Shown one piece after another: positions 1 through 64,000 of a DNA stretch of 64,000 nucleotides (position 1 is the first letter of the stretch; the number at the start of each line of letters is the position of its first letter). Position numbers and translations under genes: made by a program. The notes below the pieces were generated by a model. The model saw only the letters and a list, made by a program, of their open reading frames with translations. It made no database searches and was not told the DNA's origin. Origin of the DNA: Anaerolineae bacterium (GTDB lineage Bacteria > Chloroflexota > Anaerolineae > S140-20); NCBI GenBank assembly GCA_027021705.1, contig JALUTT010000176.1, positions 1 through 64,000 on the forward strand, written 5' to 3'.

Positions 1-99
1 AACCCACCCTCCCCCTCCCGTCCCAGAGCCACCTTTCGCCCCAGGCCGGAGACCACCCCGCCCTCGTTTGCTTTTTCCGCCTATCCCTCGCGCCTCCGT

Positions 100-226
100 T
101 CCTAACGATGGCGTCAGCGGCGCGGCGTCGCCGTCCAACGGCCATTGCGGGCGTATGATTTTAGGCCGAAATTTCGCCGACGTTCGCGCGCGGCGTAGCC
201 GCGTCCGCTGCACGCGGGGTTAGCGC
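100..226 (-). mobile_element. attC: Integron attC recombination site
   Basis: Minus strand reads GCGCTAAC-cccgcgtgcagcggacgcggc...gccgcgccgctgacgccatc-GTTAGGA: inverse core and GTTRRR core, imperfect long palindrome, about 126 bp. The upstream gene's TAA lies inside the inverse core. Confidence 0.9.
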
Positions 227-1365
227 TGTCGTCCTGAGGTACGCAAGTGTTTACCTTCACCAGATAATAAATAATGCACTGTCAACGGGTGCATGTCTAT
301 TCTCAGATAATCTCCGTGACCTTCCTTGCTAACGCTGGCCAGAAAAGTGCTCTCTATCTCATTCAAGTAACGATCTATCTTTTGCGGAGAAGAAGATCCA
401 AGGAGGTTGTACAAACTTTGCATCGGCAGAAGACTCCGCTCTTCATTTACCGAACGCGCAAATTCTTTCAGGAGTGTCTTATGTGCAGGGCTAAGAAGTT
501 CTAATAATGATTGGTATAAATATTCCTGCACATTCTCTTTATCCCATTGCTGTAACAACAAGGCATCTATTCCCTTTAATTGGTGCCACCCTCTTTTTGA
601 TAAAAGAGCAATGGAGAGCTTGATAAACAGCGGATTACCACGCGCAAACCTTAAAATTAGAGCTTTTTCCTCTGTTTTTAACTTAAGCTCGCGCTCCCTC
701 GCCAAACTATCTAAAAACTCTTCAGCCACTTCGTTTGGCATGGGAGAAATTATAGTTGTGTAAACTCCATTAATCTCAAAAGTGCTGATTTCTTTACGTG
801 AAGTGAGTATAACCTGGCTAGGCCAAGGCACATCCTGCACAAAATCAAATACTCGCCGTCTTTCCTTTAAAACCCAGCTATCAACATCGTCGATTACTAC
901 TATAACCTTTCGCCCTTCAAGCAAGCTATACACAGTATCCTGAAGATCAAAAAGAGCATCCTCCCTATTCATTACGTTTTTAAACACTTTTGTCAAGGGG
1001 CTTTCCATTACTTCCAGGATTAGGTACAGTAAATCAAAAAGGGTGGCTGCGAAAATTCCTTTATGCTTTATCCGTTTTTGGTAAAAAGAAACAGAAAAAC
1101 GTTTTCTCACACTCAACTCACGCTGTTTTGCTGTAGCCCATACAACTCCTTCTACCGCATGCAAGCCACTCTCTACTTGTTGAAACGCCACCTTGGATAC
1201 TATCGTTGTTTTGCCAACCCCAGCCTCACCACACACAGCCACAATAGGGCGCTTCAACTGAAAGAGCGCTCTTTCTATCTGTTGGATTTCTTTGCCCCTA
1301 TCAAAAATTTTTGCGACCTCTTCGCGTCCATATGGGAGATTATTAAGGACTTCGCTCTTCCTCAT
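220..1365 (-). CDS. NB-ARC/STAND-type P-loop ATPase, 381 aa, no obvious effector or sensor domain (cassette gene 2)
   Basis: Walker A GEAGVGKT, Walker B VIVVIDDVD, sensor-1 ILTSR, GxP motif ARGNPL, MHD-like MHPL. RBS AGGAGGAG precedes ATG at 1365. AT-rich. Confidence 0.8.
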   Translation of the reverse strand: MRKSEVLNNLPYGREEVAKIFDRGKEIQQIERALFQLKRPIVAVCGEAGVGKTTIVSKVAFQQVESGLHAVEGVVWATAKQRELSVRKRFSVSFYQKRIKHKGIFAATLFDLLYLILEVMESPLTKVFKNVMNREDALFDLQDTVYSLLEGRKVIVVIDDVDSWVLKERRRVFDFVQDVPWPSQVILTSRKEISTFEINGVYTTIISPMPNEVAEEFLDSLARERELKLKTEEKALILRFARGNPLFIKLSIALLSKRGWHQLKGIDALLLQQWDKENVQEYLYQSLLELLSPAHKTLLKEFARSVNEERSLLPMQSLYNLLGSSSPQKIDRYLNEIESTFLASVSKEGHGDYLRIDMHPLTVHYLLSGEGKHLRTSGRQR

Positions 1366-1381
1366 AGCACACTCCTCCTGC

Positions 1382-2158
1382 TTACTCAAACAAAGCCACC
1401 TTGCCAGTCTGAATAGGCAATTCTGAAAAACCACTATCCTTGCTCCGAAACACACGTCCTATACTATTTTGACATCGGTAGTCCAATATTTCTACCTGCA
1501 TGTATTTCGCGTTTTGCCATGGGATATAGGGAAAATATACAAATATTGAAGAGCCAGCACTAATTTCCACTCTTTTAATGGGCGTCCAGAATTCTTTTGC
1601 CATTGTTTCACTGCTGTCTATATCCATATAATAAGTCACCCTAATGTAAAGAGCCAACGAATATGCGCTACCTTCAGCATAAATTTGATGATTCTCCACC
1701 TTTATCTTAACATAACGCAGGGGGGCTCTGCTACCACTCGTTGCCGAACGCGCAAATCCTTGTAACATCATCCACAAGTCTCGGTAATCACGATACTTAG
1801 ATTCAGATTTAGGCAGCAAGTCTTCTCTTTCTTCGCACAACCAACACACGCTTCCTGCATTCTTAACCTCATTCTCGGGCACCAATGAAGGATAAGGAAT
1901 GAATTTGAGCAAGGGGGTGCTATGAAGTCGCTTTTCCACCTCTTTCCAATGATTTTCTATGATCAACCAAAGCAAAGACAAAATTCCAGCTCCACCACCC
2001 ACCTGAGACAGAATATCAAGCCAATCTTTTTTAGGACCCATTGGATATCGCGGAGCTAAAAACGCCTTCACCAAAACAACCAAGGCTCCCACACTAATTA
2101 GAGAAACACAGAAGGTCAACGTACATCGTAATCGCAGATGCCGCACCAATTGCTTCAT
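1382..2158 (-). CDS. Hypothetical membrane protein with two N-terminal TM helices (cassette gene 1)
   Basis: 258-aa AT-rich ORF, GGAGGG RBS, two hydrophobic segments near the N-terminus, 16-bp gap to the ATPase gene. Confidence 0.75.
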   Translation of the reverse strand: MKQLVRHLRLRCTLTFCVSLISVGALVVLVKAFLAPRYPMGPKKDWLDILSQVGGGAGILSLLWLIIENHWKEVEKRLHSTPLLKFIPYPSLVPENEVKNAGSVCWLCEEREDLLPKSESKYRDYRDLWMMLQGFARSATSGSRAPLRYVKIKVENHQIYAEGSAYSLALYIRVTYYMDIDSSETMAKEFWTPIKRVEISAGSSIFVYFPYIPWQNAKYMQVEILDYRCQNSIGRVFRSKDSGFSELPIQTGKVALFE

Positions 2159-2189
2159 GGCAAAATCCCTCCACAGCAAATATTACCAC

Positions 2190-2215
2190 GCGCTAACATG
2201 TACTTATGCGGAAAG
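2190..2215 (-). mobile_element. attI: Probable attI site and cassette start
   Basis: Minus strand GCATAAG-TACAT-GTTAGCGC: degenerate L box, 5-bp spacer, core. GTTAGCGC is the exact complement of the cassette's terminal GCGCTAAC. No attC-like hairpin upstream. Confidence 0.75.
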
Positions 2216-2220
2216 ACCTC

Positions 2221-2325
2221 GTATATACTCCTAGATGCAAAAGGCATCTACTCGTAGATACTTTTCCCTCCGACCCGTATGGGCATATACCGCTATATGC
2301 CTTCTATGCATCTACTCCTATATGC
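2221..2325. promoter_or_regulatory. Four 18-bp palindromic operator-like boxes GYATMTA-N4-TAKATRC
   Basis: Copies at 2221, 2244, 2283 and 2308: gtatatactcctagatgc, gcatctactcgtagatac, gcatataccgctatatgc, gcatctactcctatatgc. Confidence 0.65.
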
Positions 2326-2490
2326 CTCCCTCCGCCGCTCTCTGCACCCCCACATCCCGCGGAGGGCGAGGACACCGCCCCTCCCCCTCGGCAGCTCACC
2401 GATTCAAAAACCCCGAGAACCCCCAAACCGCTGAGTCCCCCGAGACCTCCGCAAGAAGAGCGCCCCATCAAGGGGATTCCGGCCGGCCGA

Positions 2491-2861
2491 ACCATCCGTT
2501 CAATCCGCCCCCCCAATCCGCTGACAGCAGACCACCAAAACCATCCGTCCAATCCGCTCTCCCCAATCCGCTGACAGCAAACCATCAAAACCATCCGTTC
2601 AATCCGTTCCCCGAATCCGTTGACAGCAAACCATCAAAACCACCCGTTCAATCCGCCCCCCCAATCCGCTGACAGCAAACCATCAAAACCATCCGTCCAA
2701 TCCGCCCCCCGAATCCGTTGACAGCAGACCATCAAAACCACCCGTTCAATCCGCTCCCCCAATCCGCTGACAGCAGACCGTCAAAACCATCCGTTCAATC
2801 CGCCCCCCCAATCCGCTGACAGCAGACCATCAAAACCACCCGTTCAATCCGCTGACAGCAG
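2491..2861. repeat. Tandem repeat, ~49-bp unit, ~8 copies
   Basis: GACAGCA recurs at 2523, 2573, 2622, 2671, 2720, 2769, 2818, 2854. Unit approximates accatccgttcaatccgccccccaatccgctgacagcagaccatcaaa. Confidence 0.95.
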
Positions 2862-2933
2862 ATCGCCGGGCCACCCCCACCGGCCCCACCTCTTGCTCCC
2901 TGCCCCCTGCCCCTTGCCCCTTGCTTACCCCCC

Positions 2934-2942
2934 ATTGTACCA
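2934..2942 (-). promoter_or_regulatory. Extended -10 promoter candidate (TG-G-TACAAT) facing attI
   Basis: Minus strand ctgTGgTACAATggg. Confidence 0.45.
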
Positions 2943-2945
2943 CAG

Positions 2946-3068
2946 AAAAACTACGAAAAACTACGGACTTACTTTAAGCTCCTTCAGCGCTCCCAGAAAA
3001 AACTGCGAGAAACTGCAGCGAACTGCAGCAAACTGCGAAAAACTGCGAGAAACTGCGGCGAACTGCAA
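2946..3068. repeat. 10-bp-period AACTGC/AACTAC repeats
   Basis: AACTGC at 3001, 3011, 3021, 3031, 3041, 3051, 3061; AACTAC at 2949 and 2959. Confidence 0.9.
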
Positions 3069-3093
3069 CCCGCTCCGCCCCCCACCTCCCCCT

Positions 3094-3439
3094 TCACCCC
3101 TCCTCCACAATCCGATCCTCCAGCCCCAACGCCACCACCCGGTCGTACCGCAGCCGCCACACCTTCGCCCCCCGATCCCACCGCCCCCCCGCCTCCCGAA
3201 CCCGCCTCTGCAACGCCTTCTCCTCCCACCCCACCCGCACGGCCACCACCTCCTCATCCCCATAACGCCGAGACCGAGGCTCCCAATCCACCTCCTCCAC
3301 GATCAACTCCACCGTCTTGTACCGCTTCCCCCATTCCGCATCGTACCGATACCGCCACGCAGACCAACCGATCCCCGTACTCCTCCACCAACTTGCGGGT
3401 TCCCCGCTGCCCCGGCTTCAGCGTCAATCGCGTCCGCAT
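3094..3439 (-). pseudogene. Frameshifted small hypothetical gene (~114 aa) between intI and attI
   Basis: MRTRLTLKPGQRGTRKLVEEYGDRLVCV joins RYRYDAEWGKRYKTVELIVEE...AGGRWDRGAKVW...EEG* if one extra G near 3355 is removed. RBS is present. Confidence 0.75.
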
Positions 3440-3597
3440 CCCCTTGCGCTCCTCGCCTTCTTGAGGTAAAATCCCCCAACCACCCGGAACACAAACCGGG
3501 CACCCCAGGCACCATCGGGGGAGATGACCACCACGCAGTTCCCCAATGGCCCCCACGAGTGCCCGGCATCCAGGCCCGTTTCGCTCAGCTTGCGCCC

Positions 3598-3627
3598 ATT
3601 ATAGCATGCCTCCCGCCGCCAGGTCAA
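3598..3627 (-). promoter_or_regulatory. Sigma70-type promoter (Pc-like) facing the small gene and attI
   Basis: Minus strand TTGACC-N18-TATAAT with a TG extension; adjoins the intI RBS. Confidence 0.65.
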
Positions 3628-3640
3628 GAGGAGGTACCCC

Positions 3641-4020
3641 GTCTTGCGCCACCAAGAACCTCTCCAAATCCTGCTCAACCGACTCCGAGACACCATCTCG
3701 TCTCCGTCCGGGCCAAGAAACCCCAACGCCTCCCCACCGTCCTCTCCCGCGAAGAGGTCCGGCGCCTCCTCGACGCCCTCTCCGGCACCCACCAACTGAT
3801 GGCCAAGCTCCTCTACGGCTCCGGCCTCCGGCTGATGGAATGCGTGCGCCTGCGCGTCAAAGACCTCGACTTCGCCCACCGAGCCATCCTCGTCCTGGAG
3901 ACCGGCTACGACATCCGCACCGTCCAGGACCTGCTGGGCCACAAAGACATACGGACCACCATGCGCTACACCCACATCCTCCGGCGGGGCGGCCTCGCCG
4001 TCCGCAGCCCCCTCGACTGA
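3641..4020 (+). pseudogene. intI: Integron integrase remnant with two large internal deletions
   Basis: RAKKPQRLPTVLSREEV...LLYGSGLRLMECVRLRVKDLDF and LETGYDIRTVQDLLGHKDIRTTMRYTH..RGGLAVRSPLD are IntI signatures. The GKG to HxxR region is missing (junction ~3894). The N-terminal LLNRLRDTI lies in another frame after a GAGGAGG RBS. Confidence 0.9.
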
Positions 4021-4162
4021 CCCTCCCTTCCCCCCCATACTCCCTCAGACTCTGAGGCCCGTACCCGCCGTCCACCCTCGGCGGTCCGCAGTCTGCCGTC
4101 GGCGGTCCGTATCCGCCGTCGGCGGTCCGTATCCGCCATCCGCGCTCGACCCCGGCGGCCCC

Positions 4163-4191
4163 TTGTAGATTCGACCTGAGTGGTGTACAAT
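4163..4191 (+). promoter_or_regulatory. Promoter candidate for proS
   Basis: TTGTAG-N17-TACAAT. Confidence 0.5.
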
Positions 4192-4193
4192 AA

Positions 4194-5672
<1,479 letters not shown>

Positions 5673-5677
5673 CGACC

Positions 5678-6340
5678 ATGACCGACCCCCGCAGCAAAGC
5701 CCTGGAAGTCCACCGTCGTCTCGTCGAGCAGTACGGCGAGCGGCCCTGGCGTCCCCGCCTGGACCCCGTCGCCGAACTGGTCTCCACCATCCTCAGCCAG
5801 AACACCAACGACCGGCTGCGGGACCAAGCCTTCGAGCGGCTGCGGGAGCGCTTCCCCACCTGGGAGGCGGTTCGGGACGCCCCCGTTGAGGCGATCTTCC
5901 AGGCGATCCAGGTGGCCGGCCTGGGCCGGCAGAAGGCCCGCCGCATCAAAGAAGCCCTGCAGCGCATCAGCCGGGAGCGCGGGACCTTGGAACTCGACTT
6001 CCTGCGCCAGATGTCCGTGGAGGAAGCCCGTCGCTGGCTCACCTCCTTCAACGGCATCGGACCCAAGACGGCGGCCATCATCCTCCTCTTCGCCCTGGGA
6101 ATGCCCGCCTTCCCCGTGGACACCCACGTCCACCGGGTGAGCAAACGGCTGGGGCTCATCCCCCCAAAGGCGTCGCGGGAGAAAGCCCACGGGCTGCTGG
6201 AGGAGATGATGCCCCCGGAGACCTACTACACCTTTCACCTGAACCTGATCCGCCACGGTCGGGAGGTCTGCCAGGCCCGCCGACCCCGCTGTGAGCGCTG
6301 CTTCCTGAAGGACCTGTGCGACTTCTACGCATCTCGCTGA
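5678..6340 (+). CDS. nth: Endonuclease III-family HhH-GPD glycosylase
   Basis: LSQNTND, HhH motif GIGPKTA, PVDTHV, 4Fe-4S motif CQARRPRCERCFLKDLC. Confidence 0.9.
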   Translation: MTDPRSKALEVHRRLVEQYGERPWRPRLDPVAELVSTILSQNTNDRLRDQAFERLRERFPTWEAVRDAPVEAIFQAIQVAGLGRQKARRIKEALQRISRERGTLELDFLRQMSVEEARRWLTSFNGIGPKTAAIILLFALGMPAFPVDTHVHRVSKRLGLIPPKASREKAHGLLEEMMPPETYYTFHLNLIRHGREVCQARRPRCERCFLKDLCDFYASR

Positions 6341-6352
6341 CATCGGTGACCT

Positions 6353-7000
6353 ATGGCTCCTGAGCAGTTGCTCTTCGTCCGACACGCCGAGACCGTCGCC
6401 AACCGAGAGCGCCGCTGGCAGGGCCAGCGCCACGACGGGGAGATCACGCCGCGAGGCTACCGCCAGATCGAAGCGGTAGCCCGTCGGCTCGCCGACCTGC
6501 GGGGGAGCGTCGCCGCCCTCTACACCAGCCCCCTCCGCCGCGCCCTGGAGACGGCCCAGGCCATCGGCCAGGCCCTGGACCTCTCTCCCATCGTCGAGCC
6601 TGGCTTCCGGGAGATAGACTTTGGCCAACTGGACAGCCTGACCAGCCAGGAGATTCGGGACCGCCATCCCGCCTTCTTCGCTGCCTGGCAGCGACGGGAC
6701 AACCTGGACCTGACCTGGCCGGGGGGTGAGCGGCGGCTCGACTTCCACCGGCGGGTCCGTGCCGCGCTGGAGCGGGTCCTGAACCGCCACAACGGCTCCC
6801 GGGTGGTCATCGTCGCCCACGGAGGAACCATCTGGGCCGGCCTCTGCCACCTGCTCCACTGGTCCATCGAGGCCTCGGTCCCGCCCTACTTCATCAATTG
6901 CAGCCTGACCCGCCTTCGCCACGACCCCCTGTGGGGGTGGCGGCTCTTGACGCTGAACGAGGCCTGTCACCTGGAGGGCCTGGTGGACGACCTGCTCTGA
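6353..7000 (+). CDS. Histidine phosphatase family protein
   Basis: FVRHAET, SPLRRA, REIDFG, VAHGG motifs. Confidence 0.9.
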   Translation: MAPEQLLFVRHAETVANRERRWQGQRHDGEITPRGYRQIEAVARRLADLRGSVAALYTSPLRRALETAQAIGQALDLSPIVEPGFREIDFGQLDSLTSQEIRDRHPAFFAAWQRRDNLDLTWPGGERRLDFHRRVRAALERVLNRHNGSRVVIVAHGGTIWAGLCHLLHWSIEASVPPYFINCSLTRLRHDPLWGWRLLTLNEACHLEGLVDDLL

Positions 7001-7157
7001 CCCCGCCGGCCGGTAGATAGCCTGCCGGCCCTCGGCAGGACCGTGACCCGGTGGCAGGAGATGGCAACGTCCAAGCGAAAGGCCACCCGCAGCCCTGAAC
7101 TTTCGAGATTCAGGGCCGCAACTGCGCCCGACCGATGACGCCAGACCAGGAGGCCCT

Positions 7158-9461
7158 ATGACGGAACATCGCTCCTTGATCCGCCGCTGGCTCGCCTACG
7201 AGCGTGAGGTCAACGCTGCCCGCTTCTGGACCGAAACCCAGACCGGCGAAGAGGCGGAGGTGGAGATCTCCTTCCCCTATCCTGACGTCGTCCGGCTGCG
7301 GATGGCCCCGGACCGGCTGGGACCGCCTCGAAACCGGCTGCTCGTCGCCGACGGCCTCCCCGCCTTTGGCTTCACCTTCGCCGCCGACGCCCAAGGGCTC
7401 ACCCTTTCCACCCCCTTCCTCCACGTCCGCGTCGCCCGCGACCCCTGGCAGGTCCGGGTGACCGACGGCCAAGGCCGGCTCCTCTTCGTCCAACGGACGG
7501 ACGACGTGACCATCGCAGGACAGCCTGAGATCACCACCTTCGGCTGGGAGACAGACCCCCAAGGCGGCCGTCGGCTCCACGAAGCCTTCGCCCTCACCCC
7601 CGACGAAAAGCTCTACGGCTTCGGCGAGCGCTTCGTCCCCATCAACCAGCGTGGTCTGCGCTTCGTCGCCTGGACCACCGACACCCATAGCACCTCCAGC
7701 CAGCGGAGCTACAAGCCCGTCCCCTTCTTCCTGAGCAACCGGGGCTGGGCCCTCCTCATCCACAGCACGGCCCGCATCCACTTCGACCTGGGCTACCGCT
7801 CCACCATCAGCGCCGGCTTCGGCGTCGAGGACGAGGAACTGGACTACTTCCTCATCGGGGGAGCCCGTCCCCCCGACCTCCTGCGCCGCTACTGGGACCT
7901 GACCGGAACCCCGCCCGTCCCCCCCAAGTGGTCCTTCGGCTTCTGGAGCTCCCGCTGCAGCTACCGGAGCCGGGCCGAGGTCGAGGAGATCGCCGCCGAG
8001 TACCGCCGGCGGGGCATCCCCTGTGACGTGATCCACCTGGACCCCTACTGGATGGGGCCGCCGGGGCGGTGGTGCACCCTCACCTGGGACGAGGAAGCCT
8101 TCCCCAACCCGGCAGAGATGATCGCCCGGCTGCGCCAACAGGGCTTCCGCCTCTCCCTGTGGGAGAACCCCTACATTCCCTACGGCACGCCCCTGTATGA
8201 GGAAGGGGCGGCCGCCGGCTACTTCGTCCGTGACGAGGGCGGCGAGCCCTACCTGATCCCCGGCTGGGCCGAGGGCATGCCCCCCCTCGCCGTGGTGGAC
8301 TTCACCAACCCCGAGGCAGCGGCCTGGTGGCAGGAGAAGCACCGTCCGCTGCTGGCCCAGGGCGTCGCCGTCTTCAAGACCGACTTCGGCGAGAGCGCCC
8401 CGGCCGGCGGTCGCTACCACGACGGCACCCCCGGCGAGCAGGTCCACAACCTCTACCCCCTCCTCTACAACCGGACCGTCTTCCAGGTGGTGGACGAAGC
8501 TTCGCAGGGGCGGGGGATGGTCTGGGCTCGGGCGGCCACCGCCGGCTCCCAGCGCTACCCCGTCCACTGGGGCGGCGACAGCCGGGCCACCTTCGACCAC
8601 ATGGCCGCCAGCCTGCGGGGAGGGCTGAACCTCATCCTCTCCGGCTTCGCCTACTGGAGCCACGACATCGGCGGCTTCATCCACGAGAGCGACCCCGCCC
8701 TCTACGTCCGTTGGGCCCAGCTCGGCCTCTTCTCCTCCCACGCCCGTGCCCATGGGACGACCCCCCGGGAACCTTGGGCCTTCGATGAGGAGGTCGAGGC
8801 CATCTTCCGCCGCTACGTCCGGCTCCGCTACCGTCTGCTCCCCTACATCTACAGTTGCGCCGCCCGCACCGCCGAGACGGGACGGCCGCTGATGCGTCCC
8901 CTCCTGCTGGACTACCCCGACGACCCCACCACCCACACCCTGGACCTGGAGTACCTCTTCGGTGACGCCTTCTTGGTCGCCCCCGTCTTCGCCCCGGAGG
9001 CCGACGTGCCCGTCTACCTGCCCCGGGGCAACTGGATTGACTACTGGACCAAGGCGGTCCACGCCGGGCCGGGCTGGATCACCCGCCACGCCCCCCTCGA
9101 CCTGCTGCCCCTCTTCGTCCGGGAGGGGGCCATCATCCCTATGGGGCCGGAGATGGACTACGTGGACCAGAAGCCGCTGGACCCCCTGACCCTCGACCTC
9201 TACCCGGCCGGCGAGGGCCACTTCCTCCTGCTGGACGAAGAGGCCCCGCCCGTCGAGATCGCCTACCAAATGAACCACGACGCCCTGGAGTTGACGGTGG
9301 AGGGCTACACCGGCCAGGTGGAGGTGCTGATCCACGGGCTGCCGGAGCCCTGGGAAGTGCGCGTCAACGGGGCACCGCTGGCGGCGTGGGACTACCGGGA
9401 CGGTCAGGCTACGCTCACCTTCCCGACCGAGAAACGCGGAGAGCTCACCGTGCGCTTCTAG
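7158..9461 (+). CDS. GH31 glycoside hydrolase, alpha-xylosidase (YicI-like)
   Basis: YGFGERF, FKTDFGE nucleophile motif, WGGD, WSHDIGGF. Confidence 0.9.
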   Translation: MTEHRSLIRRWLAYEREVNAARFWTETQTGEEAEVEISFPYPDVVRLRMAPDRLGPPRNRLLVADGLPAFGFTFAADAQGLTLSTPFLHVRVARDPWQVRVTDGQGRLLFVQRTDDVTIAGQPEITTFGWETDPQGGRRLHEAFALTPDEKLYGFGERFVPINQRGLRFVAWTTDTHSTSSQRSYKPVPFFLSNRGWALLIHSTARIHFDLGYRSTISAGFGVEDEELDYFLIGGARPPDLLRRYWDLTGTPPVPPKWSFGFWSSRCSYRSRAEVEEIAAEYRRRGIPCDVIHLDPYWMGPPGRWCTLTWDEEAFPNPAEMIARLRQQGFRLSLWENPYIPYGTPLYEEGAAAGYFVRDEGGEPYLIPGWAEGMPPLAVVDFTNPEAAAWWQEKHRPLLAQGVAVFKTDFGESAPAGGRYHDGTPGEQVHNLYPLLYNRTVFQVVDEASQGRGMVWARAATAGSQRYPVHWGGDSRATFDHMAASLRGGLNLILSGFAYWSHDIGGFIHESDPALYVRWAQLGLFSSHARAHGTTPREPWAFDEEVEAIFRRYVRLRYRLLPYIYSCAARTAETGRPLMRPLLLDYPDDPTTHTLDLEYLFGDAFLVAPVFAPEADVPVYLPRGNWIDYWTKAVHAGPGWITRHAPLDLLPLFVREGAIIPMGPEMDYVDQKPLDPLTLDLYPAGEGHFLLLDEEAPPVEIAYQMNHDALELTVEGYTGQVEVLIHGLPEPWEVRVNGAPLAAWDYRDGQATLTFPTEKRGELTVRF

Positions 9462-9573
9462 GGATTCTTCGACACCACCGCCCCCCGTACCGCTGTGGTC
9501 GGCGGTCAGCGGTCGGCGGTCAGCAATCAGCGGTCGGCCCACCAACCGGCCCACAGACAAGGAGTAAGCTCCG

Positions 9574-10935
9574 ATGGAAGAAGAAACCCAACTAGTTCCC
9601 GAGGAAGAAGCTGCCGAGGTCGTCGAGGAGGTCGCCCCTCCCGAAGTGGAGGAAGCGATCCCCATCCCACCGGCTCCGCCGCCGCGCCGGGGGTGCCTCT
9701 CCCGGATCGGGTTCCTGCTCCTGGGGGGGCTGGGGGCCAGCCTGCTGACGGTGGCGGTCGGCCTCGTCGAGCCCGTGGCCCGGGCGGCCATCGCCGATCC
9801 CGGCCATACTGCCCTCCTACGGGCGGCCAGCCGTCCATCCATCGCCGTGCTGGAAGTCACCGTGGTCCTGGCAGCCCTGGTCTTCCTCTTCGGCCTCCTC
9901 TCCGACTACATCACCCGGGGAGCTGTCCTCGCCCTGGGGACGCTGCTGGGCGTCATCGCCTTCGCCATCGCCCACCTGAACCTGAGCGGATGGCCGGCTG
10001 TGGCCCGCTGGATCACCTGGGAGACCGCCTTCTGGCTGATGCAGGTGGGGCTCCTGGCCTACTTCCTCAACCTGGTCCACCTGGCCTTCCTGCCCCGCCT
10101 CCGGGCCACCCTGCTGGGCCTCTACCTGACCCTGGGCTCCCTGGCAACCTACCAGGGCTACCGCTGGCTCTTCCCCCAGTTCGGGCGAAATCCGGGCAGG
10201 ACCGAGTGGATCGGCGCCGGCCTGCTCCTGGTGGGCTTCTTCCTCGCCGGCCTGATGATGCTGGTCGTCTTCCTGCTGGAGCGGGCCGGCGGGGAGGTTC
10301 AGGAAGCCGAAGCCCCCTCCCGGCTGAAGATGCGCACCCTGCTCCCGGCCCTCCTCGTCCTGGCCGTCCTGTACGGTTCCGTCGCCCTGGCCTGGGAAGC
10401 GCTCCCCGCCTTCTTCCGGCAGGAGCTGCGCTTCAGCCGGGCAGCCTGGCCTCGAGCCCAGGAACTCTACGCCCTCTTCGGCGGCATCGCCCTCCTGGGC
10501 GGGCTCCTCTCCGACCTGGTGGAGTGGCTGATGGAGCGGCTGGTGGAGGTCTCTCTCGGCCGGCGGAGCGTGGCGGCCCTGGGGGCACTGCTGATGGTGC
10601 TGGCCGGCGGCGCCTACCTGGTCATCGGGGCGGAGCGCCCCCTCGCCATCCTGGTGGGGGTGATGGGCGGCGGGATGGCCTTCGTGATGGTGGGGGTGCT
10701 CGCCTCCGTGGGGGATGTGATGCGGGCGCGGCGGAGCGGCCTGGCCGCCGGTCTCGTCTACGCCGTCGCCTTGGGGACGGCCGCCGGCCTCCGCTTCGCC
10801 TACGTGCGGCTCTGGGCCAATCGGCTGACCACCGCCCTCTTCATCGTCCTCCTCCTGGCCGGCGCCGGGCTCGTCCTGTCCATCCTTTGGACCGTCATCG
10901 GCCTCGTCACCGCCCGCCCCCACACCGCCGAGTAG
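9574..10935 (+). CDS. Polytopic membrane protein, MFS-like
   Basis: About 12 hydrophobic segments, GLLSD...LGRR motif-A-like loops, acidic/Pro-rich N-terminus. Confidence 0.65.
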   Translation: MEEETQLVPEEEAAEVVEEVAPPEVEEAIPIPPAPPPRRGCLSRIGFLLLGGLGASLLTVAVGLVEPVARAAIADPGHTALLRAASRPSIAVLEVTVVLAALVFLFGLLSDYITRGAVLALGTLLGVIAFAIAHLNLSGWPAVARWITWETAFWLMQVGLLAYFLNLVHLAFLPRLRATLLGLYLTLGSLATYQGYRWLFPQFGRNPGRTEWIGAGLLLVGFFLAGLMMLVVFLLERAGGEVQEAEAPSRLKMRTLLPALLVLAVLYGSVALAWEALPAFFRQELRFSRAAWPRAQELYALFGGIALLGGLLSDLVEWLMERLVEVSLGRRSVAALGALLMVLAGGAYLVIGAERPLAILVGVMGGGMAFVMVGVLASVGDVMRARRSGLAAGLVYAVALGTAAGLRFAYVRLWANRLTTALFIVLLLAGAGLVLSILWTVIGLVTARPHTAE

Positions 10936-10980
10936 CAACGCAGCACGCAACCCGCAACCATGTAGCACACGACACGTCCT

Positions 10981-12348
10981 ATGGCTGAGTACGGAGACCC
11001 CCTGAGCGAACGGGAGATCGAGGTGTTGCGGCTGGTGGCTCAGGGGAAGACAAACCGGCAGATCGCCAGCGAACTCTACCTGAGCGTCAACACCGTCAAG
11101 GTTCACCTGCGCAACATCTTCGCCAAACTGGGCGTCGAATCGCGCACCGAAGCGACGGTCGTGGCCATCCAGCGCGGCTGGGCCGAGGTAGAGGGAGTGA
11201 GCCCCCCGACGACACCGTCGGAGGAAACGGCAGCCCCGGCGGAAGCCCCACCGGCGGCGGAGTCACCTCCCGCCGAGCCCTCCCCGTCTGTGGAGGTGCT
11301 CACCCTTCCCTGGCCCCTGCGTCTGGCCCTCGTCGGCGCCGTCCTGGTGACCGCCTTCCTGCTCTGGGCGACCTGGCCCCGGGCGGGCGGTGAGACCGTC
11401 CGCTCCGCCAGCGTCTTCCGGGACACCCCCACCGAGCGGGCGGGAGGGGGAGCCATCGGCAACGGCTCCTCCTGGCAGCCGCTTCCCCCCTTGGCGATCC
11501 CCCGGGACCGGTTGGCCCTCGTGGCCGAAGAGTCGGGCCGGCTCATCGCCATCGGCGGCGAGACGACCACCGGCGTCACCGGGGCCGTCGAGGTCTTCGA
11601 CCCCGTCGCCCAGACCTGGCGGACCGGCACCGACAAGCCGACCCCCACGGCCAACATCGCCGCCGTCTGGGTGGACGGGCGGGTCCTCGTCCCCGGCGGC
11701 TACACCGCCGATGGCCGCCCCACCGACCGGGTGGAGGTGTACGACCCCGACGCCGACGCCTGGAGCGAGGCCGCCCCGCTGCCGGAGCCCCTCTCCGCCT
11801 ACGCCCTGACCGCCTTCGAGGGGCGCGTCTACCTCTTCGGCGGGGCCGGCCTGCGGGGCTACGTCGCCACCACCTACATCTACGACCCCCAGGCCGACCG
11901 TTGGAGCCGGGCGGCCCCGCTGCCCACCGCCCGGGGCTTCGCCGCCGCCGCTCCCCTCAACGGGCGCATCTACGTCGTCGGCGGGTTCGACGGCGGACGG
12001 GAGTACCGCACCTGTGAGGTCTACGACCCGGCGGCCGACCGGTGGGCCTCCTGTGCGCCGATGATCCTGGGGCGGGGCGGGCTGGGGCTCGCCGCCGTCG
12101 GGGGCTTCCTCTACGCCATCGGCGGGGGCTGGACGGGCTACCTGGCCTTCAACGAGAAGTACGACCCGGCCCGAGACGTCTGGCAGCCCATCGAAACGCC
12201 CCTGACCGGCGAATGGCGCAACCTGGGGCTGGCCACCACCTCCGTCTCCCTCTACACCGTAGGGGGATGGAGCGGCGAATACCTGCGCACCGCCCAGGTC
12301 TACGACGCCCTCCCCTTCCGCATCTTCCTGCCGGCCACTCAGCGATGA
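10981..12348 (+). CDS. LuxR-type HTH + TM + Kelch-repeat protein
   Basis: LSEREIEVLRLVAQGKTNRQIA...TVKVHLRNIFAKLGV, one TM helix, then about six GG...YDP...W Kelch repeats. Confidence 0.9.
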   Translation: MAEYGDPLSEREIEVLRLVAQGKTNRQIASELYLSVNTVKVHLRNIFAKLGVESRTEATVVAIQRGWAEVEGVSPPTTPSEETAAPAEAPPAAESPPAEPSPSVEVLTLPWPLRLALVGAVLVTAFLLWATWPRAGGETVRSASVFRDTPTERAGGGAIGNGSSWQPLPPLAIPRDRLALVAEESGRLIAIGGETTTGVTGAVEVFDPVAQTWRTGTDKPTPTANIAAVWVDGRVLVPGGYTADGRPTDRVEVYDPDADAWSEAAPLPEPLSAYALTAFEGRVYLFGGAGLRGYVATTYIYDPQADRWSRAAPLPTARGFAAAAPLNGRIYVVGGFDGGREYRTCEVYDPAADRWASCAPMILGRGGLGLAAVGGFLYAIGGGWTGYLAFNEKYDPARDVWQPIETPLTGEWRNLGLATTSVSLYTVGGWSGEYLRTAQVYDALPFRIFLPATQR

Positions 12349-12349
12349 T

Positions 12350-12735
12350 TGGGTCGCGTGGTCGGATGGTCGGCGGTCGGTCAGGCAGTCCTCAGTCCTC
12401 AGTCCTCCGCTTGGTCAGGTGGTCGCGTGGTCGGGTGGTCGGGTGGCCGGGTGGTCAGTTGGTCGGATGGTCGCGTGGTCGCGTGGTCGCGTGGTCAGGT
12501 GGTCAGGTGGCCAGGTGGTCGAGTGGTCGCGTGGTCAGTGGGTCGGATGGTCCTTGGGCCTTGCCCCCTGCCCCTTGCCCCTTGCAACTTGCAACTTGCC
12601 CCTTGCCCCTTGCAACTTGCAACTTGCCCCTTGCCCCCTGCTCCTTGCCCCTCGGCCCTCGGTGCCTTCCCTTGGTCAAGCGGTCGGCCGTCGGCGGTCG
12701 GCGGTCAGCGGTCGGCCAGTCCTCAGTCCTCAGTG
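12350..12735. repeat. Mosaic of 7/8-mer short tandem repeats
   Basis: (GGTCGCGT)n-like octamers, then (CTTGCCC/CTTGCAA)n, (CGGTCGG)n and (GTCCTCA)n heptamers. Confidence 0.9.
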
Positions 12736-13381
12736 CCTCTTGTGCCCTCCGTGTCCTCCGTGTCTCCCACCGCACCATCCTGGTTTTGATCACCAAGCCC
12801 ACGACGGACACGAAGGACACCACGAGGACGCAGAAGCCAAATCCATATCCCTTTGTGCCCTTTGTGCCCTTCGTGTCTTTCGTGTCTCCCACCGCACCAT
12901 CCTGGTTTTGATCACCAAGCCCACGACGGACACAAAGGACACCACGAGGACACAGAAGCCAAATCCATATCCTTTTGTGCCCTTCGTGCCCTTGGTGTCC
13001 TCCGTGTCTCCCACTGTATCGTCCTGGTTTCGATCACCGAGCCCACGACGGACACGAAGGACACCACGAGGACACAAAAGCCAAATCTATATCCCTTTGT
13101 GCCCTTCGTGCCCTTGGTGTCCTCCGTGTCTCCTACCACACCATCCTGGTCTTGATCACCAAGCCCACGACGGACACAAAGGACACCACGAGGACACAGA
13201 AGCCAAATCCATATCCTTTTGTGCCCTTCGTGCCCTTGGTGTCCTCCGTGTCTCCCACCGCACCATCCTGGTTTTGATCACCAAGCCCACGACGGACACG
13301 AAGGACACCACGAGGACGCAGAAGCCAAATCTATATCCCTTTGTGTCCTTTGTGCCCTTCGTGTCCTTCGTGTCCCCCACT
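12735..13381. repeat. 122-bp tandem array (~5.3 units) of palindromic REP-like elements
   Basis: TCACC(A/G)AGCCCACG at 12790, 12912, 13034, 13156, 13278. Each unit has GACACGAAG-type 9-mers facing CTTCGTGTC-type 9-mers. Confidence 0.95.
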
Positions 13382-13445
13382 GCACACCGCCGGCCGCTGG
13401 CTGCTACGCCACTGCGCCGCTACGCCGCTAGCCGAAAAAAGGGGG

Positions 13446-13475
13446 TTGACGGCCTGGGGCCTTCTGTGGTATAAT
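13446..13475 (+). promoter_or_regulatory. Sigma70-type promoter
   Basis: TTGACG-N18-TATAAT with a TG extension. Confidence 0.7.
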
Positions 13476-13527
13476 CTGCTCGCTTTCCAGGGAGGCGGGT
13501 GGTCAGACCACCGCTCTCGGGGTGCCT

Positions 13528-14862
13528 ATGATTGAAACATTGAAACCTCCGCCTGCCGGTCAGGTCCGCGAAACCGCCCGGCCGCCGGAGGAGGGGCTGC
13601 GAAACCAAGAGATGTACCGCGTCGCCAAGGCCATCGGCGCCACCTGGGCCCGGGAGGGCCTCGAAGGTCGGGAGCCATGGTCGTTGGACGATCGCCTGCG
13701 TCAGGCCCTCGCCCGGGGCATGGCCTGGCTCGTGACCACGGGCTGGCGGGTCATGGCCGACTGGCGAGCCCTGGGGCCCGTCCTGACCCGCTACACAGCT
13801 CACCTGACGGTCCTCCTGCTCGCCCTCGCCGTCCTCCTCCTGGTCGGCACCGACTTCTCCCCGACCTCGGTCACCCCCCCCTCCCTCACCCTTTCGGAAC
13901 ACGCCCTCCAGCGTCCGGCAGCGCTCCCCGCCTCCAGCCTCGGCCACGTCGGCGGCCCCTCGAAGCCGGTGGGGGTGCTCGCCTCGCCGCCGATGGAGCC
14001 CCCCAGCATCCTCACCCGGATGGCAGTCCCCACGACGACCATCCCCGTCCGGCCCCGCCGCGATGTAATCACCTACACAGTCCAGCCGGGGGATACCATC
14101 TTTGGCATCGCCGGCGCCTTCGGCCTGGCCCCGGAGACGATCTACTGGGCCAACTCGGAGACCCTCCACGACAACCCCCACCTGCTCCGTCCGGGGATGG
14201 TCCTCTACATCCTCCCCACCGACGGCATCTACCACACCGTCCAGGCCGGCGAGACCATTGAGGGGCTGGCCGAGAAGTACGGTGTCGAGCCTGAGGCCAT
14301 CCTCAACGCCGAGTGGAACCATCTGAAGCGGGGACAGCCCCTCCAGGAGGGCCAGAAGCTGGTCATCCCGGGCGGTAAGCGGGAGTTCGTCGTCTGGCAA
14401 CTGCCCAAGTACGCCAGTTCCGGCGTGCGGGGCCGGGGCAACACCGGCCTCTGCCGTGGCCCCTTCACCGGCGGCATCATCGGTCGGGGCATCTTCACCT
14501 GGCCGACGGCCGGCCGTCGCATCTCCGGCTGGTACTTCCGGGACCGCCGCAACCCGGCCCACGGCGGCATTGACATCGGCCTGCGGCTGGGCGATCCCGT
14601 CTACGCCGCCGACAACGGCCTCGTCGTCTACGCCGGCTGGAACACCTGGGGCTACGGCAACCTGGTCGTCATTGACCACGGCAACGGCTGGCAGACCTGG
14701 TACGCCCACCTAAGCCAGGTCAACGTCTCCTGCGGCCAGTCGGTCTGGCAAGGCGGGATCATCGGCCTGGGGGGCAGCACCGGTAACTCGACCGGCCCCC
14801 ACCTCCACTTCGAGAGCCGCTACGAGGGCAAGCCCGCAGACCCCCTCAGCCTGCTTCCCTAG
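13528..14862 (+). CDS. Membrane-anchored 2xLysM + M23 peptidase
   Basis: YTVQPGDT and HTVQAGET LysM starts; HGGID, YAHL, STGPHLHFE. Confidence 0.92.
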   Translation: MIETLKPPPAGQVRETARPPEEGLRNQEMYRVAKAIGATWAREGLEGREPWSLDDRLRQALARGMAWLVTTGWRVMADWRALGPVLTRYTAHLTVLLLALAVLLLVGTDFSPTSVTPPSLTLSEHALQRPAALPASSLGHVGGPSKPVGVLASPPMEPPSILTRMAVPTTTIPVRPRRDVITYTVQPGDTIFGIAGAFGLAPETIYWANSETLHDNPHLLRPGMVLYILPTDGIYHTVQAGETIEGLAEKYGVEPEAILNAEWNHLKRGQPLQEGQKLVIPGGKREFVVWQLPKYASSGVRGRGNTGLCRGPFTGGIIGRGIFTWPTAGRRISGWYFRDRRNPAHGGIDIGLRLGDPVYAADNGLVVYAGWNTWGYGNLVVIDHGNGWQTWYAHLSQVNVSCGQSVWQGGIIGLGGSTGNSTGPHLHFESRYEGKPADPLSLLP

Positions 14863-14927
14863 CGGCCCCTCAGGTGAGATCCCGTGGACCACATCCCGCG
14901 TTCCCCTCGGCCACTCGGAGAGAAATC

Positions 14928-16157
14928 GTGATCGAAGCGACGATACCCGATGATACCCCCTCGTCCGAAGAGGCCATGCCTTCCGGTCCGAGCTTCGCCC
15001 AGGACCTGGATGTCCGGCTGCGCCACGCCCTGGCCCGGCTGATCGCCATCCTGGTGACTCGGGCCTGGCAATTGGCTGCCGATTGGCGGGGGATGCGCCC
15101 CTTGCTCAGCCGTACCACGGCTCACCTGACCGTCCTCCTCCTGGCTGGCCTCGCCTTCCTCCTGCGCGACGCCCCCTTCCAGGCCGTGGCCCGGGAGTGG
15201 TCCTCTAACCCTCGGCCGGCCATTGCCGCCAGACTGGCCGCCTCTTCCTCGACCACCGATCCCCACAACGCCGCCTCGATGAAGAAGGCCGAGAGCACTT
15301 CCGGTCTCCTCCAGGTCACCGTGCGCGACCTCCAGGGAACGGGAGGGCAGGCGCTGGGACCGGCCCTCCTCACCCGGCGGGCAGACCCCAGGACGATCAT
15401 CCCCCGGCGCCCGCGCCGGGGGGTCATCACCTACACCGTCCAACCCGGCGACACCGTCCAGAGCATCGCCGACGCCTTCGGATTGCAGCCCACCACCTTA
15501 ATGTGGTCCAACCCCGCCGTCGAGACGGCCCCCGACCTCCTGCGCATCGGCCAGGAGCTGATCATCTTGCCCGTGGACGGGGTCTACCACACCGTGGAGG
15601 AAGGCGACACGCTGGAGAGCATCGCCGAGAAGTACAAGGTCGAGGTTTCCGCCATCGTCGAACTCTCCTACAACCGCTTGGAGCCCCCCTACACCCTGGA
15701 AGCGGGGATGAAGCTGATCGTGCCCGGCGGCAAGAAACCTTACGTGCCCAAGAAGGTGACCAACTACACCGGGCCGGTGCCCCAGGGAGCGCGTGGGACC
15801 GGACGCTTCCAGTGGCCGGTGCTGGGCGTCATCACCCAGAGCTACTGGTGGGGACACCGGGCGCTGGACATCGCCGCCCCGACAGGAAGCGCGGTGCTGG
15901 CCGCCGACGGTGGGTTCATCAGCTTCGCCGGTTGGACCGACATCGGCTACGGCTACCTGATCGTCGTGGACCACGCCAACGGCTTCGCCACCTACTACGC
16001 CCACCTGAGCAACATCTACGTCACCACCGGCCAGGCAGTCAGCCGGGGCCAGGTGATCGGGGCCGTGGGCAGCACGGGGAACTCCACGGGGCCTCACCTC
16101 CACTTCGAAGTCCGCTACAACGGTGCGCAGCAGAACCCCTGGGCCTATCTGCCTTGA
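14928..16157 (+). CDS. Membrane-anchored 2xLysM + M23 peptidase (tandem paralog)
   Basis: Same architecture; HRALD, YAHL, STGPHLHFE. GTG start chosen by alignment with the paralog. Confidence 0.92.
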   Translation: MIEATIPDDTPSSEEAMPSGPSFAQDLDVRLRHALARLIAILVTRAWQLAADWRGMRPLLSRTTAHLTVLLLAGLAFLLRDAPFQAVAREWSSNPRPAIAARLAASSSTTDPHNAASMKKAESTSGLLQVTVRDLQGTGGQALGPALLTRRADPRTIIPRRPRRGVITYTVQPGDTVQSIADAFGLQPTTLMWSNPAVETAPDLLRIGQELIILPVDGVYHTVEEGDTLESIAEKYKVEVSAIVELSYNRLEPPYTLEAGMKLIVPGGKKPYVPKKVTNYTGPVPQGARGTGRFQWPVLGVITQSYWWGHRALDIAAPTGSAVLAADGGFISFAGWTDIGYGYLIVVDHANGFATYYAHLSNIYVTTGQAVSRGQVIGAVGSTGNSTGPHLHFEVRYNGAQQNPWAYLP

Positions 16158-16165
16158 GGGCGGCG

Positions 16166-16513
16166 ATGAGCGCGGATCGGGTGCCCCTCACGACCGGTGA
16201 GGACTTGGAAAAGCAGCTCCAAGAGGCCTCGACCCCCGTCCTCGTGGCCTTCTGCGCCTCCTGGTCCGGTCCCTCCACGATGCTCTCCCCCCTGCTGGAG
16301 GAGATCGCCCAGGAGCAGGCCGACCTCCTCCAGGTCGTCAAGGTGGATGTAGACGGGGCGAGGCACCTGGCAGCCCACTATGGGGTAAAGCAGTTGCCGA
16401 CCCTGCTCCTCTTCCGAGAGGGCAATGTCGTCGCCCGCCTCATCGGCTACATGCCCCGAGAGCGACTCCTCTCTCGCCTCCTTCCCCTCATCCGCCCTGA
16501 GAGCAGCCCTTAG
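16166..16513 (+). CDS. Thioredoxin-fold protein lacking CxxC (WSGPS)
   Basis: PVLVAFCASWSGPS...VKVDVD...YGVKQLPTLLLFREG; C-terminal part of ORF 15503..16513. Confidence 0.85.
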   Translation: MSADRVPLTTGEDLEKQLQEASTPVLVAFCASWSGPSTMLSPLLEEIAQEQADLLQVVKVDVDGARHLAAHYGVKQLPTLLLFREGNVVARLIGYMPRERLLSRLLPLIRPESSP

Positions 16514-16599
16514 AGCAGCCGTTCACAGTTGCCTTTCTCCCCACAACGTGTTACAATTTCAACCACCACTTATCCAATTTCCCCTCTCAGGAGTCCGAG

Positions 16600-17982
16600 A
16601 TGCGGAACGCAGCTCTGGCCTATGCGGAGTCTCAGCGAGACGCCTTCCTCACCCAGCTCTTCGACTTCCTGCGCATCCCTAGCGTGAGCACCCAGCCGGC
16701 CCACCGCCCGGACATCGAACGGGCAGCCCGGTGGCTGGCAGACCATATGCGGGCCATCGGCCTGACCCGGGCCGAAGTCCTCCCCACCGCCGGCCACCCC
16801 GTCGTCTACGGGGAGTGGCTGGAGGCCGGCCCCCAGGCCGAGACCATCCTCATCTACGGCCACTACGACGTGCAGCCCCCCGATCCGTTGGACCAGTGGC
16901 TCTCCCCGCCCTTCGAGCCCCAGGTCCGCGACGACAACCTCTACGCCCGGGGAGCGGCCGACGACAAGGGCCAGCTCTTCATCCACCTCAAGGCCGTCGA
17001 GTCCTACCTGAAGGGGGCGGGTCGGCTTCCCGTCAACGTCAAGTTCATCCTGGAGGGCGAGGAGGAGAGCGGCAGCGGCGGGCTGGAAGCCTTCGTGCGG
17101 GCCGAGCGGGATCGCCTGCAGGCCACCGCCATCCTCGTCTCCGACAGCCCGATGCCCTCCCCCCAGCAGCCGGCGCTCCTCTACGCTTTGCGCGGGCTCA
17201 CCTACATGGAAGTCACCGTCCAGGGACCCGATCACGACCTCCATTCGGGGAGCTACGGCGGTGCGGTGCGCAACCCGGCCGAAGCCCTCTGCGGCGTCCT
17301 GGCCCGCCTCAAGGACGAGGAGGGCCACATCACCATCCCCGGCTTCTACGACCGGGTGCGTCCCCTGGAGGCCGAAGAGCGGGAGGCGCTGGCCCGGCTG
17401 CCCTTCACCGAAGCCCGCTTCCTGCAGGAAACGGGCGTGCCGGCCCCCTGGGGCGAGGCCGGCTACACCGTCCTGGAGCAGATCACCGCCCGTCCCACGC
17501 TGGAGATCAACGGCCTCGTCAGCGGCTACACCGGCCCCGGCTCCAAGACCATCATCCCCGCCACCGCCGCTGCCAAGATCAGCATGCGGCTGGTGCCCGA
17601 CCAGGACCCCGAGGAGATCGCCCGTCTCTTCACCGAGCACGTCGCCCGGCTGATGCCTCCCCAGGTCCGCGCCACCATCGAGACCCGTCACACCGCCTGG
17701 CCGGTGCTCATTGACCGCCACGCGTCGGCGATGGAAGCGGCCGCCCGCGCCCTAGAAGCGGTCTTCGGCGCTCCCCCCGTCTACACCCGGGAAGGCGGCA
17801 CCATCCCCATCGTCGCCACCTTCCAGCGCCAACTGGGCGCTCCCGTGGTGCTGATGGGATTCGGCCTGCCCGACGACAACCTGCACGCCCCCAACGAGAA
17901 GTTCCACCTGCCCAACTTCTATCGGGGCATCGCCGCGTCCATCCATTTCCTGGCCGAGATGGGGGCGCTGAGGACCGGATGA
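16600..17982 (+). CDS. M20 family dipeptidase
   Basis: YGHYDVQP, ARGAADDKGQ, EGEEESGS, DLHSG, HAPNEK. Promoter TTGCCT-N17-TACAAT at 16529-16557. Confidence 0.95.
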   Translation: MRNAALAYAESQRDAFLTQLFDFLRIPSVSTQPAHRPDIERAARWLADHMRAIGLTRAEVLPTAGHPVVYGEWLEAGPQAETILIYGHYDVQPPDPLDQWLSPPFEPQVRDDNLYARGAADDKGQLFIHLKAVESYLKGAGRLPVNVKFILEGEEESGSGGLEAFVRAERDRLQATAILVSDSPMPSPQQPALLYALRGLTYMEVTVQGPDHDLHSGSYGGAVRNPAEALCGVLARLKDEEGHITIPGFYDRVRPLEAEEREALARLPFTEARFLQETGVPAPWGEAGYTVLEQITARPTLEINGLVSGYTGPGSKTIIPATAAAKISMRLVPDQDPEEIARLFTEHVARLMPPQVRATIETRHTAWPVLIDRHASAMEAAARALEAVFGAPPVYTREGGTIPIVATFQRQLGAPVVLMGFGLPDDNLHAPNEKFHLPNFYRGIAASIHFLAEMGALRTG

Positions 17983-18058
17983 GAGAGAAGGAGAGTCAGC
18001 GACCAATCGTTCTCCTTCCGTTGTAGACCCGTATACCCTTTTTGTGGTAAGATAGCGG

Positions 18059-18178
18059 GTAGCTGTTCACCCTCCCGCAGGTTAGGCGCGTCTCCGACGC
18101 GAAACCGTGCTTCAAATAGTCCATCGGGGCTGAAAGCGCCCTCGACCGGTGACCCGCGGGAGGGTAGGCCATAGATAC
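18059..18178. mobile_element. MITE copy 1 (IS66-type ends)
   Basis: GTAGCTGTTCA...ATAGATAC ends; flanks GATAGCGG/GATAACGG (8-bp TSD, one mismatch); near-identical to copies at 23201 and 28965. Confidence 0.85.
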
Positions 18179-18229
18179 GATAACGGCACCGTTCGTCCGC
18201 CCATTCTGAGTTGTCGAGGAGATCTGGTG

Positions 18230-19402
18230 ATGCACCGGTTTCATCGTTTCTGGACCCTTCTGTTGCTGATCCTCCTGGGCGGGACCATGCTGCCCGGAGC
18301 CGCCCTGGCTGCTCCCCAATCTCCAGACCGGCGCCTCGCCTGGGAGGGAAAGGATGCCGCCTGTGCCCGTCAGATCGTCTGGGACGGAAGGCTGCGCTGT
18401 CTCGACTACCTCTTCACCACCCCGGCCTCGGTGATCGCCCTGCTGCGCCTGCCGGCCACCCTTCCCCCCCTGGAGGTGGAACCCCTGGAGAACGAGGCGA
18501 TGAAGGAGATCCTCCCCTTCACCTACGCCTACGTCAACCAGAACAACGTCCCCGTCTACCGCCATCCGGCCGAGGGCGTCGCGGGCGCTCCCCCCAAGCG
18601 GATCCTGGAGTACGGCTACCTCTGGGTGAGCGTCGAAGGAAAAGTGACCTACGAGGGAAGCCAGTGGTATCAGATCAACGAGGGTGAGTACGTACCCGCC
18701 TCGACCTTGAGCCTCTACGAACCCTCCCGCTTCCGAGGCATCTTCCTCCCCACCCAGCCGGCCACCCCCTTCGCCTGGATTCTCCGCGCCGTGCGCCCCC
18801 GCCAGACCCCTGGTGGGGAGGTCAACCCAGAGGCCCCGCTGCGCCGCCGCTATGAACTGGTCAACATCCTGGAGGCCCGCCAGATCGGGGATCAGGTCTG
18901 GTACCGCATCGGCCCCGACCAGTGGATCAACCAGATCTACGTCGGCAAGGTAGAGGTCACCTCCCGCCCCCCAGAGGTCGGTCCCAACGAGAAGTGGATT
19001 GACGTTAACCTCTTCGAGCAGACTCTGGCGGCCTATGAAGGGGATCGGATGGTCTACGCCACCCTCGTCTCCAGCGGCCTGCCCGGCTGGGATACCCCCC
19101 CTGGCCTCTTCCGCATCTGGGTCAAGGTCAAGCACGGCAAGATGAGCGGATCCGTGGGTAAGCCAGACTACTACTACCTGGAGGATGTTCCCTGGACGAT
19201 GTACTTCAACCGGGACATCGCCCTCCACGGAGCCTACTGGCACGACAGCTTTGGCTACAGGCACAGCCACGGTTGTGTGAACCTGGCACCGGCCGATGCC
19301 TACTGGCTCTTCCAGTGGACCACACCCTACGTCGGCCCCGACGGCCCCCGAGTGGTTTACGCCAAGGACAACGGCACGTGGGTCCGGGTCCGGGAGCGAT
19401 GA
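18230..19402 (+). CDS. L,D-transpeptidase (YkuD domain), secreted
   Basis: Signal peptide; TPPG, ALHGAYWH...SHGCVNL. Confidence 0.92.
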   Translation: MHRFHRFWTLLLLILLGGTMLPGAALAAPQSPDRRLAWEGKDAACARQIVWDGRLRCLDYLFTTPASVIALLRLPATLPPLEVEPLENEAMKEILPFTYAYVNQNNVPVYRHPAEGVAGAPPKRILEYGYLWVSVEGKVTYEGSQWYQINEGEYVPASTLSLYEPSRFRGIFLPTQPATPFAWILRAVRPRQTPGGEVNPEAPLRRRYELVNILEARQIGDQVWYRIGPDQWINQIYVGKVEVTSRPPEVGPNEKWIDVNLFEQTLAAYEGDRMVYATLVSSGLPGWDTPPGLFRIWVKVKHGKMSGSVGKPDYYYLEDVPWTMYFNRDIALHGAYWHDSFGYRHSHGCVNLAPADAYWLFQWTTPYVGPDGPRVVYAKDNGTWVRVRER

Positions 19403-21144
19403 AAGAAGGCACTTCTCCTAAAAAGCCGGGAAGGCCGGGAGGACCGGGCCTGCGGGCATGGCTCTGGAGCCTGCTCTTGCCCGGTCTCCTCCTGCTGATG
19501 ACGCTGGCCTGCGGGGGGGAGAGAGCGCTTCCCTCGCCCCCGCCTCCCCTTTCCTCACCCACCCCCTTCCCGCTGCCGCCACCGACATCGCCCTCCATCC
19601 CGTCTCCTACGCCCCCACCAACGCCGACGCCCATCCCCCTCTCCCTGGCGGCCGGGGTGCCCATCCCGCTCCAGCAGGCAGCCACCGCCCTCATCGAAGC
19701 CTACCCCAACCGCTACCGTCCGGCCGGCGACCGTGAGGGCGGAGGTGTACAGATCCAGATCGCCCCCCCCACCCCCGCCGGCCCAACCATCGAGTGGGTC
19801 TACGCCCTCGTCGCGCCCTTCCCCACCATCCCCGATGGCGTCGCCTGGGCCGACGTGGAGGCGGCCTGGGACGGAACACTGACCGAGGGGCCGTTCGCCC
19901 ACCGGCCGCTGCTGATGAGCCCGGCGACAGAGGCCGCTCTGGCCCAGGCCGTCTTTGGTCGGCCCCCCGGCCCCGACGCCGTCCTCGCCCTCCCCGCCGA
20001 ACAGCTCCTCGACCGGGCCTGGGCCGAGCGCCCCGCCTGGGCCATCGTCCCCTTCGAGGCGCTGGAGCCTCGCTGGAAGGTGCTGCGCGTAGACGGACGC
20101 TCCCCGCTGGACCGGGGGCTGGACACCCGGCAGTACCCCCTGGTCGTCCGCCTCGGCGTGACCGCCTCCGACCCGGAGTTGGCGGCCCGCTTTCTGGCCG
20201 ACGCGACGCTGCCCCTCACCAACCGGGACGAATCCCAGATGACCGTGCTACTGATGACCGGCGTCACCGCCCTGGTACGGGCCACCGCCTGGAAGATGGA
20301 GCAGAAGGGCATCCTCTACCCGGCCCAAGACATCGGCGATTGGCTGCGGTCGGCGGACATCACCCACATCAGCAACGAGATCCCCTTCGCCGAGGACTGC
20401 CCCTTCCCTAACCCGGTCCAGGAGGACCTGGTCTTCTGCTCCGATCCCCGCTACATCGAACTGCTGGAGTCCATCGGGACGGACATCGTGGAACTGACGG
20501 GCAACCACTTCGCCGACTATGGAGCCGAAGCGACCCTGCTGACGGTGGCGATGTACGAGGAGCGGGGCTGGCCCTACTACGGCGGGGGGCGCAACCTGGC
20601 CGAGGCCCAGCGGCCCGTCACCATCACCCACAACGGGAACACCTTCGGCTTCCTGGGGTGCAACCCGGTGGGGCCGGCCTTCGCCTGGGCGACGGAGGAA
20701 CAGCCAGGCGCGGCCCCCTGCGACTTCGACCTGATGCACGCCCAGATTCGGCAGTTACGGGCCCAGGGGGTCCTGCCCATCGTCACCTGGCAGTACTGGG
20801 AGTTCTACGACTACGCGCCCACGCCCCAACAGCAGGCCGACTTCCGGGGGATGGCCGAGGCCGGCGCCGTCATCGTCAGCGGCAGCCAGGCTCACCACCC
20901 CCAGGCCATCGAGTTCTACCGGGGGGCCTTCATCCACTACGGCCTGGGGAACCTCTTCTTCGACCAGATGGACGAACTGGAGACGCGGCAGGAAATCCTG
21001 GACCGCCACGTCTTCTACGCCGGTCGGCACATCAGCACCGAACTGCTGACGGCGATGCTGGAGGAGTACGCCCGTCCTCGACCGATGACCGAGGAGGAGC
21101 GCCGCCAGCTCCTGGAAGCCCTCTTCGCCGCCAGTGGCTGGTAG
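19399..21144 (+). CDS. CapA/PGA_cap family metallophosphoesterase-like lipoprotein
   Basis: Lipobox LAC, Pro/Thr linker, GNHFADYG, GSQAHHPQ, YGLGNLFFDQ. Confidence 0.88.
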   Translation: MKEGTSPKKPGRPGGPGLRAWLWSLLLPGLLLLMTLACGGERALPSPPPPLSSPTPFPLPPPTSPSIPSPTPPPTPTPIPLSLAAGVPIPLQQAATALIEAYPNRYRPAGDREGGGVQIQIAPPTPAGPTIEWVYALVAPFPTIPDGVAWADVEAAWDGTLTEGPFAHRPLLMSPATEAALAQAVFGRPPGPDAVLALPAEQLLDRAWAERPAWAIVPFEALEPRWKVLRVDGRSPLDRGLDTRQYPLVVRLGVTASDPELAARFLADATLPLTNRDESQMTVLLMTGVTALVRATAWKMEQKGILYPAQDIGDWLRSADITHISNEIPFAEDCPFPNPVQEDLVFCSDPRYIELLESIGTDIVELTGNHFADYGAEATLLTVAMYEERGWPYYGGGRNLAEAQRPVTITHNGNTFGFLGCNPVGPAFAWATEEQPGAAPCDFDLMHAQIRQLRAQGVLPIVTWQYWEFYDYAPTPQQQADFRGMAEAGAVIVSGSQAHHPQAIEFYRGAFIHYGLGNLFFDQMDELETRQEILDRHVFYAGRHISTELLTAMLEEYARPRPMTEEERRQLLEALFAASGW

Positions 21145-21180
21145 CGCGAGGCAGAGCAGTGGAATCTAGGAGGCGAGAAG

Positions 21181-21540
21181 ATGGCCAAGGCAAGGCGTCC
21201 TACGGCAATGGAGTTCGGCTCGATGCCCCTGGACCCCAAGTATGCCTGGGGGAGGGTGTACGAGCCGGTGGAGGAGATGCTGAACCAGTTGAGCCGGCTG
21301 CTGGAGGAGATCGCCAAAGAGGTCTACTACGGCAAGGAGTTCACCGACCCCGAACTGGAGGACCGCATCCTCTCCCGCCTCGACGAACTGGTGGAACAGG
21401 GGGTGCTGGAGCGGATGCCGGACGAGGAGGGGGCGATGTGGAAGCGGGTGCTGGGGCGTCGCAAGTACCTGCGAGCCCAGCGGGTCCGCATCAAGCGCAT
21501 GGTCGAGTACTGGCGAGACCATGGCGGACCCGACATCTAG
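21181..21540 (+). CDS. Hypothetical protein, 119 aa
   Basis: AGGAGG RBS, host-like codon usage, charged helical composition. Confidence 0.75.
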   Translation: MAKARRPTAMEFGSMPLDPKYAWGRVYEPVEEMLNQLSRLLEEIAKEVYYGKEFTDPELEDRILSRLDELVEQGVLERMPDEEGAMWKRVLGRRKYLRAQRVRIKRMVEYWRDHGGPDI

Positions 21541-21739
21541 CGGCGTTTGAACCACCGGCCGATATGCATATGCAGGAAGCAGGGTTCAACAAAACAGAGC
21601 GTCCGTTTGATCCGGTCATGCAGCCTCTCCTGGACGTTGTTCGTTCGAGGCAGACCTATCCTGAGACATCGGCAACCCCGACATCCCAATGCGTTTGTTC
21701 GTTCTCCCCTCCGTTGACGAACCCCCGTCCCGGAGCCCC

Positions 21740-23188
21740 TCAGACCTCGGCCCCCAGAACCCGCCCGGCAGCCTCCTGAGCCTGGCGGATGCAGTCGGGA
21801 AGGCCGATCCCCCGGTAGGCGGCCCCGGCCAGGATCAGCCCCGGATGCTCGCCCAGCACCTCGTCCAGTTCCTGCAACCGCTCCAGATGGCCCACCCGAT
21901 ACTGGGGCATCGCCCGGGGCCAGCGGTGCACCCACACCCGCACGGCCCGGCCCTCCAGGCCCAGCAGGTCCCGCAGCTCCTCCCAGGCCAGGCGGCCCAG
22001 TTCCTCGTCGTCCTGAGCCAGGACCCCCTCTTGGCCGGCCCGTCCGAAGAAGCAGCGCAGCAGGACGAAGCCCTCCGGCGCCCGCCCCGGCCACTTGGAA
22101 GCGCTCCAGGTGCAGGCCGTCAGCGCCCGCCCCTCGGTGCGGGAGACGACGAAGCCGGTGCCGTCCAGCGGATGGGCCACCTGCTCCCGGCGCAGGGCCA
22201 GCGTCACCACGGCGGTGGAGGCGTAGGCGATGTCGGACAGCAGCTCGGCGGCCTGGGGGCTCAGGGAGGCCACCATCTCGGCCGCGGCGTAGGCGGGCAC
22301 CGCCAGCACAACGGCGTCCGCCTCGATCGCCCGCCCCTCGGCCAGCCGCAGTCGGTAAGCGGGTGCCGTGTTCCGCCGTTGGACCTCCACCACGCGCTGG
22401 CCCAGGATCACCGAGACGTCCGGGGTCTCCCGCAACCGGGCCTGAAGCGCCTTCACCAACTCGCTCAGGCCCGACCGCAGGGTCCTGAAGGGAGATCGGG
22501 AGACGGGAGCTTTCGGAGGCGCGGAGGCCGGGGGACGTCGGCGGCGCACGGCCAGGGTTCCGGCGATCAGGCTCCTGTGTCGGCGTTCCATCTCTCGGAA
22601 GCGGGGGAAAGTGGCCAGCAGGCTGAGCTGGTCGGCGTCGGCGGCGTAGATGCCGGCCAGCAGCGGCTCGGCCAGCCGCTCCAGCGCCTCGCGGCCTAGC
22701 CGTCGCCGCACGAAGTGGCCCAGGGACTCATCCCCCCCGTCGCGCCGGGGCGGCACCAGGAGGTCCAGCCCCATCCGCAGCTTGCCCCAGGGGGAGAAGA
22801 GGTCGCTGCGCAGGAAGGGGCCGAAGCGGGTCGGCACCAGCCCCATCACCCCCTCCGGCAGCCGCCGCAGCCGCCCCCCCACCAGCACGAAGGTCTTGTG
22901 GTTCTGGGGCTGCGGCCCCACCACCTGATCAGCCAGCCCCAGCTCTTGGCAGAGCCGGAGCGCCCAGGGCTTCGTCGTCAGGAAGGCGTCCGGCCCCCCC
23001 TCGACGAGGAAGCCGTCCTCCCGCTCCGTCAGCACCTTGCCGCCCAGCCGGGGCCCTGCCTCGATCAGGTAGACCTCCAAGGGCCGCTGCTGAGCCCGGG
23101 CCTGGGCCTGCAGGAAGTAGGCGGTGGCCAGCCCGGTGATGCCCCCGCCGACAATGGCGATCCGTGAAAGGGCTCTGTTTTCGCTCAT
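21740..23188 (-). CDS. hemY: HemY-type copro/protoporphyrinogen oxidase
   Basis: IAIVGGGITG, RLGGKV, EGGPDAF, MPQYRVGH, GIGLPDCI. Confidence 0.93.
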   Translation of the reverse strand: MSENRALSRIAIVGGGITGLATAYFLQAQARAQQRPLEVYLIEAGPRLGGKVLTEREDGFLVEGGPDAFLTTKPWALRLCQELGLADQVVGPQPQNHKTFVLVGGRLRRLPEGVMGLVPTRFGPFLRSDLFSPWGKLRMGLDLLVPPRRDGGDESLGHFVRRRLGREALERLAEPLLAGIYAADADQLSLLATFPRFREMERRHRSLIAGTLAVRRRRPPASAPPKAPVSRSPFRTLRSGLSELVKALQARLRETPDVSVILGQRVVEVQRRNTAPAYRLRLAEGRAIEADAVVLAVPAYAAAEMVASLSPQAAELLSDIAYASTAVVTLALRREQVAHPLDGTGFVVSRTEGRALTACTWSASKWPGRAPEGFVLLRCFFGRAGQEGVLAQDDEELGRLAWEELRDLLGLEGRAVRVWVHRWPRAMPQYRVGHLERLQELDEVLGEHPGLILAGAAYRGIGLPDCIRQAQEAAGRVLGAEV

Positions 23189-23200
23189 CGTTCTCCATTG

Positions 23201-23322
23201 AGAACTGTTCATCCTCCCGCAGGTTAGGCGCGTTTCCGACGCGAAACCGTGCTTCCAATAGCCCATCGGGGCCGAAAGCGCCCTCGACCGGTGACCTGCG
23301 GGAGGGGAGGCTGAATAGATAC
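23201..23322. mobile_element. MITE copy 2
   Basis: AACTGTTCA...TGAATAGATAC; interior near-identical to the other copies; TSD degenerate. Confidence 0.85.
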
Positions 23323-23390
23323 CTTCAAGGTGTAAAGGGCAGGGTGTCAGGACGGCCGTCGGGTTGCCCCGGCGTGGTGTCGAACGACCG

Positions 23391-24380
23391 TCAGGTCACC
23401 CCTACGTCGTGCCGGAGGAGGGTGGTCTGCTCGCCGCGAGCGGCATTCCAGACCACGTCCCGGAGCGCTTGGATCAGGCGGGGATCGTCGTTGAGGGAGT
23501 CGGTGCGCTCCAGGTGCATCCCCAGCCCCTCCGCCTGCTCGCGGGCTTCGATCTCCAGGTCGTAGAGCACCTCCAGGTGGTCGGCGACAAAGCCGACGGG
23601 GCAGACCAGCACCGCCGGCACGCCCTGACGGGCCAGCCTCTCCAGCACCTCCGACAGGTCCGGTCCCAGCCAAGGTTCGGCGGTGTGGCCGGCGCTCTGG
23701 TAGGCGAAACGCCACCGCGTCGCCTCCAACCCCACCCGCTGGACCACCCCGACGCAGGTCTCGTGGAGGTGGCGGGGATAGGGGTCGCCCCACTCCAGGA
23801 TGCGCTGGGGCAGGCTGTGGGCGGTGAAGATGAGGATCAACCGCTCCCGCTCCGCCGGCGAGAAGCGCTCCAGGCCCCGCTGAACGCGATCCGCCAAGGC
23901 TTCCAGGAAGAGAGGGTGCGTGTGCCAGTGCTCAACAAAGCGGAGGCGCAACGGGGCCTGGAGTTCCTGCAGAGCCTGTTGGGCGGCTTCGATGTAAGCG
24001 CCGACGCTTAGACGGGAGTAGTGGGGGGCCAGGGAGAGCCCGACGGCGTCCCGGACCCCGTCGGCGGCCATCCGGGCGATGGCCTCGCCGATGAAGGGCC
24101 GCCAGTGGCGCATGCCCACGTAGACGCGGAAGCCCTCGGCACCGGCTGCCACCGTACCGTTGAGGGCCGCTTCCAGGGCGCGGGCTTGGGCGCGGGTAAT
24201 CTCCAGGAGCGGGGAGCGTCCCCCGATACGCCGATAGCGGGCCTGGAGCGCAGCCACGGCGGTGGGGGAGGGGCGGCGTCCGCCTCGGATGTGGGTGTAG
24301 TAGGCCTCCACGTCCTCCAGGCGGTCTGGACTGCCGTAGGCCATCAGCAGGACGCCGATGGGAGGGTCGGAGTTCGGCAT
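23391..24380 (-). CDS. hemH: Ferrochelatase (HemH/CpfC)
   Basis: LLMAYGSP, FTAHSLP, YQSAG...PWLGP, GFVADHLEVLYDL. Confidence 0.95.
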   Translation of the reverse strand: MPNSDPPIGVLLMAYGSPDRLEDVEAYYTHIRGGRRPSPTAVAALQARYRRIGGRSPLLEITRAQARALEAALNGTVAAGAEGFRVYVGMRHWRPFIGEAIARMAADGVRDAVGLSLAPHYSRLSVGAYIEAAQQALQELQAPLRLRFVEHWHTHPLFLEALADRVQRGLERFSPAERERLILIFTAHSLPQRILEWGDPYPRHLHETCVGVVQRVGLEATRWRFAYQSAGHTAEPWLGPDLSEVLERLARQGVPAVLVCPVGFVADHLEVLYDLEIEAREQAEGLGMHLERTDSLNDDPRLIQALRDVVWNAARGEQTTLLRHDVGVT

Positions 24381-24391
24381 CGGTGAGCACC

Positions 24392-25441
24392 TCATCGTGT
24401 CGTCGGACGTTCCGTGCGTTCGTGGATCAGAGTGGCCAGGCGTCTCAGGGTGTCGGGAGGTGTCTGGGGGAGCACGCCGTGGCCCAGGTTGAAGATGTGA
24501 CCGGGCCGGCCATCGGCCTGGTCCAGCACCTCCAGCGCCCGTTGCTCCACCCGCTCCCAGGGGCCGAGCAGGAGGGCCGGGTCCAGGTTGCCCTGGATGG
24601 CCGTCCGGTAGCCCAGCCGCTCCCAGGCCCAATCCAGCCCCACCCGCCAGTCCACGCCGATGACGTCACCGCCGGCCTCCTGCATCAGCGGCAGCAGCCC
24701 GCCCGTGTTGACGCCGAAATGGATGAGGGGCACCCCGGCCCCTCGCAGCTCGGCGAAGAGACGGCGCATATGGGGCAGGACGAAGGTCCGGTAGTCGGAC
24801 GGCCCCAGGCAGCCGACCCAACTGTCGAAGATCTGGAGGGCCTGGGCCCCGGCCCGCGCCTGGGCCTTCAGGTAGGCGATGATGGCCTCGGTCAGCCGCT
24901 CCAACAGCCGATGGGCCAGGGCCGGCTCCCGGTAGAGCAGCGCCTTGGTCTGGGTGAAGGCGCGGGAGGGGCCGCCCTCGATCAGATAGCTGGCCAGGGT
25001 GAAGGGGGCCCCGGCAAAGCCGATGAGCGGCACCTGAAGCTCCCGGCGCAGGAGCCGGATCGCCTCCAGCACGAAGGGGAGGTCCGCCTCGGGCTCCAGG
25101 GGGCGCAGCCGCTCCACATCCTCGGCGCTGCGGATCGGCCTCTCGAGGACGGGACCGACGCCCGCCTCGAAGCGGAAGGGAGCGCCCATCGGCTCCAGAG
25201 GGAGCATGATGTCGGCGAAGAGGATGGCAGCGTCCACCTCCATCTGGTAGACCGGCAGGAGCGTGACCTGGACGGCCAACTCCGGCGTCTTGCAGAGGGT
25301 GAGCAGGTCGTACCGCTCCCGCAGGCGGCGGTACTCCGGCTGGTAGCGACCGGCCTGGCGCATAAACCAGACGGGGGTGCGGTCCACCGGCTGGCGGCGG
25401 CAGGCCCGCAGGAAGCGGTCGTTGAAAGGGGGCGCGCTCAT
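24392..25441 (-). CDS. hemE: Uroporphyrinogen decarboxylase
   Basis: [33 protein letters not shown]. Confidence 0.97.
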
Positions 25442-26724
25442 ACCACCTCCTGCAGAGCCTGTCGGACGGCCTCCAGGGTGTAGGTCACGTCCACGGCGGT
25501 GTGGGCCAGGGAGACGAACCAGGACTCGAAGGCGGAGGGAGGCGGATAAATGCCCCGGTTCACCAGCCCCCAGAAGAAGCGGGCGTACCGCTCGGCATCG
25601 GCTGCCTTCGCCGAGGCGTAGTCTCGGACGGGCCGGTCGGTGAAGAAGGGGGTCAGCATCGAGCCCACCCGGTTGATCTGGAGGGGGACGCCGGCCTGGC
25701 GGGCGGCTTCCTCCAGCCCTTGGGCCAGCCGTCCTGCCCGCTCCTCCAACTGCTCGTAGGTGCCGGGCTGGGCCAGCACCTGCAGGGTGGCGATGCCGGC
25801 GGCCATCGCCAGGGGGTTGCCGGAGAGGGTGCCGGCCTGGTAGACGGGACCGAGGGGGGCCAGTTGGTCCATCACCTCCCGCCGTCCACCGTAGGCACCC
25901 ACCGGCAGCCCGCCACCGATCACCTTCCCCAGACAGGTCAGGTCAGGCTGGATGCCGTAGAGGCCCTGGGCACCGCCGTAGGCGACCCGGAAGCCGGTGA
26001 TCACCTCGTCGAAGATGAGGAGAGCGCCGTGCTCCTGGGTGAGCCGCCGCAACCCCTCTAGGAAGCCGGGGACCGGCGGGACGACGCCCATGTTGCCGGC
26101 CACGGGCTCCACGATCACCGCCGCGATCTGGTCGGGGAAGGTCTCGAAGAGGGTGTTCACCGCCTCCAGGTCGTTGTAGGGGGCAACCAGCGTGTCCTGG
26201 ACCACGCTGGGGGGAACGCCGGCGCTGCCGGGTAGCCCCAGCGTCGTCACACCCGAGCCGGCCTGGACCAGAAGGAGGTCGGCGTGGCCGTGATAGCCCC
26301 CGGCGAACTTGACGATCTTGGGACGTCCGGTGTAGGCGCGGGCCAGACGGAGAGCGCTCATCGTCGCCTCGGTGCCGGAGTTGACGAAGCGGACCTTCTC
26401 GATGGCCGGCATCGCCTGGTGGATGAGACGAGCCAGCTCGATCTCCCGCTCCGTCGGTGCACCGTAGCTGGTCCCCTCTTCGACGGCGGCCTTGAGGGCG
26501 GCTACCACCTGGGGATGGGCGTGGCCCAGGATGAGGGGACCCCAGGAGCCGACGTAGTCCACCAGCTCGTGGCCCTCGGCGGTGTAGATATGGGAGCCCT
26601 GCCCCCGACTGATGAAGAGGGGGGTGCCGCCCACCGCTTTGAAGGCCCGCACGGGGCTGTTCACCCCGCCGACGAGCCACCGTTGGGCTTCCTCGAAGAG
26701 TCGTTGGGAACGGGACCAGTTCAT
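25438..26724 (-). CDS. hemL: Glutamate-1-semialdehyde 2,1-aminomutase
   Basis: [43 protein letters not shown]. Confidence 0.97.
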
Positions 26725-27884
26725 ACCAGCACCTCCTGGCTCCGGGGTTGGTAGGGGCAGAGGGGATCGCTGCCCAGCGGATCGCCGCTGTCGGCGTAAG
26801 CCCGGGCTCGCGAGCCCCCGCAGATCATCCGAAACTCGCATCGTCCGCACTTCCCGGCGTAGAGGTCGGGATTGCGCAGGCGCTGAAAGAGAGGGGCGTG
26901 GCGGTAGATCTCGACGGGGCTCTGCTGGCGGACGTTGCCGGCCGTCAGGGGCAGGAAGCCGGACGGATAGACCTCGCCCCGGTGGGAGATGAACATGATG
27001 CCGTTGCCGTCGCGGATGCCGAAGCCCCGCCCGATAGAGGTCCGCCGGATCTGGTCGAGGGTCATCCCCTCCCGGCGCAGATGCTGATAGGCCACACGCC
27101 GGAAGTGCATCGCCTCGGTGGTCTTGATGACGAAGGGGGCCTCCAGGGCCCATCGGTAGAGCTGCTGGAGGAGCTGCTCCGCCTGGGCGGAAGTGATGGG
27201 GCGCAAGACCGTCCCCCGCCCCACCGAGATCAGGAAGAAGAGGCTCCAGCGGGCGATCCCCAGATCGCGCATCAGGGCGTAGATCTGCGGGATGTCGTCC
27301 AAGGTGTCGGCGGTGATGAGGGTGTTGATCTGGAGCGGGATTTCCATCTGGTGGGCGGCCTGGATGGCTTCGAGGGTCCAGTCGAAGCAGCCCGGCACGC
27401 CGCGAAAGGCGTCGTGTTTCTCGGCGGTGGAGCCGTCGAGGCTGAGGGACATGCTCTGCACCCCCAGGGCCTTGAAGGCCTCGATGGTCGAGCGGGTGAG
27501 GCGGTTCGTCCCGCTGGGGGCGACGGAGAGGGGCAGTCCCAGTTCAACGGCGTACTCGATCAGCTCGAAGAGGTCTGGGCGGTGCAGCGGATCTCCGCCG
27601 GTGATGACGACGTGGGGAGGCGGCTCACCGAAGGCCCGCAATTCGTCGAGCAGGCGCTTGCTCTCCTCGGTGGTGAGCTCCAGGGGGTGGCGATGGGGGA
27701 TCGCCTCGGCGCGACAGTGACGACAGGTCAGGTCGCAGGCCAGGGTCAGTTCCCAGTAGACGAGGATGGGCCGGTCATCAAAGACCAGCCGCCCGTCCAT
27801 ACTGGGGTGGAAGGCGCGGGCCGCAGGCAGCCGTCGGCCGGCCGCTCCTCCCGGCGTCGGCGTGAGAGGTCTCGTGATCGTCAT
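26721..27884 (-). CDS. Radical SAM/SPASM protein (NirJ/AhbD-related, TIGR04053-like)
   Basis: [16 protein letters not shown] (CxxxCxxC), ITGGDP, C-terminal [20 protein letters not shown]...DPLC. Confidence 0.88.
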
Positions 27885-27930
27885 ACGTGCTGTCTCCTTG
27901 AGTCCACAACGGATCGGGGATTCCGCCGGC

Positions 27931-28911
27931 CTACGCAGCCGCCAGCCAGCGGGCTGCGTCGCAGGCGAAGTAGGTGATGATCAGGTCGGCGCCGGCCCGC
28001 CGGATGGCGGTCAGCATTTCCAGGGCCACCCGCCGCTCGTCGAGCCAGCCCCGCAGAGCGGCGGCCTTGACCATCGCGTACTCCCCACTGACGTTGTAGG
28101 CGGCGATGGGCACGTCGAAGGCCCGGCGGGCGTGGGCGATGATGTCCAGGTAGGCCAACGCCGGCTTGACCATCACGATGTCGGCCCCCTCCTCCAGATC
28201 GAGGCGGATCTCCTGCAGCGCCTCGCGGACGTTGGGCGGATCCATCTGGTAGCCGGACCGGTCGCCGAAATGAGGGGCCGAGTCTGCCGCATCCCGGAAG
28301 GGGCCGTAGAAGGCGGAGGCGTACTTGGCCGCGTAGGCGAGGATGGCCACCTCGGGGAAACCGGCCTCGTCCAGCGCCTGGCGGATGGCCCCTACCTGGC
28401 CGTCCATCATCGCGCTGGGAGCCACCACGTCGGCCCCGGCGGCGGCGTGGGAGACGGCCACCCGACCCAGCAGGGGCAGCGTCGCGTCGTTGTCCACCGT
28501 CCCCTCCCGCACGATCCCACAGTGGCCGTGGGCGGTGTAGGCGCAGAGGCAGACGTCGGTGATGACGGTCAGCTCCGGCACGGTGCGCTTCAGGAGGCGC
28601 ACGGCCTCCTGGACGATGCCCTCCTCGGCGTAGGCTTCGGAGCCCTCGTCATCCTTGTGGCCTGGCAGGCCGAAGAGGAGGACGGCGGGGATGCCCAGTC
28701 GGGCCACCGCTTCCGCCTCCTCGGGGAGCCGGTCCAGGGAGAGCCGGTACTGGCCCGGCATCGAGGGGATCTCCTCCCGCACGTCGTGGCCGGGCCGGAC
28801 GAAGAGGGGGTAGATGAAGTTGTCGGCGCTCAGGCGCGTCTCACGGACCATCCGGCGCAACGCCTCCGTCCGGCGGAGGCGCCGGGGCCGTACCTTGGGA
28901 AACCCTGTCAT
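27931..28911 (-). CDS. hemB: Porphobilinogen synthase
   Basis: [36 protein letters not shown]. Confidence 0.97.
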
Positions 28912-28964
28912 CGCTCATCCTCCAGATCCCGAACTGCTGAGCGGCGAGTCCCGATGCTCGCCTC

Positions 28965-29084
28965 GTAACTGTTCACCCTCCCGCAGGTGAGGCGCGTTTC
29001 CGACGCGAAACCGTGCTTCAAATAGCCCATCGGGGCTGAAAGCGCCTCCGACCGGTGACCTGCAGGAGGGTAGGCTATAGATGC
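28965..29084. mobile_element. MITE copy 3, inserted in the hemD 3' end
   Basis: GTAACTGTTCA...ATAGATGC flanked by a perfect 8-bp direct repeat CTCGCCTC (28957-28964 and 29085-29092). Confidence 0.9.
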
Positions 29085-29872
29085 CTCGCCTCGACGAAGG
29101 CGGCCAGCGCTTCCACGAGCCCGGCGACGGTGTGCTCCTGGGCGACGACGTGGACCGGGAGCCCTGCCCGCTCGACGGTGCGGGCGGTGATGGGGCCGAT
29201 GCAGGCCACAATGAGTTCGCGGTTGGCGATACTCTCCCGGAGGCGCTGTCGCACCCAGGGGCGCTCGGTCAGGGGACGGACGGTGGAAGGGCTGGTGAAG
29301 GTGACGACGTCGAGACCCTGCCGGAAGAGGGCTTCGAGCCGGGCCGGGTCCAGAGGGGCCGGCAGCGTCCGGTAGGCGACGACCTCATCCACGAGAGCAC
29401 CCCGCGCCCAGAGCAGGTGAGGCAGCGCCTTGCGGGCGATGTCGGCCCGGGGGAGCAGGATGCGCTGGCCCTGGACGTCGCCCATCTCCTCGACGATGGC
29501 CTCCGCCACGTAGCGGGTGGGGAGGAAGTCCACGGCCAGCCCCTGCCGGCGGAGGGCGGTGGCCGTGGCCGGTCCAATGGCTGCCTTCTTCGGCTTCTGG
29601 AGCCGCTGGAGGTCGTAGCCCAGCGCCTGTAGCCGCTCCACGACAAAGCGGACGCCGTTGACGCTGGTAAAGATCACCCAGGCGTAGCGGTCCAGCCGGT
29701 GGAGGGCATGGTCGAGGGGAGACCAATCGTCAGGTGGGGCGAAGGTGATGGTGGGCAGAAGGACGGGCTCAGCTCCCAGGGCCTGCAGCCGCTGGGCCAG
29801 GGCCTCCGCCTGCTCCCGGGGGCGGGTGACCAGCACCCGGAGCCCTGCCAGGGGAAGGTCGGTCGGGGTCAC
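29075..29872 (-). CDS. hemD: Uroporphyrinogen-III synthase
   Basis: VLVTRP, FTSVNGV, AIGPATA, FTSPSTV, CIGPIT; GTG start overlaps the hemC TGA. Confidence 0.93.
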   Translation of the reverse strand: MTPTDLPLAGLRVLVTRPREQAEALAQRLQALGAEPVLLPTITFAPPDDWSPLDHALHRLDRYAWVIFTSVNGVRFVVERLQALGYDLQRLQKPKKAAIGPATATALRRQGLAVDFLPTRYVAEAIVEEMGDVQGQRILLPRADIARKALPHLLWARGALVDEVVAYRTLPAPLDPARLEALFRQGLDVVTFTSPSTVRPLTERPWVRQRLRESIANRELIVACIGPITARTVERAGLPVHVVAQEHTVAGLVEALAAFVEARHL

Positions 29873-30816
29873 GGCCCACCCTCCTCTCCGACGGTTACGG
29901 GGGCCTCTAAGAGGCATTGAGCCCCTAGGCTCAGGAGTCGCTCGGCCAAGCGCCGGCCCAGGGATTCGGCCTCGTCGGGGTGGCCTTGGATCCGGCTGCA
30001 CAGCCGTTTCTGCCCGTCGGGAGAGGCGACAAGCCCGTCCAGGAGCAGTTCGCCCGCTTCCAGCCGACCGTAGGCGGCCACCGGCACCTGGCAGCCACCG
30101 CCCAGGGTGCGCAGGAAGGCCCGCTCCGCCGTCACGGCGGCCCAGGTGGGGGCGTGGTTGAGGGGGGCGACCAGGGCCTGGGCCTTGGCGTCGTCGGCCC
30201 GGACCTCCAGGGCCAGGGCTCCCTGGCCCACGGCCGGCAGCATGATCTCCACCGGCAGGGGCCAGACCGTGTCGCTCCAGCGCCCCAGGCGGATCAGCCC
30301 GGCCGCGGCCAGCACCAGGGCGTCCACCTCGCCCTCAGTCAGCTTGCGTAGCCGGGTGTCCACGTTGCCCCGGATGCCCACCACCCGGAGGTCCGGTCGC
30401 CAGGCGAGGAGCTGGGCCTGACGGCGGAGCGATCCCGTCCCCACCCGGCTCTCCAGGGGCAGCGAGGCCAGCGTCACCCCAGGGCGGGTGACCAGGACGT
30501 CGTGGGGGTTAGCTCGCCGGGGGGTGGCGGCCAGGGTCAGGCCCGGCACCGGCGCGGTGGGCAGGTCCTTGAGGCTGTGGACGGCCAGGTCCACCTCGCC
30601 CTCCAGGAGGGCGGTCTGGATGGCCCGGACGAAGGCCCCCCGCCCACTGAAGGCGGTCAGGGGGAGATCGCGCCGCCGGTCCCCTTGGGTGGTGATGGTG
30701 CGGACCTCGACGGTCAGGTCGGGGTGGTGCTCCCGCAGGGCGGTGACCACCGCCTCCGTCTGGGCCAGGGCGAGGGCGCTGCCCCGGGTGCCGACGACCA
30801 GCCGCCGGCGGCTCAT
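29869..30816 (-). CDS. hemC: Hydroxymethylbilane synthase
   Basis: GTRGSALALAQ, AVHSLKD, GTGSLRR, RGNVDTR, GGGCQVP. Confidence 0.97.
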   Translation of the reverse strand: MSRRRLVVGTRGSALALAQTEAVVTALREHHPDLTVEVRTITTQGDRRRDLPLTAFSGRGAFVRAIQTALLEGEVDLAVHSLKDLPTAPVPGLTLAATPRRANPHDVLVTRPGVTLASLPLESRVGTGSLRRQAQLLAWRPDLRVVGIRGNVDTRLRKLTEGEVDALVLAAAGLIRLGRWSDTVWPLPVEIMLPAVGQGALALEVRADDAKAQALVAPLNHAPTWAAVTAERAFLRTLGGGCQVPVAAYGRLEAGELLLDGLVASPDGQKRLCSRIQGHPDEAESLGRRLAERLLSLGAQCLLEAPVTVGEEGGP

Positions 30817-32099
30817 CGGACTTCCTCCAGGGCGAAGAGTTCGCGCAGGGCAGCGCTGTAGAGGCGGCTATCCCCCCGCTGGGCCTGGGCCTTCAGCCGC
30901 ACCGTGGGCTCGTGGAGCAGCTTGTTGACGATGGCCCGGCTGAAGGCGTTGAGGACCTCCCGGTCCCGTTCGGGCAACGGGCCAAGCCGCCGCAGCGCCC
31001 GCTCCAGTTCGGCCTGGCGGATGCGTTCGGCCCGAGCCCGCAGCGCCTTGATGGTGGGGGTCACCTCCAGGGAGCGGAACCAGGCCATGAAGCGGGTCAC
31101 CTCCTCCTGAACGATGGGGCGGGCCTGGTAGGCGGCGTGACGCCGCTTCTGTCGGCCGGTCTCGACCACGTTTTGGAGGTCGTCAATGTTGCGAAGGGTG
31201 ACGCCGGGGATCTGGGCGGCCTGGGGCTCGATGTCGCGGGGGACGGCGATGTCTATGAGCAACAGAGGGCGGCCCTGACGCTGGGCCATCGCCCGGCGGA
31301 CGACGTCGGCCCGGATGATGATGTGGGGAGCGGCGGTGGCGCTGAGGGCCAGGTCCACCTGGGCCAGGGCTTTCGGGAGCTGGTCGAGGGGAAGGGCCTG
31401 CCCACCGAACTGCTGGGCCATCGCTACGGCCCGTTCGTAGGTCCGATTGGCCACCCAGATCCCGCCGATGCCGTGGGCGTGGAGGGCCTTGGCGGCCAGG
31501 GTACTCATCTTGCCTGTGCCCACCAGGAGGACACAGCGGCCCTCTAAAGAGCCCAAGGTCTGGCGGGCCAGTTCGACGGCGGCCGAGCTGATGGAGACGG
31601 GGTGCCGCCCGATCTCCGTCTCGGTCCGCACCCGCTTGCCGGTGTGGATGGCCTGCTGAAAGAGGGCGGAGAGGAGGGGGCCGGGGGCTTCCAGGGCCTG
31701 GGCCATCTCGAAGGCCTCCCGCACCTGCCCCAGGATCTGTGCCTCGCCCAGGATCATCGAGTCCAAACCGCTGGCGACCCGGAAGAGGTGCGCGACGGCG
31801 TTGCGGTCGGCGCAGGCGTAGAGATGGGGGGCCAGCCGTTCGGGGGAGAGACCATGGAAGTCGGCCAGGAAGCGGGTAAGGGTGGCATGGCCGGCGGCGA
31901 CCTCCTGGGCGACCCCGTAAACCTCGGTGCGGTTGCAGGTGGTCAGGATCACGGCCTCGCGGATGCGTCCCGACTCCGGGGGATCCGGGGAGAGGAGTTG
32001 TCTGAGGCCCTCTTCCAGAGAGCAGGCGGTGTAGGTGAGCTGTTCCCGTAGGGCGACTGGAGCGGTCGTGTGGTTGAGCCCCACCAACAGGATGTGCAT
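30813..32099 (-). CDS. hemA: Glutamyl-tRNA reductase
   Basis: GLNHTTAPVALRE, TCNRTE, GLDSMILGEAQILGQ, DIAVPRD. Confidence 0.97.
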   Translation of the reverse strand: MHILLVGLNHTTAPVALREQLTYTACSLEEGLRQLLSPDPPESGRIREAVILTTCNRTEVYGVAQEVAAGHATLTRFLADFHGLSPERLAPHLYACADRNAVAHLFRVASGLDSMILGEAQILGQVREAFEMAQALEAPGPLLSALFQQAIHTGKRVRTETEIGRHPVSISSAAVELARQTLGSLEGRCVLLVGTGKMSTLAAKALHAHGIGGIWVANRTYERAVAMAQQFGGQALPLDQLPKALAQVDLALSATAAPHIIIRADVVRRAMAQRQGRPLLLIDIAVPRDIEPQAAQIPGVTLRNIDDLQNVVETGRQKRRHAAYQARPIVQEEVTRFMAWFRSLEVTPTIKALRARAERIRQAELERALRRLGPLPERDREVLNAFSRAIVNKLLHEPTVRLKAQAQRGDSRLYSAALRELFALEEVR

Positions 32100-32150
32100 C
32101 GTAGCCACCTCGGACGAGGGCTGGTGTGATGAATCGTGAGGTACACTCAT

Positions 32151-32178
32151 ATTTTAGTAGATTTTGTGGGTTTGTCAA
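32151..32178 (-). promoter_or_regulatory. Promoter of the hem operon
   Basis: Minus strand TTGACA-N16-TAAAAT in an AT-rich patch upstream of hemA. Confidence 0.6.
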
Positions 32179-32260
32179 GGGGTAAATTCCATTTCTCACA
32201 AATTCCTTACCCATCGTTCCCCATCGTCCGCTTGTTCTTCGCGCGAGGAGTACTGCGCCC

Positions 32261-35200
32261 TCAGCAATTCAGTGATTCAGGAGGGTGCAGGATCCGGTCC
32301 ACGACCTCGGCCAGCCGCTCCATGCTGGGCGGTTTGGACAGCCAGTCTACGACGCCCGCAAGAAGCGGGGCCTGGACCGCTTCGCCCAGCGGATAGCCCG
32401 TCAGCACCACGATCTTCAGTGAGGGTTTCCGCTTCCGCAGGGCGTAGATCAGCGGTATCCCTCCCATCTCCGGCATCACCAGGTCGCTCAGCAGCAGGGC
32501 GATCTCGTCCGCGTGCTGTTCGAAGACCGCCAGCGCTTCCCGCCCGTGGGCCGCTTCCAACACCCGATAGTTCAGCATCTCGAGGATCTCCCGCAGCGCT
32601 GATCGGGTGGCTTGATCATCCTCCACCACTAGGATGGTCTCCCCCCGGCCCCGGGGCAGATCCGTCCCCTTCACGACGGGGAGCTCCCCCTGCGCCACGG
32701 TCAGGGCGGGCAGGTAGAGGCTGAAAGTGGTCCCCTCCCCCACACGGCTTTCCACGTCTACGTGTCCCTCGTGCTGCTTGACGATGCCGTAGACCTGGGC
32801 CAGCCCCAACCCTGTCCCCTCACCCGGCGGTTTGGTGGTGAAAAAGGGCTCGAAGATGTGAGGCAGCACATCCTCGGGAATGCCAACCCCGGTATCCGTA
32901 ACCATCACCCGCACCCACTCCCCCGCCTCCATATCGGGCAGCGGAGGGACCTCGTCCGGCCCGATCCGCACGCGCTCCAGGCTGATGTGCAGGATACCCC
33001 CCTCGGGCATAGCGTCCCAGGCGTTGAAGGCCAGGTTCATCAGGGCCTGCTGCAGGCGCGTGGGATCAGCACTGACGGTGTACTCGTCGGAGCCGTAGGC
33101 GATCTCGACCTGGATGCTCTCCGGCAGGGTTCGGTCCAGCAGCCGGGTCAGTTCCTTCAGGAAGGGCAGCAGGTCGAGAGGCCGCCGTTCGAGGGGGGAA
33201 CGGCGGCTGAAGTCCAGAACCTGCTGGATGAGGTTGGCTGCCCGTTTGGCCTGCTGGACGACGGTGGCAAGGCGCTCCTGGACGCCGGCGGGGAGGTCAG
33301 GGTCTTGGAGGGCCATCTGGGTGTAGAGGATGATCACGGCCAGGATGTTGTTGAAATCGTGGGCGATGCCGGCAGCCAACTGGCCCACCGCAGCCAAGCG
33401 GTCCTGCTCCTGGATGCGCTGCTGGACCTCCCGCTCTCGGGTGACGTCCCGCAGGATGAGAACCCATCCTTCGTCCTCGGCCACCGGCTGGGCAACCACT
33501 TCGAAGATGCGACGGGGAGGTCCCTCCACGGTCACCTCGTGTCCCAGGCCATCGGAGGGGGTGGTCAGCAGCTCCGCCACAGGCCGCCCGCCCAGTTGGG
33601 TGAGGATGTCCCCCACCTTGACCCCGGCCAGCGCCATCAGGTACTCCCGGGCAGTCGGGTTGGCCAGGAGGATGCGGTGCTGGGCGTTCAGCAGGAGCAC
33701 GCCTTCGGGCACCGTGTCCATGATCCGCTGGACCTGGTGGGCCTGCTCCTGAATCCGGGCCAGCAGGTGGGCGTTCTCCAGGGCGGTCGCTGCGGAGTGG
33801 GCGAAGAGGTCCGCCAGCGCCCGTCGGGGGGCCGGGAAGGCGTGGGGTTCGGAAGCCAAGAGGGTCACCACGCCGAACAACCGCTCGCCGGAGGCCAACG
33901 GGAGGAGGTAGGCTGAATGGATGGTAGGATCTAGGCGAATCCAGCGGGAGTCGGCGTGGCAGTCGGGTAGGTAGAGGGGCTGCCGGGTGGAGGCCACCAG
34001 CCCCACCAACCCCCGCTCCTCGCCCAGCGGAAAGACCGGCTGGAGGAACCTCTCCCGGGCATCGCCCAGAGGAGTACCCCAAGTCTCCTCCAACATCAGC
34101 ACCCGTGTCTGGCTGTCGTAGCGGAAGAAGTGCACCCGCTCGGCGTTCACTGAGCGCTGCAGCGTCTCCAGGATCACCGAGACGATGTGAGCTGGCGTGG
34201 CAGTGGTCATCTCCGACTGGGCGGCCAACATCTGCTCTACAGCATCGGCCCGCGCTGTCGCTTCGGAGAAGGCCCGGGCGTTCTCGATGGCGATGGCGGC
34301 CTGACCGGCCATGGTGCGGAAGAAAGCGATGTCCTCGTCAGCGAAGACCTTGGGCCCTGTGGTCAGGATGTGGAGGATGCCGATGGTCCGGTCGCGTACC
34401 ACCAGGGGCACACCCAGGTAGGAGACCAGCCGTCCATTGCGGATGCTCCTCCAGTGCATCTGAACCCGGGGGTCCTGGGCCAGGTCGTAGATGATGACAG
34501 GCTCCCGCCGTTCGACGAACCAGTGGAGCAGATTCTCCGCCAGGTCGAATGCCCGCTCTTCGACGACCGTGCCGTTGGGTAGGCGCATGACGAAGACGCC
34601 GGCCCAGCGCTGGGCCTCGTCCAGGAGGCTGATGGCCACCGCGTCCGCCCCCAGCTCCCTGGGCACCCGCTCCAAGACGATGTGCAGGATCTCCTCCAGG
34701 TCGAGGCTCTGGATGATGGCGCGGTCAATGGCCCGCAACGTTTGCAGGCGGGCCAGCCGCTCTCGGGCCTGGCGATAGGTCCGGGCGTGGTCAATGGCCA
34801 ACGCCAGTTGGTCACCGATGGCCTGCAACGCGCGCACGTCCTGCTTGTCCAGAGCTTCGTAGCGCCGGCTGGCCACCATCAGCGCGCCCAGCCACTCCCC
34901 CTCCCCGCCATCTTGAGGAGGCAGCCATAGGGGAATGATGGCCCAAGCCTGGATGCCCTCCTGCTTGGCAAACTCAGGGATGAGGCCGGGATCGCTCAGC
35001 CGTTCGTGGACGATGCGCGGCTCGCGCATCCAGTCTGGCAAATCATCTATCGGAAAGGAAAGCACCTGGGCGCGGAGGTCATCGGGGAGGTCTCGCCAGG
35101 CCCGCAGCACCACCTCGTTATTCTGCACCAAGTGGATACCGCCGAACTCCACGTTCAGGAAGGCCAGCACCTCGTCTAAGATGCGGTGCAGGCGCTCGTC

Positions 35201-36898
35201 CAGATCCACGGTGATCAGAGTGGCTCCGAGGATCCGGGCGCGGACGGCCAGCTCATCTCGCTGGCGGCGCAACTCCTCCTCCGCCTGCTTCTCCTGAGTG
35301 ATCTCTTCCAGGCTTCCCTCGTAGTAGAGCAGGTTACCCTCGGCATCGCGGACGGCCCGAGCACTATCGCGCACCCAGATGACCGTTCCATCATACCGAC
35401 GCAACTGGATCTCGAAGCCCTGCACCGTCCCTTCCTGCTCGATCAACTGCTGCCACCGAATGCGCACCTGGGGGTCCACGTACAGGTCGGTGACGTTGAC
35501 CGCGAGCAGGGATGCACGGTCTGGAAAACCCAGGATGGACACCAACGCAGGGTTGGCGTCCAGGATCCGCCCATCGGACGTCGAGCGGTAAAGCCCCACG
35601 GGGGCACCGTTGAAAAGAGCGCGGTACTGCATCTCAGCCTCCTGAGTAGCCTGATATTCCTGGGCTCGCTCCAGAGCGATGGTCCCCTGGTTGGCAAGGA
35701 GGGTGAGCAAGCGCACTTCATCGGAAGTGAAGGGACGAGGCTGAGCGTTGTGAACGCGGAGAACGCCCAGAATCCCCGCCTTTCCCCGAAGGGGCACGAT
35801 GATGCTGCTGACCACACCGCGCTCCTGTAGCCCGGCCAGAGGGGAAGAGGGGTTGTGCCCCTGCGAGCCGACCTGGCGAAGGGGTTCTCCATGGCGGAAG
35901 ACATACCCCTCTTGTGACGCCTCGATGGGCACCCGATAGCGACCGTAGAGGTCCGGGTCCCAGCCAGCGCCTCTGACCAGCACCAACCAGTGCCCTGTGG
36001 GGTCTGGAATCATCAGGGAAACGTAATCCACCCGCAGGGCCTTTTGTACCACCCGAACGGTGGTCTCGATCACCGCGTGAGGATCGGTCAGCCCAATCAG
36101 CTCCTGAGAGAAGTCCAACAGAGTGGTCTGCTCCTGGATGCGTGCTCGGATGCGCGCGCGCATCGCTTCGAAGGAGTAGGCCAACCGTCCCAGTTCGTTG
36201 CGCACCCGCACACCGATGGGGTGCTCTAGGTCCCCTTCCTCCATCCGTTGGACCACCTTCTTCAAGGTGCTGATGGGGTGAAGCACCTGGAGCGTGAACA
36301 GCCCATAGCCCACCGCCAGCGCCAGGACTCCAACGAGAAAGTAAGCCACCTCCAGCCGTGCTATGCGAGCCACCCGGGCCTCAGCCGCCACTTGGTAGAG
36401 GCGCACAGCCCGGTCCATCTCCTCTAGGACCGCTTCGGAGAAGTGCTCCAGATCGGCCATCCCCCGGATAAAAGCAGGGCTGCCCGGTTCACTCTCCAAC
36501 ACGGTCCGGGCAGCTTGGCGCAACGGTCTCCAAGCAGTTTGCACCGTCTCCAGGGCTGAGTAGAAGGTCGGATCGGTAGCCGGGGGCACGACGACGGTGG
36601 CATCGCCGTAGACGATCTCCCCTCCCTCCATCAAAGCACGCAGACCTTCCTCGAACTGACGCGCCGCTTCCTCTATATCGGCCCGCCGGCCAGAGTCCTG
36701 GCCCTTGAGCAGGCTCAACCAAGTTTTCGTGCTGACCCTCTGGCTGAGCATCCTCTGCCGCCCAGCCAGGTTCACGATCAGGGCATCGCTCTGATGGGCC
36801 CGGATGGCCCACAGGTTGGTCCCTACCGAGAGCCCTCCAAGCAGCAACAGCGTGACAAAGATGAACCCCGTTGTGACACGAATGGACGGATTACGCAT
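32261..36898 (-). CDS. Hybrid sensor histidine kinase: PilJ/NarX-like sensor, HAMP, multiple GAF/PAS, HisKA, HATPase, REC
   Basis: NLAGRQRMLSQ (P-box-like) between two TMs, HAMP NELGRLA, GIAHDFNN, FEPFFTTK, GTGLGL, C-terminal receiver ILVVEDD...SDLVMP. Confidence 0.92.
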   Translation of the reverse strand: MRNPSIRVTTGFIFVTLLLLGGLSVGTNLWAIRAHQSDALIVNLAGRQRMLSQRVSTKTWLSLLKGQDSGRRADIEEAARQFEEGLRALMEGGEIVYGDATVVVPPATDPTFYSALETVQTAWRPLRQAARTVLESEPGSPAFIRGMADLEHFSEAVLEEMDRAVRLYQVAAEARVARIARLEVAYFLVGVLALAVGYGLFTLQVLHPISTLKKVVQRMEEGDLEHPIGVRVRNELGRLAYSFEAMRARIRARIQEQTTLLDFSQELIGLTDPHAVIETTVRVVQKALRVDYVSLMIPDPTGHWLVLVRGAGWDPDLYGRYRVPIEASQEGYVFRHGEPLRQVGSQGHNPSSPLAGLQERGVVSSIIVPLRGKAGILGVLRVHNAQPRPFTSDEVRLLTLLANQGTIALERAQEYQATQEAEMQYRALFNGAPVGLYRSTSDGRILDANPALVSILGFPDRASLLAVNVTDLYVDPQVRIRWQQLIEQEGTVQGFEIQLRRYDGTVIWVRDSARAVRDAEGNLLYYEGSLEEITQEKQAEEELRRQRDELAVRARILGATLITVDLDERLHRILDEVLAFLNVEFGGIHLVQNNEVVLRAWRDLPDDLRAQVLSFPIDDLPDWMREPRIVHERLSDPGLIPEFAKQEGIQAWAIIPLWLPPQDGGEGEWLGALMVASRRYEALDKQDVRALQAIGDQLALAIDHARTYRQARERLARLQTLRAIDRAIIQSLDLEEILHIVLERVPRELGADAVAISLLDEAQRWAGVFVMRLPNGTVVEERAFDLAENLLHWFVERREPVIIYDLAQDPRVQMHWRSIRNGRLVSYLGVPLVVRDRTIGILHILTTGPKVFADEDIAFFRTMAGQAAIAIENARAFSEATARADAVEQMLAAQSEMTTATPAHIVSVILETLQRSVNAERVHFFRYDSQTRVLMLEETWGTPLGDARERFLQPVFPLGEERGLVGLVASTRQPLYLPDCHADSRWIRLDPTIHSAYLLPLASGERLFGVVTLLASEPHAFPAPRRALADLFAHSAATALENAHLLARIQEQAHQVQRIMDTVPEGVLLLNAQHRILLANPTAREYLMALAGVKVGDILTQLGGRPVAELLTTPSDGLGHEVTVEGPPRRIFEVVAQPVAEDEGWVLILRDVTREREVQQRIQEQDRLAAVGQLAAGIAHDFNNILAVIILYTQMALQDPDLPAGVQERLATVVQQAKRAANLIQQVLDFSRRSPLERRPLDLLPFLKELTRLLDRTLPESIQVEIAYGSDEYTVSADPTRLQQALMNLAFNAWDAMPEGGILHISLERVRIGPDEVPPLPDMEAGEWVRVMVTDTGVGIPEDVLPHIFEPFFTTKPPGEGTGLGLAQVYGIVKQHEGHVDVESRVGEGTTFSLYLPALTVAQGELPVVKGTDLPRGRGETILVVEDDQATRSALREILEMLNYRVLEAAHGREALAVFEQHADEIALLLSDLVMPEMGGIPLIYALRKRKPSLKIVVLTGYPLGEAVQAPLLAGVVDWLSKPPSMERLAEVVDRILHPPESLNC

Positions 36899-37475
36899 AG
36901 CCCTTCCCTTCCAGACATCTGCAGGCTCGGCGAGGTCGCCTTCTGCAAATCGGCTTCGGCCACACCCGCTTTGTCCACCTTGGGCTTGCATCTCTCCTGT
37001 GGATGTTTCCAAAGTATACCACAGAAGCGTGCCTGTGCCACCGGCCGGCACGCCCCCAAGACGGGCGCAGGATGGGTGGGCTCTGGCCTCCCAATAGGAC
37101 CTCCTTCCTATGACAATCGTCCTATTGGCGTGAGGGCCTTCTGTTGGTATCATAAGCTTGGCTTCCAGGGCCGGGTGCTGCGAAGCAGACGAGGCGCGGA
37201 GAAGAGACCCAAGAGAGCACGCACGCCCCAGGAACTTCGCGGGAAGAACCCGGCGCTTTCATTTTGCCCGACAGGCGGATAGCCTGGAAAACGGTCCACA
37301 GGCCCCCACGATCCCCGCACCGCCCAGACCTGCCTGAGCGGTGCTTTTTTGTAGAAGCGCGTGCCTTTAGGCAACGCCAAGGGCACATCTTGGAGAGAGC
37401 GTGTCGTATCGTCATAGCCGCCCACGATGAGCAGAGGGAGAGTTGTTGTGGCAAGAATGATAGGAGGGAGAGACA

Positions 37476-40295
37476 ATGCGTGGGTTGAGCAGTGGTTGGA
37501 AGTCCGGTCCCTGGATGAGCATCTTGCTGGGAGTGAGTCTGCTGCTGGTCTCGTTGTCCTTCCAGCCTCAGGCGATGGCGAGTCCCGCCGGGTCTGGGGA
37601 GTTAAGCAGTCCTGGGGTTGCCACCAGCGCCAGCGCGGAGGCGCTTTGGGTGGACGCCGTGCACGGGGATGATGACAACGATGGCCGCACCCCCGCCACG
37701 GCCCTGCGCACCCTTCAGAAAGCGGCCGATCTGGCTCAGCCGGGCACTACGGTGCACATCCTGCCCGGCATCTACCGGGAGAGTGTTCGACCAGCCCGCA
37801 GCGGCACCATCACCGCCCCCATCCGCTACGTCGCCGAGAAAGGACCCGGCACCGTCATCCTGCGGGGTTCCGAGCCCTCTTCATCGCTCTCGTGGAGGCG
37901 ACTGACGGAGAACACCATCGGCCTGCCCGAGGATGTGGATCCCTCCCGGATCTACTACGCCGATCTCTCGGCCTGGAACCTGGACTCCCCGCCCCGTTTC
38001 GTCGTCCAACTGGACGAAGCGGGCAACGTGGTGGCCCGCCTGCCGCTGGCCCGAGAACCCGACTGGCAGGTGGTCACCGAGTGGAAGGTCCACGAGTTCT
38101 GGTGGGCAGCCGACGGCGGGTCCGATGTGGCCGGCTGCGATCCGCCCACCGACCCGGACCCGAAGAACTGCGACCGCCCCTGGCGCTCCACCACCCAGCT
38201 CACCGATCGCACCGATGACACGGACCCTCCCGGCATCGAGCCGGGCAACCTGACGACGCTGGGCGACCTGACGGGGGCCACCCTGGTGGCGATGGATACC
38301 AAGCAGGGTCACTACGTCTATCGGCGCACCATCGTGGCCCACGATGTGGCTGCCGGACGGGTCACCGTGGACCGGATCGCCGAGCACGACTACGGTTCCG
38401 GCAACCCCGGTCTGGGCTGGGGAACGAAGTACTATGTGGAAGGGAAGCCCATCTTGCTCGATCAACCCGGCGAGTGGTGGTATGACCCCGCTACTCGACG
38501 CCTCTACCTGTGGCCTCTGGAGGACCAGTCCCCCGCCGACCTCAACCTGGAGGTCTCCATTCGGGATATAGGGATCAACCTCAAGAACCGTTCTTATATC
38601 GTCTTGGATGGCCTGACCCTGGAGTTCTTCAACGGAGCAGCCATCGAAGAACGCAACAGCCCCACAGAAGGGTCCCACGGCAACGTAGTCCGCAACGCCA
38701 CCTTGCGCTACGCCAACCGAGGCCTCTACATCACCCAGGCGGTGCGGGCTGACGGCTCTCCGGATTGGGTGACCGATGGCTTCACCTTGGAGCAGTCCGA
38801 GATCGCCTATATGGACACCCACGGGCTCTACATGACCGGCTGGTGGGAGCAGGGAGCTGCCTCAGATGCTTTCTCCCGCCCTCCCATCCTCAACACCGTG
38901 ATCCGCAACAACGAGTTCCACCACTTGGGGTTCCGCTCTGACTGGGACAACGCGATAGGACTGCTCTTCCAGTTCCCCCATCGAATCCGCTTCGAGAACA
39001 ACTACGTCCATCACATCGCTCATAACGGTGTCCAGTTCTCCCGCTCTGTGATCCAGTCTTCTAAGACCTACGGCTTCGCGGACGAGGAGATCAAGACGGG
39101 AGACATCCTGGTCTGGGGCAATCTCTTTGAGAAGACGTGCCAGTTGACGACCGACTGCGGAGGGCTGAAGTTCTGGGGCAAGCCCCCCAGCGGTCATGTC
39201 TTCCGCGATGTGCTCATCGTCGGCAACGTCTTCCGAGAGATCCGAGGATGGACTTGGGTCTCGGAGCAACGGGGCCGTTGGTCGGGCGGCGAGGGAAGTC
39301 CCGTACAGGGCATGGGGGGCTTCGGCCTCTACGTGGACAACGCCAGTGGTCTCCACATTTACCGAAACGTCGCGTACCGCAATGCCCATGCCGGCTTTAT
39401 GCTGGCCGGTGCCTGGCGCGACGGCACGATGATCTTCTACAACAACCTGGCGGCCGACTCGTTATACGGATTCAATCTCTCCGGGCAAAGCTACGATACC
39501 CGAGGAAGCTGGCAAACCCTGCTGGTCAACAATGCGCTGGTGAACAATGAGGGATACGGGTTGCTTATCACTGACAAAGATGGCGAATTCGGCAACTTGC
39601 TGGTTGACTACAACCTGTACTGGAAGAACGGCTGGGGGACCGGCTTGTGGAAGCCGGGCAATATGGCTATCTACCTGGCCAATGCTCCCAACCGACACTA
39701 CCCAACGATCGAGGCCATTCGGAACGGGACGGGTTGGGAGTACCATGGAAAAGAGGGAGATCCGGTCTTCGCCAACTACTCGGCGCAGCGTTCGAGTGAA
39801 GCAGGGGAGGAGCAGCCTGACTTCCGCCTTACGGGCGCCAGCGTCAACGCTATAGACCAGGGCACGGTGGAGCTGCCGGCCTCGCTGGTGGCGTTGTTGG
39901 TCCGCTTCGGCGTCCAGGACGAGCGGCTGGCCGATCGGTACGACATCGGGCCTTACGAAACCGGCTACGCCGTGCAGGCGGTCCCCGCTACCGGAGCCGT
40001 CCAGCCGGGACGGGCGGTCTACACGCTGCGCACGTTGCCGCCCGATGCCGGCGCGACCATCACGCTCAGCACGGAGGACCTGCCCCCGGACGTGGTGGTC
40101 GAACTGGAGTCTGCCGAGATCCCACCGAACGGGGAGACGAGGCTGACGATGACCAGCCGCAAGGAGGAACCCCAGCAGCCCGGTGAATGGCGCACGGTGA
40201 CCATCACGGCCACCAACCAAGCCTTCACCCACACGACGACGCTGAACCTGCTCGTCGGTGGATGGCGCTTCTACTTGCCCGGGGTCCGCCGGTAA
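37476..40295 (+). CDS. Secreted right-handed beta-helix (pectin lyase-like) protein
   Basis: Signal peptide, GDDDNDG...TLQKAA...PGxY start, Asn-rich beta-helix repeats, DIGPYE, C-terminal FYLPGVRR. Confidence 0.8.
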   Translation: MRGLSSGWKSGPWMSILLGVSLLLVSLSFQPQAMASPAGSGELSSPGVATSASAEALWVDAVHGDDDNDGRTPATALRTLQKAADLAQPGTTVHILPGIYRESVRPARSGTITAPIRYVAEKGPGTVILRGSEPSSSLSWRRLTENTIGLPEDVDPSRIYYADLSAWNLDSPPRFVVQLDEAGNVVARLPLAREPDWQVVTEWKVHEFWWAADGGSDVAGCDPPTDPDPKNCDRPWRSTTQLTDRTDDTDPPGIEPGNLTTLGDLTGATLVAMDTKQGHYVYRRTIVAHDVAAGRVTVDRIAEHDYGSGNPGLGWGTKYYVEGKPILLDQPGEWWYDPATRRLYLWPLEDQSPADLNLEVSIRDIGINLKNRSYIVLDGLTLEFFNGAAIEERNSPTEGSHGNVVRNATLRYANRGLYITQAVRADGSPDWVTDGFTLEQSEIAYMDTHGLYMTGWWEQGAASDAFSRPPILNTVIRNNEFHHLGFRSDWDNAIGLLFQFPHRIRFENNYVHHIAHNGVQFSRSVIQSSKTYGFADEEIKTGDILVWGNLFEKTCQLTTDCGGLKFWGKPPSGHVFRDVLIVGNVFREIRGWTWVSEQRGRWSGGEGSPVQGMGGFGLYVDNASGLHIYRNVAYRNAHAGFMLAGAWRDGTMIFYNNLAADSLYGFNLSGQSYDTRGSWQTLLVNNALVNNEGYGLLITDKDGEFGNLLVDYNLYWKNGWGTGLWKPGNMAIYLANAPNRHYPTIEAIRNGTGWEYHGKEGDPVFANYSAQRSSEAGEEQPDFRLTGASVNAIDQGTVELPASLVALLVRFGVQDERLADRYDIGPYETGYAVQAVPATGAVQPGRAVYTLRTLPPDAGATITLSTEDLPPDVVVELESAEIPPNGETRLTMTSRKEEPQQPGEWRTVTITATNQAFTHTTTLNLLVGGWRFYLPGVRR

Positions 40296-42069
40296 GGCGA
40301 TCAGAGCCGTGGAGGCGGATGTGCTCGTGCAAACGCTGCTGTTGCAGACGTGCCATACGGGCGTACAGGCCATCCTCCTCGGCCAGCAGGGCGGTGTGTG
40401 AACCCCGTTGCGCGACGCACCCCTGGTGGAGCACCACGATCTCGTCCATCGCTTCCAGCCCCACCAGGCGGTGCGTCACCCACAACACACCACGCCCCTG
40501 AGTGGCCTGCAACAGCACGTCCACCAGGGCCTGCTCGGTGAGGGCATCCAGGTTGGCCGTCGGTTCGTCCAGCAAGAAGAAAGGTGCCTCGCGCAGCAGG
40601 GCTTGAGCCAAGGCCAGACGCTGGCGCTGGCCGCCGCTCAACTGCACCCCCTGAGCACCGACGTCGGTGTCGTAGCCCTGGGGCAGGCTGTGGATGAACT
40701 CGTAGAGCTGCGCCTGTCGGGTCACCTCGTCCAACATAGCCGGCGTGGCATCGGGCCGGGCCAGGAGCAGGTTCTCGCGGATGGTGCCGCTGAACAGGAA
40801 GGGGCGCTGGGCCACCACGGCGAAGAGGCGACGGAGGTCCTCGACGGCGTACTCCCGCAGGTCGTGCCCGTTGAGCCAGACCCGGCCACGCTGGTAATCC
40901 CAGAAGCGCAGCAGCAGCGCGATGAGGGTGGACTTGCCCGCTCCGCTGGGACCCACCACAGCGATGCGCTTGCCCTCTTCCAAGGTCAGGGAGAGGTCCT
41001 GCAACACCCACGGATCCTCGGGAGTGTATCGGAACCAGACACCCTCCAGGCGCAGCACGGGGCGCACGGCGGGGAGGGGACGGGGCGTGGGGGGATCCTG
41101 CACCTCGGGCCGAGCTTCCACGAGGGTGAACAGACGGCGGGCAGCAGCCAGGTTGGCATCCAGGAACGAGGCGGCGGTGGAGAGGCCCATCGCCGCCTCG
41201 AAGCTGCTCAGGGCCATCAGGACCAGGGCAACCCACACCACCCCTTCCAGGCCGCCGCTGCGCACCAAGGGGATCCCCAGGACCAGCACCGCCAGCATCC
41301 CCAGCCCGGAGAGCAAGACCTGCAGGGCCTGTTCGATGCCTTCTAGGGCGGCCAGACGGGCCTGAAGGGCCAGCAAACGGTCGCCCGCACGGTTGGCCTC
41401 GTCCCGCAGGTGGGGGGCGTGGCCGCTGACCAGGGCGTCGGCCAGGCCCTGGACGCTGTCCACCAGGGTGGCGTTCAGGACACCCCGGGTCGCCACGAGC
41501 CGGGGGCCGAGGGTTCTGGCCTGCCGGCGCACCCAGACCGGCACAACCACCGCCGCCAGCAGGAAGCAACCCAGCCAGGCCCAGCCCATCGCCGGCGAGA
41601 AGGTCCCCAAAAAGCCGCCGATGAGCAGGGCGGTCAGCGCCGCCACCAGGGGCGGGGCCAGCACCCGCACGAAGAAGTGCTCCAGGGTGCGGATGTCGCC
41701 GACGATGCGGGCCAGGAGGTCCCCGCTGCGATAGGCCTGCAGCCGCGCGGGGGCCAGGGGTTCCAAGGCAGCGTAGAACCCCACGCGCAGGCGGGTGAGC
41801 ACACGAAAGGTGGTGTCGTGGGAGACCAGGCGCTCGGCATAGCGGAAGACGCCCCGGGCGATGCCGAAGAAGCGCACACCGACCACGGCGACCTGGAGCG
41901 CGCCGAGGGGTGGGCGCAGGGCTGCACGGGCGATGAGGTACGCACCGGTTCCCAACAGGCCCACGCCGCTGAGCACCGTGGCGGTGCCCAGGATCACTGC
42001 CAGCAGTACGCGGCGACTTTCGGGCCACACCAGCCCGAGGAGGCGGCGCAACACCTGACGGGTGCTCAT
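40225..42069 (-). CDS. cydC: Thiol reductant ABC exporter CydC
   Basis: [38 protein letters not shown]. Confidence 0.93.
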   Translation of the reverse strand: MSTRQVLRRLLGLVWPESRRVLLAVILGTATVLSGVGLLGTGAYLIARAALRPPLGALQVAVVGVRFFGIARGVFRYAERLVSHDTTFRVLTRLRVGFYAALEPLAPARLQAYRSGDLLARIVGDIRTLEHFFVRVLAPPLVAALTALLIGGFLGTFSPAMGWAWLGCFLLAAVVVPVWVRRQARTLGPRLVATRGVLNATLVDSVQGLADALVSGHAPHLRDEANRAGDRLLALQARLAALEGIEQALQVLLSGLGMLAVLVLGIPLVRSGGLEGVVWVALVLMALSSFEAAMGLSTAASFLDANLAAARRLFTLVEARPEVQDPPTPRPLPAVRPVLRLEGVWFRYTPEDPWVLQDLSLTLEEGKRIAVVGPSGAGKSTLIALLLRFWDYQRGRVWLNGHDLREYAVEDLRRLFAVVAQRPFLFSGTIRENLLLARPDATPAMLDEVTRQAQLYEFIHSLPQGYDTDVGAQGVQLSGGQRQRLALAQALLREAPFFLLDEPTANLDALTEQALVDVLLQATQGRGVLWVTHRLVGLEAMDEIVVLHQGCVAQRGSHTALLAEEDGLYARMARLQQQRLHEHIRLHGSDRLTGGPRASRSAIHRRAGSASSCG

Positions 42070-43868
42070 CGGGCGGTCTCCTGGGGGGCCGGCCGGTAGG
42101 CACCCACCAGCCGGCGATAAAGGCCCTCCTGGGCCAACAACGTCCCGTGGGTGCCCTCCTGGACCACACGCCCGTGGTGCAGCACCACGATGCGATGGGC
42201 GCGGACCACGGTGTTCAGGCGGTGGGCGATGACCAGGACGGTGCGGTGAGCCAACAGGCGCTCCAGGGCGGCCTGCACGGCGGCCTCCTGCTCGGGATCC
42301 AGACTGGCCGTGGGCTCATCCAGGATCAGCAGGGGAGCATTTTTGAGTAGGGCGCGGGCCAGGGCCAACCGCTGCGCTTGCCCTCCGCTCAGGCGCACGC
42401 CTTGCTCGCCGAGGGGCGTCTTGTAACTCTGGGGAAGGGCGCGGATGAAGGCATCGGCCCGGGCCAGGCGGGCAGCCTCCACCATCTCATCCCAGGAGAC
42501 GTCAGGGCGGGCCAGGCGCAGGTTCTCCTCCACCGTGGCGTTGAACAGGTAGGGACGCTGAGGAACCCAAGCCACCCAACGCCGCCACATCTGGGGAGGA
42601 TAGTCGGAAAGCGGACGTCCATCCACCAGGATGCGCCCCGCCTGAGGAACGATGAAACGCAGCAGGAGGGCCGCCACGGTGCTCTTGCCCGCCCCGCTGG
42701 GGCCGACCAGGGCCGTGATCTGGTTCTCGGCGATGACCAACGAGAGGTCCTCCAGGGCCGGTGTCCTGGCCTCGGGATAGGTATAGGTAACCTGCTCCAG
42801 GACCAGGTGCATCCGGGGCGGGGAAAGGGATTCCCGGAGGCCGGCGACGCGATGGGGAGACGGCGACGGGCGGGAGGGGACCTCCGTGGCCACTGCATCC
42901 CCCCGAGGGTGCGGAACGGGGAGGTCCAGGAGGGCGAAGAGGCGCTCGGCGGCGGCCACCCCACCCATCCCGGCGTGGAAGCGCGTCCCCAAGAGTCGGA
43001 AGGGCTGGTAGAATTCGGGAGCCAAGAGCAGGACGAGGAAAGCCTGGCTGAAGGTAAGGTGACCGTAGAGCAGGCGCAGGCCGATGCCCACAGCCACCAC
43101 GGCGGTGCTCAGGGTGCCGGCCCACTCCAGCACCAGGGCGGAGAGGAAAGCGATGCGCAGGACCTGCAGGGTGGTCCGCCGGAAGCGATCGCTGACGGCC
43201 TCCACGCGCCGGACGTACTCCCGGCTGCGTCCCAGGACCTTGAGGGCGGTGAGGCCCTGGAGGGCATCGAGCAGAAAGGCGCTCATCCGGTTGAGTTGCT
43301 GCCACTGCGTTCGGGTCAGGGCATCGGCCAGGCTGCCGATGAGGTTCATAAAGAGGGGGATGACGGGGGCGGTGATCAGCAGGATGAGGCCCGAGATCCA
43401 GTCACGGGGGAAGACGACGATCAGGACGAGAAGGGGGACCAAGGCGGTGAGGACCACCTGGGGGAGGTAGCGGCGGAAGTAGGTTTCCAGCTCTTCCAGG
43501 CCCTCGGTCAGGGCGTTGGTGATCTCGCCGGTGCGCTCGCCCGAGAGATGGACCGGCCCCAGAGCGAGGAGGTGGTCCAGCAGGCGCCGGCGGAGAGTGC
43601 GCTTGATCTGCGCGGCGAAGTGGAAAGCGGCCACCTCGCAGCCCCAGGCAGCGGCGGCCCGCAGAAGCAAGACGGCCACCAGGGTCAGCAGGATGGGACG
43701 TACAGCGGTCAGGCCGGCCCCCTGGAGGAAGACGGCATCCAGGACGCTGGCGAGCAGCGCGGCTTGGAGGACGATGAGCCCCCCACCCAGCAAGCCCAGG
43801 GCAACGGTGAGGGCCAGCCAGGCGATCGGCCGGCGGGCCAGGCTCAGGAGGCGACGGTTGAGGTTCAT
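42066..43868 (-). CDS. cydD: Thiol reductant ABC exporter CydD
   Basis: YFRRYLPQ, LRIAFLS, LAPEFYQP.R.LG..FH, ABC motifs. Confidence 0.93.
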   Translation of the reverse strand: MNLNRRLLSLARRPIAWLALTVALGLLGGGLIVLQAALLASVLDAVFLQGAGLTAVRPILLTLVAVLLLRAAAAWGCEVAAFHFAAQIKRTLRRRLLDHLLALGPVHLSGERTGEITNALTEGLEELETYFRRYLPQVVLTALVPLLVLIVVFPRDWISGLILLITAPVIPLFMNLIGSLADALTRTQWQQLNRMSAFLLDALQGLTALKVLGRSREYVRRVEAVSDRFRRTTLQVLRIAFLSALVLEWAGTLSTAVVAVGIGLRLLYGHLTFSQAFLVLLLAPEFYQPFRLLGTRFHAGMGGVAAAERLFALLDLPVPHPRGDAVATEVPSRPSPSPHRVAGLRESLSPPRMHLVLEQVTYTYPEARTPALEDLSLVIAENQITALVGPSGAGKSTVAALLLRFIVPQAGRILVDGRPLSDYPPQMWRRWVAWVPQRPYLFNATVEENLRLARPDVSWDEMVEAARLARADAFIRALPQSYKTPLGEQGVRLSGGQAQRLALARALLKNAPLLILDEPTASLDPEQEAAVQAALERLLAHRTVLVIAHRLNTVVRAHRIVVLHHGRVVQEGTHGTLLAQEGLYRRLVGAYRPAPQETAR

Positions 43869-43974
43869 AAGTGCACCGGAGGGAGAGGGGCCCAAAGGGC
43901 CTCACCCCTCCTCGGAGGGGAGAGCGCGGCGGTGGCCCAGGAGGGGTGAGGGAGGCGAAAGGCCCTACGAGCGC

Positions 43975-44991
43975 TCAGTAGACCATCTCCTCCGGCCTGT
44001 CGGCCCGGATGCGGTGGCGGAAGGTGTAGTACGTCCAGCCCTGGTAGAGCAATACGATCGGCAGGAGGATCAGGGTGATGATGAGCATCACCCTGAGGGT
44101 GTACGGACTGGAAGCGGCGTTGTAGATGGTCAGGCTCCAGTCAGGGTTCAGGCTGGAGACGATGAGGCGCGGATAGAGAGCCACGAAGAGGGTGGCGGTG
44201 ATGAAGACCACGCTCAAGGCCACCAGGACGAAGCCCTTGCCGTGGTCGCGCCGGCGGATGAAATAGCCGCTGCTCAGCAGGCTCAGGACGCCCAGCACCG
44301 GGATGACGCCGGGATTGACGCCCACGTGCTGGACGAAGTCGGTTTCAAAGTAGCTGTAAACGATGAAGAGGAAGAAGAGGCCGGTGGTCCAGGGCCAGAG
44401 GCGTTCGGCGAAACGGCAGGCCCGTTCCCGCAGGCTTCCTTCCAGCTTCATGCCCAGGAAGAGGGCCCCGTGGAGCAGGAACGCCACGACCATATTGATG
44501 CCACCCAGCAGGGCGTAGGGATTGAGCAGGTCGAAGAGGGTGCCCACGTAGTGCATATCCCGATCAACAGGCACCCCTCGGATGAGGTTGCTGAGGGCGA
44601 CGCCCCACAGGAGGGCAGGCACCAGGCTGCCGACGAAGATGGCCCAGTCCCAGGCATTGCGCCAGCGGGGGTTCTCCTCCTTGCTGCGAAACTCGAAGCC
44701 CAGGCCGCGCACGATGAGGGCACCCAGCAGGAGCACCAGCGCCAGGTAGAAGCCGCTGAACAGGGTGGCGTAGACGTGGGGAAAGGCGGCGAACATCGCC
44801 CCGCCGGCGGTGATCATCCAGACCTCGTTGGCATCCCACACAGGACCGATGGTGTTGATGATGGCACGACGCTCGTGGTCCTCTCGGGTCAGGATGCGCA
44901 GCAGCATCCCGACGCCGTAGTCGAAGCCCTCCAAGAACAGAAAGCCGATGAACAACACGGCGATCAAGATGAACCACAGGGTGTTCAACAT
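43975..44991 (-). CDS. cydB: Cytochrome bd oxidase subunit II
   Basis: LEGFDYGVG, GPVWDANEVW, FAAFP. Confidence 0.96.
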   Translation of the reverse strand: MLNTLWFILIAVLFIGFLFLEGFDYGVGMLLRILTREDHERRAIINTIGPVWDANEVWMITAGGAMFAAFPHVYATLFSGFYLALVLLLGALIVRGLGFEFRSKEENPRWRNAWDWAIFVGSLVPALLWGVALSNLIRGVPVDRDMHYVGTLFDLLNPYALLGGINMVVAFLLHGALFLGMKLEGSLRERACRFAERLWPWTTGLFFLFIVYSYFETDFVQHVGVNPGVIPVLGVLSLLSSGYFIRRRDHGKGFVLVALSVVFITATLFVALYPRLIVSSLNPDWSLTIYNAASSPYTLRVMLIITLILLPIVLLYQGWTYYTFRHRIRADRPEEMVY

Positions 44992-45014
44992 CACGCCCTC
45001 CTCGGATGAGTCCG

Positions 45015-46376
45015 CTAGCTTGCCCCAACGGATTGCGGCGAGGCGACGGCCGACCGCAGGTGCTTGCCGATCAGGTAGACGCCGGCGTACATCCCGAGGA
45101 TGTACAACACCAGGAGGAAGATCAGGGAAAAGGCGATCTCGCCGGCCGAGACGGTGGGGGAGACCGCATCTTCCACCCGCTGCAGGCCGAAGACGATCCA
45201 CGGCTGCCGCCCCACCTCGGTCAGGATCCAGCCTGTGGTGGAAGCCAGGTAAGGCAGGGCGGTGGCCCACACCAGCCCCTTGAGCAAGCGCGGGCTGTCG
45301 GCGAAGCGCTCCCGGGCGACCAGATAGACCGCCCAGGCGGCCAGCGCCAGCATCAGGAAACCGGCCCCCACCATAAGGCGGAAGCTCCAATAGGTGACGT
45401 TGATGGGCGGGACGTAGTTGCCAGGGCCATACCGGGCTTCGTAGGCGGCCTGCAGCTCCTGGATCCCTTTCACCTCACCGGAAGGGCGGTTGTAGGCCAG
45501 GATGCTCAACAGGTAGGGAATGCGCAACGAGATCAGCTCTCGCCCGGTGGCCTCGTCGGTGATGGTGAGGATGGAGAAAGAGGCGGGGTTTTCGGAACGC
45601 TGCAAAGCCTCGGCCGCAGCCATCTTCATCGGCTGGACGGCGACGATGTGCTGGGCCTGAGTATGGCCGACCAGCACGATCAGGAGGGTTCCCAGAAGGG
45701 CGTACACGGCTGCGACGCGGAAGGAGCGCATCACCATCGCATCCCGGCGACCGCGCAACAGGAGATAGGCGCTCAGGCCCAGGATCACGAAACCCGCCGT
45801 GGCGATGCCGGCGGCGAGCACATGGGGGAATTGCACCCACACGTTGGGATTGGTGATGAGGGCGAAGAAGTCCACCATCTCGGCGCGACCGTTGCGGATG
45901 ACGTACCCCACCGGCTCCTGCATAAAGGAATTGGCGATGAGGATCCACAGGGCCGAGATGTTGGACCCCAGGGCGATGAGCCACATCGTAGCGGCGTGCA
46001 GCTTGGGGGAGAGCTTCTCCCAGCCGAAGACCCACACACCGATGAAGGTGGACTCTAGATAGAAGGCCAGCAGGGCCTCAATGGCCAGGGGCGCGCCAAA
46101 GATGTCGCCCATAAAGCGGGAGTATTCCGACCAGTTCATGCCGAACTGGAACTCCTGGACAATGCCGGAGACCACGCCCAGGGCAAAGTTGATCAGAAAA
46201 ACCTTGCCCCAAAACTTCACCATATCCTTGTACACCTCGTCCTGGGTGCGGACGTAGAGGGTCTCCAGGATTGCCAGCAGGATGGTGATCCCCAACGTCA
46301 GGGGGACGAAGAAGAAGTGGATGATGGTGAGGACGGCGAACTGCCAACGGGCTAAGGCCAGGGCCAACGTGTCCAT
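45015..46376 (-). CDS. cydA: Cytochrome bd oxidase subunit I
   Basis: ARWQFA, HFFFVPLT, EFQFGMNW, QPMKMAAAE, EVGRQPW. Confidence 0.97.
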   Translation of the reverse strand: MDTLALALARWQFAVLTIIHFFFVPLTLGITILLAILETLYVRTQDEVYKDMVKFWGKVFLINFALGVVSGIVQEFQFGMNWSEYSRFMGDIFGAPLAIEALLAFYLESTFIGVWVFGWEKLSPKLHAATMWLIALGSNISALWILIANSFMQEPVGYVIRNGRAEMVDFFALITNPNVWVQFPHVLAAGIATAGFVILGLSAYLLLRGRRDAMVMRSFRVAAVYALLGTLLIVLVGHTQAQHIVAVQPMKMAAAEALQRSENPASFSILTITDEATGRELISLRIPYLLSILAYNRPSGEVKGIQELQAAYEARYGPGNYVPPINVTYWSFRLMVGAGFLMLALAAWAVYLVARERFADSPRLLKGLVWATALPYLASTTGWILTEVGRQPWIVFGLQRVEDAVSPTVSAGEIAFSLIFLLVLYILGMYAGVYLIGKHLRSAVASPQSVGAS

Positions 46377-46648
46377 TGGGACACCTCCTCTGCTTGAAAA
46401 GCGAACAGCCGGAGAGGGGGGTGAGATGGCTCAGGTGGATGGCAAGTGTAACCAATGGGACCCCAGCGGCAAGTGTTAAGCATCACCTTTTCCCCCTGAC
46501 AGATGTCACCTCTTCTCCTGTTAGGCACTGCCAGTGGGCCTGGGAAAAGCCTTGTCAGAAGCGAGGAGCGTGGAACCGGCCATCCGCCGCAGTCCATTTC
46601 CCCCTTGCGATCCGGGAGGCTTCGCAGGTGGTCCCCGGAGGGCGGGCC

Positions 46649-46677
46649 TTGACGCTCTTCGGTTCCTCGCTTATAAT
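46649..46677 (+). promoter_or_regulatory. Sigma70-type promoter
   Basis: TTGACG-N17-TATAAT. Confidence 0.7.
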
Positions 46678-46718
46678 GGGCGCGTCATAGCTGCTCTCTC
46701 AGGCGGGTCCGCAAGACG

Positions 46719-47636
46719 ATGAAACTCCACCTGATCCGTCCCAACGCCTACCACCTCCGGGGCGGCTCCAACGCCGGCCTCCTCGTCCACGGCAAAGAGG
46801 CCCTGGTGATTGACGCCGGCCTGGATGACGATGCAGGCCGGCGCATCCTCCGCTTGGCGGAGGGGCTGGGGGTCTCGATCACAGCCATCCTCATCACCCA
46901 CGCCCACGCCGACCACTTCGGCGGCGGGGCCTTCCTGCGCCGGCGAACCGGCGCGCCCGTCTACGCACCGGCGGTGGAGGCCGGCATCGTCGCCCATCCG
47001 CTGCTGGAGCCCCTCTTCCTCTTCGGCGGGGCGATGCCCATCGCCGAACTGCGGGGGCGGTTCACCCTGGCCCGACGCGCCTGCCCGGTGGATCACCCGC
47101 TGGAGCCCGGCACCCTCTCCATCGGCCCGTTCACCGTCGAGGTCGTCCCCCTGCCCGGCCACGCTCCAAATCAGGTCGGCATCGCCTGGGAAGATGTCCT
47201 CTTCTGCGCCGACGCCTTCTTCCCCACCAAAGTGCTACAAAAGCATCCCATCCCCTTCTGCGCCGACGTGGGACCGGCACTGGAAACGCTCGCCCGCCTG
47301 CCCGCGATGCCCTATGCTTTCTTCGCCCCCGGCCACGGCGATGTCCTGACCCCGGAGACCCTGCCCGCCGTCATCGAGGCCAACCGGCAACGGCTCCAGG
47401 CCATCCTCCGGGTCGTTCAGGAGACCTTGGACGAACCCCGGGAGACGGCGGTCCTGCTGAAGGCGGTGGCCGACCACCTGGGAGCCGAGCACCGCGCCCC
47501 CTGGCAGCACTACCTGGCCCAGACCACCGTTTTGGCCGCCCTGGCCTATCTGCGGGAGCAGGGTCTGGTGGATGTGGAGATGCGGGAGAACCGGCTGCTG
47601 TGGACTCGGAAACCCGAGCCTTTCGAGAACCGATAA
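46719..47636 (+). CDS. MBL-fold metallo-hydrolase
   Basis: ITHAHADHFGG, LPGHA, PGHG. Confidence 0.92.
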   Translation: MKLHLIRPNAYHLRGGSNAGLLVHGKEALVIDAGLDDDAGRRILRLAEGLGVSITAILITHAHADHFGGGAFLRRRTGAPVYAPAVEAGIVAHPLLEPLFLFGGAMPIAELRGRFTLARRACPVDHPLEPGTLSIGPFTVEVVPLPGHAPNQVGIAWEDVLFCADAFFPTKVLQKHPIPFCADVGPALETLARLPAMPYAFFAPGHGDVLTPETLPAVIEANRQRLQAILRVVQETLDEPRETAVLLKAVADHLGAEHRAPWQHYLAQTTVLAALAYLREQGLVDVEMRENRLLWTRKPEPFENR

Positions 47637-47690
47637 CCCCTGGACAGCAGGTAACCGGTGATCACCCATATCTTTGGAGATAGGGAGACT

Positions 47691-47769
47691 GGCCGTCCAC
47701 GAATGGGGCACGAATACACGAATTAAGGACCGCCTCATTCGTGCATTTGTGAGAAATTCGTGGACGGCC
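47691..47769. repeat. Palindromic REP-like element
   Basis: GGCCGTCCACGAAT...ATTCGTGGACGGCC with internal CACGAAT repeats. Confidence 0.75.
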
Positions 47770-47823
47770 TGCTACGGACCACTCTCTCGCTCACTTGTAG
47801 GTAATCATCGCAGCAGGTAAGCC

Positions 47824-47852
47824 TTGACTTTCTCAGGTGTTAGCGTTATACT
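47824..47852 (+). promoter_or_regulatory. Promoter of the ABC operon
   Basis: TTGACT-N17-TATACT, about 265 bp upstream of the SBP start. Confidence 0.65.
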
Positions 47853-48118
47853 CTTTAGCGTCCCCAACGATCTTCTGATCTTTTGCCCGAACGTCCCAGA
47901 CCTGCCGCAAACCGATCCTGCGACCGAATGAATGAAAGGAGGTGGTGCGCTCCGGAGAGGTTCTGCCTGGTTCGTCAGAGCGCCAACGGACCATATCGGG
48001 CGGAAGGGCTGGGTTTCCAAGCCTGACCGCAATCCCGGCAGCCTCTATCCGGGACCAACGATGAACGGTTCCCTTCCCCTCTAAGTCCTGCTCATAGAGT
48101 TCCGAAGGAGGAGAAAAG

Positions 48119-50458
48119 ATGAAAGCCATATCCAAACTCTACGCGCTGACCGCCCTGATCCTGGTGCTCAGCGTCGTGCTGACGGCTTGCGGTGGTGGGG
48201 CGACCCCCACGAAAGCCCCTCAACCGACCAAGCCGCCGGCGGAGAAACCCACCAAAGCGCCGACCGAAGCACCAATGGAGAAGCCGACGGAGGCGCCGGC
48301 GAAGAGGGAGATCGGCAAGATCACCGTTGGTACCAACGCCGAGTACCCGCCCTTCGAGTTCGTGGACGAGAGCGGCAACATCGTCGGCTTCGACATTGAC
48401 CTGATGAAGGCCATTGCCGAGGCGGCGGGCTTCGAGGTCGAGTTCGTCAACACCCGCTGGGACGGCATCTTCGTCGCCCTGGCCTCCGGCGAATTCGACG
48501 CGGTCATCTCGGCGGCGACCATCACCGAGGAGCGCAAGCAGACCGTTGACTTCTCCGATCCCTACTTCAACGCCGGTCAGATCATCGCGGTCCGCGCCGA
48601 CAACACCGACATCAAGGGACCGGAGGACCTGGACGGCAAGGTGGTCGGTGTGCAGCAGGGCACCACGGGCGACATCTGGGTCACCGAGAACACCAAGGCC
48701 GAGGTCAAGCGCTATGATGAGATCACCCTCGCCTTCCAGGCCCTGGCCAACGGCGATGTGGACGCCGTGGTCAACGATGCGCCCACCTCTGCCGACATCA
48801 TCAAGGCCAACCCGGAGATGAACCTGAAGCTCGTGGGCGAGCCCTTCACCGAGGAACTCTACGGCATCGCCGTGCGCAAGGACTTCCCCGAGCTGCTGGA
48901 GGCCATCAACAAGGGATTGGCCGAGGTGAAGGCCAGCGGCAAGTACGACGAGATCTACAACAAGTGGTTCGGCCTGCCGGAGGTGGAGGAGAAGCCGGCC
49001 GAGGCGATGGCCGAGACCATCATCATCGGCACCACCGACAAGGTGACCGACCTTGACCCGGCCAACTCCTACGACTTCCACACCTGGGAGATCCATCACA
49101 ACACGATGGACACCCTGCTCCACTACATCCCCGGCACCACCGACCTGGAGCCCGGCCTGGCCAAGGACTTCCCCGAGGTGAGCGACGACGGGCTGGAGTA
49201 CACCTTCCGTCTCAAAGAAGGGCTCAAGTTCCCCGATGGCACCCCCTTCAACGCCGAAGCGGTGAAGTGGTCCATTGATCGGGTGATGGCCCTGGGCGGC
49301 GATCCCAACTGGCTGGTGACCAGCTTCGTGGACCGCGTCGAGGTGGTGGACGAGTACACCGTCAAGTTCGTCCTCAAGCAGCCGGTCAACTACTTCCCGC
49401 TGCTGGTGGCCACTCAGCCCTACGCCCCCGTCAGCCCCAACTGCTATCCCGAGGACCGGTTCGACTCGGACAGCACCTGCGGCGGCATCGGCCCCTACCT
49501 CATCACCAAGTGGGAGCGGGACGTGGAGCTGGACCTGACGGCCAACCCCGACTACCCCGGCCCGGCCCCCAAGACCAAGAACATCATCGTCAAGTACTTC
49601 GCCGATGCCACGACGATGCGGCTGGCGCTGGAGAACGGCGAGATTGACATCGCCACCAAGACCCTCAACCCCACCGACTACGAGGACCTGCGCCAGAACC
49701 CCGACTTCCAGGTGATCGAAGGGCCTGGTGCGCAGATCCGCTACCTCTGCTTCAACCACACCATTGCGCCCTTCGACAACCCGCTGGTCCGCCAGGCCAT
49801 CGCCTACGCGGTGGATCGGGACGCGGTGGCCAACAAGGCTTTCCTGGGCACCCACCAGCCGCTCTACTCGATGGTCCCGATGGGGATGTGGTCCCACATT
49901 GATGCCTTCCCCAAGCGCGACATCGAGAAGGCCAAGGAGTTGCTCCAGGAGGCCGGCTACAGCGCCGACAACCCGCTGGAGATTGACCTCTGGTGGACCC
50001 CCACCCACTACGGGGACACGGAGGCCGATGTGGCCGCCGTCATCAAGGAGGCCCTGGAGGAGACGGGGATGATCAAGGTCAACCTCCAGAGCGCCGAGTG
50101 GGCCACCTATGTGGACCAGTTCGGCTCGATGGGCTTCTACCTGCTGGGGTGGTACCCCGACTACCTGGATCCCGACAACTACACCACCCCCTTCGCCGAC
50201 TCCGAGGCCTCTAAGGACATCGGCATCTTCTACGCCAGCGAGGAGATGGATGCCTTGCTGAAGGCGGAGCAGGCGGCCACCGATCTGCGCGGTGCAGAGC
50301 GAGAGCAGATCTTCAAGGACATCCAGGAGCTGTGGGCCAAGGACATCCCCACCATCCCGCTGACCCAGGGGACGCTCCTGGTCGCGGCTCAGAAGGACGT
50401 GAAGGGCATCGTCCTCGACACCAATATGCTCTTCCACTACTTCCTGGTCTACAAGTAG
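48119..50458 (+). CDS. Fused substrate-binding lipoprotein: SBP family 3 (polar amino acid) + SBP family 5 (peptide)
   Basis: Lipobox LTAC; VGTNAEYPPFE...GFDIDL...G.YDEIYNKWF, then LDPA...YTFRLKEGLKFPDGTPFNAEAV...GIGPY...GWYPDYLDP. Confidence 0.93.
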   Translation: MKAISKLYALTALILVLSVVLTACGGGATPTKAPQPTKPPAEKPTKAPTEAPMEKPTEAPAKREIGKITVGTNAEYPPFEFVDESGNIVGFDIDLMKAIAEAAGFEVEFVNTRWDGIFVALASGEFDAVISAATITEERKQTVDFSDPYFNAGQIIAVRADNTDIKGPEDLDGKVVGVQQGTTGDIWVTENTKAEVKRYDEITLAFQALANGDVDAVVNDAPTSADIIKANPEMNLKLVGEPFTEELYGIAVRKDFPELLEAINKGLAEVKASGKYDEIYNKWFGLPEVEEKPAEAMAETIIIGTTDKVTDLDPANSYDFHTWEIHHNTMDTLLHYIPGTTDLEPGLAKDFPEVSDDGLEYTFRLKEGLKFPDGTPFNAEAVKWSIDRVMALGGDPNWLVTSFVDRVEVVDEYTVKFVLKQPVNYFPLLVATQPYAPVSPNCYPEDRFDSDSTCGGIGPYLITKWERDVELDLTANPDYPGPAPKTKNIIVKYFADATTMRLALENGEIDIATKTLNPTDYEDLRQNPDFQVIEGPGAQIRYLCFNHTIAPFDNPLVRQAIAYAVDRDAVANKAFLGTHQPLYSMVPMGMWSHIDAFPKRDIEKAKELLQEAGYSADNPLEIDLWWTPTHYGDTEADVAAVIKEALEETGMIKVNLQSAEWATYVDQFGSMGFYLLGWYPDYLDPDNYTTPFADSEASKDIGIFYASEEMDALLKAEQAATDLRGAEREQIFKDIQELWAKDIPTIPLTQGTLLVAAQKDVKGIVLDTNMLFHYFLVYK

Positions 50459-50504
50459 GCGAGCCCATTGCGCCCGTCTGGGTCGCTCTCATCGCAGTCA
50501 ACCG

Positions 50505-50538
50505 CCAGGGGCGGGTCACCGGCCCGCCCCTGGTTTAT
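50505..50538 (+). terminator. GC-rich hairpin with short T tract after the SBP gene
   Basis: CCAGGGGCGGGTC-ACC-GGCCCGCCCCTGG-TTTAT. Confidence 0.6.
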
Positions 50539-50596
50539 GCTCCCTCCCGCAGGTCACGCGGGTGGATGAGACCTGCGAGAGGGTTCCCGGAAGAGG

Positions 50597-51622
50597 ATGG
50601 CTATGCGATCCCTACGTGTCTACATCATCACCCGCATCCTGCTGACCATCCCGATGCTCTTCATCCTGGTGACGCTGGTCTTCTTCATTATGCGGGTGCT
50701 CCCCGGCGACCCGGTGAAGGCCATCATCCGGCCCGGTGCACCCCAGGAGTACATTGACGAGATCCGTCACACATTGGGGCTGGACCGCCCCCTGCTGGTC
50801 CAGTACGTGGACTATCTGGGCGACCTGGTCCGCTTGGACCTGGGCACGACCTTGGCCCCGGTCCGAGGGCGATCGGTGCTCCAGGATTTGAAGGACAAGT
50901 TCCCGGCCACGTTGGAGCTCTCCTTGGCCGCCATCCTCGTCGCCAGCCTCGTCGGGATCTTCACGGGGGTGCAGTCGGCCTACCACCGCCGTTCCACCCT
51001 CGACTACGGCCTTCGCCTCTACTCCATCGTCATCTACACCATACCCGTCTTCTGGCTGGGGCTGATGCTTCAGTTGATCTTCAGCGTGAAGCTGGGCTGG
51101 CTGCCCGTCTACGGGCGAGTGGACACGCTGGACATGGCCCCGCGCACCATCACCGGCCTCTACGTGGTGGACAGCATCCTGACGCGGAACAAGGAGAGCC
51201 TGATCAACAGCCTCCAGCACCTGATCCTGCCGGCCCTCACCCTGGGACTCTACCTGTCGGGGGTCTTCACCCGCCTCACCCGCTCCAACATGCTGGATGT
51301 GCTGCGCCAGGACTTCATCACCGCCGCCCGAGCCCGAGGCATCGCCGAGCGGGCCGTCATCTACCGCCACGCCCTCAAGAACGCCTTCATCCCGGTGCTG
51401 ACGATGATGGGGCTCCAGTTCGCCCTGCTCCTGGCCGGGGCCGTGCTTACCGAGTCCACCTTCACCTGGCCGGGGTTGGGACGCCTCCTGGTGGAGCGGA
51501 TCGAGTATCGGGACTTCCCGACCGTCCAGGGGGCCGTCGTCTTCTTCGCCCTCCTGGTCTCCCTGGTGAGCCTGATCGTGGACATCATCTACGCCTATCT
51601 GGACCCCCGCATCCGTTACTGA
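50597..51622 (+). CDS. dppB: Peptide ABC permease DppB-like
   Basis: LPGDP, LGLDRPL..QY, FPATLEL, TAARARG, YLDPRIRY. Confidence 0.92.
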   Translation: MAMRSLRVYIITRILLTIPMLFILVTLVFFIMRVLPGDPVKAIIRPGAPQEYIDEIRHTLGLDRPLLVQYVDYLGDLVRLDLGTTLAPVRGRSVLQDLKDKFPATLELSLAAILVASLVGIFTGVQSAYHRRSTLDYGLRLYSIVIYTIPVFWLGLMLQLIFSVKLGWLPVYGRVDTLDMAPRTITGLYVVDSILTRNKESLINSLQHLILPALTLGLYLSGVFTRLTRSNMLDVLRQDFITAARARGIAERAVIYRHALKNAFIPVLTMMGLQFALLLAGAVLTESTFTWPGLGRLLVERIEYRDFPTVQGAVVFFALLVSLVSLIVDIIYAYLDPRIRY

Positions 51623-51659
51623 CCACAACACGCAACACGTAACACGCCACACGCCCCTT

Positions 51660-52838
51660 ATGGCTGAACAAACCCTCACCCTCGAACAACCCTGGGAAGA
51701 CGTTGGACTCCTGCGCCGCATCTGGCGAGGCCGTCGCTGGTACGGTGCGGAGTGGTACATCACCGTCGCCGGAGGGGTCCTCCTGACCCTCATCCTCCTG
51801 ATGACCTTCCTGGCCCCCGTCCTGGCCCCCTTTGATCCCATCAAGACGGTGGGAGGGCGCTTCACGCCCCCTGGCGGGGGAAAGCAATGGCTCATCGCCG
51901 AGGCCGAGAACGAGGCCATCCAGAGGCCGGAGGACCTGGCCGGCCGCAAGGTGGGCGTCCTGCCGGATACCACCGGAGAAGTACTGGCCGAAGAGCTGGG
52001 AGCCGAAGTCGTCTACTACCCCTCGATGCTCAAAGCCTTCCAGGGGCTGACGCGCCGTCGGCCAGAAGTGGAAGCGCTTATCGTGGAGCCCGAAGCTGCG
52101 GGCAACTTTATGAAGACCTACGGACGCTTCGTGCGTCAGGTCGGTCCGCCCTTCGGCCCCACCTTCGTCCTGGGAACCGACAACCTGGGGCGGGACATCC
52201 TCAGCCGGATCATCTGGGGAGCCCGCTCGGTCCTCCTGGTGGCCATCCTTTCCGCCCTCTTCTCCAGCGTCGTCGGCGTCCCCCTGGGGCTCCTCTCCGG
52301 CTTCTGGGGGGGCAAGCTGGACCGGGTGCTCTCCTTGGTGATGGACAGCATCTACTCCTTCCCCGGCCTCATCCTGGCCATCGCGATGGCAGCGATGCTG
52401 GGGCCGGGGGTGCTGAACATCGCCGTCGCCATCGCCGTCGTCTACATCCCCACCTACTTCCGCATCGTGCGCGGCCAGACCCTCTCGGTCAAAGAGGAGC
52501 TCTACGTTGAGGCGGCCCGCAGCCTGGGAGCCAGAGCCCGCACCATCCTGTGGCTCTACGTCTTCCCCAACGTCATCCCCTCCATCGTCGTCCTCTTCTC
52601 CCTCAACGTGGCCGACAGCATCCTGACCGAGGCGGGACTGAGCTTCCTGGGGTTGGGGCTTCCCCCGCCCACCCCCGACTGGGGGTTCGACCTGAACAAA
52701 GGGAAAGCCTACCTGCCCAACGGCTACTGGTGGCCCATCACCTTCCCCGGCCTGATGATCACCCTGGTCGCCCTAAGCTTCAGCCTGCTGGGCGAGGGGC
52801 TGGGCGAGATCCTGAACCCTCGGCTCACGGAGTCGTAA
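51660..52838 (+). CDS. dppC: Peptide ABC permease DppC-like with an inserted SBP3 lobe
   Basis: LAPFDP, LGTDNLGRDILSR, YVEAARSLGA, EAGLSFLGLG; ~90-aa insertion before LGTD. Confidence 0.92.
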   Translation: MAEQTLTLEQPWEDVGLLRRIWRGRRWYGAEWYITVAGGVLLTLILLMTFLAPVLAPFDPIKTVGGRFTPPGGGKQWLIAEAENEAIQRPEDLAGRKVGVLPDTTGEVLAEELGAEVVYYPSMLKAFQGLTRRRPEVEALIVEPEAAGNFMKTYGRFVRQVGPPFGPTFVLGTDNLGRDILSRIIWGARSVLLVAILSALFSSVVGVPLGLLSGFWGGKLDRVLSLVMDSIYSFPGLILAIAMAAMLGPGVLNIAVAIAVVYIPTYFRIVRGQTLSVKEELYVEAARSLGARARTILWLYVFPNVIPSIVVLFSLNVADSILTEAGLSFLGLGLPPPTPDWGFDLNKGKAYLPNGYWWPITFPGLMITLVALSFSLLGEGLGEILNPRLTES

Positions 52839-53005
52839 GGGGGTGACCGAAAACCGTTGGAGGCCGTAGGGTAGAAACGCAGTGCCGTTGTGCCTCCACA
52901 CTTCAACATTGCATTCGAGTTGTAAGGGCCTTGCCCGCCCTGAACCATCGTTGTATACTTTAGGCAGATGACTTATAAGTCAGTTGACTGAATCCTGGGG
53001 GTATT

Positions 53006-54667
53006 GTGTTCGCCTTCTACCCTGCTTATCTGCGGGAGCGCTTCACAAACCGCACCTATGAACTGGCTTTCCTGGAGCGGGTCGCCGAAGACCTGCGACG
53101 GGGACAACCCCGTCACGTGGCGATCTTTGGCCTGCGGCGCATCGGCAAGACGGTCTTGTGTCAGGAACAGGCATCGCGTTTGCTCTCCCAGGGAGACCTC
53201 GCTCCCGTCTACCTGGACCTGGAGGAACTCTGTACAGCGCCGGAGATCTTCGCCCAACGCTACATTGGTCTGACCTGCTTCTGGGTTCTGACCGGAGCCA
53301 AGGGGCCCATTGACCCTTATCTCACAGTGGAAGGCCTGCTGGAGACCCAGGCGGTCGAGGTTCCCTTAGTCGCCCGGACGGCCGGGAGCATCACCCAGGC
53401 GCTCAGCCGCAGCCGGCCCGACTACGCCGCCCTCCTCAAGCTGGCCTTCGACTTTCCCGACCACCTGGCTCAGGCCGTTGGCCGCCCCCTGATCTGCTTT
53501 CTCGACGAGTTCCCCGAGCTGTCCAGCCTGAGCAACTTTCCCGGCGTGGGAGATCCCCTCCAGCACTTCCGTGCTGCGCTGCAGCGGCAATCCTATGTGA
53601 GCTATGTCATCACCGGCTCGGCCATCACGGTGATGGAACGGCTTATCCGCCATCACGAGTCTCCCCTGTTCCTCCAATTCCGCACCCTGGAACTGCGGCC
53701 TTTCACCGAGGAAGATACCAAGGCTTTGTTGGAGAAGCTGATCGGCCCGCTGGCCCCGGACGCCCAGGCAGCGGTTCACCGCTACACCTTCGGCCATCCT
53801 TTCTACATCACGGTGCTGGCCGAGCGGCTGCGAGAGCTGGTACCCGAGGCCCCCGAAGGGGTGAACCGCTCCCACGTGCAGCATGCCTTCCTGCTGGAGA
53901 CCCTCTCGCGCCAGGGCCAGATCTACAGTTACTGCCGCTATCTGTATGATATCTCTCTGCAGAAGGCCCGGGGTTACGGGCTCCTGAAGGCGCTCCTCCA
54001 AGTATTGGCCGAGGAAGAGGGGCTCACCCTCTCCGAAACAGCCCGCCGGCTGCGACGGCAAGCCTCGGCAACCCGGGAGTACTTACGCTGGTTGATGGAG
54101 GTGGACCTGATTATCGAGGAGGACGGGCGATACTACTACCGGGATCCTGTGCTCCGCTTCTGGGTGGCCTACACCAGCCGGGGGATTGAGGTTGACCTCT
54201 TTCCGCGACGGGAGGAACTGGAAGGACTGATCGCCGACTTGCAGGAGCGTTTCCAGCGGGTCTCCACGCAGTTGGGACGGGCCAAGGAGAGCGAGGTGCG
54301 GGAACTGCTGCGGAGGATGGCCGGACAGACCGTGGATGGGGCACTTTTGGGCCGGGCCGGCCCTCTGCACATCCCTAAGTTTGTCCGTGTCGAGCCCTAT
54401 CGCTCCTCAGATGGCCGGATTGAGATAGACGCCTTGGCCGAGAACGATGAGCGGTGGATCGTTGAGGTAAAGTGGCGACGGAGGCGGGTGGGACAAAAGG
54501 AACTGAAACGCCTCTTGGAACTGGCAGAGCAGTTTCAGGCCCGGCCCTGGTGTATCTCCCAGGCCGGCTTCACTCCAGAAGCCATCGCTTACGCTGAGCA
54601 TCACGGCATCCTGCTCAGTGATGGCCACGATCTGGCTGCCTTAGAACGGGCCGTCTTGGCCAGATAG
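53006..54667 (+). CDS. Archaeal-type ATPase with wHTH and C-terminal PD-(D/E)XK (DUF234/Mrr-like) domain
   Basis: FTNRTYEL, GLRRIGKT, LDEFP, GHPFY, EIDAL...VEVKW...SQAGFT; own promoter TTGCCC-N17-TATACT at 52931-52959. Confidence 0.85.
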   Translation: MFAFYPAYLRERFTNRTYELAFLERVAEDLRRGQPRHVAIFGLRRIGKTVLCQEQASRLLSQGDLAPVYLDLEELCTAPEIFAQRYIGLTCFWVLTGAKGPIDPYLTVEGLLETQAVEVPLVARTAGSITQALSRSRPDYAALLKLAFDFPDHLAQAVGRPLICFLDEFPELSSLSNFPGVGDPLQHFRAALQRQSYVSYVITGSAITVMERLIRHHESPLFLQFRTLELRPFTEEDTKALLEKLIGPLAPDAQAAVHRYTFGHPFYITVLAERLRELVPEAPEGVNRSHVQHAFLLETLSRQGQIYSYCRYLYDISLQKARGYGLLKALLQVLAEEEGLTLSETARRLRRQASATREYLRWLMEVDLIIEEDGRYYYRDPVLRFWVAYTSRGIEVDLFPRREELEGLIADLQERFQRVSTQLGRAKESEVRELLRRMAGQTVDGALLGRAGPLHIPKFVRVEPYRSSDGRIEIDALAENDERWIVEVKWRRRRVGQKELKRLLELAEQFQARPWCISQAGFTPEAIAYAEHHGILLSDGHDLAALERAVLAR

Positions 54668-54734
54668 TAACGGCTCAGGGGCGTCGCACCTCTGCCAATC
54701 CAGACAACTCAAGGACCTCTTCGAGATTCAACCT

Positions 54735-55715
<981 letters not shown>

Positions 55716-55718
55716 GCT

Positions 55719-56711
55719 ATGCAGAACGGTTACTTGGTCGAAGTTCAGAGCCTGAAGAAGTGGTTCCCCGTTCAGCAGAGCTTCCTCGAAAACCTCCTCT
55801 CCCGGCGGAAAGAGTTCGTGCGGGCCGTGGATGGGGTGAGCTTCGCCATCCGGCGGGGGGAGGTCTTCGGGTTGGCCGGCGAGAGTGGTAGCGGCAAGAC
55901 GACGACGGGGCGGCTGATCCTCCGCCTCATCGAGCCCACCGAGGGCCAGATCCGCTTCGACGGCATCGAGATCACCTCCCTTCCGCCGGAGGAGATGCGC
56001 CGGCTACGCCGTCGGATGCAGGTCATCTTCCAGGACCCCTTCGCCTCGCTCAACCCCCGGATGAAGATCGGCGACGCCATCGGCCACGGGCTGGTGATCC
56101 ACGGCCTGGCCCAGGGAGAGGCGAAGCGGGAGGCCGTGCTGGAGATGATGGAAAAGGTGGGGCTAACGCCGGCGGCCATCCTCTACGAGAAGTACCCCCA
56201 CCAACTCTCCGGCGGCCAGCGCCAGCGGGCCGTCATCGCCCGGGCTCTGGTCACCCATCCCGACCTGGTCGTGGCCGATGAGCCCATCGCGATGGCCGAC
56301 GTCTCGGTCCGGGCGATGCTCCTGGAGCTGATGCGCCAGCTCAAGGAGGAGTTTCACCTCACCTACCTCTTCATCACCCACGACCTGGCCACAGCCAAGT
56401 ACATCTGCGACCGCATCGCGGTGATGTACCTGGGCAAGATTGTCGAGGTGGGGTCCCTGGAACAAGTCTACCGCAGCCCCGTGCACCCCTACACCGAAGC
56501 GCTCCTGGCGGCGGTCCCCGTCCCCGACCCCCGGGCGCGGAGGACGACGCCGATCCCCAAAGGCGAGATCCCCAACCCCATCAACCCACCCCCGGGCTGC
56601 CGCTTCCATCCCCGCTGTCCTCTGGCCGAGCCGGTCTGCAGCCAAGAAGAGCCCACCTTGATTGAGGTCGAAGCGGGCCACGCCGTCGCCTGCCACGTCC
56701 GCACCCGCTGA
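55719..56711 (+). CDS. dppF: Peptide ABC ATPase DppF-like
   Basis: [36 protein letters not shown]...VACH. Confidence 0.93.
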
Positions 56712-56786
56712 CCTGCCTTTGACAGATTGGGGATTCCGAGGTATAAAGGAAGCCATCGGCGGGCCAAAGCGATCAGGAGGACAAGG

Positions 56787-57197
56787 ATGGAAAGCGAGGA
56801 AAAGGAAGCACTGCGGGAGATGATCCGGGAGACCGTCTACGAGGTCCTGGAGCCCTTCGTCGCCCAGATGAGCCGCGACTACGAGGAGACCCGCCGGTGG
56901 ATGCGCTCGATGGAAGAGCGGATGAGCTCGATGGAGGCACGGATAGAGCGCATCGAGGCCCGGCTGACCAGCCTGGAGCGGCGCGTCTCCCGCCTCGAAG
57001 ACGAGGTGTGGGAGATCAAGACGACGCTCCGCTCCTTGGAACAGCTCCTCGTCGAGCGAGGAGTCATCCAGCCTGAAGCGATCCCCCACGAACGCTGGGC
57101 CACCTTCCAGGAGCTCCGCCAATTGGAACAACGGGTCACTCAGTTGGAGATCGCCGTCTTCCATCAGGCCGATGGCCAGGCCGAAGAAGAGGCCTGA
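56787..57197 (+). CDS. Hypothetical coiled-coil protein
   Basis: AGGAGG RBS, heptad repeats, own promoter TTGACA-N17-TATAAA at 56719-56747. Confidence 0.75.
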
Positions 57198-57278
57198 AGG
57201 CACGACAGCGCTCCCGGTTCGTCCTGGGACCACCATCCGTATCCCCCCTTCCCATGCTCAACGCAGAGGTGAGAGGCC

Positions 57279-58133
57279 ATGACCGTTCGAGAGGGAACCC
57301 GCCCCAAGTCCGTCGGAGGCGCGCTGGTAGATTGGCTGGCCGAAGTCCCCTGGTGGGTGGTCATCATCATTGTGCTGATCACCCTCTTCGTGGGCAGAAT
57401 TCTCACCAGCCCCCAGGAACGGGAGCTCTACTGGAAAGCCCTCCAGTTCGTCACCGCCTGCCCTCAGGGGCAGGAGACCTGCGCCGTGTGGGACCGCATC
57501 GGGGTGATGCTCACCCTCAAGGCGACGGTGGTGGGCTATGCGCTGGCCCTGGTGCTGGGCCTGATCGGGGGGCTCTTCCGGGTCTCCAAGAACCCCGTCA
57601 CCTACGCCATCTCCACCCTCTACGTTGAGGTGGTGCGGGGCATCCCCCTGCTGGTTATCATTATGTACGCCGGTTACGTCATCACGCCGGCCCTACGCGA
57701 TGCCACCAACCAGCAAGTGGACCTACGGGGCTTCCCCTCGGCGGTGCTGGGGCTGGCCTTTGGCTACGGAGCCTACCTGGCCGAGGTCTTCCGGGCCGGC
57801 ATTGAGTCCATCCCCAAGGGCCAGATGGAAGCCGCCCGCTCCTTGGGGATGAGCTACCCCCAGGCGATGCGCTACGTCATCCTCCCGCAGGCGATCCGGG
57901 TTATCCTGCCTCCTCTGGGCAACAACTTCATCGCCATGCTCAAGGACTCCTCCCTCATCTCCGTCATCGCCCTGCCCGACCTGCTCCAGCAGGGACGGCT
58001 CTTCGTCTCCCGCACCTTTCGGGCCTTCGAAGGGTACAACACGGTGGCCCTGCTCTACCTCCTGATGACCTTGATCTTGTCCATCATCGTCCGCCTGATC
58101 GAGCGGAAGTCGGCGTTGCCAGGGCGCTTGTGA
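57279..58133 (+). CDS. Polar amino acid ABC permease (HisM/GlnP family)
   Basis: YVEVVRGIPLLV, AYLAEVFRAGIESIPKGQMEAARSLG, LKDSSL. Confidence 0.95.
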   Translation: MTVREGTRPKSVGGALVDWLAEVPWWVVIIIVLITLFVGRILTSPQERELYWKALQFVTACPQGQETCAVWDRIGVMLTLKATVVGYALALVLGLIGGLFRVSKNPVTYAISTLYVEVVRGIPLLVIIMYAGYVITPALRDATNQQVDLRGFPSAVLGLAFGYGAYLAEVFRAGIESIPKGQMEAARSLGMSYPQAMRYVILPQAIRVILPPLGNNFIAMLKDSSLISVIALPDLLQQGRLFVSRTFRAFEGYNTVALLYLLMTLILSIIVRLIERKSALPGRL

Positions 58134-58151
58134 GGATAGGAGGGCTGTGCA

Positions 58152-58889
<738 letters not shown>

Positions 58890-58899
58890 GAGAGAGGCG

Positions 58900-59838
58900 G
58901 TGACAGAGCATACCCTTTTCGACCGCGTGCTCAAGCTCCTGGCCCGCAACCACGCCGAAGCGTTTCTCCGGCTGGCCTTCCCCAGCAGGCCGGTGCGGTT
59001 GGTCGGCACGGTGGAGAACGTGGAGATAGACCTGCCGGCCCAGCGGGTTGACTTCGTCCACCAGATTGAGGACGACGGCGTCCTGAAGCTCTTCCACCTG
59101 GAGTTCCAGACCCACCACGAGCCGAGCCTACCGGAGCGGCTCTTCGTATACTCAGGCGCGCTCACCCGCCGCTTCGGGCGGGAAGTGCTGACGTTGGTCC
59201 TCTACCTGGAGCGGCGACGGAACCTGCCACCAGGCGTCTACGAGACACGGCTGGGGGACCTGGTGGTGAACCGTTTCACCTACCCGACGGTGGGGTTGTG
59301 GGAACACGAAGATCGGATTCGGAGTGGCGAATTGCGGGAGCTGGCACCGCTCCTGGTTGCCATCGCTAAGGAGCGGGACAAAGCGGTCCTAGAGACAGAG
59401 CGAACGCTGATCCTGCAGGAACAGGACGAGAAGCGGCGGGCAGACCTGATCGCGGCCGCGGTGACGGTGGCCAGCCGCTACTTCGAGCGGGATTTCCTGT
59501 GGGACTTCTTCCGCGAGGAGGTGGAGCTGATGCGCGAGGCGAGTTTTATCGAAGAATGGATCGAGGAGGGCATCCAGAAGGGAATCCAAAAGGGGATCCA
59601 GCAGGGGCTACAACAAGGACTACAGCAAGGACTACTTAAGGGGCGGCGGGAGGACATTATGAACCTCCTGATGGCCCGCTTCGACCTTTCCTACCGACAG
59701 GGCAAAGCCCTGGAGGACCGCCTGAAGGCCATCGAAGACCCCGATCGCCTGAGCGACCTGGTGATCCTGGCCGCCCAGGTAGAGAGCGTGGAGGCTTTTC
59801 TAGACCAGCTTCCCCCCTTGGACAAGACCCTCTCCTGA
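58900..59838 (+). CDS. Rpn/YhgA-like PD-(D/E)XK putative nuclease
   Basis: FDRVLK, RVDFV...HLEFQT, C-terminal (GIQK/GLQQ)n repeat and helical tail. Confidence 0.8.
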   Translation: MTEHTLFDRVLKLLARNHAEAFLRLAFPSRPVRLVGTVENVEIDLPAQRVDFVHQIEDDGVLKLFHLEFQTHHEPSLPERLFVYSGALTRRFGREVLTLVLYLERRRNLPPGVYETRLGDLVVNRFTYPTVGLWEHEDRIRSGELRELAPLLVAIAKERDKAVLETERTLILQEQDEKRRADLIAAAVTVASRYFERDFLWDFFREEVELMREASFIEEWIEEGIQKGIQKGIQQGLQQGLQQGLLKGRREDIMNLLMARFDLSYRQGKALEDRLKAIEDPDRLSDLVILAAQVESVEAFLDQLPPLDKTLS

Positions 59839-59958
59839 AGGTGCCGGGTCTCCCCCTGGTGTGAGGAACATCACCCGGAAGAGGCGAGGGTTGCCACTTG
59901 CCTTCGGCTCCTCGGCCCGGTAGGCTGGAGGAGGAGAAACGGGAAAGGATTGGGGAAG

Positions 59959-60945
59959 ATGCTTGAGCTACGGGTGCTCTCCGGTGAGGAGGTCCGCCAG
60001 GCGCTCCCGATGGCGGAGGCCATTGAGGCGATGAAAACGGCCTACGCCCAACTCTCGACCGGTCGGGCCACGGTGCCCCTGCGCACCCCCATCGAGGTAC
60101 CAGCTCACCACGGGCTGGTCCTTTTTATGCCCGCTTACCTGGCCGGCGACGACCAGATGGCGATCAAGATCGTCTCCGTCTTCTCCGACAACCCGGCCCG
60201 GGGACTCCCCCTCATCCACGCCCTCGTCGTCGTGGTGGACCCGACGACGGGCCGACCGGCAGCGGTGATGGACGGCACCGTCTTGACCGCCCTGCGCACA
60301 GGGGCGGCCTCGGGGGCGGCCACGGACCTGCTGGCCCGCCCCGACAGCCACGTGGCCGCCGTCTTCGGGGCCGGCGTCCAAGGGCGCACCCAACTGGAAG
60401 CCGTCTGCGCCGTGCGCCCCATCGAGCAAGCCTGGATCTACGATCCCAAGCCTCCGGCAGCCCGGGCCTACGCCGAGGAGATGGGCGCTCGCCTGGGCAT
60501 CCCGGTGCGGCCGGCCGCCACCCCCGCCGAGGCGGTGCGGGAAGCCGACGTGATCTGCACGGCGACGACCTCCGCCACGCCGGTCTTCGATGACGCCGAC
60601 CTGAAGCCGGGTGTCCACATCAACGCCATCGGTGCCTACACGCCCCAGATGCAGGAAATCCCGGCGGAGACGGTCGTCCGAGCCCGCGTGGTGGTGGACC
60701 ATCGGCCCGCCGCCCTGGCCGAGGCCGGTGACCTGATCATCCCCTTGCAGCGCGGGCTGATCACCGAGGACCACCTGGAGGCCGAGATCGGCGAGATCGT
60801 TGCCGGCCTCAAACCCGGTCGGACGACGCCGGAGGAGATCACCCTCTTCAAGTCGGTGGGGGTCGCGGTGCAAGACGTGGCCGCCGCTGCTCAGGTCCTG
60901 GCGGCCGCCGAGCGCCGGGGGCTGGGGAGCGTCGTCGCCCTCTGA
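59959..60945 (+). CDS. Ornithine cyclodeaminase / mu-crystallin family protein
   Basis: LFMPAY, LTALRTGAASG, GAGVQG, HINAIGA, LFKSVGVAVQD. Confidence 0.92.
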   Translation: MLELRVLSGEEVRQALPMAEAIEAMKTAYAQLSTGRATVPLRTPIEVPAHHGLVLFMPAYLAGDDQMAIKIVSVFSDNPARGLPLIHALVVVVDPTTGRPAAVMDGTVLTALRTGAASGAATDLLARPDSHVAAVFGAGVQGRTQLEAVCAVRPIEQAWIYDPKPPAARAYAEEMGARLGIPVRPAATPAEAVREADVICTATTSATPVFDDADLKPGVHINAIGAYTPQMQEIPAETVVRARVVVDHRPAALAEAGDLIIPLQRGLITEDHLEAEIGEIVAGLKPGRTTPEEITLFKSVGVAVQDVAAAAQVLAAAERRGLGSVVAL

Positions 60946-60988
60946 ACCCGCAGCCCCCCTCCGCATACAGCGCATCAGGAGGTCGGAT

Positions 60989-61930
60989 ATGTTGCGACCG
61001 CTCTTTCTCTATCTGTCGAGGAATGACCTGGCCCGGCGGTTCGTGATGGGGTTTCCGCTGGCGCGGCGGGCCTCCCTCCGCTTCGTCGCCGGCGAGACGC
61101 TGGACGACGCGATGGCCGCCGTCCGCGCCTTTCAGGCCCGGGGCATCCACGCCACGATGGACCACCTGGGGGAGAACGTCTACAACGAGGCCGACACCCG
61201 GCGGGCAGCCGACGAGTACGTGGAGCTCCTGGAGCGGATCCACCAGGAGGGAGGCTGGAACGGGCACATCCCCCACTGCTCCGTCAAGCTCACCCAGTTG
61301 GGGCTGGACATCGGCCCGGATCTGGCCGAGGAGAACCTGGAGCGGGTGGTAGCGAAGGCCCAGGAGATCGGCACCTTTGTCCGCATTGATATGGAAAGCT
61401 CCGACTACACGGACGCGACCTTGGAGATCTACCGCCGCTTGCGGTCGCGTTACGACAACCTGGGGGTCGTCATCCAAGCCTACCTCTACCGCAGCGAGCG
61501 GGATGTGCGGCAGCTCATCGAGGAAGGCATCGCCAACATCCGGCTGTGCAAAGGGGCCTACAAAGAGCCCCCCACCATCGCCTTCCCCAAGAAGGCCGAC
61601 GTGAACACCAACTTCGTCAACCTGATGGAACTGCTGCTCAGCCGCGAGGCGCTGGAGAAGGGGGCCTACCTGGCCGTCGCCACCCACGACGAGAAGATGA
61701 TCGCCGCCACCCGTGCCTGGGAGGCCGCCCACCAGGTGCCCCGCGACCGCTTCGAGTTCCAGATGTTGCACGGCATCCGGCGGGACCTGCAGGAGAAACT
61801 GGCCGCCGAAGGGTACACCGTGCGCATCTACATCCCCTATGGCACCGAGTGGTATCCCTACTTTATGCGCCGCCTGGCCGAGCGGCCGGCCAACGTCTGG
61901 TTCATCGTCAGCAACCTCTTCCGCCGCTGA
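60989..61930 (+). CDS. Monofunctional proline dehydrogenase
   Basis: RFVAGE, SVKLTQLG, RIDME, RLCKGAY, ATHD, YFMRRLAERPAN. Confidence 0.95.
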   Translation: MLRPLFLYLSRNDLARRFVMGFPLARRASLRFVAGETLDDAMAAVRAFQARGIHATMDHLGENVYNEADTRRAADEYVELLERIHQEGGWNGHIPHCSVKLTQLGLDIGPDLAEENLERVVAKAQEIGTFVRIDMESSDYTDATLEIYRRLRSRYDNLGVVIQAYLYRSERDVRQLIEEGIANIRLCKGAYKEPPTIAFPKKADVNTNFVNLMELLLSREALEKGAYLAVATHDEKMIAATRAWEAAHQVPRDRFEFQMLHGIRRDLQEKLAAEGYTVRIYIPYGTEWYPYFMRRLAERPANVWFIVSNLFRR

Positions 61931-61989
61931 CCTTCCGGCCCTCCCTCCCCCCAAGCCCCTGGTCTCGACGGCAAACGGACAGAAGTCGG

Positions 61990-62051
61990 CGGATTGGGGA
62001 ACGGATTGAGCGGATGAGAGAGCCCTCCTCTCCGTTCAATCCGTTCTCCCC
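61990..62051. repeat. Palindromic element related to the 49-bp integron repeat
   Basis: GGGGAACGGATTGAGCGGA...TCCGTTCAATCCGTTCTCCC. Confidence 0.7.
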
Positions 62052-62133
62052 TTTTGACCGGTCCGAGGGCCTGTGTTACAATGGGCCTTCGCCCGACGAG
62101 ACAACGGTGGAAGGGTTCGTAGGAGGAGAACCG

Positions 62134-63003
62134 GTGCTACGGGGATACGGCCTGATCCTGCTGGCAGCCTTTCTGTGGAGCACCCTGGGCCTCTTCTACA
62201 ACCGGCTGCTCCACCACCACGACCTGACGACGACGACCATCGCCTTCTTCCGGGCAGCCGTGGCCTCGCTCACCCTCTTCGTCGGGCTGAGCGGACGGGC
62301 GGGGCGCTGGCCGGCCATCTCGCGCCGGGAGGTGCCCTTCTACGCCCTCTTCGGGGCCTTCGGCGTGGCCGCTTTCTTCCTCGTCTACATCCGGGCCATT
62401 GACCGGGTGGGGATGGGGGTGGCCGCCGTGCTCCTCTACACCGCGCCGGCCTGGGTTGCCCTCATCGCCGCCCTCTTCCTGGGCGAGCCCCTGACCCGCC
62501 GCAAGGGGGTGGCCCTGCTCCTCGCCTTCGGCGGGGCCGCCCTGGTCGCCCGCATCTACCACCTGGGGAGCGTCCGGCTGGACCTGGTGGGAATCCTCTT
62601 CGGGCTAGGGTCCGGGCTGACCTACGGCCTCTACACCATCTTCAGCAAGGTAGGGGTGCGCCGGCGCTCATCCTGGGAGGTCCTGGCCTACGCCCTGGGG
62701 TTCGGTGCCCTCTTTATGCTCCCCTGGCAATCGGCGGAGAGCCTGCGTCGGGCGGTGACCACGCCGGGAACCCTTCTCTGGCTCCTGGGCCTGGGGTGGC
62801 TTCCCACGCTGGGGGCCGGCGTCGCCTTCAACCAAGGGCTGAAGACGGTGCCGGCCAGCGGGGCCAGCATCGTCGCCAACCTGGAGCCGGCCCTGGCCGC
62901 CCTGTGGGGAGCCCTCTTCCTGCACGAGCGGCTGGAGCCCTTCCAGGTCCTCGGCGGCGCGATGATCCTGGGAGCGGTGCTCATCCTCCAGCGGGAAGGG
63001 TGA
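62134..63003 (+). CDS. EamA/DMT family transporter
   Basis: About 10 TMs, LLYTAPAWV...LGEP, ASIVANLEP; AGGAGG RBS; promoter TTGACC-N17-TACAAT at 62054-62082. Confidence 0.9.
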   Translation: MLRGYGLILLAAFLWSTLGLFYNRLLHHHDLTTTTIAFFRAAVASLTLFVGLSGRAGRWPAISRREVPFYALFGAFGVAAFFLVYIRAIDRVGMGVAAVLLYTAPAWVALIAALFLGEPLTRRKGVALLLAFGGAALVARIYHLGSVRLDLVGILFGLGSGLTYGLYTIFSKVGVRRRSSWEVLAYALGFGALFMLPWQSAESLRRAVTTPGTLLWLLGLGWLPTLGAGVAFNQGLKTVPASGASIVANLEPALAALWGALFLHERLEPFQVLGGAMILGAVLILQREG

Positions 63004-64000
63004 GGGCCTGGATCCGAAAGCTCTGCGTCGGCTCCAGCCCTGCCCGGCTCATCGCGGCCTCGTCGGCCATCACCTCCCACGGATCGCCGTTGGCGACGAC
63101 CTCCCCGCCGGCCAGCACGACCCAGCGGTCGGCGCACCGCTCCGCGAACTCCAGATCGTGGGTCACCAGCACCACCGTCTGACCACGGGCCCGCAGTGCC
63201 GCCAGCAACTCCCCCAACGCCCGGCGGAAGGGCCAGTCCTGCCCCGTCGTCGGCTCGTCCAGGACCAGCACCTCGGGCCGGGCGGCCAGGGCCGAGGCGA
63301 AGGCGACCCGCTTCTTCTCCCCCTCGCTCAGCCGGTAGGGGGATCGCTCCAGCAGCGGCTCCAGGTGGAAGAGGGCCACCAGCTCCCGCAGCCACCCCTC
63401 GTCGTAGCGCCCCAGCGCCCGCGCCCCCACCTCGATCTCCTCCCGCACCCGGAAGCGGAAGAACTGGTCGTTGGGGTTCTGGAAGGCCATCCCCACGTGG
63501 CGGGCCAGTTGGGAGACCTTCGCCCGGCGCGTCTCCCGGCCCAGCACCACCACCCGCCCCCGCCGGGGCCGGTAGAGGCCGTTGAACTGCTTGATCAGCG
63601 TCGTCTTGCCGGAGCCGTTGGCCCCCACCAGCGCCAGGCACTCGCCCGCCCGGAGGGTCAGGTCCACGCCCCGCAGGACCGGCGTCTTCCCGAAGGCGAA
63701 GGTGACCCCTTCGACCTGAAGCACGGGGACTCCGCCGGCCGGGCCGGGGGCGGACCGTGAGGGCAGGACCTCCGGCGGCAGGGCTCGCCCGTCGAGGGCC
63801 GGAGCCAGCTCCTCCACCGTGAGGGGAACCTCCGGCAGCCCCAGGGCCTGGGCCACCCGGACGACGGGGGGCAGGTTGAGCCCGAAGGGGGCCAGCTCCT
63901 CGGCCAGCACGCGCCTGGGCGGGCCGTCCAGCACGATCCGCCCTTGGTGGAGCACCACCATTCGGTCGGCGTCGGCGACGACGCGCTGGAGCCGGTGTTC
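62981..64000 (-). CDS. ECF-type (CbiO/EcfA) tandem ABC ATPase, 5' part outside the window
   Basis: End of a first ABC domain (EHRL...VVLHQG), then GANGSGKTT, FQNPNDQF, LSEGEKKR, LDEPTTGQD. Confidence 0.88.
   Translation of the reverse strand, partial: EHRLQRVVADADRMVVLHQGRIVLDGPPRRVLAEELAPFGLNLPPVVRVAQALGLPEVPLTVEELAPALDGRALPPEVLPSRSAPGPAGGVPVLQVEGVTFAFGKTPVLRGVDLTLRAGECLALVGANGSGKTTLIKQFNGLYRPRRGRVVVLGRETRRAKVSQLARHVGMAFQNPNDQFFRFRVREEIEVGARALGRYDEGWLRELVALFHLEPLLERSPYRLSEGEKKRVAFASALAARPEVLVLDEPTTGQDWPFRRALGELLAALRARGQTVVLVTHDLEFAERCADRWVVLAGGEVVANGDPWEVMADEAAMSRAGLEPTQSFRIQALTLPAGG

Follow-up and report, generated by a model that had tools for sequence, protein, structure and literature searches.

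A first-position integron cassette pairing a NOD-only STAND ATPase with a predicted membrane protein in an Anaerolineae genome: a candidate conflict module

At positions 106-2196 of the window, the 64,000-nucleotide stretch of Anaerolineae DNA analysed here, lies an authentic integron gene cassette, AT-rich and foreign in origin. It takes first place beside the attI-like platform of a chromosomal integron that has decayed. The cassette holds a single operon of two genes, the second of which encodes an ATPase with every motif intact that is a full-length member of a family reduced to the NOD. As judged by sequence comparison, this family is a new and rare type of STAND protein, with an NBD-HD1-WHD core that ends just past an MHD-like histidine. 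The best reading of the pair, which we hold with somewhat less than even confidence, is a streamlined two-gene conflict module of the abortive-infection type; the defence role, the binding of the two proteins to each other and the effector role of the membrane protein are what we infer.

The prevailing view of STAND/NLR proteins is that they require a repeat sensor, which maintains the off-state and detects the trigger, and an effector domain, through which action is taken. The present family is conserved, keeps the switch alone, is moved on integron cassettes and is here accompanied by a membrane protein. Should the two act together in the proposed way, they would constitute a minimal, easily cloned system of 2.1 kb, allowing one to ask how a NOD lacking a sensor stays inactive and how it is triggered.

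The cassette and its decayed integron

The features of the locus are collected in Table 1.

Table 1. Coordinates of the features in the window
Feature	Position	Strand	Basis or remarks
Next cassette's start, conserved non-coding element	1..99	minus	G-rich, after R'; contig ends inside
attC	100..226	minus (= top strand)	R'' GCGCTAAC 226->219; R' GTTAGGA 106->100
Integron cassette	106-2196	minus	2,091 nt; from attI-like platform side to 127-nt attC
NOD-only NB-ARC/STAND ATPase, 381 aa (P0001)	220..1365	minus	Pfam, family search, AF2
Intergenic spacer	1366..1381	minus	16 nt; Shine-Dalgarno-like AGGAGGAG; no attC
Predicted membrane protein, 258 aa (P0002)	1382..2158	minus	hydropathy; no family
5' boundary core site G/TTAGCGC	2190..2197	minus	complements cassette's own R'' exactly
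attI-like platform	2198..2560	minus	conserved with C120:98400-98720
Integron integrase gene remnant	3706..4017	plus	TIGR02249 model positions 90-152 and 272-313 only

Both ends of the cassette can be read directly from the sequence, as GTTAGCGC at 219-226 and GCGCTAAC at 2190-2197. The 5' boundary, G2197/TTAGCGC, has the G/TTRRRY form of such a boundary, its first bases being complementary to the cassette's own R'' as part of an exact complement of GCGCTAAC at 226->219. At the other end, the crossover point of the attC falls between G106 and T105, and the stop codon of the ATPase gene (TAA, 222-220) falls within the inverse core GCGCTAAC. On folding, positions 100-226 form an imperfect palindrome with CCTAAC and GTTAG at its ends, in which a 16-pair stem carries two 1-nt bulges on one arm only and the arm duplex amounts to -25.6 kcal/mol. 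T and C are the bases that bulge, T and G being usual in textbook attC sites; their position on the + strand's 3' arm identifies this strand as the attC bottom strand. The site thus shows the RYYYAAC...GTTRRRY cores, the imperfect palindrome and the extrahelical bases on the R''-L'' side that characterise an attC. Its GC content (0.677) is host-like, the attC together with its repeat unit recurs on another contig of the genome (C126; 75% identity over 225 nt), and the same geometry is found in the host at C126:4542-4660 and in both attC sites of L041, the locus of a second family member.

Inverted pairs of at least 8 nt number 136 in 4.3 kb, and the 8-nt core pair alone is therefore not significant; it gains its weight from four independent features that fall together with it, namely the drop in GC (0.37-0.49 within the cassette bounds versus 0.56-0.70 outside), the attC palindrome, the end of the homology to contig C120, and the arrays of similar sites in the genome. 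The homology of the platform with C120 stops exactly at GTTAGCGCG, the core site. The contigs of one DNA sequencing run (X1) contain positions 79-2221 in one piece, with 0 differences and no new joints. With these boundaries, the attC structure and the end of the C120 homology, the claim of an earlier note on this DNA that both genes lie in a single cassette with no attC between them is upheld, and each element was found where that note had placed it.

The surroundings are those of an array of attC-bounded units. Seven array regions totalling 30.5 kb, with sites on contigs C126, C102, C45, C39, C22, C120 and C176, gave forty strand-hits of attC-like sites (~22 distinct), versus 8 strand-hits given by the same scan in a 60-kb control. 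An Rfam search of the array regions returned no match. The contig ends 100 nt past the attC, inside a unit of which 11 further copies, with 73-90% identity, are present on C126, C102, C45, C22 and C39. On the other side of the cassette, bases 2198-2335 of the platform comprise four AT-rich imperfect palindromes of ~18 nt of the GCATCTAGGAGTATATAC type. The integrase gene survives as two fragments, scoring 88.5 and 61.1 bits against a TIGR02249 cut-off of 265 and matching PF00589 with an E-value of 1.9e-16. No intact IntI above the TIGR02249 cut-off is present in the 94.9%-complete assembly and an intact intI next to attI, the mark of a complete integron, is lacking; the most fitting name for the locus is decayed integron, or attC cluster, in which a remnant of intI persists. 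Among 41 genomes (G000 and 40 related ones), integron integrases above the curated cut-off were detected in 17, with that of G000 itself below the cut-off, and they were detected in none of 14 control genomes.

The NOD-only ATPase and its relatives

The ATPase scores 48.4 bits against the Pfam NB-ARC model (cut-off 23.5) over residues 26-291 and, below that, 39.9 bits against PF01637 (cut-off 33.2), and it falls outside the NACHT family, with 19.7 bits versus a Pfam cut-off of 26.7. The NOD covers approximately residues 20-370; other Pfam domains are absent from the ATPase, as are additional domains from its 15 closest relatives, and the chain ends 22 residues past the MHD-like His359. The motifs consist of Walker A (G46-K52), Walker B (D159, D160), the sensor-I R190 and a GxP-type GNPL (G243-L246), in which G46, G49, G51, K52, D159, D160, R190, G243 and L246 are invariant in the family, while His359 is conserved in at least 90% of its members.

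The AF2 model of the ATPase reaches a pLDDT of 83.3 and a pTM of 0.84, and its best Foldseek matches are NRC3, CED-4, the wheat G10 resistosome, Apaf-1 and the archaeal structures 2qen and 2fna, with TMq values of 0.59-0.65 for the leading matches. The family profile matches residues 223-464 of Apaf-1, through the end of the WHD, with an E-value of 1.3e-16, and AfsR is among its weak matches to solved structures. By score, motif set and NBD-HD1-WHD fold, the protein belongs to the STAND NB-ARC clade, and it lacks both the C-terminal repeat sensor and the N-terminal effector domain of a tripartite NLR/Avs receptor.

An exhaustive search of 1.84e9 (1.84 billion) proteins with the ATPase gave 15 best non-self matches of 372-422 residues, aligned end to end with E-values from 6e-31 to 2e-18. 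Since the best relatives are short and aligned over their full length, the ATPase is not truncated, that is, not a piece of a longer NB-ARC-TPR gene, an outcome which the earlier note had named as fatal to its view. The description in that note of a complete, 'naked' ATPase with the full STAND motif set and no fused effector or TPR/WD sensor accordingly stands, in agreement with Pfam, the motifs and AF2/Foldseek. NB-ARC was matched in 16 of 17 family members. Behind the short family, the search ranked NB-ARC-TPR proteins of 800-1,250 residues next; among 20 longer relatives scanned, NB-ARC was present in 19, TPR in 15, and N-terminal Metallophos, PNP_UDP or SEFIR/TIR domains in three.

L041 is the sole other member with readable DNA. 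Its gene, cut at the 5' end, stops ~150 nt before a canonical attC, so that both family members with visible DNA are carried on cassettes; the only membrane-protein gene visible at L041 belongs to the following cassette, distinct from that of the ATPase, and encodes a different protein of 183 residues. The contigs of several other members are only 1.6-1.9 kb long. A metagenome scan with an alignment devoid of the P-loop yielded 47 candidate stretches and two loci, of which one is L041 and the other the contig that carries the window. A profile scan of genome contigs with a 6-sequence alignment of the P-loop only returned 32 long STAND genes (the best with 74.7 bits in a 1,206-residue frame) and no family member, and in viral contigs there were five P-loop-only matches in one profile scan and none in another. 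In 400 sampled genomes of the phylum, including one flagged as unpublished (G344) on which nothing here depends, and in the 40 nearest relatives, the searches detected no short family member and nothing related to the membrane protein. A tblastn search of plasmids and phages with the ATPase gave three Rhizobium NB-ARC genes that match 56-57% of its length at 28% identity, and a word-index search returned only the ATPase itself, missing the relatives that the exhaustive search had found. A 392-residue frame in genome G288 was rejected as a member, as it belongs to a split and unrelated NB-ARC gene.

The operon and its membrane protein

The two minus-strand frames are tightly coupled, with the membrane protein gene first and the ATPase gene after it, and the short spacer with no attC makes them one operon. 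Their coding GC is 0.424 (0.421 and 0.425 for the individual genes) versus 0.669 in the remaining window and 66% in the genome, and their GC3 is 0.40-0.42 versus 0.90 for the host ProRS; from this composition, both genes appear to be foreign and to have been transferred together. The membrane protein gene has GGAGGG 8 nt ahead of its ATG, and between the crossover point and this first ATG there are only 38 nt. A consensus scan for promoters and terminators gave three promoter-like sites, with 3.4 expected, all inside genes and none upstream of the operon. In a look-up of sequencing runs, one DNA run (X1) with the cassette, possibly the source, and no RNA run was listed. Considering the decayed integron, the 38-nt leader and the empty upstream scan, the cassette may be silent cargo.

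Hydropathy of the membrane protein indicates a strong transmembrane helix at ~10-34 and a weaker second one at ~50-68, the latter resting on one 19-residue window at 1.86, followed by a part of ~190 residues that is beta-rich at its C-terminus. The protein is predicted to form an N-in/C-in hairpin of two helices with a tail of ~190 residues that is probably cytoplasmic; were the second helix spurious, this tail would be extracellular and out of reach of the ATPase. No family was matched in Pfam, PADLOC and other profile searches, the word-index search returned only the query, and tblastn against plasmids and phages gave nothing; as word searches had also missed the relatives of the ATPase, the absence of a homologue is a weak statement. 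In the ESM Atlas, only unnamed clusters were obtained, with a best feature score of 0.91 and structural TM-scores of at most 0.48. The single-sequence AF2 model (pLDDT 47) is of too low quality to support a fold search. A complex predicted between the ATPase and the membrane protein tail (residues 70-258) scored 0.00 versus a mark of 0.32, a value that counts neither for nor against binding.

Possible roles and comparison with known systems

The second gene encodes a STAND switch of the NB-ARC clade, to which Apaf-1, CED-4 and the plant NLRs belong; it is complete though minimal, consisting of NBD-HD1-WHD only. Under the conflict-module reading, the ATPase in its resting state would be ADP-bound and kept inactive, until an infection cue, sensed by the membrane protein or by the NOD directly, led to nucleotide exchange and ATP-dependent oligomerisation. 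The resulting NOD ring would cluster or activate the membrane protein, which would then damage the membrane and so stop phage growth. A bolder form of this proposal, which we consider rather unlikely, takes the pair as the smallest NLR-type immune system so far seen, in which perception and killing have been passed to the membrane protein and whose NOD-only family moves among distant bacteria in the form of integron cassettes, acquiring host-type attC sites. Were it true, NBD-HD1-WHD would suffice for NLR-like switching, and the integron arrays of environmental phyla would represent a reservoir of miniaturised STAND immunity.

The candidate defence assignment of the earlier note drew no support from PADLOC-DB 2.0, in which no defence model was matched beyond the P-loop. 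For the ATPase, only the P-loop region was hit (residues 25-62, best E-value 5e-4), as was the case for 17 family members (best 1.1e-6, with PDC-S27 in four of them), and the membrane protein had 0 matches; a significant full-length match, as expected of a known anti-phage family, was thus lacking. Cassettes of chromosomal integrons have been described, in the available portion of the report, as encoding streamlined anti-phage systems, including two-gene cassettes, one with a predicted transmembrane pore (bioRxiv 10.1101/2024.07.02.601686). A survey of Avs sensors (2026, Nature; PMC13581612) excluded, according to its available text, clades without sensors of at least 400 residues. A full-text literature search for integron together with NB-ARC found nothing related, and the available text of PMC7159879, PMC13581612 and bioRxiv 10.64898/2026.03.17.712381, whose supplements may list such clades, describes no NOD-only STAND protein with a 2-TM partner.

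Several other explanations must be weighed against the conflict module. It is unlikely, in our estimation, that the two genes share a cassette without working together, with the ATPase acting alone or with host factors and the membrane protein being an unrelated passenger. This would fit the contrast between a conserved ATPase family and a membrane protein with no relative found, the separate cassette of the visible neighbour at L041, the contigs of 1.6-1.9 kb, which are too short for both genes although contig cuts are arbitrary, and the stand-alone proteins 2qen and 2fna among the structural matches (TMt 0.59-0.60). It agrees poorly with a 16-nt spacer bearing its own Shine-Dalgarno sequence, the same GC in both genes and a single cassette with no internal attC; cassettes are size-constrained, so that passenger genes are unexpected, and the orphan status of the membrane protein is weak evidence, the word searches having also missed the ATPase relatives. 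If the ATPase does work alone, an unannotated NOD-only clade worth characterising would still remain. Less likely again is a pair with a regulatory or signalling role at the membrane that has nothing to do with phage, for instance as a nucleotide-dependent switch of a membrane process or stress response. STAND regulators exist in bacteria, MalT being one and AfsR, which is among the weak structure matches, another, and the pair contains no recognisable toxin or nuclease; yet, apart from the WHD of the NOD itself, the ATPase carries neither a DNA-binding nor an output domain, its nearest long relatives bear TPR sensors and immune-type N-termini rather than HTH domains, and the pair is carried by a mobile cassette of foreign composition.

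An addiction module resembling a toxin-antitoxin pair, in which the ATPase neutralises a toxic membrane protein and the cassette array is thereby stabilised, seems improbable. Sedentary integron arrays often hold toxin-antitoxin cassettes, and a small membrane protein and a second protein do form a tight operon here, but both are large for such a pair, neither matches a toxin-antitoxin family, and we know of no precedent for a toxin gene placed first with a 381-residue ATPase as antitoxin. To the same low degree, the cassette might be real while its genes are inert cargo, silent or non-functional in this host, as the reduction of intI to two fragments, the low GC3 and the empty upstream promoter scan would allow. 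The intact frames, good ribosome-binding sites and retention of every ATPase motif speak against this, as does the place of the cassette, since the first position after the platform is the best expressed in an integron; moreover, this explanation addresses activity in the present host, not the function of the module. The two-gene conflict module is the preferred, if tentative, reading.

Among known systems, Sucellos of the Vibrio cholerae chromosomal integron is, as far as its available description goes, likewise a compact two-gene system in a single cassette; no STAND ATPase cassette is reported in that description, and the likeness is one of layout, kinship in sequence not being expected. 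The present host belongs to another, GC-rich lineage with a decayed integron, and if the proposal is true, the notion of integron cassettes as banks of streamlined defence would extend beyond Vibrio to a GC-rich environmental lineage. The archaeal PF01637 ATPases PABY2304 (2qen) and SSO1545 (2fna) similarly comprise only an ATPase and a winged helix in ~350 residues, and they resemble the ATPase in fold (TMt 0.59-0.60) with a sequence identity of only 13-15%; as their function is unknown, the comparison yields no mechanism. Avs and the NB-ARC-TPR conflict proteins share the NTPase superfamily with the ATPase, from which the tripartite effector-NTPase-sensor architecture of Avs is absent. Apaf-1, CED-4 and the plant CNL/NRC proteins have in common with it the NBD-HD1-WHD core, Walker A and B, the sensor-I arginine, the GxP motif and the MHD-type histidine, whereas CARD, CC, TIR, HD2, WD40, LRR and TPR are missing from the ATPase and it is encoded on an integron cassette. 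In CED-4, too, a repeat sensor is missing, and its activity is governed by CED-9, a partner anchored in the membrane.

The ATPase and its short relatives

The ATPase P0001 exceeds the Pfam cut-off for NB-ARC (48.4 bits against 23.5, residues 26-291), as well as those for PF01637 and AAA_16, and lies below the cut-off for NACHT. With P0001 as the query, phmmer was run exhaustively against 1.84 billion representative proteins and returned 484 matches at E <= 1e-3. The 15 best non-self matches measure 372-422 aa (E 5.8e-31 to 1.7e-18, 25-32% identity) and align from about query residue 6-25 to about 343-374. The match that follows is a protein of 932 aa, and most of the lower ones comprise 750-1,250 aa, with the NBD-HD1-WHD core (NOD) starting mostly at residues 130-230 and further in for some; interspersed with these are shorter proteins, two of which (P0020 and P0022) are again of the short type. 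When 20 of the long matches were scanned with Pfam, NB-ARC was found in 19 and TPR in 15, and an N-terminal Metallophos, PNP_UDP or SEFIR/TIR domain was present in three.

In an alignment of 17 sequences, consisting of P0001 and its short NOD-only relatives, the invariant residues are G46, G49, G51 and K52 of Walker A, K80, D159 and D160 of Walker B, R190, and G243 and L246 of GNPL, while the MHD-like H359 is kept in at least 90% of the sequences and a short 'NLP' motif near the N-terminus is frequent. Against Apaf-1, the family profile gives a match over residues 223-464 (E 1.3e-16), the match ending where the winged-helix domain ends. An AlphaFold2 model of P0001 based on the alignment (pLDDT 83.3, pTM 0.84) was found by structure search to be closest to tomato NRC3, CED-4, a wheat resistosome protein and Apaf-1, and its similarity extends to the stand-alone archaeal ATPases 2qen and 2fna (TM 0.55-0.65).

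The relatives aligned end to end, the kept motifs and the fold together show that P0001 is a complete member of a rare NOD-only STAND family; the 'naked' ATPase described in the earlier note is thereby upheld, and its alternative, a truncated piece of an NB-ARC-TPR gene, is contradicted by the 372-422-aa relatives. Each family cluster contains one or two sequences; the 17 examined either derive from metagenome-type sources or lack a source name, and their contigs measure 1.6 to 125 kb.

The cassette and its two genes

Coordinates of the cassette genes, the attC site and the integrase remnant in the window
Feature	Position	Strand	Description
P0002 gene	2158..1382	minus	258 aa; GGAGGG 8 nt before ATG
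P0002-P0001 spacer		minus	16 nt; includes AGGAGGAG
P0001 gene	1365..220	minus	381 aa
attC of cassette	226->100	minus	127 nt, from GCGCTAAC to GTTAGGA
Integron integrase remnant	3706-4017	+	TIGR02249 positions 90-152 and 272-313 only

Within the window, which covers the initial 64 kb of contig C176 in an assembly of 5.19 Mb, 183 contigs and 66% GC, the GC content drops to 0.37-0.49 at about 230-2200, between flanks of 0.56-0.70. The genes of P0001 and of the membrane protein P0002 have a GC of 0.42 and a GC3 of 0.40-0.42, against a GC3 of 0.90 in the neighbouring host prolyl-tRNA synthetase gene, a distance which indicates that both are foreign DNA and arrived jointly; they form a single close-packed operon.

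On the minus strand, the cassette starts between G2197 and TTAGCGC. Its initial bases are the exact complement of the inverse core of its own attC, as is required of a cassette circularised via attC, and the stop codon TAA of P0001 belongs to this inverse core. In a single-stranded fold, the + strand of the attC forms a 16-pair stem with two single-base bulges on the 3' arm, and the same geometry, namely a 6-bp R box, an unpaired spacer and an L stem bulged on the bottom-strand 3' arm, is found in a host attC on contig C126 and in both attC sites of an unrelated metagenome locus (L041). This geometry identifies the + strand as the recombining bottom strand, so that the orientation of both genes is canonical. 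As the attC is very GC-rich, its fold reaches a z-score of only -1.3 against shuffles, and the 8-nt inverted pair of the cassette is not significant alone, as 136 inverted pairs of at least 8 nt occur in 4.3 kb; the case for the attC is based on anatomy and context rather than folding energy. Boundaries, attC anatomy and GC drop agree with the earlier proposal of a single cassette carrying both AT-rich genes, and the unit at 106-2196 is one integron cassette of ordinary integron biology. In contigs from the one public run that contains this stretch, from which the assembly may itself derive and which is therefore not independent support, 79-2221 is recovered as one piece with zero differences, including the base that tells this copy of the preceding attI-like platform from the copy on contig C120.

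The cassette is compositionally chimeric, with a host-like attC (GC 0.68) joined to a coding part of GC 0.42, and a further attC unit in the same genome shares 75% identity with this attC. This composition may be relevant to how cassettes form or are re-fitted with attC sites.

Among family members, DNA could be read for two, those of the window and of L041 (2,528 nt), and cassette carriage is seen in both. In L041 the 5' end of the family gene is cut by the contig end, and its 3' end is followed, after about 150 nt, by a canonical attC (GTCTAAC 956 to GTTAGGG 1064) that differs from the window attC and is AT-richer by eye, which suggests that the gene family may travel with different attC types. 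The next cassette of L041 is separate (1236-2065) and has an attC of its own, which is well folded (z-score -3.8); it encodes an unrelated multi-TM protein of 183 aa with about four hydrophobic segments.

The surrounding integron

The platform, about 360 nt long (2198-2560) and located 5' of the cassette, is conserved with C120:98400-98720, the homology ending exactly at GTTAGCGCG, beyond which each locus holds unrelated cassette DNA. Within 2198-2335 lie four imperfect palindromes, each AT-rich and about 18 nt in length, that look like the integrase-binding repeats of an attI site and presumably correspond to them. The second platform copy (L062, G000:C120:98300-101004) directly follows a housekeeping-type gene, lacks an integrase in its vicinity and precedes attC-bounded cassettes, among them one with the gene for an AT-richer protein of about 220 aa (98947-99606) and one that begins at 99929; three direct repeats of about 107 nt occupy the contig end.

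Window positions 1-107 form a conserved element with 11 more copies on contigs C126, C102, C45, C22 and C39, followed in 10 of the 11 by a variable palindrome that terminates in GTTAGG, GTTGGG or GCTAGG. When pairs of core sites with complementary arms were sought, seven array regions totalling 30.5 kb gave 40 strand-hits, or about 22 distinct attC-like sites (69-128 nt), against eight strand-hits in a 60-kb control of the same contig. A unit of about 590 nt occurs in at least 10 copies (window 1-107, C126, C102, C45, C39, C22 and C120; for example L063:4660-5246) and combines a C-rich (top strand G-rich) non-coding element, which contains internal GCGAATGGGG-like repeats, with a 126-nt attC nearly identical between copies. 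It looks like an amplified 'empty' cassette and has no match in Rfam.

Nowhere in the assembly does an integron integrase exceed the curated TIGR02249 cut-off. Counting this genome, itself below the cut-off, and 40 related ones, 17 of 41 carry an integrase above it, compared with none of 14 control genomes, which shows that the lineage is integron-rich, and the copy of this genome is decayed. Chromosomal integrons appear to be unusually frequent in the class. In the related genomes G401-G434, many integrases are found no more than about 200 nt from a contig start, and an in-frame stop occurs in 4 of 20 matches above the cut-off.

Several further features accompany the remnant. Between the attI-like region and the remnant lies a tandem repeat with a 49-nt unit (2490-2852; 7.4 copies, 89% matches), and units related to it are scattered across dozens of contigs; the summed depth in the public run reaches about 2,500 over 2601-2700 versus about 60 for the cassette. 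A small conserved-looking gene on the minus strand (3094-3470; MRTRLTLKPGQRGTRKLVEEYGDRLVCV...RYKTVELIVEEVDWEP...), with a frameshift near 3350, occupies the expected place of the 5' half of intI. The remnant is flanked by a 10-nt AAACTGCGAG-type repeat of about six copies (3000-3066) and a 20-nt TCGGCGGTCCGTATCCGCCG repeat of three copies (4078-4137), the latter just upstream of the prolyl-tRNA synthetase gene.

Proposed function and relation to known systems

P0002 is strongly hydrophobic at residues of about 10-34, with five basic residues ahead, and has a weaker hydrophobic segment at about 50-68, while the remaining 190 or so residues are predicted to be increasingly beta-rich towards the C-terminus. 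This tail would be cytoplasmic with two TM helices and outside the cell if the second helix is not real. Zero family matches were obtained for P0002 in Pfam, NCBIfam, PADLOC and PHROGs, nor was there any match in plasmid and phage tblastn searches, among 40 related genomes, or in two word-index searches, which are insensitive at such divergence; the protein is unexplained, and its uniqueness is not proven. The earlier suggestion of a candidate defence system found no backing in PADLOC, where the match of P0001 is confined to the P-loop.

In STAND proteins, nucleotide exchange leads to oligomerisation into a signalling platform. P0001 is an intact STAND switch with neither sensor nor effector, and its closest long relatives are NB-ARC-TPR proteins, a few of which carry immune-type domains at the N-terminus. 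Streamlined anti-phage systems encoded by chromosomal-integron cassettes are reported in a preprint (bioRxiv 10.1101/2024.07.02.601686), among them two-gene cassettes in which one component is a membrane pore. From STAND behaviour and this precedent, the best reading, held tentatively, is that the cassette may be a miniature abortive-infection module, in which the NOD of P0001 would serve as switch and scaffold and P0002 as effector, perhaps also as sensor.

Other readings are rated lower. That the two proteins function independently is unlikely, and a regulatory pair acting outside defence is rather less probable again, while an addiction module and an inert cargo are both improbable.

Among the full texts searched, no paper linked integrons and NB-ARC proteins, and the relevant passages of PMC7159879, PMC13581612 and bioRxiv 10.64898/2026.03.17.712381 describe no NOD-only STAND protein with a 2-TM partner. 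The new elements are the NOD-only family and its carriage on cassettes, the cassette itself being already-known biology. P0001 is a member of the NB-ARC clade of STAND NTPases and would act as a switch in the manner of NLR and Avs proteins; however, Avs and NLR receptors are defined by a tripartite architecture, which P0001 does not have.

Follow-up and report, generated by a model that had tools for sequence, protein, structure and literature searches.

A family-3 binding-protein lobe within the TM1-TM2 loop of a DppC-type permease from Anaerolineae and its possible role as a docking platform

Why should a permease of the dipeptide type contain half of an amino acid-binding protein? The question is raised by the window analyzed in this study, i.e., the whole stretch of 64,000 nucleotides of contig JALUTT010000176.1 from an Anaerolineae bacterium, in which a DppC-type permease of 392 amino acids (positions 51660 to 52838; all features described here are on the + strand) carries an insert of approximately 95 residues between TM1 (about residues 30 to 55) and the LGTDNLGRD motif. 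Pfam assigns residues 206 to 390 of this permease to BPD_transp_1 (PF00528; E = 1.8e-31, 109.7 bits against a cutoff of 26.4), and residues 36 to 62 match OppC_N (PF12911) with an E value of 7.5e-5 and a score of 23.0 bits, slightly below the cutoff of 23.9 bits. In a Foldseek search of the PDB, the full-length AlphaFold2 model (pLDDT 85.5) is most similar to the DppC chain of Escherichia coli (8z1w_B; E = 1.5e-15, TM-score on the target = 0.78), followed by chains C of the Mycobacterium tuberculosis DppABCD and OppABCD structures. The solved DppC/OppC chains that best match the model are 273 to 289 residues long.

The operon of this permease holds a family-5 binding protein, DppB, and two oligo_HPY ATPases, and the gene order is the same in related loci. 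The binding protein is a composite SBP3-SBP5 lipoprotein of 779 amino acids (positions 48119 to 50458), in which a signal peptide with a lipobox (LTAC, from the translation) is followed by a linker rich in Pro, Thr, Ala, and Lys, the SBP3 domain (SBP_bac_3, residues 68 to 285, E = 1e-48), a linker of approximately 15 residues, and the SBP5 domain (SBP_bac_5, residues 343 to 698, E = 8.2e-94). The DppB-type permease (positions 50597 to 51622; BPD_transp_1 and BPD_transp_1_N in Pfam) is of ordinary length, with 341 amino acids. The ATPases of the DppD type (positions 54735 to 55715) and the DppF type (positions 55719 to 56711) both have the ABC_tran and oligo_HPY domains. Farther downstream lie the 284-residue permease of a second, polar-amino-acid-type ABC translocator (positions 57279 to 58133; BPD_transp_1) and its 245-residue ATPase (positions 58152 to 58889; ABC_tran, E = 3.6e-40), both of which had been overlooked in the initial annotation of this DNA.

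Alignment with close relatives that lack the insert places its boundaries at approximately residues 72 and 166 (positions 51873 to 52157). These relatives read PF-x-x-P-N-x-x-F-x-MGTDN at the site, and the corresponding sequence in the DppC of the window is PPGGG...PPFGPTFVLGTDN. The initial annotation had delimited the insert at 51882 to 52157, which is right to within three codons, and had located it in the loop between TM1 and the LGTD motif; the position is confirmed, and we infer that this loop faces outward from the known topology of DppC and the positively charged N terminus.

In a single BLASTP comparison with the 779-residue lipoprotein, residues 76 to 165 of DppC align with residues 154 to 243 of the binding protein (positions 48578 to 48847), i.e., lobe II of its SBP3 domain, with 31 identical residues of 92 (34%) and an E value of 4e-9. 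A profile of 22 inserts matches a profile of 14 SBP3 domains with a probability of 99.3% (hhalign; E = 4e-20, 92 columns), and insert columns 19 to 110 pair with columns 93 to 186 of the 241 SBP3 columns, which cover lobe II from one hinge strand to the other. The initial proposal, that the insert and lobe II of the SBP3 domain encoded in the same operon are homologous over the full length between the hinges, is confirmed. It matches the lobe II columns only and does not have the two-lobe architecture of the family; lobe I, with the conserved residues T74, T76, and R79, the last of which is nearly invariant among the SBP3 domains, is missing. Elsewhere in the 5.19-Mb genome, lobe II of the lipoprotein SBP3 domain is the only match to the insert. 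Among 1.84 billion proteins, the insert-only profile matched 4163 at E ≤ 0.001, and the best 9 of these, when scanned with Pfam, comprised 7 SBP_bac_3 proteins and 2 members of the DppC family itself. A Pfam scan of a 117-residue piece containing the insert, with E values up to 10 admitted, did not call SBP_bac_3 and returned only NMT1 (E = 0.03); the homology is shown by pairwise, profile-profile, and fold comparisons, with no SBP_bac_3 call from Pfam. That the Pfam SBP_bac_3 model misses the insert explains why insert-bearing proteins are annotated as plain permeases in databases.

Modeled alone, the insert takes the shape of an α/β domain of five strands and four helices (pLDDT 87.5), with poorly predicted flanks (58, 73, and 63). 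In the full-length model, the insert and both connecting segments have a pLDDT of at least 92 in each 10-residue block from residue 51 to residue 180; since the segments are as confident as the domain, we read the model as suggesting a fixed mounting on the permease. The insert model gave 181 Foldseek matches in the PDB at E ≤ 0.001, the best being 4zv1 (E = 3.2e-8), and among the matches listed, all are family-3 binding proteins or glutamate-receptor ligand-binding cores of the same fold. VIA-align gave Z values of 15.0 and 14.5 for the insert model, the latter for 6gpm_A ("domain 2 from TmArgBP"), which ranks second among 48,161 chains (RMSD = 1.5 Å, 90 of 92 residues). Profile and fold searches had been suggested in the initial annotation as a check on its assignment, and both find the insert SBP3-like. 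The models indicate that the insert copies lobe II of a family-3 (amino acid-type) binding protein and folds autonomously. The isolated domain 2 of TmArgBP, the 92-residue solved structure in 6gpm, corresponds to this lobe as one continuous piece of a family-3 binding protein, and it is reported to fold alone as a cooperative, very stable domain that melts at 102.6°C (PMC11328109). Domain 2 was obtained by dissection in the laboratory, whereas the insert occurs in nature, under selection, as a single lobe carried by another protein.

The insert family is limited to records from Anaerolineae/Chloroflexota. When 401 genomes of the phylum were searched with a 159-residue N-terminal piece, 4 gave matches, including the window's own; 2 of these matched in TM1 only, and 1 matched through a 317-residue open frame in the insert part only, with 30% identity. 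This tally is not usable as a measure of rarity because the initial filter loses matches among sequences that have diverged so far. Longer inserts at the same site in three distant DppCs (L007, L015, and L020) show neither SBP3 similarity nor any Pfam match, and we do not count them as the same domain. All 19 close inserts score best against the type A SBP3 domains (16 to 55 bits), compared with at most 13 bits against type B domains and at most 16 bits against the other SBP3 proteins of the genome. The likeness to the SBP3 lineage of the operon itself, with whose domain the initial annotation had aligned the insert, exceeds that to every other SBP3 tested. Judged from these scores, the most likely origin of the insert is a duplication of sequence from the type A SBP3 lineage, which is found in these same operons.

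The reading frame of the insert is intact in all 72 aligned homologues. Its dN/dS values are 0.19 to 0.39 in 9 computable pairs, 0.11 to 0.39 in 6 pairs from operons with SBP3, and 0.08 to 0.37 in 10 pairs from operons without it, compared with 0.03 to 0.10 for the membrane core; the purifying selection on the insert is equally strong in operons that lack the module of SBP3 and second translocator. Over the 72 sequences, the mean column entropy is 2.13 bits in the insert and 0.67 bits in the core. Such a fast-evolving surface is what would be expected of an interface that tracks a fast-evolving partner.

The SBP3 domain and the second translocator co-occur in 47 of 47 scorable operons. Orthologues of the second permease lie 3' of DppF in each scorable SBP3-bearing locus, its ATPase is a conserved partner in other loci, and no SBP3 gene of its own was found near the second permease in the window. 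A translocator without its own binding protein, together with the consistent co-occurrence, makes it most likely that the lipoprotein SBP3 domain feeds the second, polar-amino-acid-type translocator, which accounts for the presence of this domain in the operon. Genes for ornithine cyclodeaminase and proline dehydrogenase lie downstream and suggest ornithine, arginine, or proline as candidate ligands of the SBP3 domain.

The relationship of the insert to this module is looser. Among 106 distinct cores, 19 have both the insert and the module, 25 have the insert without the module, 2 have the module without the insert, 30 have neither, and 30 are unknown. The two exceptional operons (L126; L113, which equals L217) combine the fused SBP3-SBP5 protein and the second translocator with an insert-less DppC. 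The insert is present in 19 of the 21 module-bearing operons and the module in 19 of the 44 scorable insert-bearing operons, so that occurrence independent of the fused binding protein, which the initial annotation had named as an argument against its own reading, is found in part. Redundant or incomplete rows had been left out, i.e., L088, L106, and L134 (duplicates of L001, L004, and L005), L103 and L112 (3' end cut), L139 (too short), L156 (the window's own contig), and metagenome loci lacking a core of 190 residues or more. On the trees, which were a quick IQ-TREE (57 rows) and a FastTree (128 rows, 105 distinct) with many deep branches unsupported in both, at least 10 changes of state are counted for the module and at least 4 for the insert. 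Of 8 independent pairs in which one member has the module and the other lacks it, an average of 6.4 show no change in the insert; the contrasts corrected for kinship are few (2 pairs differ in the insert and 8 in the module), with a median p of 1 in the sign test. The raw table looks associated, but the operon counts and the tree contrasts rule out a strict operon-level co-occurrence of insert and SBP3, the kind of association that the initial annotation had suggested testing for the fusion. A rescue at the level of whole genomes decides nothing: in the L094 genome, a tandem SBP3-SBP3 protein (66 to 67% identical to the SBP3 domain of the window) is encoded in an unlinked operon together with a permease and ATPase of the second type, whereas only ordinary SBP3 genes (37 to 41% identical) were found in the L100, L004, L089, and L107 genomes. 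The presence of the module in 19 of the 44 operons and the equal selection in its absence mean that the role of the insert cannot be confined to the fused SBP3 domain.

We tentatively propose, with a probability of roughly 40%, that the insert serves the binding lipoprotein as a docking platform on the outer face, similar to the P2 domain of MalF. A copy of a type A SBP3 lobe II would have been built into the outward-facing TM1-TM2 loop of DppC, where it would capture or hold the lipid-anchored lipoprotein beside the Dpp translocator, much as MalF-P2 does with MalE, and would itself have no ligand-binding site. Where the lipoprotein includes an SBP3 domain, as in the window, contact is predicted with lobe I of the SBP3 domain, whose own task would be to supply the second translocator, encoded last in the operon. 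When the insert was modeled in complex with the SBP3 domain, the scores were 0.66, 0.66, and 0.65, compared with 0.00 for the best of three controls, with at least 96% of the contacts shared between the runs and a partner pLDDT of at least 80. Of solved complexes, 116 of 157 reach the mark that this prediction passes, as do 2 of 215 pairs of mismatched partners; these rates are only rough here, where our own alignments were used. The predicted interface comprises residues 74, 82 to 88, and 110 to 113 of the binding protein, all in lobe I, and residues 122 to 124, 127 to 128, 149 to 150, and 153 to 157 of DppC, and on the insert side its residues have a mean entropy of 2.68 bits, which exceeds the 2.13 bits of the entire insert. 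Since the insert is a homologue of lobe II, the score may mirror the natural packing of lobe I on lobe II within any SBP3 domain. Of the initial proposal of a docking module for the fused binding protein, the docking part agrees with the complex scores, and the limitation to the fused SBP3 does not hold. A domain swap and an amino acid-sensing gate, also raised initially, are neither favored nor disfavored by these results.

Known transporters offer partial parallels. MalF-P2 likewise adds a folded domain to a loop in the permease of a type I ABC importer; this periplasmic domain is reported to bind one lobe of its binding protein, MalE, with a Kd of 7 to 22 μM and to help its recruitment (PMC6906923). 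P2 is an Ig-like domain of approximately 180 residues between TM3 and TM4 of MalF, whereas the insert is an α/β lobe of approximately 95 residues between TM1 and TM2 of a DppC-type subunit, is derived from a binding protein, and is only predicted to bind one. The covalent linkage of binding-protein sequence to the outer side of an importer membrane subunit is described for GlnPQ, which has the family-3-type domains SBD1 and SBD2 in tandem (10.1101/2020.12.19.423572), and for OpuA (PMC11065425). The domains in those proteins are complete, two-lobed, ligand-binding, and terminal, and they feed their own translocator, whereas the insert is lobe II alone, lies inside a loop, and has as its host a peptide-type (Dpp) permease of another transporter family. 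Closer in position is the scoop motif of E. coli DppB, which lies in the periplasmic TM1-TM2 region of the partner subunit in the same transporter family; DppA is reported to cap DppB and DppC, and this motif touches the docked binding protein by entering it (PMC12136057). The scoop motif consists of approximately 30 residues that form two short helices and a loop reaching into the DppA cleft, whereas the insert adds an entire globular domain to DppC, and the solved DppC structures have no such element. The TM1-TM2 loop of DppC is the pseudo-symmetric counterpart of the scoop-motif region of DppB. The insert is located at a site of contact between translocators and their binding proteins, in favor of the docking platform.

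Other functions can be considered. The insert might be an adaptor or stabilizer unrelated to binding proteins, one of many decorations of ABC permeases in Chloroflexota, that contacts another envelope component or the DppB loop or steadies the outer face. We regard this as rather unlikely, although it would fit the purifying selection that keeps the insert in the 25 operons without SBP3. In related operons, moreover, the equivalent loop of DppB carries an SH3_3 domain (E = 8.4e-6) and, weakly, Reg_prop-like repeats (762 amino acids), and the permease of the second translocator bears a WD40 propeller or SH3_3; the presence of other protein-binding modules in the DppB loop suggests, also in favor of the docking platform, that such loops are used as adaptor sites. 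Against a role apart from binding proteins, the DppC loop adjoins the docking site of the binding protein in the solved Dpp structures, and the complex model with SBP3 passed.

An unlikely alternative is that the lone lobe retains the half-site of lobe II and acts as a gate, with two hinge strands that let it swing across the entrance of the translocation path, where it would transiently hold either a free amino acid or a peptide-like substrate by its charged termini, or would form a composite site with lobe I of the docked SBP3 domain. The 'GTT' loop and the acidic residue after strand 4 are what we take to be ligand contacts in family-3 proteins, and the positions aligned with them belong to the best conserved on the surface of the insert (N103 in 61, S/T104 in 59, A/G106 in 67, and D/E143 in 56 of 72 sequences); the insert of the window reads D-T-T-G and E143 there. 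This conservation may be purely structural, since N, S, T, and D are usual N-cap residues of helices, and G135 is the only position of the insert that is at least 90% conserved. The connection to the permease has a two-strand geometry like that of a binding-protein hinge, and the SBP3 contacts in the complex model adjoin the cleft mouth of lobe I; however, residues 103 to 105 and 143 are not among the modeled contacts, and the conserved arginine of the domain (R79) is missing along with lobe I.

It is doubtful, and in our estimate quite improbable, that the insert is a working third lobe. When the lipoprotein docks, it would then form, with SBP3 lobe I or with the opened SBP5 domain, a transient composite site in trans that takes over the amino acid or the charged substrate termini at the mouth of the translocation path, so that one fused lipoprotein would couple or cross-regulate the uptake of amino acids and peptides by the two translocators of the operon. 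Very improbable is a bridge in which the insert, as a mimic of a binding-protein lobe, docks on the polar-amino-acid-type permease and couples both translocators for the fused lipoprotein; the insert in 19 of the 21 module-bearing operons and the short linker between the domains of the lipoprotein would suit such an arrangement, but 25 insert-bearing operons have no second translocator, and the outer N-terminal part of the second permease varies greatly. The highly variable surface of the insert and its loss or absence in several related clades could suggest a functionless remnant of a partial gene duplication, which the intact frame, the confidently predicted fold, and dN/dS values of 0.08 to 0.39 in 25 of 25 computable pairs make extremely improbable.

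A docking platform for the binding lipoprotein is the reading that we prefer. The insert itself is real, conserved, and apparently undescribed, and its function is what we infer; in line with the initial annotation, which knew of no described example, searches of the literature accessible without subscription found no description of half a binding protein in a permease or of an SBP3-SBP5 fusion. Current annotation misses the insert, as Pfam calls only BPD_transp_1 on these proteins. Extra domains on the permeases of ABC importers are rare and informative, and MalF-P2 has shaped the picture of how binding proteins are recruited. The present insert would be a natural case of half a binding protein built into a translocator of a different family and selected across many Anaerolineae lineages, i.e., a natural experiment on whether a single binding-protein lobe can function alone, which is relevant to the old idea that binding proteins with two lobes came from single-lobe ancestors. 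It would also give a new handle on how bacteria without a periplasm keep lipid-anchored binding proteins at their translocators, and the insert, the SBP3-SBP5 lipoprotein, and the second translocator together would form a compact system for asking whether two importers share one binding lipoprotein.

The DppC permease of the window (51660–52838, forward strand) carries an insert at residues ~72 to 166 (51873–52157), and comparison with insert-less close relatives places the site of addition between PF-x-x-P and x-F-x-[LM]-GTDN. As the initial annotation had proposed from alignment by eye, this insert is half of a family-3 binding protein and aligns hinge to hinge with lobe II of the operon's own family-3 domain (SBP3): residues 76 to 165 of DppC are 34% identical to residues 154 to 243 of the operon's lipoprotein (E = 4e-9, single pairwise comparison), and profile-profile comparison by hhalign (22 inserts versus 14 SBP3 domains; probability = 99.3%, E = 4e-20) gives a match that spans exactly lobe II, from hinge strand to hinge strand. 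Modelled alone (pLDDT 87.5), the insert forms five strands and four helices, and Foldseek retrieved 181 PDB matches at E ≤ 0.001, of which all those tabulated are family-3 binding proteins or glutamate-receptor cores, which have the same fold. In a scan of 48,161 chains independent of Foldseek, rank 2 was the isolated domain 2 of the Thermotoga arginine-binding protein (Z = 14.5, rmsd = 1.5 Å, 90 of its 92 residues), in agreement with the pairwise and profile comparisons. The insert-only profile found 4163 proteins at E ≤ 0.001 among 1.84 billion searched; seven of the nine top matches scanned with Pfam are SBP_bac_3 proteins and two belong to the permease family itself. The insert is not matched by the Pfam SBP_bac_3 model, which explains why all homologues are annotated as plain permeases.

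Apart from the insert, the window DppC is ordinary. The best structural matches of the full-length model (pLDDT 85.5) are DppC/OppC chains of E. coli and M. tuberculosis, which comprise 273 to 289 residues and, unlike the window protein, lack such a domain. Both segments connecting the lobe to the permease are modelled as confidently as the lobe itself, which suggests that the lobe is fixed in its mounting.

The best 120 relatives of the window DppC in a collection of 5.8 billion proteins are 368 to 417 aa long, with the exception of one fragment; the insert is present and in frame in 72 of 72 aligned relatives, and every named record is from Anaerolineae, Anaerolineales, Ardenticatenales, Promineifilaceae, or "Chloroflexota". 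In a sample of 106 distinct DppC membrane cores of the clade, gathered from species genomes and metagenomes, 65 have an insert and 41 have none. Three of the 65, in related loci (L007:9133–9549, L015:9169–9573, and L020:3796–4200), have a longer insert of ~110 residues at the identical position in the loop, with no detectable SBP3 similarity and no Pfam match; these DppC proteins are more distant (43 to 50% identical), and their operons have a plain family-5 binding protein (SBP5). The dN/dS of the insert is 0.08 to 0.39 in all 25 computable pairs, compared with 0.03 to 0.10 in the core, i.e., the insert is constrained, though its constraint is three- to eight-fold looser than that of the core, and the column entropy agrees (2.13 versus 0.67 bits). 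As judged from these comparisons, the insert is functional sequence.

The sole other match to the insert in the window's own genome is the operon's SBP3 domain, and the three other SBP3-bearing proteins of that genome do not match it. In related operons, SBP3 domains that are fused to SBP5 form two lineages, type A (that of the window) and type B. Among the SBP3 domains at hand, which are not a broad sample, all 19 close inserts score highest against type A (16 to 55 bits; type B, ≤13 bits), even where the operon's own lipoprotein carries type B. The simplest history suggested by the sequences would be that lobe II of a type A SBP3 gene was copied once into the adjacent dppC.

The operon surrounding dppC lies on the forward strand. 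The lipoprotein (48119–50458, 779 aa) contains, according to Pfam, SBP_bac_3 at residues 68 to 285 and then SBP_bac_5 at 343 to 698, and is followed by DppB (50597–51622), DppC, DppD (54735–55715), and DppF (55719–56711). Between dppC and dppD is an ORF of 553 aa (53006–54667) whose product combines an ATPase_2 domain of archaeal type with a weak winged-helix-like match and, at the C terminus, an Mrr_cat restriction-endonuclease domain; because dppC directly adjoins dppD in the related loci examined, this ORF, which is possibly defence-related, appears to have been inserted into the operon. A coiled-coil ORF of 156 aa (56727–57197), with weak SlyX/FlaC-like matches only, separates dppF from a second translocator, which consists of a permease (57279–58133, BPD_transp_1) and an ABC ATPase of 245 aa (58152–58889).

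This second translocator was overlooked in the initial annotation. Where SBP3 is present and the contig is long enough, the genes after DppF are always orthologues of the second translocator's permease and ATPase, and where the binding protein is a plain SBP5, both are always absent; the two states agree in 47 of 47 distinct operons in which SBP3 and the second translocator were both scorable. SBP3 is fused to SBP5, as in the window (48119–50458 with 57279–58889), L001, L093, L095, L098, L101, L108, L126, and others, or is a separate gene just upstream of SBP5 (L096, L105, and L195). No SBP3 gene of the second permease's own is found nearby in the window. In type A SBP3 domains, T74, T76, R79, and the TT pair at 122 to 123, which we take to be the residues binding the amino-acid moiety in family-3 proteins, are all nearly invariant. 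Because of this concordance and the lack of another SBP3 nearby, the client of the SBP3 domain is likely the second translocator, so that the operon encodes two ABC translocators, of Dpp type and polar-amino-acid type, and one lipoprotein with a binding domain for each. The ornithine cyclodeaminase and proline dehydrogenase genes 3' of the second translocator (59950–61930, forward strand) hint at ornithine, arginine, or proline as the substrate of the SBP3 branch.

The association of the insert with this module (SBP3 plus the second translocator) is found in only one direction. The insert is present in 19 of 21 distinct module-bearing operons (the exceptions are L126 and L113 = L217), whereas strict co-occurrence does not hold: 19 of the 44 scorable insert-bearing operons have the module and 25 do not, with 21 more unscorable. 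In a FastTree reconstruction from the membrane core (128 rows, of which 105 distinct), at least 10 changes of state are needed for the module and at least 4 for the insert; among 8 independent pairs that contrast in the module, an average of 6.4 show no change in the insert, and a sign test on such pairs cannot reach significance. A quick IQ-TREE tree (57 rows) gives the same picture. Operons lacking the module show no relaxation of purifying selection on the insert (dN/dS = 0.08 to 0.37, 10 pairs) relative to those that have it (0.11 to 0.39, 6 pairs). The genome of L094 has a Dpp operon with the insert and a plain SBP5, and its module lies elsewhere, unlinked, as a tandem SBP3-SBP3 operon; the tandem protein (519 aa, L154:8859–10418, reverse strand, equal to G401:C26) is encoded with the amino-acid-type permease and its ATPase, and each half is 66 to 67% identical to the window's SBP3 domain. 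Four other genomes of module-less operons, checked for a module elsewhere, gave nothing decisive. The role of the insert does not require an SBP3 encoded alongside, and the distribution is consistent with an origin of the insert in a module-bearing operon and its retention after the module was lost or moved.

With respect to function, we infer, with a probability of roughly 40%, that the insert would serve the binding lipoprotein as a general platform for docking or retention. In E. coli DppABCDF, the TM1-TM2 region of DppB is described as carrying a scoop motif that enters the docked DppA, which caps both DppB and DppC (PMC12136057); the insert-bearing loop of DppC is the counterpart of this region. 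The P2 domain of MalF, the best-known extra domain of a permease loop, is described as binding one lobe of MalE and recruiting it (PMC6906923). Contact with lobe I of SBP3 would be a subsidiary possibility in operons like that of the window. The predicted complex of the window's SBP3 domain and the insert passed the mark (0.66, 0.66, and 0.65, versus 0.00 for the best of three controls). Of the solved complexes, 116 of 157 reach this mark, as do 2 of 215 mismatched pairs, counts that are rough here, with our own alignments. The runs share at least 96% of contacts, with a partner pLDDT of at least 80, and place two helices of the insert (DppC 122 to 124, 127 to 128, 149 to 150, and 153 to 157) against the lobe I hairpin and following strand end of the SBP (74, 82 to 88, and 110 to 113). 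The predicted contact residues of the insert are more variable than the insert average. This model supports binding of the insert to SBP3; however, lobe I naturally packs against a lobe II in every SBP3, and since the insert is homologous to lobe II, the pass may reflect likeness to that intramolecular packing. The reading given in the initial annotation is partly borne out: a dock for the fused SBP3 in particular is supported by the predicted complex and weakened by the survey of operons.

An unlikely alternative to the docking platform, favoured by the range of other domains in neighbouring permease loops, is an adaptor or stabiliser that has no connection with binding proteins. A half binding site or gate is somewhat less probable again: the lobe II cleft positions are partly retained, but these can equally be helix caps. 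That the insert bridges to the second translocator is very improbable, and a functionless remnant, which the dN/dS values speak against, is scarcely credible.

Other permeases of the related loci are also enlarged. DppB often has its own large insert after TM1 (L002:1716–4004, L107:1635–3923, L099:267–2582, L095:6580–8916, L006:2064–3434, and many genes of 416 to 508 aa). That of L002 (762 aa) shows SH3_3 slightly below the 27-bit cut-off (E = 8.4e-6, 26.3 bits) and repeats with only a weak Reg_prop match, also below the cut-off (E = 0.0011), and that of L006 (456 aa) has ~115 extra residues with no Pfam name. The second permease is 722 to 765 aa long in four loci (L095:12765–14987, L001:12302–14470, L099:6061–8358, and L101:13008–15227); a Pfam scan of one of them, L095, attributes the added length to a WD40 β-propeller at the N terminus, after a first transmembrane helix, and the N-terminal sequences of the other three are similar. 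For a bacterial ABC permease, an external WD40 propeller is unusual. In L108:12157–13518 and L005:3128–4489 the second permease has 453 aa, with sub-threshold SH3_3 in L108, the one scanned. Among the binding proteins, L120:1071–3632 (853 aa) is another kind of fusion, with a Bmp/PnrA-like domain (55 to 333) before SBP5 (418 to 774), and those of L161, L203, and L226 (846 to 849 aa) have an N-terminal extension of ~360 residues of unassigned type. The family-5 protein L007:5916–7799 appears to have its halves in swapped order (query 260 to 480 at residues 131 to 354, query 3 to 253 at 369 to 621), which might reflect a circular permutation or an error of assembly. An SBP_bac_3 protein of 343 aa (P0134), ~100 residues longer than usual, has three stretches matching the lobe II profile and may contain a duplicated lobe II.

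Whole binding domains at a translocator terminus are described for GlnPQ (10.1101/2020.12.19.423572) and OpuA (PMC11065425), whereas the window DppC has a single lobe inserted in a loop, and MalF-P2 is an Ig-like docking domain rather than a lobe of a binding protein. As a laboratory construct, lobe II in isolation is reported to fold by itself (PMC11328109; 6gpm), whereas the DppC insert is a natural, selected lobe. In agreement with the initial annotation, which knew of no described example, no natural single binding-protein lobe in a loop of a permease of another transporter family was found in open-access and bioRxiv full text. The insert is real and conserved and apparently undescribed, and with it DppC can be placed among ABC importer permeases that bear an accessory domain, here one presumably facing outward.
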